Source: a virus
Lineage: Duplodnaviria > Caudoviricetes
Direction: 5' to 3' (one strand)
Length of the DNA: 43,370 bases
Virus record (IMG/VR): IMGVR_UViG_3300042515_001235
Coordinates: 1-43,370 of that record
The stretch's first letter is position 1, and each line of letters begins with the position of its first letter. This document shows, piece after piece, positions 1-43,370 of the stretch. A model generated the notes under the pieces. The model was not told where the DNA came from, searched no databases, and was given only the letters and a program-made list of their open reading frames with translations. A program made the position numbers and the translations under genes.

Positions 1-11
1 AAGCCGAAGAG

Positions 12-728
12 TTGAGGCAACGCATGGCGGATGCCGGCCCCCCGCCCCCGCTATTTAGGGACGGCATGGGCGGTCGCCCGCCGCGAAGGCATGACGAGTT
101 TAATAACCTCGTTGATTCGGAGCGGGTTTGGCGTCCTGGCGAGCTTGGGTACATGGCCGCCGAGATAGAAAACGGCCGCCAGCAGCGCGAGTGGATGCTA
201 CGCATGAATGAGCTGGACCGAATCGCGAGCGGTAGCCCTCCGCCTCCGCAATTCGATTCCGCATACGCCGCCGGCACAGATCCCCGATACATGGCGGCAA
301 ACCCTGATGACATGCCGTTCCGCCCCGGCATGCGTGGAGACGCCATGGGGTATCCCAGGCCGTCGAACACCGCCTTCGCAGATGCCTGGAACAACGCTCC
401 GATGATGGGCATGGAGCCTACCTATCGCACGCCCGCATACTCATTCGGTGGCGAAGGTCCAGGCAATCTGGCGTACATGCCCGATGGATACAGGCCGCCA
501 CCCTTCCAGGCAGCCTTTCAGAACTTCGATGGCAGCGTGACCGACACGCCGCTATTCGGTCAGCGCGATGCGCTCATCCAAAACATCAACGACCGCGACT
601 TCCAGTACATGGCCGGCATGGAGCAGGGCCCCCAGCAGTATGACTTCGGAGGCATGTGGAGGCAGGCCGGCGACATGGTGGCGGATGGCTGGCAGAACCC
701 ACTGGCCGGACTGTTCAACTATGGTTGA
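12..728 (+). CDS. hypothetical low-complexity protein, probably 5'-truncated (possible virion/internal protein)
   Basis: Frame is open from the window edge. The protein is M/G/P/Q-rich. Its stop lies within the downstream -35 box. Confidence 0.55.
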   Translation: MRQRMADAGPPPPLFRDGMGGRPPRRHDEFNNLVDSERVWRPGELGYMAAEIENGRQQREWMLRMNELDRIASGSPPPPQFDSAYAAGTDPRYMAANPDDMPFRPGMRGDAMGYPRPSNTAFADAWNNAPMMGMEPTYRTPAYSFGGEGPGNLAYMPDGYRPPPFQAAFQNFDGSVTDTPLFGQRDALIQNINDRDFQYMAGMEQGPQQYDFGGMWRQAGDMVADGWQNPLAGLFNYG

Positions 729-753
729 CATCCGTACAGTAGTCTGATAGACT
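725..753 (+). promoter_or_regulatory. sigma70-type promoter
   Basis: TTGACA (725-730), 17 bp spacer, TAGACT (748-753) with an extended TG at 745-746. The inverted repeat TAGTCT-gat-AGACTA (740-754) overlaps the -10 box. Confidence 0.75.
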
Positions 754-769
754 ATTCACTTCCCCCGAG

Positions 770-2149
770 GTGAGCATGATCCAGAAGTTCAACGTCGGAA
801 TCTGCACCTTTTCCTACGGCGGCAACGGCGGGATTTCCTCTGAAGTCCCTGACATCCGTGAGTGGATGACACCGCTGGTCAGCAAGATGTCGCGCGACGA
901 GCGCATTGCGGAGATCCGCATTTGGAACCTTGCTGACACCCCGATCACCATGACCAGAAACCGGGCCGTGTTGATGGCCCGGGAGTACGGCATGGATATT
1001 TTGTTGATGGTCGACTCGGACATGAAGCCCGACTTGGGAGGAGAAGGATCGAAGCCCTTCTTCGACTCATCGTTCGACTTCTTCGTCCAGCACTATCACA
1101 AGGGGCCTTGCGTCATCGGCGCTCCGTACTGCGGGCCCCCGCCGAAGGAGTGCGTGTACGTCTTCCGCTGGCAGAACGCCCAGAGCGAGAACGCCAACCC
1201 TGACTTTCAGCTGGAGATGTATGACCGCCACACGGCGGTGAAGATGGCCGGCATTCAGCCTTGCGCCGCTCTGCCCACCGGGCTGATCCTGTTCGACATG
1301 CGGGCGTTTGCACTCACGGAACCAAAGGGCAAGGGCAGCAATCCTTGGTTCTACTATGAGTTCACCGACAAGTACGCCGCCGACAAGGCATCCACAGAGG
1401 ATGTCACGGCCACCCGCGACATGTCGTTGGTGGGCGAGAAGCAGCTGGGCTACAACCCCATCTATTGCAACTGGGACGCTTGGGCTGGTCACTGGAAGCC
1501 GAAGTGCGTTGGCAAGCCGGTGGTTGTGGAGGCCAAGGATGTCAGCAAGAAGCTTCTGGATGACGGTAAGGCTGGCTTCGATTCGTCCGTGAAGATTGTG
1601 GACTTCCGCGGCCCGGATCTCCCGGTCACGTTCGATTCGATGGGGATGGACCTCCCGGACGAAGACGCTCGGGCCATCCATGAGATGGTCTCTGCCTTTA
1701 CTAAGGAGCATGGCCGCCCGCCATATGTTTGCGAGGTCGGCGCATGGGCCGGCAGGTCAGCGATCATCATGGCCAAGGCCGGAGCCAGGGTTCTCTGTGT
1801 CGACACCTGGGAGGGCTCTAGCGACCAGGGGACGAAGGCGTACGACGGCTCTCGGGGCACTCCCCTGGAGGTGTTCAAGAAGAACGTGAGGCCGTACGGC
1901 ATCGGCCATGCGATCCTCCGCTCCCCGGAAGCAGCCAAGCAGTTCACCGATTCGCAGTTCGACATCGTCTACATCGACGCCGAGCACACCTACGAAGCCG
2001 TGAAGGCTGACATCGAAGCCTGGAAGCCCAAGGCGAAATTCGTCCTGGCGGGGCATGACTACCACTCTTTCCCGGATGTGGCCCGAGCCGTAAAGGATTG
2101 CGGCTTGGTGCCCTCCGTGACTGGCAACGTCTGGCGTGTCGGAATATAG
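770..2149 (+). CDS. GT-A-type glycosyltransferase fused to a class I SAM-dependent methyltransferase (Methyltransf_24-like)
   Basis: N-terminal half: RNRAV...DILLMVDSDM (DxD), TGLILF, STED. C-terminal half: VCEVGAWAGRS, CVDTW, FDIVYIDAEHTYEAVKADI, GHDY. The start may be ATG 776. Confidence 0.8.
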   Translation: MSMIQKFNVGICTFSYGGNGGISSEVPDIREWMTPLVSKMSRDERIAEIRIWNLADTPITMTRNRAVLMAREYGMDILLMVDSDMKPDLGGEGSKPFFDSSFDFFVQHYHKGPCVIGAPYCGPPPKECVYVFRWQNAQSENANPDFQLEMYDRHTAVKMAGIQPCAALPTGLILFDMRAFALTEPKGKGSNPWFYYEFTDKYAADKASTEDVTATRDMSLVGEKQLGYNPIYCNWDAWAGHWKPKCVGKPVVVEAKDVSKKLLDDGKAGFDSSVKIVDFRGPDLPVTFDSMGMDLPDEDARAIHEMVSAFTKEHGRPPYVCEVGAWAGRSAIIMAKAGARVLCVDTWEGSSDQGTKAYDGSRGTPLEVFKKNVRPYGIGHAILRSPEAAKQFTDSQFDIVYIDAEHTYEAVKADIEAWKPKAKFVLAGHDYHSFPDVARAVKDCGLVPSVTGNVWRVGI

Positions 2150-2801
2150 AGCGTGCGTCAAATGCGGGACTTCGTTTCCCGCAACCTCGGAATACTTCCA
2201 CAAGTCGAAGGACGGCCTGCACGCCCGTTGCCGCAAGTGCCGCAACAAGAGCGTCAAGGAAGGACGCTCTAAGCGCCGCAACAAGAAGCTAGACGAGATC
2301 GAACGCGGCGCGGTGAAGACCTTCATCGCCGCAGCCCGCGTCGGCGGGGCGAACATTCCGCACTCCTCGGAGTTGCTGGAATGCATGATGGAATACTTCG
2401 GCGGGGTCCGAGGTTTTGCCAACGCCTGGATGAAGCAGTTCTACGACTCCCCTGCCGGTGGAGCGTTCAGAACCAAGATGCTGGATTCAACCATGCGTCT
2501 TGTGGTCGGCAACACCGCCATGGGCGGGGCCAAGAAACCGCTTGAGCTGATGAGCGAAGAAGAGTTGGAAGCCGAGCTGCGCCGGCAAGTGCTGGAGGCA
2601 GCGATGAACCTACAGAAAGTTGAGGTGGTCGATGCAGTGCCAGGATTGCCGTTATTGGGCAGTGTCGAAGCCGGAAGCGTTGGTGGGGGAGTGCCGGCGG
2701 TTCCCGCCGCAAGCCCGATTGGGAATGTGGGAATTTCCTCTGTTGGACAAGCGCCAGGGCTGCGGGGAATGGACGCCCATGACGATGCGACAGGTAAATG
2801 A
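2136..2801 (+). CDS. putative terminase small subunit with N-terminal Zn finger
   Basis: CVKC...EYFHK...CRKC zinc finger and a 'MSEEELEAEL' tail. It lies directly upstream of terL with an ATGA overlap. Confidence 0.55.
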   Translation: MSEYRACVKCGTSFPATSEYFHKSKDGLHARCRKCRNKSVKEGRSKRRNKKLDEIERGAVKTFIAAARVGGANIPHSSELLECMMEYFGGVRGFANAWMKQFYDSPAGGAFRTKMLDSTMRLVVGNTAMGGAKKPLELMSEEELEAELRRQVLEAAMNLQKVEVVDAVPGLPLLGSVEAGSVGGGVPAVPAASPIGNVGISSVGQAPGLRGMDAHDDATGK

Positions 2802-4486
2802 AAAAGCATCCCAAAGTCCCGCCACCCCCGACGCCTGACGCTCCGATTGGCGGGCTGACTCAGCACGCCCTGTCGGAGATGAAGGACGTTCAGTCGGCGC
2901 TCGCGGAGCGTCGGCTGGAGGCTCTTCGTCTGTACGTGCCGATGCCCAGGCAGGATGAGATCCACAAGTGCATTGCGAGCGAGCGGATCGTCCTCGGCGG
3001 CAACCGTGCGGGGAAGTCGCTCTGCGTTGCCGTTGAGGCTGCCAGGGCGGCGACGGGCCAGGATCCCTACGGGAAGTACCCGAAGGAGAACGGCAACTTG
3101 GTGATCGTCGGCCGGAACTGGCAGCACATCGGAATGGTGATTCACAACATCCTGTTCAAAGCCGGGGCGTTCAAGATCCTTCGGGACGAAGTGACCGGGA
3201 CATGGAGAGCGTTTCGTCCTGGGCCGGATGACGCCAGGAAGGCCGAGGCCAAGCCCGCCCCGCCGCTCATTCCTCCGAGACTGATCAAGGACATGTCTTG
3301 GGTCCAGAAGAACGCCGGCTACCTCAACAAGGCCGAGCTGAACAACGGCTGGACGATCTACTGCTTCTCCTCCGAGGGAGAACCTCCGCAAGGCTTCCAG
3401 GCCGACCTAGTCTGGCTGGACGAGGACTTGAACAACGAGCGGTGGGTCGGGGAGATGCAGGCTCGGCTTGCGGATCGCAAGGGCCGCTTTGTTTGGTCGG
3501 CCATGCCCCATTCCCGGAATGATGCGCTCCTCGGGCTGTGCGAGCGGGCAGACAAGGCGGAAGAGGACGGGATCAAAGACCCGATCATCAAGAAGTTCAC
3601 GCTCCGCTTCCTTGACAACGCGGCCATCGACCCCGAGGAGAAGCGGAAGAACATCGAACGCTGGGCGTCTCTCGGTGCAGACGAACTCCGCATGCGCGCC
3701 GAGGGTGAGTTCACCACCCAGTCCACGCTGATGTACCCGACGTTCAATGCCTCCATCCACATGATGGACCGCTCGGCGCTCCCGGACGGGCAGATTCCCC
3801 CGGACTGGACTCGTTATGTCGGCATCGATCCGGGGCATGCGGTGATGGCCACGCTCTTTGCGGCCGTCCCGCCGGACGAGAAGTTCCTACTCATCTACGA
3901 CGAGCTGTATATCCGCAACTGCAACGCACTCATCTGGGGCGAGCAGTTCGCAGCCAAGGCGAACGAGCAGTGGATCTACGCCGCGATCATGGACATGCAC
4001 GGCGGCGCGCTGCGCGACCTGGGCTCTGGCAGGCTCCCGCATGAGCTGTACTCCGAGGAGCTGAAGAAGCGCGGCATCAAGTTCGCCATCTCGGGCCACC
4101 AGTTCATTCCCGGTTCCGATGACATTCCGGCCCGCACGGCCCTGGTCCGACAGATGTTCCATGTTCGGGGAGATGGAACGGCCCGCCTGCGAATCCTGGA
4201 GGGGGCCTGCCCCAACCTCGTCCGCGAGCTGAAGCGGTATCGCAAGAAGACCACCACGGTCAACGGCACGGTCTATATCACCGACGAGCCGCAGACACGC
4301 GGTGAAGTGCATGCCGCGCAGACGCTGGAATACCTCTGCGCGTACGAACCAAAGTACCACACACCCCCGAACCGCCCCGGCAAGGAGCCGTGGTGGGTGA
4401 AATGGCGGGCGGAACGGTTGGCACGGCAACGCAAGTCTGAAGACCCGTGCATTCTCTTGGCCCCCACAGGGAGTTTGAAGCGATGA
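2798..4486 (+). CDS. terL: terminase large subunit
   Basis: Walker A GGNRAGKS, Walker B LVWLDE, RNase H-like nuclease motif VGIDPG, IYDELY, CPNLVRELKRY. Confidence 0.92.
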   Translation: MKKHPKVPPPPTPDAPIGGLTQHALSEMKDVQSALAERRLEALRLYVPMPRQDEIHKCIASERIVLGGNRAGKSLCVAVEAARAATGQDPYGKYPKENGNLVIVGRNWQHIGMVIHNILFKAGAFKILRDEVTGTWRAFRPGPDDARKAEAKPAPPLIPPRLIKDMSWVQKNAGYLNKAELNNGWTIYCFSSEGEPPQGFQADLVWLDEDLNNERWVGEMQARLADRKGRFVWSAMPHSRNDALLGLCERADKAEEDGIKDPIIKKFTLRFLDNAAIDPEEKRKNIERWASLGADELRMRAEGEFTTQSTLMYPTFNASIHMMDRSALPDGQIPPDWTRYVGIDPGHAVMATLFAAVPPDEKFLLIYDELYIRNCNALIWGEQFAAKANEQWIYAAIMDMHGGALRDLGSGRLPHELYSEELKKRGIKFAISGHQFIPGSDDIPARTALVRQMFHVRGDGTARLRILEGACPNLVRELKRYRKKTTTVNGTVYITDEPQTRGEVHAAQTLEYLCAYEPKYHTPPNRPGKEPWWVKWRAERLARQRKSEDPCILLAPTGSLKR

Positions 4487-4800
4487 ATTATGAGATGCCC
4501 AAGGCTGGTGTCGGTGAGATTGTCCTGTTCCGCCCCCATGAGGGCGCCGAGGCGTCCCCGGCGATTGTCTGCAAGGTCGGCTCCCGGACCCTGAACCTGT
4601 TCGCCATGTCGGGCGAGCTGGGGGTGGTCCTCAAGCCCTCGGTCCACCATGTCGGGGACGAGGGGGTCAACGAGTTCCAGGAGTGGAAGCGTTACGGGTT
4701 TTGGGAGCATTGCCCCAAGGATCCGGCCCTGGCGATGCTTTCGGAGCGGGTTTCCCTGCTGGAAAAGAAGATTGCCGCGGTCGCCCCTAAAAAGGGCTGA
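4483..4800 (+). CDS. hypothetical protein
   Basis: ATG 4483 overlaps the terL stop (ATGA). Codon usage is phage-typical. Confidence 0.7.
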   Translation: MNYEMPKAGVGEIVLFRPHEGAEASPAIVCKVGSRTLNLFAMSGELGVVLKPSVHHVGDEGVNEFQEWKRYGFWEHCPKDPALAMLSERVSLLEKKIAAVAPKKG

Positions 4801-4828
4801 TCAGGGCAATAGTAGGTAGGAGACCCGC

Positions 4829-5533
4829 ATGCCTTCCAAAGCCGTATTTGACGTTGCCAGAGCTGCAAAGCTGCATGCCGGCGGCATGCCGCTGTCGCAT
4901 ATAGCTCGCATTCCAGGAATGCCGTCTCAGAAGGCTATCGAACGGCAATTACTGGAAATGGGCCATCCCGTCTGGAAGGGCCGCACAAAGTTGCATTCTG
5001 TTGGCAAGGAGAGGCTGCGCGAGCTTCACCATGAACAAGACAAAAGCGCGGCCGAAATCGGGAAGATGTACGGCTGCTCTGGCAGCACCGTGCGGCGCCG
5101 TCTTGTGGAGCTTGGAATTCCCAAGGGGTCTGGCAAGCACCGCCCCCCGCGCGGTCCGGAGCACTGGAACTGGCGTGGCGGGCGATACGTCGATGAGCGC
5201 GGCTACGTTTTCTTGCGCAAGCCTGGGCATCGGCAGGCTAACAAGGGCGGCTACGTGGCGGAGCATCGCATGGTAGCCTCTGACGCACTCGGCCGATGGC
5301 TGCACCCCAAGGACGAGGTGCATCACATCAACGGCCGTCACGGCGACAATAGGCCGGAAAACTTAATTGTGGTGCGGCACGGCAAGCACCAGAAGTTGCA
5401 CGCCGACGTTTTGCGCGAGCTGTGGGCTCTGCGCAAGGAAGTGGCCCGTTTATCTGGGGAAGATCACGCCGCTCGGTTGGTGTCGCGCCATGCCGAGAAT
5501 CGCCGTGCGGCTGATTGGAAGGTGGTCGGTTGA
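4829..5533 (+). CDS. free-standing HNH homing endonuclease with HTH
   Basis: HTH-like KSAAEIGKMYGCSGSTVRRRL; HWNWRGG; EHRMVA...EVHHINGRHGDNRPENL (HNH_3 type). Shine-Dalgarno (SD) AGGAG upstream. Confidence 0.85.
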   Translation: MPSKAVFDVARAAKLHAGGMPLSHIARIPGMPSQKAIERQLLEMGHPVWKGRTKLHSVGKERLRELHHEQDKSAAEIGKMYGCSGSTVRRRLVELGIPKGSGKHRPPRGPEHWNWRGGRYVDERGYVFLRKPGHRQANKGGYVAEHRMVASDALGRWLHPKDEVHHINGRHGDNRPENLIVVRHGKHQKLHADVLRELWALRKEVARLSGEDHAARLVSRHAENRRAADWKVVG

Positions 5534-7515
5534 GCCAAGAAAATCCCTTGCGCCCCATAGTGGCACGGTGGTTGAACTGCATTAAGCAAGCAGAGAAGCA
5601 CAAAGAGCCGTTTTCCAAGGACGCCCGGGAGGCGATGGGGTTCTATTCATCCGACCCGGACGCCATGTGGGGCAGCGAGTTCTCCCGGGGCGAGCGGGGC
5701 TACAACAAAGGCATCGACCCCCCGCCCTTTCGCATGGTGGTGAACCGTGTCTGGGAGGCCGTCCGGCTCTTTGCCAGCGTCATCCACCACCGCAATCCGT
5801 CGCGGACGGTGACGCCCAAGGAGTACCCGATTATCGGGCCGGCTCTCCTGGGGATTCAGCCCCAGCCCCCCATCCCGCAGATGGGACCGGACGGCCAGCC
5901 CGTGATGGGGCCTGACGGTCAGCCGGTGCTGATGCCGGACCCCGGCATGCAGATGTATCAGCAGATGATGCAGCAGCAGGGCATGATGTGGGAGCGCCGC
6001 AAGCTGATCGCCAAGCTGCTGGAAGACTACCTGAACTACACCCCCAACGAACTCAACCTCAAGCAGCACTCCCGGAAGGTGGTGGAAGAGGCGTTCATTA
6101 AGGGTGCTGGCGTGTGGTGGCATGAGCTGTACCAGCCCCCTGGCGGGCAGGTGCGCTTCGCAGGGTCGTTCTACGACACAATCGACAATCTGGTGTGGGA
6201 TCCCGACGCCGACGAGTATGAGGACATCCGCTGGGCAGCCCGCAAGCGGACCCAGCCTATCGATGAGGTGGCGGCCAAGTTTGGCCTGGACCGCGAGGAT
6301 CTCAAGGGCCACCTGGAGTCCTATTCCTCCCGAGCGGATGAGGGAATCCGCGGCTACGAATACAAGCGCAAGAACGGCAAGACGAACGACCTGATCACCT
6401 ACTGGGAGATTTACTCCAAGACCGGGTTCGGTGATCGGCTCAAGGATTCCGACAAGGATCTCCGCGGCAAGTTCGACGCTCTTGGGCCCAACTGCTACCT
6501 CGTCGTTGCGGAAGGCATCGAATACCCGCTCAACATCCCGCCCTCCATGCTCCAGGAGGAAGTGGACGAGAGTGGTGTTCCTCCGACGATGTTCATGGCC
6601 GCCCAGTGGCCGGCTCCCTTCTGGGCAGAGCCGGCCGGCTGGCCGTTCACTCTCCTGGCGTGGCACGGTGCGCCTGGATACTCCTGGCCGATCAGTCTCA
6701 TCAAACCCGGGATCGGGGAGCTTCGATTCATCAATTGGGCGATGAGCTTCCTTGCCACGCGCATTGCCACCAGCTCGCAGACACTCATTGGTGTGGCCAA
6801 GGCGGCGGATCCTGACCTGAAGGCGAAGATCCTGGAGCGAAGCGAGGGCGGATTCAACATCGTAGAAATCTCCGAGGCCGTTGGTCGTTCGGTGAACGAT
6901 GTGATCTCGGTCTTCCAGATGCCTGGGGTAACCCAGGACATGTACAACATCATCTCCGAGGTCACCAATCTCTTTGATCGAAGAGTTGGTCTGACCGAGC
7001 TGATTTACGGCATGACCAGGGCGTCCTTCAGGAGTGCCGCAGAGGCGGCCGTGAAGAGCGAGCAGATTTCGGTCAGGCCGGACGATTACGCAAATACGTT
7101 GGAAGACGCTCTGTCCGAGGTCTCTCGCAAGGAGGCCCTCCTGGCGCGGTGGCTTGTGTACCCGCAGGACGTTGCTCCGCTCCTGGGCAACATGGCGGCG
7201 CAGGCGTGGCAGATGCATGTCCAGGCCGAAGACCCCGAGTCCGTGGTGCGAGAGTACAGCTACCGCGTCGAAGCCGGCAGCAGCCGCAAGCCGAACATCG
7301 CCACCAAGACCGAGAACCTCAACACGTTCATGCAGGTCATCATGCCTGTAGCCCAAGGGCTGCTCCAGGCCGGACAGCCCGATCTGTTCAACGGCGTGAT
7401 GACGCAGTGGGGCAAGGTCAACCAGATGGATGTGTCGGAGTTTATGGTTCCAACCCCACCCCCACCGGCACCCCCGCCGCAAGAGGCTCCAGCGCAAGAG
7501 GCTCCCCCAGCATGA
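5530..7515 (+). CDS. portal protein
   Basis: About 660 aa, downstream of terL. Portal-like segments VNRVWEAVR, EEAFIKGAGV, DPDA, SAAEA. Probable TTG start at 5530 overlapping the HNH stop. Confidence 0.8.
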   Translation: MSQENPLRPIVARWLNCIKQAEKHKEPFSKDAREAMGFYSSDPDAMWGSEFSRGERGYNKGIDPPPFRMVVNRVWEAVRLFASVIHHRNPSRTVTPKEYPIIGPALLGIQPQPPIPQMGPDGQPVMGPDGQPVLMPDPGMQMYQQMMQQQGMMWERRKLIAKLLEDYLNYTPNELNLKQHSRKVVEEAFIKGAGVWWHELYQPPGGQVRFAGSFYDTIDNLVWDPDADEYEDIRWAARKRTQPIDEVAAKFGLDREDLKGHLESYSSRADEGIRGYEYKRKNGKTNDLITYWEIYSKTGFGDRLKDSDKDLRGKFDALGPNCYLVVAEGIEYPLNIPPSMLQEEVDESGVPPTMFMAAQWPAPFWAEPAGWPFTLLAWHGAPGYSWPISLIKPGIGELRFINWAMSFLATRIATSSQTLIGVAKAADPDLKAKILERSEGGFNIVEISEAVGRSVNDVISVFQMPGVTQDMYNIISEVTNLFDRRVGLTELIYGMTRASFRSAAEAAVKSEQISVRPDDYANTLEDALSEVSRKEALLARWLVYPQDVAPLLGNMAAQAWQMHVQAEDPESVVREYSYRVEAGSSRKPNIATKTENLNTFMQVIMPVAQGLLQAGQPDLFNGVMTQWGKVNQMDVSEFMVPTPPPPAPPPQEAPAQEAPPA

Positions 7516-8048
7516 AGCTCCCGCTTGAGATCGAACAGGCCCGGCCAGAAGTTAGGGCTCACTACAAGAAGATGATCGCTGACGGCCAGTCGGAGCGCTT
7601 TGCTGCGATGTGCGCCCTTCAGATCGCCCCCGGCACCAAGGGGACCGACCGGGCGTTCCTGGAGGGTCGGCAGAACAACCAGCAGCTGGACGCGCTGCCA
7701 AAGCTCCAGGCCAACTACATGGTCCAGGAAGCCAAGTCGGCTGGGATCAACATCTCCGGCAAGTACTACTGCGCCGGCATCGCGGACAAGCGCGGCTGGC
7801 GCGACCCCGCTGCGTGGGTGACGAGCAACGATGACGTTCTCCGCGTGGCCAAGGCCCGCCGGATGAGCGTGTCGGGGAGCGTCAACTACGACCCGGGCCC
7901 TGCGCCCCGACAGACCACGGTGCTTTCCGAGTCCATCATCAAGGATGAGATGCGGAAGGCGCTGAAAACCAACCCGCGCGCCAAGAAGGGCGAGCTGCGG
8001 GAGAAGATTATTGAGAAGCATGCCTACAAGCTGAAGGGGAGGACATGA
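7512..8048 (+). CDS. hypothetical protein
   Basis: ATG 7512 overlaps the portal stop (ATGA). The upstream part of ORF 7149 is a shadow of the portal gene. Confidence 0.75.
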   Translation: MKLPLEIEQARPEVRAHYKKMIADGQSERFAAMCALQIAPGTKGTDRAFLEGRQNNQQLDALPKLQANYMVQEAKSAGINISGKYYCAGIADKRGWRDPAAWVTSNDDVLRVAKARRMSVSGSVNYDPGPAPRQTTVLSESIIKDEMRKALKTNPRAKKGELREKIIEKHAYKLKGRT

Positions 8049-8371
8049 ACGACATTGCTCGGCACTATTCGTCAGTCGTTATTACGGCCAATTCCACCGC
8101 GGCCACCACGGCCGGGAGCATTCCGTTTGGGCCGTTTGCCGGCGGCGTGGTGATGGTGGCCAACACCGGGGGCGGCACGCGCATCAACTGGCACGGCACC
8201 GTCCACCCGACCGTGACCCCGACGCAGATTTACGCCGATGGCTCGGCCGTGACTTCCTCCCTCACCGTGGGATGCATTGGCATCCCGGACGGGTGTTTCT
8301 CCATGCCCTACGTTGTGCCCGTCATCGTCGGCGGCACCACCTGCGCCATGACGGCCGTCCTGAAGGGCTGA
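8045..8371 (+). CDS. small beta-rich putative virion protein
   Basis: ATGA-coupled, T/V/G-rich, located in the structural cluster. Confidence 0.65.
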   Translation: MNDIARHYSSVVITANSTAATTAGSIPFGPFAGGVVMVANTGGGTRINWHGTVHPTVTPTQIYADGSAVTSSLTVGCIGIPDGCFSMPYVVPVIVGGTTCAMTAVLKG

Positions 8372-8376
8372 CGCCG

Positions 8377-9192
8377 ATGCCAATGTCCCCCAGACTGCTT
8401 CGCCCGATCCTTTCCGGCGACACGGACGCGCTGCGGTATATCGCCGCCGTCCAGGACGCCGATCAGCAGTCGCTGGAGCCAGCGGTGCGAAAAGCCATCA
8501 CCGACTTCGTCGTCGGCTGCAAGGCGGACGGCATCTGGTCTGCCATCAAAGCGTCCTGCATCCTTATGGGGGCGAGGACGCTTTCCGGTGCGTTGACGCC
8601 GCTAGCCGGAACGGCACCGACGAATGTCAATTTTGTTTCCGGCGACTACAACCGAAAGACGGGGCTGGTTGGCAACGCCAGCAATAAGTACCTAAACACC
8701 AACCGCGCAGGTAATGCCGACCCGCAGAACTCCTTCCATGCTTCTGTGTTTGGGAGCACGCTGGACAGCGGAAATAATTCCAACGTATTCCCTGCATGGA
8801 TGGCAGTGTTTAACGACTCAGGCGGAACTCTGCGCACTGTCCAACTGTTTTACCCTGGCTCCTTGCTGGGATATTTCTTCAACGCGAGGAATAGCAGTTC
8901 TAATAGTTGGGTTTCTGCACTTGACACGTCAGATGACTTTGTAGGAGTGAGCCGCTCGGCAAGCACTGCTGTTGTGGGGCGCGCTAAATCAACAAACAAT
9001 TCATTTTCAACAGCGTCGGTTGTTCCAAATGCCAACAATATTTTCGTTTTTGCCGCAAATACGAACGGAAGTGCCTCATCCTTTAGCGCAGCGCGGCTGG
9101 CTTTTTATTCGATTGGCGAAAATCTGACGCTGTCTCTGTTGGATTCGCGCGTGACGACGCTTTACAACGCCATCGGAGCGGCCATCCCATGA
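8377..9192 (+). CDS. putative fibre/receptor-binding protein with MPMSPRLLRP N-terminus
   Basis: ATG 8377. Helical N-domain DALRYIAAV...GIWSAIKASC, then an S/N/T-rich AT-richer beta domain. Confidence 0.6.
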   Translation: MPMSPRLLRPILSGDTDALRYIAAVQDADQQSLEPAVRKAITDFVVGCKADGIWSAIKASCILMGARTLSGALTPLAGTAPTNVNFVSGDYNRKTGLVGNASNKYLNTNRAGNADPQNSFHASVFGSTLDSGNNSNVFPAWMAVFNDSGGTLRTVQLFYPGSLLGYFFNARNSSSNSWVSALDTSDDFVGVSRSASTAVVGRAKSTNNSFSTASVVPNANNIFVFAANTNGSASSFSAARLAFYSIGENLTLSLLDSRVTTLYNAIGAAIP

Positions 9193-9509
9193 CGCTCGGC
9201 GACCTCGCGCTACCGATCTCCTACGAAGGCTCACGGCAGTGGGCGCTGGTGTTCGATGTCCAGTTGGCGCAGCGGCTCGCGGAGATTCACGCCGAGCATG
9301 GGAGCGACAAGTGCCGCCCTGTGCCGCGCCAGATGACCGATGGGCGGCTGATGCTCTGTGCGGACGTGCTGACCGAGGTAAGGCCAGGCGGGCTTCTGGA
9401 GGCCATGTGGGCGGCGGCCGATAAGGCGGTGCTGAACGCGAGCGTCGTTGTCATGCCGTGGGCCGATGCGGTGGCGCTCTTGCCGCCCGATCCGCCGCTG
9501 CCGGTGTGA
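9189..9509 (+). CDS. hypothetical protein (possible fibre partner/chaperone)
   Basis: ATGA-coupled to the preceding gene. Confidence 0.65.
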   Translation: MTLGDLALPISYEGSRQWALVFDVQLAQRLAEIHAEHGSDKCRPVPRQMTDGRLMLCADVLTEVRPGGLLEAMWAAADKAVLNASVVVMPWADAVALLPPDPPLPV

Positions 9510-9530
9510 CTTATCCAAATACCGTGACGC

Positions 9531-10652
9531 ATGCTAACCTACTTTGACCTCATCGAATCTCTGATCACCGCATCGTTCGGCGGCCCACAAGACGCCGAGC
9601 AGCGGGACATCCGGTCTGCCATTCACAAAGCGTACGACGAGGTCACCTCGGTGCGGGACTGGTCCTGCTATCAGGTGCATGGCCGCGTCATCACGGACCC
9701 GCCGTATTCGACGGGCACGGTCTCGTTTAGCACATCGACCAACCAGCTCACCCTGACCGGCGGCACTTGGCCAACATGGGCCGTCTACGGGCATGTCCGC
9801 ATTGGGACGCGCATCGCCGCGGTATCGGAGCGCACCTCCAGCACGGTCCTGACGCTAGATCCCGCAGTCACGTTCCCGGAGACCCTGACAGCGCAGCCGT
9901 ACACGTTCTATCGCACGCTGTACCCGATGCCGTCAGACTTCAGGAACCTGGACGAGCCGTCCTCGGAATACAACTGGTGGAGCGGTCTCTACATTACGCC
10001 AGATCAGGCGATGAAGCTGGAGCGGATTTGGAAAGCCACGGGCGCTCCGTACAACTGGACGATCTTGCAACTCAATGGCCAGTGGGTGATGAAGCTCATT
10101 GGCTACCCGATCAAGACCGAGACGGTCGACTTCACCTATCGCAGGCTGCCCAGGTCGCTGCGGTACTCCGGCCATGAGGCGAACTCCCGGGCTGGGACCA
10201 TTGCTCGCTCGGGAACGACCGTCACCCTGTCTGGGGCTACCACGTTCGTTGCTGGCTTTGATGGCGCAGTCCTCCGGGTCGGTGACACAACTAACTTCCC
10301 CGGGCCGATTGAGTCTCTGACTCCGTATGCCTCGGAGTCCATCATCACCTCGGTGACCAGCTCCACGGCCCTGGAGACGCAGGTCTCGGGCACAATAGCC
10401 GGCAGTGCGAAGTACCTCATCACAGACCCCATCGACATCGCGCCTCATATGGGAGCGGTTATGGATGCGGCGTGCCAGTACTTCCTGGCCAGGATTCGGA
10501 AGTCTGGTGAAGACAAGGCGCTCCAGATGTACCAGCGCGATCTCCGCATGGCCCTGGAACGCGACCAACTGGCTCCGCTCTCGGGGCGCAGTCGGCAGAT
10601 TTACCATGACGGCGGGTGGCGCAGCCCGCTCAAGGTGGACCGCGGCGTATGA
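9531..10652 (+). CDS. putative head-tail adaptor protein
   Basis: N-terminal helices (IRSAIHKAYDEV..RDW), YPMPSDF motif and C-terminal helical YQRDL. Inserted beta modules. Located before the nozzle-like gene. Confidence 0.55.
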   Translation: MLTYFDLIESLITASFGGPQDAEQRDIRSAIHKAYDEVTSVRDWSCYQVHGRVITDPPYSTGTVSFSTSTNQLTLTGGTWPTWAVYGHVRIGTRIAAVSERTSSTVLTLDPAVTFPETLTAQPYTFYRTLYPMPSDFRNLDEPSSEYNWWSGLYITPDQAMKLERIWKATGAPYNWTILQLNGQWVMKLIGYPIKTETVDFTYRRLPRSLRYSGHEANSRAGTIARSGTTVTLSGATTFVAGFDGAVLRVGDTTNFPGPIESLTPYASESIITSVTSSTALETQVSGTIAGSAKYLITDPIDIAPHMGAVMDAACQYFLARIRKSGEDKALQMYQRDLRMALERDQLAPLSGRSRQIYHDGGWRSPLKVDRGV

Positions 10653-10915
10653 TCATCATTGAGAAGTGGGCCGGGCTTGCCACTAACGCCGGGCAGTACT
10701 CACTGCCCCCAGGCGCTGCGGTGACCCAGGTCAACCTGCAAGTACTCACCCCCGGTCAGCTCACAGTGCGCCCGGGGATGAACGCGGTGTCGTTCGCCTC
10801 CAGCGAGTCGGCAACCCTGCCGATCCTCGCGTCTTTCCGACAGTCTCGCGGCGTAGAGATTGTTCTGTTCCAAGACTCCGCCGGCAGAGTTCTCTCAGCT
10901 GGAGGGCCGACTTGA
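10649..10915 (+). CDS. small protein resembling the N-terminus of a podovirus nozzle/tail tubular protein B
   Basis: ATG 10649 (ATGA overlap). WAGLATN..SLPPGAA...NL....GQLTVRPG resembles nozzle N-termini. Confidence 0.55.
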   Translation: MIIIEKWAGLATNAGQYSLPPGAAVTQVNLQVLTPGQLTVRPGMNAVSFASSESATLPILASFRQSRGVEIVLFQDSAGRVLSAGGPT

Positions 10916-13509
10916 GCGTCCTGACCACGCGAACAACTGGCGGCATCAATACCGTCACCTTGGTCAGCGGAGGATCCGGCTACACGGCGCCCCCAACCGT
11001 ATCTTTTGGCAGCGGCACTGGCGTGGCCATCATGGCCGGCACGCGCGTCTCTGGCATAGCGATTATCTCCGCTGGGACAGGGAACACTTCCGCCCAGACC
11101 ATCTCCTTCACTGGTGGCGGCGGAACCGGGGCTGCCGGAACGGCCTACGCCTTTGCTGGTTCGACCGTGAGGCCAATGTGCTTCTTCCGGGATCGCAAGG
11201 ACTGGCTCTACGGCGTTGATGGCATGGGCAGGGGGATACGCATTTCTCCTGACGCCACTACCAGCGTGCCGCTTGGGATTCATCCGCCGAGTGTTGGGCC
11301 CGTTGCGACAACGTCCTCAACGACTGGTGCAGGCCGGGTGACGGCGGTCCAGATCATCAACAGCGGCGTGGGCTATAGCTCGGCGCCCGAAGTGCAATTT
11401 TCTGGCGGCACACCATCTCGCCCCGCCACGGCCGTGGCAACGGTCTTCAACGGTCGGGTCACCGCCGTCCGCGTGCAGGACTCGGGTGCCGGGTATCTCA
11501 CAACGCCAACCGTCACCATGTCTGGCGGCATGGCCAACGCGGCTGCCTTCAGCCTCGGTGTGGCTGGGAAGGTGGCTAGCGTTGACATCACCAGTCACGG
11601 GTCTGGCTACACCTCCAACGCCACCACCAATCCGACCATTCAGTTCTCAACGGGCCAGGGCCTGACGGGCGTGGCCGCGGTGGTGAACGTGGATCAGCTT
11701 GGCCGCGTGGATGGCATCCGCATCCTGTCGGGCGGGACGGGAGCCACAACGACCGGCGTGACGGCGACCATTGTCGGTGGCGGCGGGACGGGCGCCGTGG
11801 TGGGCGTGCAGATGCAGTACGCGGTGAACGCCGTGACGGTCTCGGCTAGCGGGCAGGGATTCAAGGTTGCGCCGGTGCTGACATTTACCGCGGCCACGGA
11901 CGATGCCAGCGGTCGCGGCGCCTCCGCCGTGGCGACCGTTAACAGTACCGGCAACATCAGTGCTGTGACCGTCATCAGCGGCGGGCAGTACTCCAAGCCG
12001 CCAACGTGCGCAGTCGCAGACACCACGGCCAAGGCGCAGGCCACAATGGCCAAGTCTATGGCCGGGGAGTACAGGTGCTGCATCCGATTTACGGACAGCA
12101 CAGAGGAGTCCATGGGCGGGCCGATCCCGTCTTCCATCTCGGAGTTAGTTGAGGTCGATAGCGCGGCCGGGGCCGGAACATTTACGTGGGCACTTCCGGC
12201 CACAGCCTTAGACGCCCGGGTGACGCACGTTGAGCTGTGGCGAACGACCGCCGACCAGTCCGTGATTCTCTTCCGGGTCGCTCGGCTGACCATCGGGACC
12301 ACATCCTATTCCGATTCATTTTCCGATGACGACCTGACGGACACCGCGCGTGCCGATTACGGACTCATGCCGGTCACAATGCCCAGCGGCCAGATCAACG
12401 CCCGCCGGTTCGGGGTGCCGCCGGGCAACTTCGCCGTGGCCTGCATGTTCCAGGACCGCGCATGGTATGCCGTTGACACCATAGGCGCGCGGCCCAACGC
12501 GCTCATGTACTCCGAGATTGACGAGCCGGAGAGCGTGCCGACCGAAAACGAGCTGCTGCTTCAGGAGAACGTGACGGAGAAGGACGAGATCACCGCACTC
12601 ATCCCGCTGGGGCCGCAGCTGGTGGTCGCCCAGAAGAACCATCTCTACAAGCTGACCTACGTCGCGCAGCCGATCCTGGATGCGTCCTTCATGCTGTCGG
12701 CGCACCGCGGAGTCCTGCACAACCGTTGCTGGGGCATTTTGTCCGGCGTGGCGTTCTTGGTGGACTCGCAGGGCATGTATGCGTACGACGGAAGCCAAGT
12801 CGACGCCATATCCGTGCCGGTGGACAACTACTGGCGCGACCGCATCATCGACTTCTCCAAGTCGGCTTCCTTCCATGTCCACGCGGACACGGTCGCCAAG
12901 GTGATCCGATTCTACTATTGCCGCACTGGCGACTCGCTTCCCGTGCGAGCCCTGTGCTTTTGCGTAGCGACGAAGGCGTGGTGGGAGGAAACCTACCCAG
13001 CCGCCGTCACCTCCGCGTGCAACGTGGTCATCAACGGCCGCCGCGAGCAGATCAACGGCACGGCTGGCGGGGCGTGGAAGAAGCACTCCGGTCTGGCAGA
13101 TGATGGCAATGCAATCGCGTACGAATATCGCTCTGGCCCTATGCCACTCGTTAACGAGCAGGGCGACCGCTCCGTGACGATCCTGTATCAGCCAACGTCC
13201 GACAATACGGAACTGCAACTCCGGCTGCACTACAACGGCTCTAGCTCCCCGCGGGCGAACGCCATCACTACCGACCGCGGAGTCGGGTTCACAACTACCG
13301 GCGGCAGCACGCAGGCTGTCCTCAACATGAATCGCCAGAGGTCTGCGCTGGGCGATGCTACCGGCGAGGCTCGGGCGCACTACGCCGGGCGTGTGGATGA
13401 TCGATCCTCGGGCGGTGATAGGCATGTGGCCGTGGCGCTGGGGGGCACGCAAGCCGCAACGGCTCCGGTAACGATCTACGGCATCTCTGTCTCGGGAGCC
13501 AGTGCCTGA
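10912..13509 (+). CDS. tail nozzle-like protein with N-terminal tandem beta repeats
   Basis: TTG start with SD GGAGGG. About six repeats of the type V-I-x-x-G-x-GY-x-x-x-P-x-V-x-F. The C-terminal half is beta-propeller-like (FQDRAWY, LMYSEIDEPES, ITALIP, GMYAYDG, ISVPV). Confidence 0.65.
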   Translation: MSVLTTRTTGGINTVTLVSGGSGYTAPPTVSFGSGTGVAIMAGTRVSGIAIISAGTGNTSAQTISFTGGGGTGAAGTAYAFAGSTVRPMCFFRDRKDWLYGVDGMGRGIRISPDATTSVPLGIHPPSVGPVATTSSTTGAGRVTAVQIINSGVGYSSAPEVQFSGGTPSRPATAVATVFNGRVTAVRVQDSGAGYLTTPTVTMSGGMANAAAFSLGVAGKVASVDITSHGSGYTSNATTNPTIQFSTGQGLTGVAAVVNVDQLGRVDGIRILSGGTGATTTGVTATIVGGGGTGAVVGVQMQYAVNAVTVSASGQGFKVAPVLTFTAATDDASGRGASAVATVNSTGNISAVTVISGGQYSKPPTCAVADTTAKAQATMAKSMAGEYRCCIRFTDSTEESMGGPIPSSISELVEVDSAAGAGTFTWALPATALDARVTHVELWRTTADQSVILFRVARLTIGTTSYSDSFSDDDLTDTARADYGLMPVTMPSGQINARRFGVPPGNFAVACMFQDRAWYAVDTIGARPNALMYSEIDEPESVPTENELLLQENVTEKDEITALIPLGPQLVVAQKNHLYKLTYVAQPILDASFMLSAHRGVLHNRCWGILSGVAFLVDSQGMYAYDGSQVDAISVPVDNYWRDRIIDFSKSASFHVHADTVAKVIRFYYCRTGDSLPVRALCFCVATKAWWEETYPAAVTSACNVVINGRREQINGTAGGAWKKHSGLADDGNAIAYEYRSGPMPLVNEQGDRSVTILYQPTSDNTELQLRLHYNGSSSPRANAITTDRGVGFTTTGGSTQAVLNMNRQRSALGDATGEARAHYAGRVDDRSSGGDRHVAVALGGTQAATAPVTIYGISVSGASA

Positions 13510-14252
13510 TGCTTACGCAAGCCGCGCCGGCTATCGTTCAGGCCCTGGCGGGCGTTCTACCCGATGCGGCGCTGAAGCAGCTCGTCCAGGCTCTCGGCAA
13601 TTGCGTCCAGCCCCTGACGCATCGCGGGCAGGTGAATGTGCAGCCGGACTCCGGCAAGCTGCCCGGCGGCTTCCAGCCCGGCGGCGGGAGGTGGAACCCC
13701 AACGACTACCAAGGCATTATGCCGCGGGCTGGCGGGGGCGGCTTCACGGACTTCCCCGGCTACTCCCACAATTGGAACACCAACAACTACGCGGGCTCGC
13801 AGTTCGATTTTCGGACACAACCCGAGTTCAACACCAACAACTACTACGGCGGCCCGACGTTCAACGTAGGCGGAAACTCCTATTTTGAGAACAGTTACGT
13901 CACAAACCATACGACCGAGAATCTGACCACCAATAATTTCAACGTCCGCTACATCAACAACTTCCCCGTAGAGCCCGGTCCAGCCGGGCCTCCTGGCGAC
14001 AAGGGCGACCGCGGCAACGACGGCGCACCCGGGGCGGATGGCGGTGGCGGATTTGAGCCGCGAACTAAGGCCGACGCATTCCTGGACTCCCTGCCTGCTA
14101 TCGGCCCGGCGGAGGGGCTAGTAGTCATCCCCGGCGATGCCATCCATTTTAACGCGGAGACCTGCACCGTCACCGTGGACCCCTTCCAAATTACCCTGCC
14201 AGTCAAGGCTGGGCAGCCTCAACTTAGGGCCATCCGCTACTACGGCCCCTGA
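13509..14252 (+). CDS. putative virion protein with short collagen-like segment
   Basis: GPAGPPGDKGDRGNDGAPGADG triplets and an Asn-rich stretch. TGATG coupling. Confidence 0.65.
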   Translation: MLTQAAPAIVQALAGVLPDAALKQLVQALGNCVQPLTHRGQVNVQPDSGKLPGGFQPGGGRWNPNDYQGIMPRAGGGGFTDFPGYSHNWNTNNYAGSQFDFRTQPEFNTNNYYGGPTFNVGGNSYFENSYVTNHTTENLTTNNFNVRYINNFPVEPGPAGPPGDKGDRGNDGAPGADGGGGFEPRTKADAFLDSLPAIGPAEGLVVIPGDAIHFNAETCTVTVDPFQITLPVKAGQPQLRAIRYYGP

Positions 14253-14280
14253 CGCGGACAATAGTCAGTAAGGAGAAGAT

Positions 14281-15585
14281 ATGTCTAGCTACAGACCGCC
14301 CAACCCTCGCTTTACCAGCACGGCCGGCTATTACACCGGCGCCGGGCAGGCCCCGAGCCAGTTTGCCGACACGTACGCCAAGACCTACGGCACGTACGGC
14401 CAGGGGCTGGCAAGCATGGGAAACTCCTATGCGAACGCCTACGGCTCCTACATGGGCGGTCTGGCGAACCTCGCTACCCAGCAGGCCAACGAGCGAGGAG
14501 CACGGGCATCCGCCGCTGCGCAGGCCGAGGCGGCTCGGCAGCTTGCTTCCGGCAACATCGGTTCTGCCGCGCTGGGTGCGTACGGCGGCGCCGCCAACTC
14601 TGCCTTCGACGCATGGAAGGGCAATCAGCAGTCGTATAACCAGTCAGTGGGCCTGATGCATCAGGCCAATCAGTCCGGCCTGTCGAACTACGGCATTTCC
14701 CGGAATCAGGCGCTGGGCCAGCTGGGTGACGCCTACGGCAATATCGGCAAGGCGCAGGTGGGAGCCAATGCGCTGGCCAACCTCAACATCAGCGGCATGT
14801 TCGGCGGCGGTGGAGGTGGTGGTGGCGGATTCTCTGCCAGCGGGCCGGACGGCCAAATAGCCTCTGGCTCCTACGGCGGATTACGGGAGGTTGCGCCAAG
14901 AGTTTACGCGCCGGCAGGAGTCAGGACGTTAAACGAGTACCGGGACGAAAAGGCCGGCGGGTTCTCCATGACTGGCAGCCGTTCCTCTGGCGGCGGTGGA
15001 GGTGGCTCGGCGCTGGAAGGGCTCGCCGGGCTCCGCCAGAACCTCATGTCCCGCGACCTGCCAGAAGACATGCTTGGCGAAGCCCGGCGTGGCCGCGAGC
15101 AGCTTGACATGCAGCACTACTCGTCGCGCAACATGCCGAGTCAGATGCTGAACCAGACGCTGGGTGGTCTGGTTGGCCTTGGCAATCAGGCTTACGGCGC
15201 TTCCGGCCGCGGCATGGATCAGTTCTATGCCAACCAGCGGAACGAGGCTTCGTACAACCCCTACAGGGCCTTGGCCGCCCAGATGGAGAGCGGCTATGGC
15301 ACGGTCGGCCGGCAGATCGGCGGCACGCAGCGTGATCTGACGAGCGGCTTCGGCACGGCCAACCAGAACGTGGGCGACCTGTGGCGGGATTCTTGGGGGA
15401 ATAGTGGCCTGTTTGGAACTCGCCCCAGGACTCGCGAAGAACTCATGGACGAGCTGATGGGCGAGGTGATCAACGAGCGCAGGGTTGGCTACAACCCCTC
15501 CACTCATACGGTGGCCCTGATGGAAGACCTTGCGCGAGACGCTGCCGAGGGCGGGCGGCGCAACGTGGCTCGGAGATGGCGGTAA
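14281..15585 (+). CDS. Gly/Ala/Gln-rich putative internal virion (ejection) protein
   Basis: SD AAGGAG. Composition and position are typical of podovirus DNA-transfer proteins. Confidence 0.6.
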   Translation: MSSYRPPNPRFTSTAGYYTGAGQAPSQFADTYAKTYGTYGQGLASMGNSYANAYGSYMGGLANLATQQANERGARASAAAQAEAARQLASGNIGSAALGAYGGAANSAFDAWKGNQQSYNQSVGLMHQANQSGLSNYGISRNQALGQLGDAYGNIGKAQVGANALANLNISGMFGGGGGGGGGFSASGPDGQIASGSYGGLREVAPRVYAPAGVRTLNEYRDEKAGGFSMTGSRSSGGGGGGSALEGLAGLRQNLMSRDLPEDMLGEARRGREQLDMQHYSSRNMPSQMLNQTLGGLVGLGNQAYGASGRGMDQFYANQRNEASYNPYRALAAQMESGYGTVGRQIGGTQRDLTSGFGTANQNVGDLWRDSWGNSGLFGTRPRTREELMDELMGEVINERRVGYNPSTHTVALMEDLARDAAEGGRRNVARRWR

Positions 15586-15591
15586 CGCAGA

Positions 15592-15930
15592 ATGCTGACC
15601 TACAACACAACACTCCAAAACAAGCCGCCCGCCGCTAGCCCACTGCGGGACATGGCCGCGTTTGCTGTCGCCCCGCCGCACTCGCAGTTCGGCAGCAACT
15701 ACCTGGACCTCGCCCAGTCATACGGCCAGCGCAACGCTGCTGATTACGCCGTCGCCGCCGACAAGGCGAACACGGACTACCAGCTCAAGCAGCAGGAAGC
15801 GCAGCGTCAGCTCGTCTTGCAGGGCCTCCAGCAGATGTCCCAGGCCCAGCAGAACGAGCAGGGCTTGGCGACCCAGCGACTCGGCAATGCCACCGGACTT
15901 ATGAGCAGCCTCCTGTCGGGCCTGTTTTAA
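15592..15930 (+). CDS. putative small ejection protein
   Basis: Q/A-rich helical protein ending in amphipathic LMSSLLSGLF. Confidence 0.55.
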   Translation: MLTYNTTLQNKPPAASPLRDMAAFAVAPPHSQFGSNYLDLAQSYGQRNAADYAVAADKANTDYQLKQQEAQRQLVLQGLQQMSQAQQNEQGLATQRLGNATGLMSSLLSGLF

Positions 15931-16344
15931 ATGAACACCGTCAACCTCAATCAAACGCCGCCCTCTGGCATTTCGCCCAAGGCGATGACCGGGGCATTCA
16001 ACAACCGCGTGGCCGAGGCGTACGCCAACGCGGACCCGCGATTCCTGGTGAAGGCCCGTGACCGCGCCGGGCTTTCCAGAGGCGCTGGCCAGTGGGCGGT
16101 GGCCGGCAGCGACTCCGCCAAGGCGCTGGCAGATGGCCTTGCCAATGCGTACGGCCAGAACCTCCAGAACTCCTCCTACAACGCCAACGCGCAGCTTGCG
16201 GGGCAGCAGGCGCAGGAGACGCAGGCTCAAGCGCTCGGTGCGCTTCAGCAGCAGAACGCCTACGCCAACGAAATGGCTGGCCTCCAGCGGCAGCAGATGG
16301 TCATGGGATTGCTTGGCGGCCTCTTTAAAGGATTCTTCGACTGA
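15931..16344 (+). CDS. putative small ejection protein
   Basis: Q/A-rich, ends MGLLGGLFKGFFD, similar in style to the previous ORF. Confidence 0.55.
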   Translation: MNTVNLNQTPPSGISPKAMTGAFNNRVAEAYANADPRFLVKARDRAGLSRGAGQWAVAGSDSAKALADGLANAYGQNLQNSSYNANAQLAGQQAQETQAQALGALQQQNAYANEMAGLQRQQMVMGLLGGLFKGFFD

Positions 16345-16619
16345 TGGCTCGCATCGACCTGAACCTTGACGATCTCACCAACTCTGCGCTCAAGCGCATG
16401 GTGCAGCAGATGCTCACTGCCAGCGACAGCGAGGAGAAGAAGATCCTCGCCAAGCTCCAGAAGAAGGCCGAGAAGAACGACTTGGCCGACCTGGACGAGG
16501 AGATGCACGGGAAACCGAACACTCCCCAGGTGGAAGACAGCGACGACGCCTTCGATCTTGAGGCGAAGGGCGAGGATGATGAGGCGAGCGAGGTCGCTCC
16601 CAAGAAGAAGAGGAAGTAA
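16344..16619 (+). CDS. hypothetical acidic protein
   Basis: TGATG/TAATG coupling on both sides. Acidic body with a KKKRK tail. Confidence 0.65.
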   Translation: MARIDLNLDDLTNSALKRMVQQMLTASDSEEKKILAKLQKKAEKNDLADLDEEMHGKPNTPQVEDSDDAFDLEAKGEDDEASEVAPKKKRK

Positions 16620-18061
16620 TGGCGGGCCGCGTCTCCCAGCTTTCGGAATTCATCGCTCGCATCCAGGGTGCCACTGGCCTCCCGACCTCTCGCATTGAGC
16701 GGGCAATCGCTGAAGGTGGCTTGGATATCTCCACGGCCACGGCCGACGATGTCTACCGTGCGGCGACCAAGGCGCAGTTTGGCAGCGAGATGAAGCTGCC
16801 TGGGCCTGCGACTCCGTACGTGGCTCCCGAGCAGGTTGCCCCTGCTCCGGCCACCCCGCCTTCTCTTGGGGCCCGTGTTGGTGCCAACCCGGCTGCCCGT
16901 GAGGCCGTGATGGAGAACATGGACTCCGTCGCCTCCATGAACCCCGAGCTGGCCGGCAGGCTTCGGGCCGGCGCTGCGCCCGAGGATGTCTATGAGGCGT
17001 ACAAGCTCCTGGCCCGCAAGGGGATCTCCAGCGAGGATGCCATCCGCACGCTGCGGCAGAAGGAACTGCCGTTTGGCGAAGAGCCGCGCGGCCTCATCCC
17101 CTATGGTTCGCGTGGCCCTGGCGCGCCGGGGGCAGTCTCTGGCCCCGGTGTTCCGCAGAGCCCAGGAACCGGAATGATCCCGGCGCCGCCGAGGGGCATC
17201 CCGGGACAGACCAGGGCCATGTCGGTGCCCGAGGTGATCGCGGACGATTTCACTCGGCAGCTCGCGCAGGGGCGGGCACCGACGCGATGGAACACGCCGG
17301 ATGACGAGTACGCCAATCAGATGTGGCGTTCGCTTGGCAACCAGCCGTTTATGCAGCGCCTTCCACCCCCACCGCCGCCCCGTCTCCCCGGTCCTCCGGC
17401 AAGCGGTGGCGGTATGCCTCGGTGGGTTCCTCCTGCCGCTGCCGCCGCTGGGGCTGGCGCCGCCGCAATGCTTGCTCGGGATGACGAGCCGGCGGTGACT
17501 TCCGGCGGTGAAGCTGAACTCTCGGCAGAGACCAAGCCGCCACCGCAGGTCGCCCCGCAGGAAGTGCAGCCCCAGGTCAAGCAGGCGCCGCAGGACTACT
17601 CGGCCCAGGCCCGGGTTCTCATCAACCGACTCAATGACATGCGCCGCGCCGCTGGCGGCGAGGTTCCCGAAGCGGCTGCCATGCAGAAGGAGATCGACAG
17701 ACTCCTCGCCATGGGGAATGAGCAGCGACGGCAGCCGGACTTCACGCCGGGCGATCAGGCCAGCGACTACTACAAGCAGGCCCAGGCTCTTCTGGATCGG
17801 CTAAACGCCATGCGTGCCCAGGCCGGCGGCGAAGTCCCGCAGGCCCAGCAGATCATGGCCGAGGTACGGAAGCTCCAGGAGGCGGGTGATCGTCTGCGCA
17901 ACAACCCGCAGGCGAGGACGCCCGCTCCGCCACCGCAGGAAGCGCGGCGCGGAGTCCGGCCCGGCTACAACGCCCAGTTCCCCGGCAAGCCTACGGGCGG
18001 CCCAATGCTGCCGCACGGCACACGCCGCGCGCAGGGCCGCAGATCACCGAGCACAACGTAA
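16619..18061 (+). CDS. Pro/Ala-rich putative internal virion protein with internal duplication
   Basis: 480 aa with two 57-aa-period repeats (DY..QA...RLN.MR..AGGEVP). Confidence 0.6.
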   Translation: MAGRVSQLSEFIARIQGATGLPTSRIERAIAEGGLDISTATADDVYRAATKAQFGSEMKLPGPATPYVAPEQVAPAPATPPSLGARVGANPAAREAVMENMDSVASMNPELAGRLRAGAAPEDVYEAYKLLARKGISSEDAIRTLRQKELPFGEEPRGLIPYGSRGPGAPGAVSGPGVPQSPGTGMIPAPPRGIPGQTRAMSVPEVIADDFTRQLAQGRAPTRWNTPDDEYANQMWRSLGNQPFMQRLPPPPPPRLPGPPASGGGMPRWVPPAAAAAGAGAAAMLARDDEPAVTSGGEAELSAETKPPPQVAPQEVQPQVKQAPQDYSAQARVLINRLNDMRRAAGGEVPEAAAMQKEIDRLLAMGNEQRRQPDFTPGDQASDYYKQAQALLDRLNAMRAQAGGEVPQAQQIMAEVRKLQEAGDRLRNNPQARTPAPPPQEARRGVRPGYNAQFPGKPTGGPMLPHGTRRAQGRRSPSTT

Positions 18062-18076
18062 GAGCGGAGTAACACA

Positions 18077-19516
18077 ATGGCCCTAGACCTATCGAAGCGC
18101 ACTGACGATGAGGTGATGCTGGCGCACAATCAGCTGCGCATGCACCCAGAGTATTTCTTGAACAACCCCGAGTATCGCGCCGCTATCATCCAAGAGCACG
18201 GGCGTCGATTTGGTGGGTCGCGCGGCAGCCCGGGGCAGCAGGCCCCTAACGTGGATGCCAACCTTGATGCGGCCGACGTGCCGATCGCCGTTGAGCCCGA
18301 GGTGCGGCTTAAGCAGCGCACGCCACCAGTAGGCCCGGAGTCTGCTGATTCCATGGAAGCCCGCGGGCGGATGCCGCGTGAGGGAGTTCCGGCTGGCGAT
18401 GGCCTGCTGCCCGGCGAGACGCTGGATGAGTACGGCCGGAAATACCGCGCCGGCCTTGCTAGCCGCATCGATGCCGGAATTGCAGCGCGCCGCGGACTGC
18501 CCGACCCGGGGCAGGAAGCGTACAACGCCGCTACTGGCGTCATGCCGCGTCAGGCCGCTGGCGGTGATATGGACACCGTGATGATCGACGGTGTTGCTGT
18601 CCCCACATACCGCACCCCTGGCGGGCGAGTTGTGCTGGACGGCAAGGGCAACCCGATGACCACCATCGGCGCCGAGCGGCGAGCCAAGGAGGCCGCCTAC
18701 GACGCCAAGGAATCCGCCCGCATCAGCGCCGAGGCTCAGGAGAACCTCCAGAAGTACGGCTCTCGTCAGCTCTATCGCTATAAGCGCGATAACGATGGGA
18801 ATCTGCTTGACGCGGCCGGCAACATCATAGGCCCGGCCGGCGGGCGGCCAGTTGCAGAGAAGGTTACGGAGGGTCTTTCGCCAGAGGAGCTTGAGCAGCA
18901 GAATCGACTTGAGGCGCGGCGGCAGATGGAGTCTCGGCAAGTTTCGCAGAACGCCGCGCTGGCGAACCGGCCCGGTCTCAGGTCGTTGCAACAGCAGCAG
19001 GCCGAGGCCGTGGACTTTATCCGTCGCCGCAACATGATGGCCGGCGGATCGCAAAACATTCACTCCTCAAACGTCGGAGAGTGGAATCGTCTGGCCATGA
19101 TGGATCCGGCCGCGGCGCAGCGCGTCATGGAGCAGAACATGCCGATCAATAAGGATCGGGCCGACATGGCGAAGGCGCACAACGAGCAGCTCACGGCGCT
19201 TGGGCTGCGAGTTGCGACCGGCCAGGGGTTTCAGGACTTGGACGCAGCAGAGCGAAGGATGGGCATGCAGCGCCTTCAGGAATTGCGCGGCATAGCCGGC
19301 AAGGCTAAGAACGCCGCATGGCGAGACTATGAGCAGCAGGATGTACAGGAGGCGCTTGAGCGAGCTGGCGCGAGCCCCGAAGAGCGGGCGCTGATTATGG
19401 GCGAGCTGTTCGGCGGCCAGACTCCGGCTGCGGCCACGGCTCCGGCTCCTCCGGTCGGCGCCGCCCCTGGTGACGCCATTCCGACTGATGTGCGCGCCTG
19501 GGGCGGCATGGTGTAA
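18077..19516 (+). CDS. putative internal virion protein
   Basis: 479 aa, SD GGAG, helical low-complexity sequence, TAATG-coupled to the large ORF. Confidence 0.6.
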   Translation: MALDLSKRTDDEVMLAHNQLRMHPEYFLNNPEYRAAIIQEHGRRFGGSRGSPGQQAPNVDANLDAADVPIAVEPEVRLKQRTPPVGPESADSMEARGRMPREGVPAGDGLLPGETLDEYGRKYRAGLASRIDAGIAARRGLPDPGQEAYNAATGVMPRQAAGGDMDTVMIDGVAVPTYRTPGGRVVLDGKGNPMTTIGAERRAKEAAYDAKESARISAEAQENLQKYGSRQLYRYKRDNDGNLLDAAGNIIGPAGGRPVAEKVTEGLSPEELEQQNRLEARRQMESRQVSQNAALANRPGLRSLQQQQAEAVDFIRRRNMMAGGSQNIHSSNVGEWNRLAMMDPAAAQRVMEQNMPINKDRADMAKAHNEQLTALGLRVATGQGFQDLDAAERRMGMQRLQELRGIAGKAKNAAWRDYEQQDVQEALERAGASPEERALIMGELFGGQTPAAATAPAPPVGAAPGDAIPTDVRAWGGMV

Positions 19517-22500
19517 TGGCGCGGTCTCCGCTCTTCGACATATATGATCCATACGGAGAGCTGGACGAGCAGGCTCGCCTCGGACTTCTTCCGAGCGACG
19601 AAGAGTATGAGCTGCAAGGCCCTGTCAGCCTTCGCAAGCCCACCCTCTCCGACCTCATGCCGGCGGAAGAGCAGAGCAGCATGCTCGGCCGGCTCGCTGC
19701 GGCGGGGTCTTCTGGCCTAGCGGGCCTTGGCTGGATCCTGGATACGCCCGGGTCCATGGTCCGCGGGCTCTTGTCCGAAGGGCCGAGCAAGGCGATCTCG
19801 GCTCTGTGGGAAACGTCCGATGATCGCGTGACCGGCCGAGAGCTGGCGCGGCAGTATGGTCTGGCGGGCGACGAGGATAATTGGGCGAATTTCTTCGGCG
19901 GCCTGGGGACCGAAGTACTTTTGGATCCGTTGACCTACGGCTCGTTCGGGCTCAACCAGCTGCTTGGCGCTCCGGCCAAAACTCTTGCCGGCAAGGCCGC
20001 GCAGAAGTCCGGCCTGCTGAACGACTTCGATCTCTACGCCCGCAACACGCTCAACAAGGGCTCGCGCGAGGCCATGCGTGAGCAGACCGCTCGGTCGCTC
20101 CTGGATCGCATGGCACCCGAGGCGGCGGCGGAGGCGCGAAGTCGATTCGCCCGGAACATGGGCGGGCTGACCGACACCGCTCTGGATGAGGCTCTGGATG
20201 CGCCAATCGCCAGGATGAATCGCATCGGGCTCCCTGGCTACGAAGGCGCCACCGACCTCTTCGGAAAGACGGTTGGCGACTACACGGCCAAGCTTGGGGA
20301 CCAGCTGGGCGAAGGTCTGATGACCAATCCGTACACCGGGCCGGCGCTGACATGGTTCAATCGCACGGTCGGTGACGCCGATGTCCTTGGAATGAAGAGC
20401 TACGACCGGCAGTGGGAGGCCAAGGAGTTGCAGGCCCTCCGCCGGGCGCGGCAGGCCCAGGACCGCCGGACGCTTGGCGGGCTTGCGATGTCGGCCGACG
20501 AGGCGCTTCGGGCCGGCGGGCGCACGCTCAAAGACCAGGAGTTGTCCGAGGCGCTGCGGGTTGCGGCCGAGACCCCGGAACTCCTGACGCCAGAGATGCA
20601 GTCGCTCTTGGATATGGAGGGCGTCCGGCAGCTGCCGGAGTTCTGGGACCGCTACAGGGAAATCGCCAAGCGAGAAGCGGAAGCACGGGGAGTTCCGCTG
20701 GAGGACATGGAGTCCAGGGCTGGCGTGGGCTTCATGCGCCGCCAGCAGGCCACCTTCGATTCACCCATGCAGCCGAAGTGGCCCGAGGGCGCGATTCCTC
20801 CCGACAAGCGGGCCAGCCCATACACCCGCGGCAGCAAAGTCCTCAACGCCTCGGACAACATGGGCCGCCGCCGAAAGGAGGCTTTGGACGTTCTGGGAGG
20901 TACAGGCTCGCTCAATCAGATGTCGCTGGACCCGGCGCTCCAGGAGGCATTGCGGGCGGCCAAGAACGAAGACGTTCAAAAAATCATCGATGATTGGTGG
21001 GAAGCCAACACCAACCTCCCGCTGACGAACTCCTCTGCGCCGGCGGAATTCTGGGACAACACCACTCTCCTGGATGAGGCTGGATTCGACGGGCCGCCAG
21101 CCGGCATGGTGTACCGCGGCGACGGCAGCGTTGCGGCCACCAGGGCCAGCGGGCCGAGCAATCGTCCGTTCGGTTGGCTGGATCAGCTAAATGACGAGGG
21201 GCTGCCGCTGTATCAGGCCCCGTCGCTGCCGGGCGACCATCCGCTCATGGTGCAGCTTAACGACCTGAAGGAACGGCTCCAGCGGGCCAAGGCTGGGGGC
21301 GAGATTGACGAGATTGTCGGGGCTGACGGCTCGGTCGTTCGCCCCGGCACGGCGGAGATTTCCAAGCAGATCAAGTCGCTCCAGGCGCAGATCGGCCCCG
21401 CCGAACGGGAGATGTGGACGGGCTCGCTGTACTCCGGCTTGGCCGACTTCCTCCGCACGCTGGACCCGCAGCACGCCTCCAAGGGCATCCCGGTCTTTGG
21501 GCAGAACACCTTTAACGAGCTGTCGCAGTACGTCCTCGGGAGAGGGCGCGTGGAGACGGACGCCGACTTTGCCAGGAAGTTGCTGGAGAAGCATGTCGTT
21601 CGCACGCCCGCGAGCGAGGTTGTCGGTGGAGTGAACTACGCCGGACCTGATGCGCTCAAGGCGATGGGCCTCACTGGCGAGAACGCCAGGGACATTCTTG
21701 AGCGGTCGCTAGGGCAGTCGCTGGACACTGTCTCCTTCCCCAAGGAGATGATCGATGACTGGGCGCGTGTCGTTGACCAGGGCCGCATGCCGCCGGAGCT
21801 GAACCCCATAGCCGAGCAGGCCCAGAACTTCCTGCGGTCATTTAAGACGCTGGCTTTGGCCAGCCCCTCTCGTCTGGCGCGTGATTCGTACTCCGGCGCA
21901 TTCGCGGCCAGCATGCTCAACTCGTTCAATTTGGCTGACTGGCTTGCCGGCCGGCGGATGCGGAGCGGCGACTATCGTCCGCTGACCGAAGGCATGATGG
22001 GTGGCATGATCCCGCCCCGCCTCGCCAAGGGGGACTACGCGGAGCTGTTCGCCCAAGACCCGCAAGCGGCGCTGCGGAAGTTCCTGCTAGATGCCGGAGG
22101 CCAAGGTCTTGGCACCAGCACCGCCAGTGACGAGCTGCTGGAGGGGGCGGCCAATGCACAGCTGCGCGAGCTGTACCCGGGCGGGGCTCCGCCCGAGAAG
22201 GGCGAATTGGCCAGGAAGTTCTACAACCCCGACCGCAGCTGGACGGAGTTCGCCTACGACTTTAGTCCGTTTGCAGTGCGCGGCGGCAACGGCAACCGCA
22301 ACCCGCTCCTGGACATCTTCGACCGCGGCGCGGAGATGACCGACGCCGGGAACCGCTACGGCACCTACCTCACCCAGGCCCGCCAGGGGGCTGCCCCGGA
22401 AGAGGCGGCCCGAATCGCCCGCCTGACGCAAGTGGACTACTCGCCGGAGGCATTCACCGACTTTGAGCGCAACGTCCTGAAGCGCTGGGTCATGCCCTTT

Positions 22501-23328
22501 TACTCCTATACGCGGGGCATTATGCCGCTCATCGGGGACGAGCTGGTCAACCGCCCGGCAGGGCAGATGGGGCGGTCCATCAGGGCGATCACCCGCGGAT
22601 CCGAGCCGTCCGAAGACAACTTCACGCCAGAGTATCTGCGGCAGTCGGCGTCCATTCCGCTGCCGGCCGGCGGGCTCTTTGGCTTGGACGACGACTCCAA
22701 GCTGCGCCGCTATCTGACGAACATCGACTTGCCGTTTGAGTCGGTGATCAACCTCATCACGCCGGGCGTCGGCAACAACTGGCTGGAGAAGCTGGGCAAC
22801 ACGGCGTCGAAGTCGGCGCTCAACATCCTCGGCCAGACCAGCCCGCTCATTAAGGGCCCGCTGGAGCAAGTGACCAACCGCCAGTTCTACAGCGGCCGGC
22901 AGCTGTCCGATCTGTACTCCATGCTGGAGCAAACGATTGGCTCCCCAGGCCGACCGCTGGAACAGCTGGCCGTGAACCTCCCTGGTGGGAGTCGGCTGCT
23001 TGGGACAATCCGCCAGCTTGGCGATGACCGCCTGGATGCCAGCGAGAAGTACTCCAAATTCCTGGTGAACGCCCTCACCGGCCTGAAGTTCCAAGACGTT
23101 GACATGGAGCGGACCAAGCGGCTCGCCGCCAGGGACATGCTCAATGAGCTGCTGGACAGCACGCCCGGCGTCAGAACCTACGAAAACATCACCGTGCCGG
23201 AAGACATCCTGCGAGGGATGCCCGAGGAGCAGCGGAAGATGTACCTCCTCTACAAGATCATCCAGTCGCAAGCGGCGAAGAATGCCCGCGACCGGAAGAA
23301 GGCCGAAGCTCTGCTAGCTAGCGAGTAG
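19516..23328 (+). CDS. large internal virion/DNA-ejection protein
   Basis: 1270 aa at the end of the structural operon. LLDPLTY near the N-terminus and VDYS...FER...MPFYSY near the C-terminus are typical of large podovirus ejection proteins. Confidence 0.65.
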   Translation: MARSPLFDIYDPYGELDEQARLGLLPSDEEYELQGPVSLRKPTLSDLMPAEEQSSMLGRLAAAGSSGLAGLGWILDTPGSMVRGLLSEGPSKAISALWETSDDRVTGRELARQYGLAGDEDNWANFFGGLGTEVLLDPLTYGSFGLNQLLGAPAKTLAGKAAQKSGLLNDFDLYARNTLNKGSREAMREQTARSLLDRMAPEAAAEARSRFARNMGGLTDTALDEALDAPIARMNRIGLPGYEGATDLFGKTVGDYTAKLGDQLGEGLMTNPYTGPALTWFNRTVGDADVLGMKSYDRQWEAKELQALRRARQAQDRRTLGGLAMSADEALRAGGRTLKDQELSEALRVAAETPELLTPEMQSLLDMEGVRQLPEFWDRYREIAKREAEARGVPLEDMESRAGVGFMRRQQATFDSPMQPKWPEGAIPPDKRASPYTRGSKVLNASDNMGRRRKEALDVLGGTGSLNQMSLDPALQEALRAAKNEDVQKIIDDWWEANTNLPLTNSSAPAEFWDNTTLLDEAGFDGPPAGMVYRGDGSVAATRASGPSNRPFGWLDQLNDEGLPLYQAPSLPGDHPLMVQLNDLKERLQRAKAGGEIDEIVGADGSVVRPGTAEISKQIKSLQAQIGPAEREMWTGSLYSGLADFLRTLDPQHASKGIPVFGQNTFNELSQYVLGRGRVETDADFARKLLEKHVVRTPASEVVGGVNYAGPDALKAMGLTGENARDILERSLGQSLDTVSFPKEMIDDWARVVDQGRMPPELNPIAEQAQNFLRSFKTLALASPSRLARDSYSGAFAASMLNSFNLADWLAGRRMRSGDYRPLTEGMMGGMIPPRLAKGDYAELFAQDPQAALRKFLLDAGGQGLGTSTASDELLEGAANAQLRELYPGGAPPEKGELARKFYNPDRSWTEFAYDFSPFAVRGGNGNRNPLLDIFDRGAEMTDAGNRYGTYLTQARQGAAPEEAARIARLTQVDYSPEAFTDFERNVLKRWVMPFYSYTRGIMPLIGDELVNRPAGQMGRSIRAITRGSEPSEDNFTPEYLRQSASIPLPAGGLFGLDDDSKLRRYLTNIDLPFESVINLITPGVGNNWLEKLGNTASKSALNILGQTSPLIKGPLEQVTNRQFYSGRQLSDLYSMLEQTIGSPGRPLEQLAVNLPGGSRLLGTIRQLGDDRLDASEKYSKFLVNALTGLKFQDVDMERTKRLAARDMLNELLDSTPGVRTYENITVPEDILRGMPEEQRKMYLLYKIIQSQAAKNARDRKKAEALLASE

Positions 23329-24147
23329 CTCGTCTGGCACTGGCGGGGCAGTTGCGCCCTGCGAGGTCAGCTCTGCGAGCAAGAGCCTGTCGATGTACCG
23401 CTTCTTCATCGATGGATCGCGATGCCCAAGGTGTCGGCTGGCGCACTTTCCTTGAGCCTCGCAGTAGGTAGCCCCGCTGCGCCGCAGCCATTTGGTGGTT
23501 CCCCCAAGCTGCGAGCATTTGACAAGACGCCGCATCGCGTGTAGAACTCTGTCCCTGTTGGTTAGATCCCCGAAAATGAGGGGGCCAACGCGAGGGAGAG
23601 CAGAGATCGCGCGGAGGGCGTGATCATCCAGCCACGCCACATGGGGCTCGCTGGTTTTGCTTTGGGCCAGGAGGAGCCGATGGCCACGGATCTGGTCATG
23701 TCTGATCTTGAGGAGGTCGCCCAGGCGGAGCCCTGTGGAATAGGCCACCAGGATCCACGCCGGCAGGAAGACCCGGTACTCGCAGCGGCGGAAACCGCCC
23801 TGCATCTGCTGGGCCGTCGTTACCCAGCGAGCTATGCCAGCATGGTCGATGGCCGTAGGGCATGGCAGCGGAACCTTGACCCGGCGCAGCGGACGGAGTA
23901 TACTCTTGTCCAGGTAGCCCTCTTGTGCTGCGAAGCGCATGAGCGTACCCAGCATGCGGCGATGATTGTGGACCGTGGAGGGAGCAAGATGTCCGGCCGC
24001 ATTGTCCAGATAGGCGTCGATCTTGTCCGGCGTGAGATCGGAGGCAACCCAATGCAAGCGACGGCAGAGGACAACGAGCTGCTCGCGGTAGCCCGGGGAT
24101 CCGCCTACGCGGCGGCAATACCCGATGGCAAGATCCAAGACACTCAT
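23314..24147 (-). CDS. int: tyrosine recombinase / phage integrase
   Basis: LAPSTVHN core-binding motif; STGLRLGDL (Arg), QSKT (Lys), KWLRRSGAT (HxxR variant), HLGH and terminal Tyr (KRYID). Confidence 0.88.
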   Translation of the reverse strand: MSVLDLAIGYCRRVGGSPGYREQLVVLCRRLHWVASDLTPDKIDAYLDNAAGHLAPSTVHNHRRMLGTLMRFAAQEGYLDKSILRPLRRVKVPLPCPTAIDHAGIARWVTTAQQMQGGFRRCEYRVFLPAWILVAYSTGLRLGDLLKIRHDQIRGHRLLLAQSKTSEPHVAWLDDHALRAISALPRVGPLIFGDLTNRDRVLHAMRRLVKCSQLGGTTKWLRRSGATYCEAQGKCASRHLGHRDPSMKKRYIDRLLLAELTSQGATAPPVPDELLAS

Positions 24148-24194
24148 GGTGCGTACTCCCAGCGGCGGGGAGCGTACCGGCAGTCGGGGGATTC

Positions 24195-24222
24195 TTCATC
24201 TGCCCCGCAAAACCGCTACAAT
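24195..24222 (+). promoter_or_regulatory. putative sigma70 promoter
   Basis: TTCATC (24195-24200), 16 bp spacer, TACAAT (24217-24222), in the divergent intergenic region. Confidence 0.5.
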
Positions 24223-24234
24223 CGGACCAGCAAA

Positions 24235-24252
24235 GGGCAACTAGCTCAGTTG
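24235..24252 (+). other. tRNA 5'-end-like fragment, candidate attP core
   Basis: GGGCAACTAGCTCAGTTG matches a 7-nt acceptor strand plus the TAGCTCAGTTG D-arm start. No anticodon or T arm follows. It lies 87 bp from the integrase start. Confidence 0.55.
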
Positions 24253-24311
24253 TCTAGGGGCCTTCTGCTAGCCGGTGCTTCTCACCGCTGGCGAATTCTT
24301 CGCGGCCTCTG

Positions 24312-24339
24312 GCTGACCGTGATGACGGTCGGCATTTTT
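24312..24339 (+). terminator. putative intrinsic terminator/attenuator
   Basis: Hairpin GCTGACCGT-GATG-ACGGTCGGC followed by ATTTTT. Confidence 0.6.
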
Positions 24340-24475
24340 CTGCATCGCACCGAGGGCGTTCTGGCCCTGCTGGTGCTCGGACACCTAGCAGAAGCGCTCC
24401 GAGAGGCGTTTCCGCCCAAGCGCTAACGGATTGCCCTGCCCCAAGGACGGGGCTTTCACAAGGAGTGGTGAACAT

Positions 24476-25324
24476 ATGAACATCGACAACCTCCCGGCGA
24501 AGATCGTCGGCATGCCGGCAGCGGAGTATTTCGCGGCCACCAAGTTCGACTCCCGGTCGTTTTTGCTTCATTGCCAGCGTTACGGTGGCGAGGGCCAGCT
24601 GTGGCTGGAGAAGGGCCGCCCGCTGTTCTCGGGCAATGCCGGCACTTCGTTCGGCAGCATTTTTGACTCTGTGGTCACCGGCCTGCTGGAGGGCAAGCGG
24701 CTCTCTGACATCGTTGTCGTTGCCCCGGAGGAAGTCCTGGGCGCCAACGGCTCACGGTCGACCAAGGCTTACAAGGAATGGGCCGCAGCGCAGACGGCCA
24801 TCATCGTCACCGAGGATCAGATTCGCACCATTGAGTCCATGCTGGCTTCGATGCGTGGCAACGATTCTAGCTTCGGCCTGATGTCCGCAACGACCGAGAC
24901 GCAAGTCTCTGTGTTCTTTGAGTACCTCGGGCACAGGCTCAAGGTCCGGCCGGACGCCTGCACATCGGCGTTGTGGTGGGATCTCAAGACCACCTCGCAC
25001 ACCTGGGATCGGATCGCCAATAGCGTGATGGACTACGGCTATGCCGAACAGGCGTGGCTCTACACCGAGGGCGCAAAGTCCATCGGCTACTCGGACTTCC
25101 GAATGCCCTTTGTTTTTGTTCAGACGGTCGCGCCGTACGGCTGCCGCGTCTACACGTTGCCTGAAGAGTTGGTGGAGAGAGCCGGCCAGCGGTTGGTCGG
25201 CACCATGGAGGAGGTTCGTCTGCGTCGGTCCACGGGCAGCTACATGCCGGTGGACGCCAACGAGATCACGGAGTTGGCGATGCCGGCGTGGGCGATGAGG
25301 AAGGAGGAGGCGGTAGCGATATGA
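24476..25324 (+). CDS. RecE-like PD-(D/E)XK exonuclease (DUF3799/exonuclease VIII type)
   Basis: SD AAGGAG. Motifs FGSIF, LKVRPD, WWDLKTT, YGYAEQAWLY, FVFVQT. Located upstream of ERF. Confidence 0.85.
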   Translation: MNIDNLPAKIVGMPAAEYFAATKFDSRSFLLHCQRYGGEGQLWLEKGRPLFSGNAGTSFGSIFDSVVTGLLEGKRLSDIVVVAPEEVLGANGSRSTKAYKEWAAAQTAIIVTEDQIRTIESMLASMRGNDSSFGLMSATTETQVSVFFEYLGHRLKVRPDACTSALWWDLKTTSHTWDRIANSVMDYGYAEQAWLYTEGAKSIGYSDFRMPFVFVQTVAPYGCRVYTLPEELVERAGQRLVGTMEEVRLRRSTGSYMPVDANEITELAMPAWAMRKEEAVAI

Positions 25325-25977
25325 ACGACAGCAACATCATCATCGGGCCGAGCAGTTCACCGGAGACGGGTGAGCTGACCAAGGCGTTGGCAAAGGCGCA
25401 GGCGGATTATCCGGTTGTCGCCTATGACAGCAGCAACCCGCACTTCAAGAGTAAGTTTGCCAGCTATGCCCAGTGCTGTGATTCCCTGCGTGGCCCGCTG
25501 ACCAAGAACGGGCTGGGGCTGCCGGACTTTCGGCCGGGCATTGTCAACGGGCAGTGGGTGCTCTTGGGGACGCTACGCCACACCAGTGGCCAGTACATCC
25601 AGGGGATCGCTCCGCTGCTCATGGGCAAGCAGGACATGCAGGGCTTCGGCGCGGCGGTGACCTATGCCAAGCGCACGCTGCTGATGGCGCTGTGCGGCGG
25701 GTTCTCGGGCGAGCCGGATCTGGACGGAGAAGAATCCGCCGCTCCTGCTCGGGCTCCAGTGAGGCCCAAGGGCGGGCTGGACGAGAAGGCCCTGATCTAC
25801 CAGCAGGGTGCCATCAATGCCGTGGCCGATGCGAAGACGGCGGCGGAGGCGAAGAAATTTGTGGACACGGTTGAACTCCGCGTCCGCGAGAAGAGCGTCC
25901 CCGTGGAAGTGTTCCGCAGGGTGAAGGAAGCGTTCGATTCCAAGTGGAAGAAGGAGGTGGCGAATGGCAGGTCTTAA
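25321..25977 (+). CDS. erf: ERF-family single-strand annealing protein
   Basis: ALAKAQ, NPHFKSKFAS, LRHTSGQY, QGFGAAVTYAKR, DLDG. Confidence 0.88.
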   Translation: MNDSNIIIGPSSSPETGELTKALAKAQADYPVVAYDSSNPHFKSKFASYAQCCDSLRGPLTKNGLGLPDFRPGIVNGQWVLLGTLRHTSGQYIQGIAPLLMGKQDMQGFGAAVTYAKRTLLMALCGGFSGEPDLDGEESAAPARAPVRPKGGLDEKALIYQQGAINAVADAKTAAEAKKFVDTVELRVREKSVPVEVFRRVKEAFDSKWKKEVANGRS

Positions 25978-26308
25978 TCAGTGCAACTTCATCGGCAACC
26001 TGACCCGTGATGCAGAGACGCGGACGGTCGGTGAGGCCGAGGTGGCGAAGTACGCCATCGCGGTCAATGGTCGCAAGGACAAGGTGATGTACATCGACTG
26101 TGACCACTGGCGCGCCGGTGGCGTAATCCCGTTCCTCACCAAGGGAACCCCGGTGTTCGTAACGGGCGAGATTGAGCTTCAGAGCTGGGAGAAGGACGGG
26201 CAGACCAAGAGCAAGCTGGTGCTCAACGTACGGACCTTGCAGCTGCTGGGCGGCGGCAAGCGTCGGGAAGAGTCCGAGGTTGAGGAGTTCGCAGGCGACT
26301 TCCGTTGA
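25964..26308 (+). CDS. ssb: single-stranded DNA-binding protein
   Basis: LNQCNFIGNLTRDAE, LTKGTPVFVTGEI, WEKDGQ, acidic tail. Confidence 0.93.
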   Translation: MAGLNQCNFIGNLTRDAETRTVGEAEVAKYAIAVNGRKDKVMYIDCDHWRAGGVIPFLTKGTPVFVTGEIELQSWEKDGQTKSKLVLNVRTLQLLGGGKRREESEVEEFAGDFR

Positions 26309-26329
26309 TTTGCAGGTGATGTGCGCGCC

Positions 26330-26370
26330 CCCCGGGGGCCGGACTCCTCCACCGGCCCCCGGGGTTCTTT
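26330..26370 (+). terminator. 13-bp GC hairpin, terminator-like or regulatory
   Basis: CCCCGGGGGCCGG-actcctcca-CCGGCCCCCGGGG followed by TTCTTT. Confidence 0.65.
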
Positions 26371-26383
26371 ACAGGAGACACGG

Positions 26384-27907
26384 ATGATTCTCCGCGATTA
26401 CCAGGAAGACGCCGTCACGGCCAACATGGCCGCGCTGGATAGGCGTGTCGATGCCGTTCTCAACGGAATCTTCACGGGCGCCGGCAAGACCGTGATGTTC
26501 TGCGAGCTGGCCAGGAGGAATCCGGGCAGGACGCTCATCATCGTCCCGCTCCGCGAGCTTGCGTGGCAGGCGGTAGACAAGGTCCGCGAGGTGGCCGGCG
26601 AAGACCCAGAGCTGGAGATGGCGAACTTCGTCTCGGCTGGAGACGAGTGGTTCACGCCGAGGGTGGTGGTGGCCAGCAAGCAGACCCTGCTTTCACGCCG
26701 AGGAGGCGAGCAGCGGTATCGGAAGTTTGACGATGTCTCGCTGGTGATTGTCGATGAGGCGCACATGCAGTTCTCCGAGCCCGTCTTGGAGATGCTGCGG
26801 TGGTTCAATGCCAGGGGCGCCATGGTGTCCGGCTGGACCGCCACGCCGTTCCGCATGGATGGGACTCCGATGCGGGAGTACTACCGCGAGACGATCTGCA
26901 ATCTGGATGTTCAGTGGGCCATCGACAACGGGTGGGCCACGCCGTACGTGTGCAAGCTGGCCCGCGTGCAGGGGCTGGATCTCTCGTCGGTCACTGTCAG
27001 CGGCGATGACTTCAATCAGAAGCAGCTTCAGGCGGCCGTGGAGAAGGAGGCCAACCTCCACCGCATTGCCCTGATCACCCGCGAGGAGATGGACGGCCCG
27101 ACCGTGGTGTTTACACCCAGCGTGGCGTCGGCCAAGGGCGTGGCCCACTACCTCAACAACAACTATGGCGTCCCGGCCGTGTACGTGTACGGGACGCAGG
27201 ACGAGGAGGAGCGGAACGATGCACTTAGAGCATTTAAGAGTGGGGCGGCGCGCGTTCTTGTCAACTGCCAAGTCGTTGCCGTTGGCTTTGATTTCCCGCC
27301 AACCTCCACCCTCATTCTGGGGCGGCCTACTAAGTCTCGCGCATTCTGGCTCCAGTGCGTGGGACGAGCCACTCGTCCTCTCCGCGGAGTTGTTGACTAC
27401 GAAGGCTCGGATCCATCCGGCCGTATTGCACGCATCGCAGCTTCAGGAAAGCCTCGCTTCAAAATTGTTGATTGCACAGATGCAAGCCTTGACCACCGAC
27501 TGGTCACGGCCGTGGACATGTTCTGCACCGGCGACGGCGAAGTTAAGCAGGCCGTCAAGAAGGCGGCGGCGGATGCGCAGGAGCCGCTGACGCAGGAGGC
27601 CATGGACGCCCTTGCCCAGCAGGAGCTGGAGCGCCGGCTCGTCGCGGCCGAGATCGAAGCCCGCCGCAAGCGGATGGTCGGCCAAGCCGCCGGCAATGTT
27701 GTCGGCCATGAGGTCGATCTGGCCTCGGGCGGAAATCGCTCGGTTGGCACCTACACCAATCCATTGAAGGGCAAGTTCGCCGGCCTGCGGATGTCCGAGC
27801 TCCCCGACTTCTATCTGCACTGGGCCGTGAAAAACCCTGGCATCCGAGGGTGGCCCAAGACCCTGTTCCGCAAGGAGATCGCCCGCCGTGAAAAAGTCGC
27901 CTGCTGA
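26384..27907 (+). CDS. SF2 DEAH helicase (RadD/IRC3-like)
   Basis: LRDYQ, TGAGKT, VDEAH, TATP, GFDFP, QCVGRATR. C-terminal GKFAG..MSELPDFYLHW mini-domain. SD AGGAG. Confidence 0.9.
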   Translation: MILRDYQEDAVTANMAALDRRVDAVLNGIFTGAGKTVMFCELARRNPGRTLIIVPLRELAWQAVDKVREVAGEDPELEMANFVSAGDEWFTPRVVVASKQTLLSRRGGEQRYRKFDDVSLVIVDEAHMQFSEPVLEMLRWFNARGAMVSGWTATPFRMDGTPMREYYRETICNLDVQWAIDNGWATPYVCKLARVQGLDLSSVTVSGDDFNQKQLQAAVEKEANLHRIALITREEMDGPTVVFTPSVASAKGVAHYLNNNYGVPAVYVYGTQDEEERNDALRAFKSGAARVLVNCQVVAVGFDFPPTSTLILGRPTKSRAFWLQCVGRATRPLRGVVDYEGSDPSGRIARIAASGKPRFKIVDCTDASLDHRLVTAVDMFCTGDGEVKQAVKKAAADAQEPLTQEAMDALAQQELERRLVAAEIEARRKRMVGQAAGNVVGHEVDLASGGNRSVGTYTNPLKGKFAGLRMSELPDFYLHWAVKNPGIRGWPKTLFRKEIARREKVAC

Positions 27908-27951
27908 TCTGTTGATCGATGAGACCGTGACATCAGTCCTGGAGGTGTTTG

Positions 27952-28464
27952 ATGTTCCCCACGTTTTTCCGCCGACGTTTTCCGACAGACCAGTTCGTCT
28001 GGGCTTTTGGAAACGTGTCTGGAACAAGCTTGCATCATGCCTGCGCCCACGCCGACGAGCTGTATCGTCGGTGCGTGATCAACGGCGAGAGCCCGAGGAC
28101 GGTGGCTCGGAAGCTCAAGCTGTCGCAGTCACAGGCGGAGGGCGTGGTTCGGATAGTCAGGCGCCACGGCCGCCGCAGCCCGGAGCGCATGGCCCTGGTT
28201 GCGATGCGCGATTGGGGCCTGGACAACCAGGACATCGCGGAGATGTTCGGCCGCTCGGTGAAATGGGCCAGCGTGGTCCGCGAGCAGGCTGACGAGATTC
28301 GGCTGGAGGAGTTTATCCAACCGGCACTGGAGTACCTGGACACAGGGCTGGTTCAAGGCGACCCGGCACCGGAAGAGATCCTGCGGATCGCGGCGGAGCT
28401 GCGAGCGAAGCGTCCCCATAACACAAGGATGGACTATGCGGAATTTCAAGTCGGCGCTGCGTAA
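27952..28464 (+). CDS. HTH DNA-binding protein
   Basis: SD GGAGGT before ATG 27952. Two HTH-like segments: SPRTVARKLKLSQSQ and LDNQDIAEMFGRSVKW. Confidence 0.65.
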   Translation: MFPTFFRRRFPTDQFVWAFGNVSGTSLHHACAHADELYRRCVINGESPRTVARKLKLSQSQAEGVVRIVRRHGRRSPERMALVAMRDWGLDNQDIAEMFGRSVKWASVVREQADEIRLEEFIQPALEYLDTGLVQGDPAPEEILRIAAELRAKRPHNTRMDYAEFQVGAA

Positions 28465-29053
28465 GGGCCAGGATGCGGAGCGCCGTTGGGTTGAGGCCAT
28501 CCGTGAGGGCGGTCGGTCTGTGGCCCACGGCAAGAAGATCACAGTCCGAAAGCACTGCAAGCGTACGGGGCATGTTGAGACCCCGGATGCGGTGGCGCTG
28601 CTGGCGATAGAGATCAAGGAGAGGTCGCTGTCGTTCACATCGCCGGAGGACTACCCCTACGAAACCGTGTTCGTTGACGACCTGCGCGGCATGGGCTTGG
28701 AGACAACGCAGAACTTTGCCTACGTCTACCTGTCCAAGCCCACCGGGCAGTGGGTCTGGCTTACGCCGCTGGACCGGGACGAGAGCTGGACCGAGGAGGT
28801 GGTGTGGGATCGGGGCAGAAACCATGAAGTGCCGACGCTCGTCGCGCCGAAGTCCTGCCTTCGCCCTGCCGAGACATTGCTGTCGCTGATTTACCCCCAA
28901 GACATGCTGGAGCTGGTTGATGGAGACTGCGGACTCTTCGTTAGTGGAGGCGGCGAAGTTGAAGAGCGAGATCGATACGTTGCGAAGACACATCCAGACG
29001 CTCCTGGCAGAGAACGAACGCCTGCGCCGAAAGCTAGAAAGCACCTGGGGTGA
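28436..29053 (+). CDS. PD-(D/E)XK nuclease-fold protein
   Basis: GQDAE...TPDAV...IEIKER motif arrangement. Confidence 0.6.
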   Translation: MRNFKSALRKGQDAERRWVEAIREGGRSVAHGKKITVRKHCKRTGHVETPDAVALLAIEIKERSLSFTSPEDYPYETVFVDDLRGMGLETTQNFAYVYLSKPTGQWVWLTPLDRDESWTEEVVWDRGRNHEVPTLVAPKSCLRPAETLLSLIYPQDMLELVDGDCGLFVSGGGEVEERDRYVAKTHPDAPGRERTPAPKARKHLG

Positions 29054-29056
29054 GGC

Positions 29057-29200
29057 ATGAGCGGGCCGCTGATTCTGCTGACCATGTGCATCTACTTCTA
29101 TGTCGGCCTTGAGCAGGGGTTCAAGGGCAACACGGCCGGGCTGATCATGTGGACCTCTTATGGGGCTGCCAACATCGGCTTATGGATGATGTCCAAATGA
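29057..29200 (+). CDS. small two-helix membrane protein (47 aa)
   Basis: Hand-translated: MSGPLILLTMCIYFYVGLEQGFKGNTAGLIMWTSYGAANIGLWMMSK. Confidence 0.65.
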   Translation: MSGPLILLTMCIYFYVGLEQGFKGNTAGLIMWTSYGAANIGLWMMSK

Positions 29201-29268
29201 CACCCATCGCTATCGTCATCGCCGCGGTACTGCTCCTTCTGTGGCTGGAGGGAGACAGTCATGACTGA
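29197..29268 (+). CDS. micro membrane peptide (23 aa)
   Basis: ATGA-coupled; MTPIAIVIAAVLLLLWLEGDSHD. Confidence 0.45.
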   Translation: MTPIAIVIAAVLLLLWLEGDSHD

Positions 29269-29365
29269 CCGCGACCACTTCGCTGCTGCGCTTTCGGTCG
29301 TTCGCCGCATCGACCTCTGGCTTGAGCGAGACGGGCCGGGTTTTACGAAACCTCGGTACAAGTGA
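29261..29365 (+). CDS. small ORF, probable fusion with a cassette remnant (34 aa)
   Basis: SD GGAG; MTDRDHFAAALSVVRRIDLWLERDGPGFTKPRYK. Confidence 0.5.
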   Translation: MTDRDHFAAALSVVRRIDLWLERDGPGFTKPRYK

Positions 29366-29402
29366 AAGGTGTCATAGGACTTGCAAAGGGGCGTCGGCTG
29401 GC

Positions 29403-29494
29403 GGCGAACGTGAAGGATCAGGAGCGGCGAACAATGAACACTGACAACACGCAGGACGCTGCCGAGCCGTCTCCTGCATCCGGTGGTTCTGTGG
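29403..29494 (-). mobile_element. attC: integron attC-like recombination site
   Basis: On the - strand: R'' CCACAGAAC, L'' GGAT[G]CAGGAG[A]CGGC, loop, L' GCCGCTCCTGATCC, R' GTTCGCC. The 14-bp arms have two extrahelical bases on one arm. Confidence 0.75.
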
Positions 29495-29640
29495 CGAGAG
29501 TTGTGCTTCCGAAGCCCCCAATGAATCCGGCGATGCTGCGAGCAGATTTTGCGTCGGGCTGGTTTTTTTGTTCCAGCCAAGTCAAAGCGGCGCTGGACGA
29601 AGCAGGCGTGTCATGGGAGATGGCCGAGTAGCCCGCAGAA
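29409..29640 (-). mobile_element. 232-bp integron-type gene cassette
   Basis: Bounded by two G/TT core sites on the - strand. The cassette-start core GTTCTGCGG is 8/9 complementary to its own R'' CCACAGAAC. Confidence 0.68.
29434..29631 (+). CDS. cassette-borne small hypothetical protein (65 aa)
   Basis: SD AGGAG (29420-29424) and the ATG lie inside the attC. The N-terminal EPSPASGGS is encoded by the attC arm. Confidence 0.65.
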   Translation: MNTDNTQDAAEPSPASGGSVARVVLPKPPMNPAMLRADFASGWFFCSSQVKAALDEAGVSWEMAE

Positions 29641-29657
29641 CACCAGCGATCAGCGGC
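29633..29657 (-). mobile_element. half attC site (L'-R' only)
   Basis: - strand GCCGCTGATCGCTGGTGTTCTGCGG has the same L'-spacer-R' geometry as the full site. No partner arm was found. Confidence 0.6.
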
Positions 29658-29674
29658 CCCAAAAAAGAGGACAC

Positions 29675-30334
29675 ATGAACGCCGACATCCCCTACCTTCA
29701 CTGCTGGGTTCGCAACTCGTTCATCTCCAGATCCGGCGGAATGGAGGAGGCGTACGCATTCGCCGTCCAATCATTCCCTGGCCGGGCGCTGGCGTTCCAT
29801 TGCATGCTGCGGAGCGGCGCACATTACCGCGGGGTGCCCATCCACGCGCTCGCCACGCGACCGATCTCCAGGGTCCGCTCTTTGGGTGATTGCCAGCTGT
29901 GGGACTGCTTTTCGTACAGGCCCATAGTAACAGTGTTTCATTACCTCCAGGGCCATGAGGCTATCTGTTACACGCAGTCTGGGGAGATCGGTGGCAGCTA
30001 CCTGTTCACTATCGACTGGCTGCCCGATGGGCCAGCTGGGTGGACGGTGATCCCCGAGCAGAATAAGTGCGGTCATGTCCTGGCCCTGGAGGACGGGAAC
30101 CTCGCCTGCCTCCCGACGAACCGGATCGCCTGGAGGGATGGGTACTGGGTTGGCCAGACCCCAGACCCGAGGTCCAGGGGTTACAAAGTCCAGACCGAGG
30201 TGTATCAGGCCGAGCATTCCGGCGCGGATGCCAGCTCCAGCGAGGATTACTGCTACAGCCCCTCCTGGCCCGCCAGGAGCCCCGAACTGACATCGGGCGA
30301 TGACCCCTACTCCCGTGACCCAAAAGTTCCGTAA
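29675..30334 (+). CDS. conserved-looking phage hypothetical protein
   Basis: SD GAGG. Motifs QLWDCFSY, YLFTIDW, KCGHVL, PTNRI. Confidence 0.75.
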   Translation: MNADIPYLHCWVRNSFISRSGGMEEAYAFAVQSFPGRALAFHCMLRSGAHYRGVPIHALATRPISRVRSLGDCQLWDCFSYRPIVTVFHYLQGHEAICYTQSGEIGGSYLFTIDWLPDGPAGWTVIPEQNKCGHVLALEDGNLACLPTNRIAWRDGYWVGQTPDPRSRGYKVQTEVYQAEHSGADASSSEDYCYSPSWPARSPELTSGDDPYSRDPKVP

Positions 30335-30486
30335 CAGCTTGAGCTTGAGACGCTGCCGTGCGTTGCCGCCCTGGACGCACAGGATGCCCCAGAAACGACA
30401 ATCGTCCCACCGGATCGCTCCGGCTTGCCCCGCGACCCAAACAGCCCGCAGAAACGATCCTAGAGCCTTCTGGACACTAGTCCAGT

Positions 30487-31110
30487 ATGAGGGGTGTAAT
30501 CCTGGCCATGGTCGCCGCCGCTGCCACTGCCGCCGAGGTGGAGTATGTCCCGGTCCTGTGGGCCCCGCCGGCAGGGTTCCCGCCGGCACTCCGAGACATC
30601 GCCTCCAGGCTGCCGGCCGACACCGCCGCCCGGGAGCCGGACCTTGTGACCTACACCCATGAGGGCTCCCACTTCTTGTGCCGCGGCACGCCTGGGCACC
30701 ACGGGCTTTACGTTGGGCGCGGCTTGCGCATTTACATCCCCACCCCGCCGCTGACCACGGCCGAGGTGTTCGCGGCTATACCCGAGGACAAGCGCGGGAC
30801 GATCTACGGCACGTACCTGCGCCAGGGTCAGAGCGCGTACTGGCAGGCCCAGCCGCTGATGATCTTGGATGAGTGGGGTGCGTATCTCGCGGGCGCTACA
30901 GCGCGCCGGGAGATGGCGCTGGACAGCAGGCGGGAGACTGATGTACACTGTGCGACCATGGCCGGCTACGCGGCCGTCATGTATCGGATGGCCAAGGAAT
31001 GCAGTGGTTATCCGCACGCCGAGCTGAAGGGATTCTGCGACTGGCAACTCGCTCGCTGTAGGGAAGTAATTCCCGAGTGGGACGAGCTGGCTGACGCGAG
31101 GTTCGACTAG
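30487..31110 (+). CDS. secreted HExxH zincin-like protein
   Basis: Signal-peptide-like MRGVILAMVAAAATA, YTHEGSH and a downstream DEWGAY (gluzincin-like third ligand). Confidence 0.6.
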   Translation: MRGVILAMVAAAATAAEVEYVPVLWAPPAGFPPALRDIASRLPADTAAREPDLVTYTHEGSHFLCRGTPGHHGLYVGRGLRIYIPTPPLTTAEVFAAIPEDKRGTIYGTYLRQGQSAYWQAQPLMILDEWGAYLAGATARREMALDSRRETDVHCATMAGYAAVMYRMAKECSGYPHAELKGFCDWQLARCREVIPEWDELADARFD

Positions 31111-31342
31111 CCACTGGATGGCGACCGGCCTGAAGATCGGCCCCCCGCCGATTGGCTCCCGTGAGGAGTGCGACAAGAGGGGGCAGGGCTTGCGGGGTAA
31201 CCCGCTTGCCATTCTGGAAAGCCCCGGGTGCGCTGATGACTACCCTGCCCGGGGGCTGGCTTCGCGCCCGCCAGACGCTGCGTGGGGAGTAAGATGAACT
31301 GGACAGCGAAAACAAATACACTTCATCCAGGGCCCGGCTCCA

Positions 31343-31410
31343 ACCCGGAATAGCCCGCTGACTTCCTCCACGGTGGAGGGAGTCAGGCACCCTCCACCGT
31401 ACCCGGAATA
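31343..31410. repeat. 10-bp direct repeats flanking two overlapping inverted repeats
   Basis: ACCCGGAATA at 31343 and 31401. Hairpin 31358-31386 and an alternative 11-bp stem 31370-31380/31390-31400. Confidence 0.8.
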
Positions 31411-31423
31411 ACGGGGTGTGATT

Positions 31424-31690
31424 ATGGGACTGCCAGCCAAGGCCGGTTTCATTGTGAAGTGTAACGTCCATGGTACACCGACCGGCAAGACGCATCTCTG
31501 GAGCGGATCGGATACGGCCTGCCGGATGTGGTCCACGGGCGGCCTGCTCCAGCACAAGCGATGGGATTACTACATCGAACCGCCATCGGAACTCTGCACG
31601 CTGTGTCATCCCGAGCGGCACGGGGTATCGTACGAACCGCCGCTGTTCAAAGCCGCTGGATTAGGGGTGCGGACTGACGGCGCGATTTGA
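31424..31690 (+). CDS. small Cys/His hypothetical protein
   Basis: HLW...TAC...LCTLC potential Zn ligands. Start is ATG 31424 or GTG 31418. Confidence 0.55.
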   Translation: MGLPAKAGFIVKCNVHGTPTGKTHLWSGSDTACRMWSTGGLLQHKRWDYYIEPPSELCTLCHPERHGVSYEPPLFKAAGLGVRTDGAI

Positions 31691-31715
31691 CATAGCAACT
31701 GTAATCCTGTACACT
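31687..31715 (+). promoter_or_regulatory. sigma70-type promoter
   Basis: TTGACA (31687-31692), 17 bp spacer, TACACT (31710-31715). The GTG start at 31724 is 8 bp downstream, so the mRNA is probably leaderless. Confidence 0.75.
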
Positions 31716-31723
31716 ATCCGCCA

Positions 31724-32122
31724 GTGAACAAGTCGCAGCGTGTCGAACTTGCAGAGTGGGTAGCCCTGCATCGTTGTTGTGCGGTTTGCTGGTGGCCGGA
31801 ATCAGATGGGCGTAGACCACTCCAGGTGCATCACCTCGTTGGCGGGCAGAACCGCTACAAGGCTCATCGGAAGGAGTGTTACCTGCGGCTCTGCGACCGC
31901 TGCCATGACGTTTACCATGACGGCCGGATCGCCGGGAATTACCCAGACCTGAAGAAAGCCCACCTCTTGTACGCCAAGCAGGAGTCTGACCCAGGCAACT
32001 ATGACCCCTCGCTCCTGGCGTCACTCAAGGCAAAGAAACACCTGGGCTATGACCCCGAGCCGCTGCCAGAGTTTTACCTTTCAGAGCGCGAGACGAATCT
32101 AGGCCGATGCCGCAAGCCGTGA
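31724..32122 (+). CDS. HNH endonuclease-family protein
   Basis: CAVC...LQVHHL...LRLCDRCH...H. Confidence 0.78.
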   Translation: MNKSQRVELAEWVALHRCCAVCWWPESDGRRPLQVHHLVGGQNRYKAHRKECYLRLCDRCHDVYHDGRIAGNYPDLKKAHLLYAKQESDPGNYDPSLLASLKAKKHLGYDPEPLPEFYLSERETNLGRCRKP

Positions 32123-32487
32123 CCGTCCAGGTAATCCGAGTCACCCGCCCTGACACCCTACTGCTGCGAACAGATGTACCAGAACTCCAGGGCCGATGCA
32201 GTATTTACGGCGTCCTCGGTGAGGTCCGCTGCCGCAGGTCTGCCAGACAGGAGATCGTTGATTGGGTGGAAGCCCACGCCGACTTCGGCCGGCTGGGCAT
32301 GCTCACCTGGAACTGGTGCCGGGATCCGTACGGCCGGCTGCTCTGCGATCTGGCCGATCTGCAATCCGGCGAGACCCTCACCGGATATCTCATCGACCGT
32401 GGGGTGGCGGCTCCCAGGCCATCGCACTACGTGGATTGCCTTGCCGAGATGATGACAGCACAGGAGGTGCGCGATGCTGACTGGTGA
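32107..32487 (+). CDS. thermonuclease (SNase)-like protein, degenerate
   Basis: VIRVTRPDTL, RDPYGRLL, LIDRGVA resemble the SNase motifs V.RV.DGDT, D.YGR.L and L...G.A. Confidence 0.6.
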   Translation: MPQAVTVQVIRVTRPDTLLLRTDVPELQGRCSIYGVLGEVRCRRSARQEIVDWVEAHADFGRLGMLTWNWCRDPYGRLLCDLADLQSGETLTGYLIDRGVAAPRPSHYVDCLAEMMTAQEVRDADW

Positions 32488-32710
32488 CAAGTTCAAGACC
32501 ACCAACTACGCCCTTATCTGCTGGTGGGAGTCGGCGTCTGAAGCCAAGGATATGCAAACCGCCGGCAAGGTCGGCAGCTGGATCGGCCAGTCGGCCAAGG
32601 CGCTGGACAAGAAGCGTGCGCCCGAGGTGGTTCAGCTGATCAAGGAGCAGTTCCCAGAGCTGGCCGAGATTGAGGCGCAGCACGTTCAGCTCCGGTGGGC
32701 ACGCCTATGA
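32474..32710 (+). CDS. hypothetical protein
   Basis: SD AGGAGGT, overlapping operon arrangement. Confidence 0.7.
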   Translation: MLTGDKFKTTNYALICWWESASEAKDMQTAGKVGSWIGQSAKALDKKRAPEVVQLIKEQFPELAEIEAQHVQLRWARL

Positions 32711-32913
32711 GGGGCAAGACAAAGCGGATGCTGCGCTCGCTCCAGGCCGACCACGCTCGGCTGATGAATGCCTACGGCAAGATGCACGGCAACATCCAGG
32801 AGCTGCGTGGGCAAGTCGAAGACCTGAAGTGGCGCATTGACGAGGCCGCCCCTGCCCTTCCGCCCACGGACGATGGCGGCCTGCTCCAAGAGCTGAAGGC
32901 GAGGCGCGCATGA
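32707..32913 (+). CDS. coiled-coil hypothetical protein
   Basis: ATGA coupling on both sides. Confidence 0.65.
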   Translation: MRGKTKRMLRSLQADHARLMNAYGKMHGNIQELRGQVEDLKWRIDEAAPALPPTDDGGLLQELKARRA

Positions 32914-33320
32914 TCCAGTCCCGCCAGAAGGGTGCCCGTGGCGAAAGGGACGCCGCCAAGGCGTGGGCCGAGTCGCTCGGGCTGGACCCGGCAGCCTGTC
33001 GCAGGGGGCAGCAATTCGCGGGCGGAACCGAGTCGCCGGACGTTGTGACCCCCATGGAGAACATTCACCTAGAGGTCAAGCGCGTGGAGCGCGGCAACCC
33101 ATACGGCTGGATCGATCAGGCCGTCCGGGACGCTGGCTCCAAGATCCCGGTTGTACTGCATCGCCGCAACAACCGGGAGTGGTTGGCGATAGTGAGGCTC
33201 AACGATGTCCCAGGACTGGCGCGTGAAGTTAGTTCGCAAGCTGCGCAACTGGGCATCCACGCGATTCCCCGTGCCGTTCCCGATCCGGGTGTACCTCCGT
33301 CAGCGGGAGCAGATGGATGA
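32910..33320 (+). CDS. Hjc-type PD-(D/E)XK Holliday junction resolvase-like protein
   Basis: SRQKGARGERD, SPDV, IHLEVKR, PVVLHRRN. Confidence 0.75.
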   Translation: MIQSRQKGARGERDAAKAWAESLGLDPAACRRGQQFAGGTESPDVVTPMENIHLEVKRVERGNPYGWIDQAVRDAGSKIPVVLHRRNNREWLAIVRLNDVPGLAREVSSQAAQLGIHAIPRAVPDPGVPPSAGADG

Positions 33321-33549
33321 CCACCTTGGATACTTTTTGTACTGCGATGACAAGGAACGCGGAGTCATCTGCCTCTGCGACACGGCCGACCGAGAGATCC
33401 TGATCGATACCTTCCTTGAGGAATGGGCCCATGCTCGCACCAGCCATCTCATTGACACCGAGGACCACTCTGATGACCCCTGGCACCACCCCGGATTCTG
33501 GAGCGAGTACGGCAGGCTGCAATGTGCCGCCCGCGAGGTCGCATGGTGA
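33205..33549 (+). CDS. mini zincin-like protein
   Basis: LGY...GVI.L...DTFLEEWAH (EExxH variant) and HHPGFW. Overlaps the tail of the previous ORF. Confidence 0.55.
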   Translation: MSQDWRVKLVRKLRNWASTRFPVPFPIRVYLRQREQMDDHLGYFLYCDDKERGVICLCDTADREILIDTFLEEWAHARTSHLIDTEDHSDDPWHHPGFWSEYGRLQCAAREVAW

Positions 33550-33853
33550 TCCGTACGATCCCGTGTGCCAAGAACTCCACGCCCTTTTGACGCGGAAGCG
33601 GGGGTACTACGGCTGCCCCGAGGAGGAGCCCCTGGCCAACGCCCGAGGCGTGGAGGAGCAGGGCATTGAGCCGTGGGTCTACCAGCTTGCCCGGATCGGG
33701 GAAAAGGTCCGGCGGGCCGGAGGGCTCCAGGCCCAGTTAAGGACACTAGGCAATACAGAGGCCCTCGCACGGAAGGTGCGGGAGACTCTGCTGGATATTG
33801 CAGGTCACGCTACGGTCGCCATCGCCCTCCTGGATAACGAACATGAACATTAA
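33524..33853 (+). CDS. DUF1599-like (nucleotide-modification-associated, MazG-fold) protein
   Basis: LLTRKRGYYG...N...RIGEKVRR...ETLLDIAGHA. Start uncertain (GTG 33524 or 33563). Confidence 0.65.
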   Translation: MPPARSHGDPYDPVCQELHALLTRKRGYYGCPEEEPLANARGVEEQGIEPWVYQLARIGEKVRRAGGLQAQLRTLGNTEALARKVRETLLDIAGHATVAIALLDNEHEH

Positions 33854-34175
33854 AGCCCTTCAGTGGTTGCTCAAGCATCGGGAAATGTTGCTCAAGGTGG
33901 TGGAGATTGCCAAGACTTTCCGCAAGGACTCCACCTACCTGGAGCAGTGGGCCGTCGCGGACGCCATCGCCAAGATCGTCCTTCCCGTCTTGGAAGCCGA
34001 GGCCGTGGCGCCCCGCCTCTTCAGCTTCGACATTGACGAGGACTACGGCGTTTCCGCCATGACGGCCGGCGCCGAGGTCGGCGCCCTTGGCATCGACTGG
34101 AAGCTGATGGTTGAGGTGATCCTGCCGATTGTCATCTCCATCCTGGAGCTGTTCGTCAAGCGTCAGGATGACTGA
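33843..34175 (+). CDS. hypothetical protein with C-terminal hydrophobic helix
   Basis: ATG 33843; IDWKLMVEVILPIVISILELF. Confidence 0.65.
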   Translation: MNIKALQWLLKHREMLLKVVEIAKTFRKDSTYLEQWAVADAIAKIVLPVLEAEAVAPRLFSFDIDEDYGVSAMTAGAEVGALGIDWKLMVEVILPIVISILELFVKRQDD

Positions 34176-35100
34176 CTACTGCCACCTCCCCCCGTACCGC
34201 GTCTCGTTCAACCAGCTCCCGCAGAAGGCGGATGGCGTGGACTGGGCGGTCGCCAGCTATGGCATCCCGTCGCTGTGGAAGTCATCGCATGGGGACGGGG
34301 TGACGGTTGCCGTCATCGATTCGGGGGTTGCGTTGCACCCTGCCTTGGATGATGTGGTCGTTGACCACAGGAACTTCACCTCCGACTCCGAGGTGCATGA
34401 TTCGCTCGGCCACGGAACGCACGTAGCCGGGACTATCGGGGCGAGGCGAGGTCTGGCCAAGGGGATAGCCCCAGGCGTCAAGATCCTGTCGCTCAAAGTC
34501 CTGGGTCATTCAGGGATGGGGAGCAACGAGGCCGTGGCCCAGGCTGTGGCACACGCCACGGAGGCCAAGGCAGACATAGTCTGCATGTCGCTTGGGTCCA
34601 CCAGACCGGACAGCCGCCTGCATGATGCCATCCGCTCGGCTCGGGCGGCGGGGATCATCCTCGTCTGCGCTGCCGGCAATGACGGTGGTGGCGTGAACTA
34701 CCCGGCTGCCTACCAGGAGACCCTGGCGGTGGGCGCCGTGGATCGCAATGGCAACCTCTGCGAGTTCTCGTCCCGGGGAAAGGAGATTTCGGTCGCCGCC
34801 CCCGGTGCGGACATCACCAGCACATGGCTGGCCAACGGGTACGCGACCATCTCCGGGACGAGCATGGCCGCGCCGTTCGTTGCCGGAGTGCTCAGTCTGT
34901 ATGTCTCGGCGGCGAAGAAGGACGGCCGGCAGATCGATGTCCACAAGGCGCTGGCAGAGACTTGCCGCGATGTTGGTGAGACCGGCCGTGATCCGATGTA
35001 CGGCTGGGGCCTGATGGACCCGCACAAGCTGTTGGCCTACGAGGTCCGCGCCTCGCAGCAGGGCGTCACCATATTCATTCCCGGAGCCAAGATCCTGTGA
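34168..35100 (+). CDS. subtilisin-family (S8) serine protease
   Basis: Catalytic triad motifs VAVIDSG, HGTHVAG and GTSMAAPFVAG, plus oxyanion AAGN. Confidence 0.95.
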   Translation: MTDYCHLPPYRVSFNQLPQKADGVDWAVASYGIPSLWKSSHGDGVTVAVIDSGVALHPALDDVVVDHRNFTSDSEVHDSLGHGTHVAGTIGARRGLAKGIAPGVKILSLKVLGHSGMGSNEAVAQAVAHATEAKADIVCMSLGSTRPDSRLHDAIRSARAAGIILVCAAGNDGGGVNYPAAYQETLAVGAVDRNGNLCEFSSRGKEISVAAPGADITSTWLANGYATISGTSMAAPFVAGVLSLYVSAAKKDGRQIDVHKALAETCRDVGETGRDPMYGWGLMDPHKLLAYEVRASQQGVTIFIPGAKIL

Positions 35101-35300
35101 GCGTCATCCAGATCGTCGCCCTCGTCTTCCTTGTGGTGTCGCTGTGGTGGGCGTACGCACCCCCCATTCAGCTGCCAGCCTTCTCCAGGAAGCCGGATGT
35201 GATGCGGCACATCCGCTCTGTCATTGAGATCCGAGATCAGGCGAGCAACCCAGAGGTAATCGACGCATGCCAAGCGCTGCTGCAAGCCCTTCTGCGGTGA
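35097..35300 (+). CDS. small N-terminally membrane-anchored protein
   Basis: IQIVALVFLVVSLWWAY transmembrane segment; GTGA coupling. Confidence 0.7.
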   Translation: MSVIQIVALVFLVVSLWWAYAPPIQLPAFSRKPDVMRHIRSVIEIRDQASNPEVIDACQALLQALLR

Positions 35301-35716
35301 AGCACTTCATCCCATTGGTCGCCGCCGTGGTGGTGGCGCTCTCGTTCGTTAAGCCCCCACGGCCAGCCGCCGATGGGCCAGTAGCGACCGCCCTATCGTC
35401 GGCCACCCCCTCCGACCGGGCGACGGTAGCAGGGATATACAGAGCCCTTGCTGACGTTACTGGCAGAGACTCGGGTCGCCTGATTGCGACCACGGCGACA
35501 TGGCGTCTGATCCACGCCGACGCCCTGCGGCTGGCCGTGGGCGGCACAGCTCTAGTTGGCAAGTACCCCGGCCTGGACAAGGCCGTGGAGTTGGTGCTGT
35601 CGCAGCACCTCTCTCTGGAGAACGTCCCGCTCTCATCGCAGCAGGACGGCAAGACGGTTGCCGAACGGATCGTAGCGGGTTGCAAGGAAGTGGAGCGTCA
35701 GTGTGGCCGAAGATGA
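35297..35716 (+). CDS. membrane-anchored or secreted hypothetical protein
   Basis: GTG 35297; KHFIPLVAAVVVALSFV. Confidence 0.7.
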   Translation: MKHFIPLVAAVVVALSFVKPPRPAADGPVATALSSATPSDRATVAGIYRALADVTGRDSGRLIATTATWRLIHADALRLAVGGTALVGKYPGLDKAVELVLSQHLSLENVPLSSQQDGKTVAERIVAGCKEVERQCGRR

Positions 35717-36659
35717 TTTCGTCCTAGACACTCCGTACTCGCTGCTCAACGCTTACGCGAACCAGGGGCTGACGGGATACATCAACGATCCCGTGGCCAG
35801 GGCGAGGTTCCTGGATACGCAGCCGCAGGGCTACTTCTCCGAGCCCAACATCGCGGGCATGGGGGTGGGCAAGCGGGCCCTGCTGTTCGGCTACCTGTGC
35901 AAGCTGGATCCGACAGCGTTCACCGAGGCCCAGATCACGGGCGACTGTGTCGCGCATGGAAGCCGGAACTGCCGGGACATGACACGCTGCGCCCGCATCC
36001 TGGCGCATGGCGAGCCGTGGGACTTCTACAAGAAGGGTGCGCTGGAGCCGACCTACGGAGCCCGTGGGCATGGTGGCCAGGGCATGAGCCCCTCCGTGGC
36101 ATCTAGGTTTGAGCGGGACTATGGGTTCCTCTCCCGGGAAAATCACGGCATCGTAGACCTGACGAAATACAACAAGCTGGGCATTCAGTGGGGCAGCCGC
36201 GGCGTGCCCGAGAACGTCAAGGAACTGTGCAAGAAGACAAGCGTCGGAAAGATCACCCTGTGCAAGTCCCAGGAGGATCTCATGGACGCCATGGTCAACG
36301 GCTATGCGGCGCACAGTGGGCAGTATGCAGCGTGGGCGGCAGAGCCAAACCGTGAGCACTACCACAGCCGCGTGTCCCCAGGCTGGAACCATGACATGGC
36401 CATCGGGGGCTATGACGATACGAAGAAGTTCTGGCCGTTCCGCGTCTGGTTCCTCATGCAGGAGTGGGGCCGGTGGAACCAAGCGCCCAAGGAATGGCCG
36501 GCAGACTACCCGCCTTGGGTGCCCGGCATGATCGTTGTCCGGGACCAGGACTTCCAGGTCTGCATCGAAGCTGATGACTGCTGGATCTACTCGGATGTCG
36601 ATGGCTACCCCCCGCAGAAGCTCCCCGATTACGGAACGATTGGACTGCTCAATGCGTAG
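35703..36659 (+). CDS. papain-like (C1A-type) cysteine peptidase
   Basis: Q-ITGDCVAHG (oxyanion Gln and catalytic Cys), WNHDMAIGGYDD (His), MQEWGRW (NSWG variant). Confidence 0.78.
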   Translation: MAEDDFVLDTPYSLLNAYANQGLTGYINDPVARARFLDTQPQGYFSEPNIAGMGVGKRALLFGYLCKLDPTAFTEAQITGDCVAHGSRNCRDMTRCARILAHGEPWDFYKKGALEPTYGARGHGGQGMSPSVASRFERDYGFLSRENHGIVDLTKYNKLGIQWGSRGVPENVKELCKKTSVGKITLCKSQEDLMDAMVNGYAAHSGQYAAWAAEPNREHYHSRVSPGWNHDMAIGGYDDTKKFWPFRVWFLMQEWGRWNQAPKEWPADYPPWVPGMIVVRDQDFQVCIEADDCWIYSDVDGYPPQKLPDYGTIGLLNA

Positions 36660-36891
36660 CCTTCTGCTCGCCGTCGCCAGCTGGTGGAATCCCGACCTAG
36701 TCCCTGTGATCGGGGTGGAGGCGGCCTACGTTCTGCACACCACTAGCGCACCCGCTGCGCCGGAGTGCTGCTGCCAGTGCGTCAATGGCGTGATCACCCA
36801 CGGCGACGGGCACAAGACACCCTGCCCATGCCCACCAGACTGCAAGTGCAAACGAAAGGGCGCGGACTGCCATTGCTCGCCAAAGAAGTAG
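36652..36891 (+). CDS. small Cys-rich secreted or membrane protein
   Basis: ATG 36652. Hydrophobic N-terminus, then CCCQC.NG...GDG...CPCPPDCKCK...CHC. Confidence 0.65.
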   Translation: MRSLLLAVASWWNPDLVPVIGVEAAYVLHTTSAPAAPECCCQCVNGVITHGDGHKTPCPCPPDCKCKRKGADCHCSPKK

Positions 36892-37247
36892 CTGACCTAT
36901 GCCTCGTTCAGACAGGCACCCGAGGGATCAGTGACCATGCCCGAGAGGTGGCGCTTGTTGGTCTCCTGGTGGTCCCGGACGGGGCGGTCTCTATGCGGGA
37001 GTTTCGGCGCCGCATCAAAGAGACCTACGTCAAGGCGCACCCCGAGCACGGCAGTTTCTTCCTCATCTTCGTCCTGCCGGTACTGATCTCGCTCATCTCC
37101 AACTGGATAGCCAAATGGATTATGAACCGGACGGACATGAGATCGATTCGGGCTGGGGCTTTCGACGCATTAACCGAATCATCGCCACGTATGACGGACA
37201 TACTCACATCTATCAGTTTCCAAAGGAAGAATCGGACGGAGCCGTGA
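36873..37247 (+). CDS. membrane protein
   Basis: Transmembrane segment FFLIFVLPVLISLISNWIAKWIM. Start uncertain (TTG 36873 chosen). Confidence 0.6.
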   Translation: MLAKEVADLCLVQTGTRGISDHAREVALVGLLVVPDGAVSMREFRRRIKETYVKAHPEHGSFFLIFVLPVLISLISNWIAKWIMNRTDMRSIRAGAFDALTESSPRMTDILTSISFQRKNRTEP

Positions 37248-37342
37248 GGATCGTCAAGGCGCACGTTGAGGAGGGGCAGCTGCACCCGTACGCGGGTCTG
37301 ATGCTGGTTCGCATGATCAGAGAGGCGGAGCATGACGTTTGA
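37115..37342 (+). CDS. hypothetical protein
   Basis: Fills the gap to the next gene. The start is uncertain and overlaps the previous ORF. Confidence 0.45.
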   Translation: MDYEPDGHEIDSGWGFRRINRIIATYDGHTHIYQFPKEESDGAVRIVKAHVEEGQLHPYAGLMLVRMIREAEHDV

Positions 37343-37559
37343 GGTGGAGGGCTGGATGCTGATCGTCACCGTGGCGGCAGCCGTAATTCCGTGGGCGATG
37401 TCCATTCACGCCAAGGTGGCGGTCATCGCAAGCTCTGTTGAGTCGTTGCCCGAAGTTGTGGAGGAACTTCGGGAAGCCCTCATGGAGCATGAACATAGAT
37501 TGAACGAGCATGCCCAAGAGATCGCAGCTCTCAAAAAAACAGCAAGCCCTAGCAGCTGA
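37332..37559 (+). CDS. small TM plus coiled-coil protein (holin-like)
   Basis: SD GGAG; WMLIVTVAAAVIPWAM followed by a coiled coil. Confidence 0.6.
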   Translation: MTFEVEGWMLIVTVAAAVIPWAMSIHAKVAVIASSVESLPEVVEELREALMEHEHRLNEHAQEIAALKKTASPSS

Positions 37560-38109
37560 ATACATGCCGCTGGCCAGGATGCTGGCCCGCTTCTTCGTCC
37601 AGAACCGCCCCGCATGGCAGCGGTCGGCGTTCATCGAAGACCTAGAAGGCGAAGGATTCCTGGCCCTCACCAAGGCGGCCAAGACCTACGACAAGGCCCG
37701 GCTCCCCTACCCGAAGGCGTACTTCGCCCGGGCGATAATGAACTCCATGTACAAGTGGATCAAGCGAACCACTCGCATGCCTGGAGATTGGAAGGTCAGC
37801 CTGCAAGAGGCGGCCGATCTGCTGCCGGTCGTTGAGCATCCAGACTATCTGGCGATGGCGATCAGCGACTTGCCGGATGATCAAGAGCTGGCGACAGACA
37901 GGTTCCAGAAGTGCCATACCCTGCGGACTATAGCGGAAGACCACTCTCTCTCGCTGCGCGCAGCTTCTGTTCGTAGTCGGGAGCTTGCCAAGAACCTTGC
38001 GGAAGCCTTGGGAATCCGGCTTCAGCAGCGCGAATCAGGCAGCGGATGTCGGCCGGGTGGTAGTAGCCGCCCCCGGGCTTCCGGTGGCCGGCAACGCAAA
38101 GGTCGCTAG
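37510..38109 (+). CDS. sigma70-family (group 3/4-like) sigma factor
   Basis: Region 2: YMPLARMLA...EDLEGEGFLALTKAAKTYD...AYFARAIMN. Region 4 HTH: TLRTIAEDHSLS. Confidence 0.78.
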   Translation: MPKRSQLSKKQQALAAEYMPLARMLARFFVQNRPAWQRSAFIEDLEGEGFLALTKAAKTYDKARLPYPKAYFARAIMNSMYKWIKRTTRMPGDWKVSLQEAADLLPVVEHPDYLAMAISDLPDDQELATDRFQKCHTLRTIAEDHSLSLRAASVRSRELAKNLAEALGIRLQQRESGSGCRPGGSSRPRASGGRQRKGR

Positions 38110-38695
38110 CGATCTTGTAGTAGGCATGCCCCTGCGCCCTGCGGCTTGCGGCCTCCGCTGCCAGGGTGCGCTCCGCGGGCAGGGCCTCCCAATGCCGGCC
38201 GTTCCGATCCTTGCGGACCAGCCACCCGTATGGACGGACCCGGTGGTAGGGCTCGCCCTTGGCCCGCTTGTGAGCGTAGACCTCGCGCTTCCGCTGGCCG
38301 TGCAGGCGCGACTCAAACTGGGCGAACGCCACCAGCTGCGAGAAGAACAGCTCGCCGGCTGGGGACGAGAGGTCCAGGTCCAGGTCTAGGATGCGGATCC
38401 TGATGCCCAGCTCCCGCCATGTCTGCATGGCCGGCGCCGCATCGGCCAGCGAACGGAACGCACGGTCCACCTTGGTGAACGCGAGCGTGTCCCCTGGTGC
38501 GAGCGCATCCCACAACAGCTTCCCTTCCCTGCGGGCCTTCAGCTGGATGGAGTGTGCGGACTGATCGATGTCCCGGAAGATCCGCTCTATCTCCATCCCC
38601 TGCTTGGCCGCCCACTCCTTGAGCCTGGACTCCTGCGCCTCGGCGCTGTTCTCCTGGCGATCAGTGGACACACGGACGTAGCAGTAGAGCTTCAT
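37928..38695 (-). CDS. serine recombinase (resolvase/invertase family)
   Basis: YCYVRVSTDRQ (catalytic Ser), KVDRAFRS, LDLSSPAGEL, FAQFES, PYGW. Confidence 0.92.
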   Translation of the reverse strand: MKLYCYVRVSTDRQENSAEAQESRLKEWAAKQGMEIERIFRDIDQSAHSIQLKARREGKLLWDALAPGDTLAFTKVDRAFRSLADAAPAMQTWRELGIRIRILDLDLDLSSPAGELFFSQLVAFAQFESRLHGQRKREVYAHKRAKGEPYHRVRPYGWLVRKDRNGRHWEALPAERTLAAEAASRRAQGHAYYKIASDLCVAGHRKPGGGYYHPADIRCLIRAAEAGFPRLPQGSWQAPDYEQKLRAARESGLPL

Positions 38696-38763
38696 CGGGA
38701 CGGCCAGAAGATGAGGCACAGGGTCAGGAAACCGAACACTACAAACTCAATGCCTTCGCTCAT
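38692..38763 (-). CDS. micro membrane peptide (23 aa)
   Basis: SD GGAGGT; MSEGIEFVVFGFLTLCLIFWPSR; ATGA-coupled to the recombinase. Confidence 0.5.
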   Translation of the reverse strand: MSEGIEFVVFGFLTLCLIFWPSR

Positions 38764-38882
38764 CGGGGAACCTCCATAAGTATACGCAAAACCAGCTCCT
38801 TCAGCTGCACCGCTAGCAGCAGAAGCACACTCACCGCCAGGGCCGTGAGCGCCCTCAGAACATCCCTGTACATGGTGCCCTC

Positions 38883-39293
38883 CTAGCACACTCCGAAATC
38901 GAACTCCTCATTCCCATGCTGGTCGGTTCGCATCCTGCAAATGACCGTCTGGGTGCCGTTGCTCCACAGCGGGATGGCGCCCGCCGGGTAGTTGAGCTTG
39001 TGCAATTCCACATCCGGGGGCAGCGGGCACCAGTGTGCCCAGACATCGTCCAGGCCCTCGGCAGGGGCGACGTTCTCCAGGGTGACGAACGACTTGAACA
39101 GCCTGGGGCCGATGCCCTTGTAGATCCGCTGGATGCAGGACAGCACATGCCGCGGATCGGAGTCGGCCTTGGGCGCGTACTCCAGCAGGCCGTGCCGGCC
39201 AGCCAGGAATTCGTTGACCTGAACGATGGCGTTCAGCTTGTTGACCACCGTGAACGCATCGAAAAAGTCCTGCATCACATCGCTGTCAGTCAT
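38883..39293 (-). CDS. hypothetical protein
   Basis: SD AGGAG before ATG 39293. Confidence 0.65.
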   Translation of the reverse strand: MTDSDVMQDFFDAFTVVNKLNAIVQVNEFLAGRHGLLEYAPKADSDPRHVLSCIQRIYKGIGPRLFKSFVTLENVAPAEGLDDVWAHWCPLPPDVELHKLNYPAGAIPLWSNGTQTVICRMRTDQHGNEEFDFGVC

Positions 39294-39339
39294 TTCTTTC
39301 TCCTGTGTTTGTTCACCAACTCTTGCACCTCGTCTACGC

Positions 39340-40443
39340 TCACCTCCCGCACAGCGGGCAGGAACCCTGTGCCGCCGCCTGCGACCGCTGCTCCGCACTC
39401 GGTGTCGGGAACACCCTGCTGGATGGCAGGAGGGCGTTGCCCTTGCGGACGTTGGCCCACATGCCGCTGCTCATAGCACCTCCGTGGACGACGGTGTAGC
39501 CGCTGGCCTCTGCCTGGGCGTTGGCCAGCGGATCCCCCGGCACGGCAATCACGGCACGCTCACCGAACCGCTGACGCACCACGCTGGTCACGGCTTCAGT
39601 TGTGGCACGCGAATCGGCCCCGGCCTCCGCGACCCACGCCTCGCACGCCTGCTCGCTGGTGAGCGTGTTGTGCATGTGGTTCAGCACCTCTGCCTGCAAG
39701 GCTTTGAGGAATGCCGGAGTGACGTTGTCCCGGTCCATGTTCAGCGGAATCTTCTGGAGAACATTGACCCTGTACGGCATGTCGCATTCGACAACGGGAA
39801 CGCCAAGCTCCAGGATCTCGCCGCCATCTGACCCGTCGTATACCTCAACGTCGCACGTTCGCATGGTCCGGCGAAGGTTGCCATCTGGGTCGGCAATCTC
39901 CGTGGGCAGGCGGCAAGAGAATCGACACAGTGAATCCCGGCGAGGGACAGCCTCGCCGTTCAGCGTTGTGGCCACGGGAGGGATGGTCCTCCGCATGAAA
40001 TCCACGGCATCATCGTACTCGCTGCGAGTCATCCGCATGGTTGCCTGGAACTGCGTCCCCAACTCGCGGTTGGCCCGCGTTCGCCGTCGCTCGTCGCCGT
40101 CGAACACAATGCCCCCGCCGGTGCTGATGATGGACGCCTTGTGGCAGACCGACAGCACCAGCTTCTCGCCCAGGCAGAACCGCCCGCGCTTCTCCGCATC
40201 GCCGGCCCGCCGGGACTTGGCGAACATGGTGTAGGCATGAGCGAGATCATCGAACCCCTCGCCCCAGTCCTCCACCGTGATATCCACCGCAGGCCGACCG
40301 TCCACTGGCTCCATGGTGATAGACACCCTGTCGGTGCCGCTGTCCCATGCGTTACTGACCAGCTCGGCAATGGCAAAGGACTTGCCACGCCGCTCCAGGA
40401 TGGCGGCCAGCCCATCGCGATCAACGTCAAACCACTGCGTCAT
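39340..40443 (-). CDS. GHKL (HATPase_c) ATPase-domain protein
   Basis: N-box IAELVSNAWDS, G1 VEDWGEGF, G2 RGRFCLGEK, GTQF. C-terminal CPLC. Confidence 0.85.
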   Translation of the reverse strand: MTQWFDVDRDGLAAILERRGKSFAIAELVSNAWDSGTDRVSITMEPVDGRPAVDITVEDWGEGFDDLAHAYTMFAKSRRAGDAEKRGRFCLGEKLVLSVCHKASIISTGGGIVFDGDERRRTRANRELGTQFQATMRMTRSEYDDAVDFMRRTIPPVATTLNGEAVPRRDSLCRFSCRLPTEIADPDGNLRRTMRTCDVEVYDGSDGGEILELGVPVVECDMPYRVNVLQKIPLNMDRDNVTPAFLKALQAEVLNHMHNTLTSEQACEAWVAEAGADSRATTEAVTSVVRQRFGERAVIAVPGDPLANAQAEASGYTVVHGGAMSSGMWANVRKGNALLPSSRVFPTPSAEQRSQAAAQGSCPLCGR

Positions 40444-40664
40444 CAGTAGTCCTCCTCCACAAGGGTGTCTTGGAACTTCTTCAACGCCTTCTGCATGAAC
40501 ATGAAAGGGTCCATTCCCTCCTGGTCACACAGATGCAGGAGGCTCACCGCCAAGTCCTGCATGATCACGCCCTGATCCTCATCGATATCCCGCCCGGTTG
40601 CAGACGCGAACTGCTGGCATGCCCGCAGCCCACGCTTCGCAATCGTCTTGTCACCCGTCAGCAT
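40443..40664 (-). CDS. hypothetical protein
   Basis: SD GGAGG, TGATG coupling, DLAVSLLHLCD motif. Confidence 0.65.
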   Translation of the reverse strand: MLTGDKTIAKRGLRACQQFASATGRDIDEDQGVIMQDLAVSLLHLCDQEGMDPFMFMQKALKKFQDTLVEEDY

Positions 40665-40890
40665 CGCTATCCCTCCTGATCTGCTCGGCCCACGCCACAA
40701 TCTCACTCACATTCCCGCGGATCACCCAACGCAGGTGATCGGGGGCGCTCCCGTAACCATCGGCCATGATGATGTCCAGATAGTCTCGCAACTTTGGTGA
40801 GCCCAGCACTCGCCGGTTGGCGGTGGCCCATAGCTGGGCATGTTCGTACGGCAGCGTGTATCCACGCACCAACCACGCATCCACCATCAC
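40651..40890 (-). CDS. hypothetical protein
   Basis: SD GGAGGT; part of the coupled - strand operon. Confidence 0.65.
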   Translation of the reverse strand: MMVDAWLVRGYTLPYEHAQLWATANRRVLGSPKLRDYLDIIMADGYGSAPDHLRWVIRGNVSEIVAWAEQIRRDSDADG

Positions 40891-40898
40891 TCACCTCC

Positions 40899-41096
40899 TC
40901 AGTGTGCCGCCACCTGTTCCTGCTCCACGCGAGCCAGGATTCTACCCACCTCACGGCAGCGCTTCAGGTCTGCCTCATACTCCTCGGTCTGGCCATCGAT
41001 GTCCCACGGGGCCATGTCCTCCAGCCCTTCCTCGTCCCGGCGGATAGCCGCCTGGAGGTAGAAGAACTGCCGGGCCGTCAGTTGAAGCTGGATCAT
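40899..41096 (-). CDS. hypothetical protein
   Basis: SD AAGGAG, ATGA coupling. Confidence 0.65.
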   Translation of the reverse strand: MIQLQLTARQFFYLQAAIRRDEEGLEDMAPWDIDGQTEEYEADLKRCREVGRILARVEQEQVAAH

Positions 41097-41389
41097 GTGT
41101 CACTCCTTGTGGCATTGGCTAACGCCTCATCCGCCATTCGGCAGGCCTTGTGCTGACCGTCCGTGCCATCCGATGTGAAGGCGTATCGCATCGCAATGAG
41201 CGCCTCCAAAAGGGCGGGGGCACAGGCGATGAGGCGGGCATTGGCAGCCATCTCGTCCGGCGGCAGGCGCCTGCCGTTGTCGTCATTGCCAAGTACCTTG
41301 GCGATCCATCCCGTCGAATGCCCAGGCGTGATGGAGAAAATCTCCAGGGTGTCATCGTCTACATCCCATGGTCCCTCAGTATGTGCCAT
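41093..41389 (-). CDS. phage hypothetical protein (HTPGPW...ANARLIAAAP type)
   Basis: MAHTEGPW...ANARLIACAPALLEAL. Confidence 0.75.
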   Translation of the reverse strand: MAHTEGPWDVDDDTLEIFSITPGHSTGWIAKVLGNDDNGRRLPPDEMAANARLIACAPALLEALIAMRYAFTSDGTDGQHKACRMADEALANATRSDT

Positions 41390-41616
41390 CACTCGTCCTC
41401 CGGTTCTTCGTAGTCCTCGGCCTCCCAGTAGCACGGTGCCACTGGCTCTCCAGTGAAGTGAGCGATAGCCTGCTTCGCCCGCAGAATGATGTCGCGTTGC
41501 GAATGGGAGGCCATCCCGGTCCGCTCATGGCATTCGGTGTCGTATTCGTACTCCTCCAGCATGTCGGCCAACGCACTGTGCAATTCGCACGCGGCAGACG
41601 GATTGGTAATGCCCAT
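41389..41616 (-). CDS. hypothetical protein
   Basis: TGATG coupling on both sides. Confidence 0.6.
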   Translation of the reverse strand: MGITNPSAACELHSALADMLEEYEYDTECHERTGMASHSQRDIILRAKQAIAHFTGEPVAPCYWEAEDYEEPEDE

Positions 41617-41846
41617 CACTCTCTCCCTTCTGCTTTGACAATGATTGCATCGCACCGCGGTTCCATCGCCCGCCATTCATCTGCATTGCAGCCCCGGATC
41701 CCGCCGTCCGTAGAGGCGTATTTCAGCAGCGAAACTGTTCGACGCAAGCATTCCAGCATCTCCGGCGCCGCCGCCATCAACCGCTGGCTCTCACGCTTGT
41801 CCCTCCCACGCAAGATGCTGGGGTAATCACTGTCAGGAAATGGCAT
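41616..41846 (-). CDS. phage hypothetical protein (RLxAAAPEML type)
   Basis: QRLMAAAPEMLECL; SD GGAGG. Confidence 0.65.
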   Translation of the reverse strand: MPFPDSDYPSILRGRDKRESQRLMAAAPEMLECLRRTVSLLKYASTDGGIRGCNADEWRAMEPRCDAIIVKAEGRE

Positions 41847-42033
41847 ATGCTGCCTCCAGGTTCTTCAGGATGTCACGCATGTCGCCCAACATTTGTCGAA
41901 TGAATCGCAGATCGGCCGTGTCATTCCGGCGAGCCGCCCGCACCTCGCTCACGGTTAAGTATTCGATGCGGTCAAAGATCAATTGCCGCACCGCCTCGCC
42001 CTGGTCGGCAGTCCAATCAATCGCTGGCATCAC
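41833..42033 (-). CDS. hypothetical protein
   Basis: SD GGAGG, coupled operon. Confidence 0.6.
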   Translation of the reverse strand: MMPAIDWTADQGEAVRQLIFDRIEYLTVSEVRAARRNDTADLRFIRQMLGDMRDILKNLEAAYAIS

Positions 42034-42314
42034 TTGCCTCCTCGCAGAATGCGCATCCGTGGGGCAATCGAACTAGCGAGGGCTTCGGCCTCACGCTTCA
42101 CCTTCTCCTGAAGGCACAGCTCCATGATGCTGTCTCGGGTGTTAGGCCCGGCGGGCAGCTCGCACAGCCAGAACGCCATGCCGCGGAAGGTCTGGTAGCA
42201 GTTGCCGCTGGCGCACACGCTGACGAACCCTTGATTGTGACCAGGGATTTTGTACCGACGCAGCACTGACTCGCGCTCGCCGTTTGGAATGTTGATGAAT
42301 CTGCGCGTCATCAC
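42030..42314 (-). CDS. hypothetical protein
   Basis: SD AAGGAG, GTGATG coupling. Confidence 0.6.
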   Translation of the reverse strand: MMTRRFINIPNGERESVLRRYKIPGHNQGFVSVCASGNCYQTFRGMAFWLCELPAGPNTRDSIMELCLQEKVKREAEALASSIAPRMRILRGGK

Positions 42315-42646
42315 TCGCTCCTTTCCGCAGTCGATCTAATCGCCAGGGCCGCCCGCACCCGGTCGGCCACCTCGCTGCCACCATCCACGGCGGTGCCGTT
42401 CTTCCAGTACAGGAGCAGAGCCTCGCAGGCGGAACGCAGGCACTCCAGCTGCCGGAGGTCTTCCTCAAAGCACAGCCACGGGGACTCGCCATGGTTCAGA
42501 TAGAACATGGCCATGTCCTGGGCGGTGCCATCCAGGGCCTCGGCCATGGCGTCGATGTCGCCATCCAGAAACTCGTCATCGTCTGCGTCGATGTGCTCCA
42601 TCCAGAACGCCATCGCCGTGTACTTGTAGGCAGTTGGGTCCATCAT
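42311..42646 (-). CDS. acidic hypothetical protein
   Basis: SD GAGGT, coupled. D/E-rich N-terminal half. Confidence 0.6.
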   Translation of the reverse strand: MMDPTAYKYTAMAFWMEHIDADDDEFLDGDIDAMAEALDGTAQDMAMFYLNHGESPWLCFEEDLRQLECLRSACEALLLYWKNGTAVDGGSEVADRVRAALAIRSTAERSE

Positions 42647-42897
42647 CCCACCTCATGCTTGGCGTGATCATCCCACAGGCGGCGCTCAACCGCTTCCAGA
42701 GTTCCGGTGTATTCCGACCGCCCGATGTGCGTGAAGTACTGGCCGTCCTTCAGTGAACACAAGACGCCGGCGCCGTCGTACACGTACACCGTCAGCACGT
42801 TGTCCGGCACGTAGCCGAAGTTGTCGTCCAGAATGTCATGCTCCAGACCTTGCGTGGCCTGATGCTGTGTCGCTCGCCAGTCCTCAAAGGTCATCAC
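42643..42897 (-). CDS. hypothetical protein
   Basis: SD GGAG, coupled operon. Confidence 0.6.
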   Translation of the reverse strand: MMTFEDWRATQHQATQGLEHDILDDNFGYVPDNVLTVYVYDGAGVLCSLKDGQYFTHIGRSEYTGTLEAVERRLWDDHAKHEVG

Positions 42898-43124
42898 GCA
42901 CGCTCCGTTCGTAGATCAATGAAGTAGCCGTCAGCGTGCAGCCCCGGGCGGCATCGCTCCACCCAAATGTCGCACTCGTCCTGAAGTCTCCGGCCTTGCA
43001 TTTCAGCGTCCGTGGCCTGCTCCACTGCGCCCGCGAGGTGATGTGCCAGCACAACGTAGTCGCGTGGCTTCTCGCCATCCTCACGCTCCCTCCCGGACAG
43101 CGTGACGGTGTATGTGGTCATCAC
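42894..43124 (-). CDS. hypothetical protein
   Basis: SD GGAG, coupled operon. Confidence 0.6.
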   Translation of the reverse strand: MMTTYTVTLSGREREDGEKPRDYVVLAHHLAGAVEQATDAEMQGRRLQDECDIWVERCRPGLHADGYFIDLRTERA

Positions 43125-43297
43125 GCAATCTCCAGTATGTGAAGGATGTCGGACAGGACGGAGCGGACATGCGCATCTTGTATCGACTCGCCGGATGCGT
43201 CAGGTAACGCAGCTATTGCGGATAGGTGATCAATCTCCCGTTGCAGTACATCCCGCAACTCCTCGGCCTGCTCGTCGGTCAGGTCAATCGTTGGCAT
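43121..43297 (-). CDS. hypothetical protein
   Basis: SD AGGAG before ATG 43297 (MPTIDLTDEQ...). Confidence 0.6.
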   Translation of the reverse strand: MPTIDLTDEQAEELRDVLQREIDHLSAIAALPDASGESIQDAHVRSVLSDILHILEIA

Positions 43298-43370
43298 TGG
43301 CAGTCTCCTGGCTGGCGGCATGCTGGCGAGCTAGCTGCAACAGCATGTCCTGAAGGTCGCACCTATAGGA

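Follow-up and report, generated by a model that had tools for sequence, protein, structure and literature searches.

A reversed attC cassette carrying the start of its own gene in a phage of a likely planctomycete host, and the probable role of the host integrase

Genes of the phage record

The window analysed here is a whole virus record of 43,370 nucleotides (43.4 kb; IMGVR_UViG_3300042515_001235), which originated from lake water and is 74% complete. PHROG matches identified genes for a terminase, a portal protein, virion proteins, an exonuclease, Erf, SSB, a helicase and RusA. The genes encoding an exonuclease VIII-like protein, an Erf-like annealing protein and SSB were located at 24431..26308 on the + strand, and their products are predicted to form the homologous recombination set of the phage. 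An attC cassette was found in the replication operon, amid small genes that were all on the + strand. Its neighbours were a 47-aa hydrophobic gene (29057..29200, +), which flanks a variable locus in relatives, and a downstream gene matching phrog_3704, labelled ferredoxin (29675..30334, +). In the cassette-free relatives L272 and L291 these flanking genes were joined directly, the phrog_3704 gene following the 47-aa gene. The cassette DNA had no match in the GenBank phage collection, where the helicase had matches at ~32% only.

Other genes on the record encoded a sigma-70 region 2 protein (37510-38109, +), a subtilase-family protease (34129-35100, +) and a HATPase-domain protein (39340-40443, -). 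Similar-looking hydrophobic genes of 47 aa flanked the arrays at 29057-29200 of the window and at L378:2750-2893, two loci that were otherwise unrelated.

The attC site and its hairpin

As the first-pass annotation had claimed, an attC-type site was present at 29403..29492, in bottom-strand geometry on the + strand, and it was recovered by direct reading of the sequence, by scans and by a covariance model. The site opened with the core GGCGAAC (29403-29409), in which AAC occupied 29407-29409. A 6-nt spacer led to the L' arm GATCAGGAGCGGC (29416-29428), and after the loop came the L'' arm (29466-29480) with T29470 and C29477 unpaired. These extrahelical bases flanked a 6-bp stem and lay on the arm opposite AAC. 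GTT (29486-29488) followed a 5-nt spacer. The rules given for attC sites in the sections of PMC5027507 used here are two extrahelical bases 6 bp apart opposite AAC and a length of 57-141 bp. The window site had spacers of 6 and 5 nt, within the 5-6 nt expected of unpaired attC spacers, and a length of 90 bp, and at the hairpin foot its AAC paired with GTT. Since AAC came first and the far arm bore the extrahelical bases, which were 6 bp apart with T as the outer one, the + strand of the window corresponds to the attC bottom strand under the same rules (PMC5027507).

Two departures from the usual form were noted. The inner (first) extrahelical base was C instead of the usual G; C was also found at this place in 154 of 158 genome sites, which were collected by a search seeded with a pattern containing C. 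The cores GAAC/GTTC departed from the class 1 consensus RYYYAAC/GTTRRRY, with GTTC in place of GTTR, and so did 59 of 73 genome sites in the family found beside intI. AAC and GTT were invariant in all 73 aligned genome sites, the scan having required both triplets.

A strict geometric scan returned the 29403-29492 site alone from the window and had no match at ≤1 mismatch in 30 shuffles; a looser scan found no site in 10 shuffles. The covariance search that had been proposed as a check was carried out with a model built from 73 Planctomycetota-bin sites, and the window site scored 57.6 bits (E 1.9e-13) on the + strand only, the next best hit reaching 11.4. This score is partly circular, because the seed pattern of the host model was taken from the window site. 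A chance origin of the site was ruled out by the shuffles together with the covariance score. A search of Rfam with the site gave no match at E up to 1.

The stability of the hairpin was ordinary compared with shuffles (z 0.19). When folded as DNA within 97 nt of context, the sequence had another structure at minimum energy, and its centroid was the attC fold. The attC fold had a probability of ~0.5 for the 90-nt window site, and the medians were 0.58 for viral sites and 0.78 for genome bins.

The 232-bp cassette and its gene

A cassette of 232 bp (29409..29640, +) lay between two predicted AA|C crossover points, and it was delimited by the complementarity of its ends and by the occurrence of the same unit beside other neighbours. 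The cassette end at 29633-29641 was complementary to 29486-29494 at 8 of 9 positions. AGGAG, a Shine-Dalgarno-like motif, was found inside the L' stem (29420-29424, +), and an ATG in the hairpin loop (29434, +) opened a 65-aa ORF (29434..29631, +; stop at 29629-29631). The first 19 residues of this ORF were encoded by attC itself. In-frame GTG codons at 29410 and 29362 were possible alternative starts. AGGAG was paired within the predicted RNA hairpin, and no sigma-70-like promoter was found on the + strand at or near the hairpin. Thus the main observations of the first-pass annotation were borne out by the sequence: the 232-bp unit with a second half site, the 8/9 complementarity, a gene that is reversed with respect to its attC and co-directional with the operon, and a ribosome-binding motif, ATG and first 19 codons that lie inside the attC.

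The 65-aa protein had no match in PHROG or Pfam. It had three full-length relatives with 70-85% identity, plus near-identical entries, and in the ESM Atlas no match above 0.83. A metagenome scan with the protein gave one weak match, which was apparently unrelated. We take this protein to be a dispensable early accessory protein.

The half site (29635..29657, +; 8.2 bits, E 4.4) was the left arm (R'-spacer-L') of a second attC without its partner arm, and it continued into the region where the following gene has its ribosome-binding site. An allele of it preceded the same downstream gene in run X2. The array of the window is a decayed one, having one full site, one half site and no attI of the class searched. 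A CALIN comprises at least two attC sites without intI; the window held a single full site, and the relatives G044, G048, G049, G050 and G051 held CALINs. The fusion of a broken attC to the ribosome-binding region of the next gene resembles the fused cassettes reviewed in PMC8876359, in the part of that review used here. At L263:4654, at L278:7160 and at 29635-29657 of the window, a left arm of attC had been joined to unrelated sequence downstream. Such arms were apparently kept as translation leaders after deletion.

Related sites in viruses and Planctomycetota

The exact pattern taken from the window site matched ~210 viral stretches, 127 of which were fetched, and ~260 genome stretches (124 loci). 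Planctomycetota titles were found on 90 of the 124 genome loci, where we took Gemmataceae, Zavarzinella, Fuerstiella and Kuenenia to belong to Planctomycetota. IntI above the TIGR02249 cut-off was encoded in 3 of 5, 3 of 5 and 22 of 151 genomes carrying the pattern. The intI genes of L253, L254 and L332 were directed outward from their arrays. The first cassette of L332 started just past the GTT of attI and ended at the next site, which is the canonical polarity. The intI, the attI and the canonical first cassette of these three loci fixed the polarity of the host sites, so that the strand carrying GAAC-N6-GATCAG is the bottom strand. The alignment took in 73 of 74 selected Planctomycetota-bin sites, and the aligned sites covaried, with 93% of cells paired and double changes in 14 of 19 pairs.

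The host of the phage is likely a planctomycete, judging from the family of attC sites that it shares with Planctomycetota. Relatives of the terminase, at 32-42%, were found in 4 of 301 genomes and add little to this assignment. A planctomycete host family with IntI had been suggested earlier, and the presence of the site family beside intI in Planctomycetota supports it. The viral search for GAAC-type sites that the first-pass annotation had proposed gave the ~210 matching stretches, and variable arrays were seen in relatives found through a flanking gene.

The cargo of the arrays was diverse. Altogether 207 cassette ORFs fell into 176 clusters, with a median length of 88 aa. In a PHROG scan of 100 cargo proteins, 69 had no match, 12 matched phrog_924-type unknown families, 9 were DNA methyltransferases, 2 were HNH proteins and 1 was a PAPS reductase. 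Viral cassette proteins matched few genome-bin loci only. The largest array seen, at G041:C1:86746-94498 on a 97-kb virus record, had 14 attC sites in 8 kb. In L071:3085-3474 and in L019 a cassette protein of ~150 aa combined an HNH-like N-terminus with a stretch matching phrog_95, labelled integrase.

Orientation of the cassettes and gene starts inside attC

Clean cassettes were defined as adjacent sites <1.3 kb apart with ends at least 5/6 complementary, and the longer ORF of each was scored. This ORF was on the bottom strand (reversed) in 78 of 86 clean viral cassettes, whereas it was on the top strand (canonical) in 33 of 49 genome-bin cassettes, among which some bin contigs look phage-derived. 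All multi-site viral loci (68 of 68) had their sites on the same strand. An ORF was launched by ATG and an SD-like 4-mer from 127 of 196 long viral sites compared with 10 of 192 bin sites. The launched ORFs crossed the hairpin foot in one frame in 143 of 154 cases, which makes the hairpin heads interchangeable. AAC was located 1 nt (54 ends) or 6 nt (36 ends) past the stop among 137 cassette ends that were located; 85 sites gave no end.

A canonical cassette has a top-strand gene with attC at its 3' end, and the cassette of the window has the other arrangement. It is a real attC cassette in a reversed, start-bearing form, and one decayed member of a large phage pool. Not all attC clusters of phages are reversed: the three sites found by scan in phage TJE1 were canonical. 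An attC scan of phage P12002L found no site. In TJE1 (L302:248-289 and 1020-1071) annotated genes ended inside canonical attC, so that attC encoded their C-termini. A literature search, with most subscription journals outside it, returned no paper on reversed or start-bearing attC in phages.

attI-like heads

Many arrays ended, at the attI side, in a conserved sequence that forms no hairpin and has TTAT motifs repeated ahead of GTT. The first-pass annotation had overlooked these attI-like heads of related arrays. The pattern of the commonest class matched 24 viral stretches; an attC chain was found on the array side in 19 of the 21 matches with room for one, and on the other side in none. Among 12 contigs outside the first scan, which had not been used to derive the head motif, 7 of 9 with room had an array-side attC chain.

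The second head class (L006, L113, L282 and L378) closely resembled the attI next to the L332 intI, and the last 17 bases of the first class were largely common with L361. The class 1 profile scored most host intI-upstream regions poorly; L356 (11.0) and L361 (5.3) look alike to it by eye, while L258 (7.0) does not. A profile search of the window for the class 1 attI-like motif found none, and heads were present in the relatives L262 and L282. Heads of the two classes in phages without intI were seen, for example, at L262:4642-4720, in L306-L328 and at L378:2667-2745.

Movement of the cassettes

Relatives identified through the flanking gene carried from none to several cassettes at the locus, and 8 of 20 records had at least one site. 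The cassette of the window recurred in L378/L379, in the array of another phage whose flanks otherwise share nothing with the window. The match to L378 started at 29406, the gene differed at 1 of 146 positions, and immediately past the final AAC a different neighbour began, with another attC. A contig carrying the cassette to 29643 and then entering a different attC was seen in runs X3 and X7, and run X5 carried the window's form of the cassette. The cassette has at least three right-hand neighbours. Run X2, from which the window may derive, was not treated as independent, and X3 and X7 may be one campaign. Contigs of 6 runs, an assembly form that drops rare variants, contained no joint that skips the cassette or closes it on itself (empty site or circle). 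The earlier proposal of a shared phage pool agrees with the recurrence in L378/L379, and that of a variable locus with the relatives, including L272 and L291.

These data bear on the reading that the site is an inactive relic of a host integron, acquired on a single occasion, with an incidental ORF and nothing moving. The window, with its one full site, broken second site, lack of an attI-like motif of the class searched and protein of no known family, would suit such a history. However, one cassette with at least three right-hand neighbours does not look immobile, and neither do 176 clusters among 207 cassette ORFs with few genome-bin protein matches. Host cassettes also face the opposite way, and the occurrence in L378 already weakens this reading. 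We regard a dead relic as very improbable.

Of 130 adjacent viral pairs, 86 had ends with complementarity of 5/6 or better, compared with 11.6% of random pairs. The first-pass annotation had read such complementarity as the signature of an excised circle; the complementarity is present, but by itself it does not place the crossover, which we placed by linkage. Among 17 pairs sharing an upstream gene, 12 diverged 0-5 nt after AAC and 5 broke 12-35 nt into the hairpin body. The joints clustered at the AAC cut point. The hairpin body was the same within 1 mismatch in 26 of 52 pairs sharing a downstream gene, against 88 of 25,241 unrelated pairs, and 21 of the 26 derived from one cassette. The remaining pairs with the same downstream gene differed at 2-5 body places (9 of 52) or at more (17 of 52). 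The cassette behind those 21 pairs was present in seven identical copies with seven different neighbours in front. By family, the spacer after AAC was common to 7 of 15 sampled pairs.

There are signs that homologous recombination operates within the hairpin bodies as well. Between the window and L378, 10 of 43 spacer and loop positions differed compared with 1 of 146 in the gene, which points to a hairpin head swapped by homologous recombination. It could be argued that such exchange is the whole story, the hairpins being of host attC descent but now serving only as repeated start modules, while Erf, exonuclease and SSB shuffle the genes in the manner of PeSLs (PMC2839356, in the part used here) and IntI has no present part. 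The presence of the three recombination genes in the same operon, the mosaic hairpin bodies and the common frame of 143 of 154 ORFs, with its interchangeable heads, fit this explanation. Against it, 12 of 17 pairs break no more than 5 nt from AAC, homologous recombination needs neither complementary cassette ends nor attI-like heads, and the extrahelical geometry is retained even in mini sites of 41-50 nt. We therefore consider shuffling by homologous recombination alone to be unlikely, although it is the most serious of the alternatives.

Candidate recombinases

The statement of the first-pass annotation that no IntI is present in the window was correct; the recombinase encoded there lacks the IntI insertion and has no TIGR02249 match. 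That recombinase, a tyrosine recombinase of 277 aa (23314..24147, -; PF00589, 27.7 bits; phrog_1, E 2e-23), had itself been overlooked. Its gene is divergent from the recombination operon, and the lack of the IntI insertion was read from an alignment with IntI in which only valid rows were used (10 of 30 loci gave a row; L388, L401 and L352 were left out). The family had 245 relatives. The product is likely the prophage integrase. This recombinase, conserved across the phage family, has W where the first catalytic-motif His is expected (WLRR).

PF00589 genes were found in 32 of 50 records searched and in 16 of 18 near-complete ones. This distribution, together with the conservation of the family, would be expected if the small recombinase of the phage itself recombined the hairpins in a self-sufficient system. 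Yet the enzyme lacks the IntI insertion, its gene is at least 5 kb from the array and not at attI, and the sites match those beside host intI. In addition, a tyrosine recombinase gene was present in relatives without a full attC (G046, G047, G052 and G054) and was not found in the complete 204-kb attC-bearing record G029. A system driven by this enzyme is thus improbable. IntI above the cut-off was found in none of 49 virus records, 17 of which were near complete. Three viral contigs (L338, L342 and L335) encoded IntI relatives together with a site resembling the window's family.

A host integrase acting in trans

In our judgement the 232-bp unit is probably an integron-type cassette set backwards, with attC in front supplying the ribosome-binding site, the start and 19 codons, and cut and re-inserted at AA|C by IntI supplied in trans by the host, likely a planctomycete. 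A broader reading, to which we also incline but less firmly, is that phages of planctomycetes run an integrase-less, mirror-image integron. It would consist of an attI head followed by backwards attC cassettes in the early operon, served by host IntI in trans, with attC as a universal in-frame start module that has shrunk to <50 bp in some cassettes, and its pool would be shared by unrelated phages and separate from the host cassettes.

Under action of host IntI, the enzyme would fold and cut the bottom strand at AA|C, and the released units would be re-inserted at attC or attI. If the 277-aa recombinase is a prophage integrase, the phage would be temperate, and its arrays would thereby be exposed to the host IntI. 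Because the gene is coded on the bottom strand of attC, any unit that enters at attC or attI would read with the early operon of the phage and would need no promoter. With the stop of one cassette at the AAC of the next, the terminating ribosome might melt the hairpin in which the next ribosome-binding site is hidden. The Erf/exonuclease system probably also swaps hairpin heads by homologous recombination between similar bodies, and the shared frame would make such swaps harmless. The bottom strands of attC recombine more on the lagging-strand template (PMC5371416, as far as used here), and co-directional phage genes would put the bottom strand on that template if the operon runs with replication.

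Comparison with known systems

Integrons are regarded as tools of bacteria and often contain anti-phage genes. If the arrays described here are live, phages use the host integrase for their own accessory genes, including DNA methyltransferases (9 of 100 cargo proteins). The phage cassettes share with Planctomycetota chromosomal integrons the core triplet, the spacers, the extrahelical bases 6 bp apart, the length, the end complementarity and the consensus found beside intI. They differ in that the gene is on the bottom strand with attC in front of its 5' end, the phage has neither intI nor Pc, and mini sites occur. Phage-type genes that lie between attC sites and run in the opposite polarity are also new material on how cassettes are made.

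Clusters of attC in phages have already been published and were reported as rare: in the sections used here, Qi 2023 (PMC9892861) describes 17 phage CALINs in 10,705 genomes and recombination by IntI1 of 5 of 6 tested phage sites. As in our arrays, those CALINs have attC-bounded genes without intI and DNA methyltransferases in the cargo; reversed genes, in-attC starts and Planctomycetota phages, all found here, are not described in those sections (PMC9892861). Unlike the canonical sites of TJE1, the present arrays have reversed genes starting in the site and often an attI-like end. SALINs resemble the window in having a single full attC, one gene and no intI, but according to the part of bioRxiv 2022.09.11.507474 used here they are insertions in bacterial genomes at short GWT sites, whereas the window cassette abuts an attC remnant and relatives have arrays there. 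The PeSLs of T4-type phages (Arbiol 2010, PMC2839356) are likewise repeated stem-loops before accessory genes that mediate shuffling. In the text drawn on, PeSLs carry a promoter and a terminator (PMC2839356), while the window site has the anatomy of attC and no sigma-70-like promoter.

Engineered protein-coding attC sites encode a peptide and yet recombine (Nivina 2020, PMC7439510), and short ORFs within attC can couple translation (PMC8876359), both as given in the sections used here. The former sites are engineered and the latter ORFs are short and on the top strand, whereas here a natural attC encodes the N-terminus of the cargo on the bottom strand. An attC that encodes a ribosome-binding site and an N-terminus is, on the portion of PMC7439510 used, a natural form of that engineering.

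Mini attC sites with an AAC-to-GTT length of 41-50 nt were found 36 times in viruses, for example at L284:7987-8035, L282:6867-6917 and L378:2394-2443. They kept the extrahelical geometry, and their ribosome-binding site came after the hairpin and not inside it. With cores they measured ~49-58 bp, so that the shortest fall under the 57-141 bp range given for attC in the consulted part of PMC5027507, and they test the lower size limit of attC.
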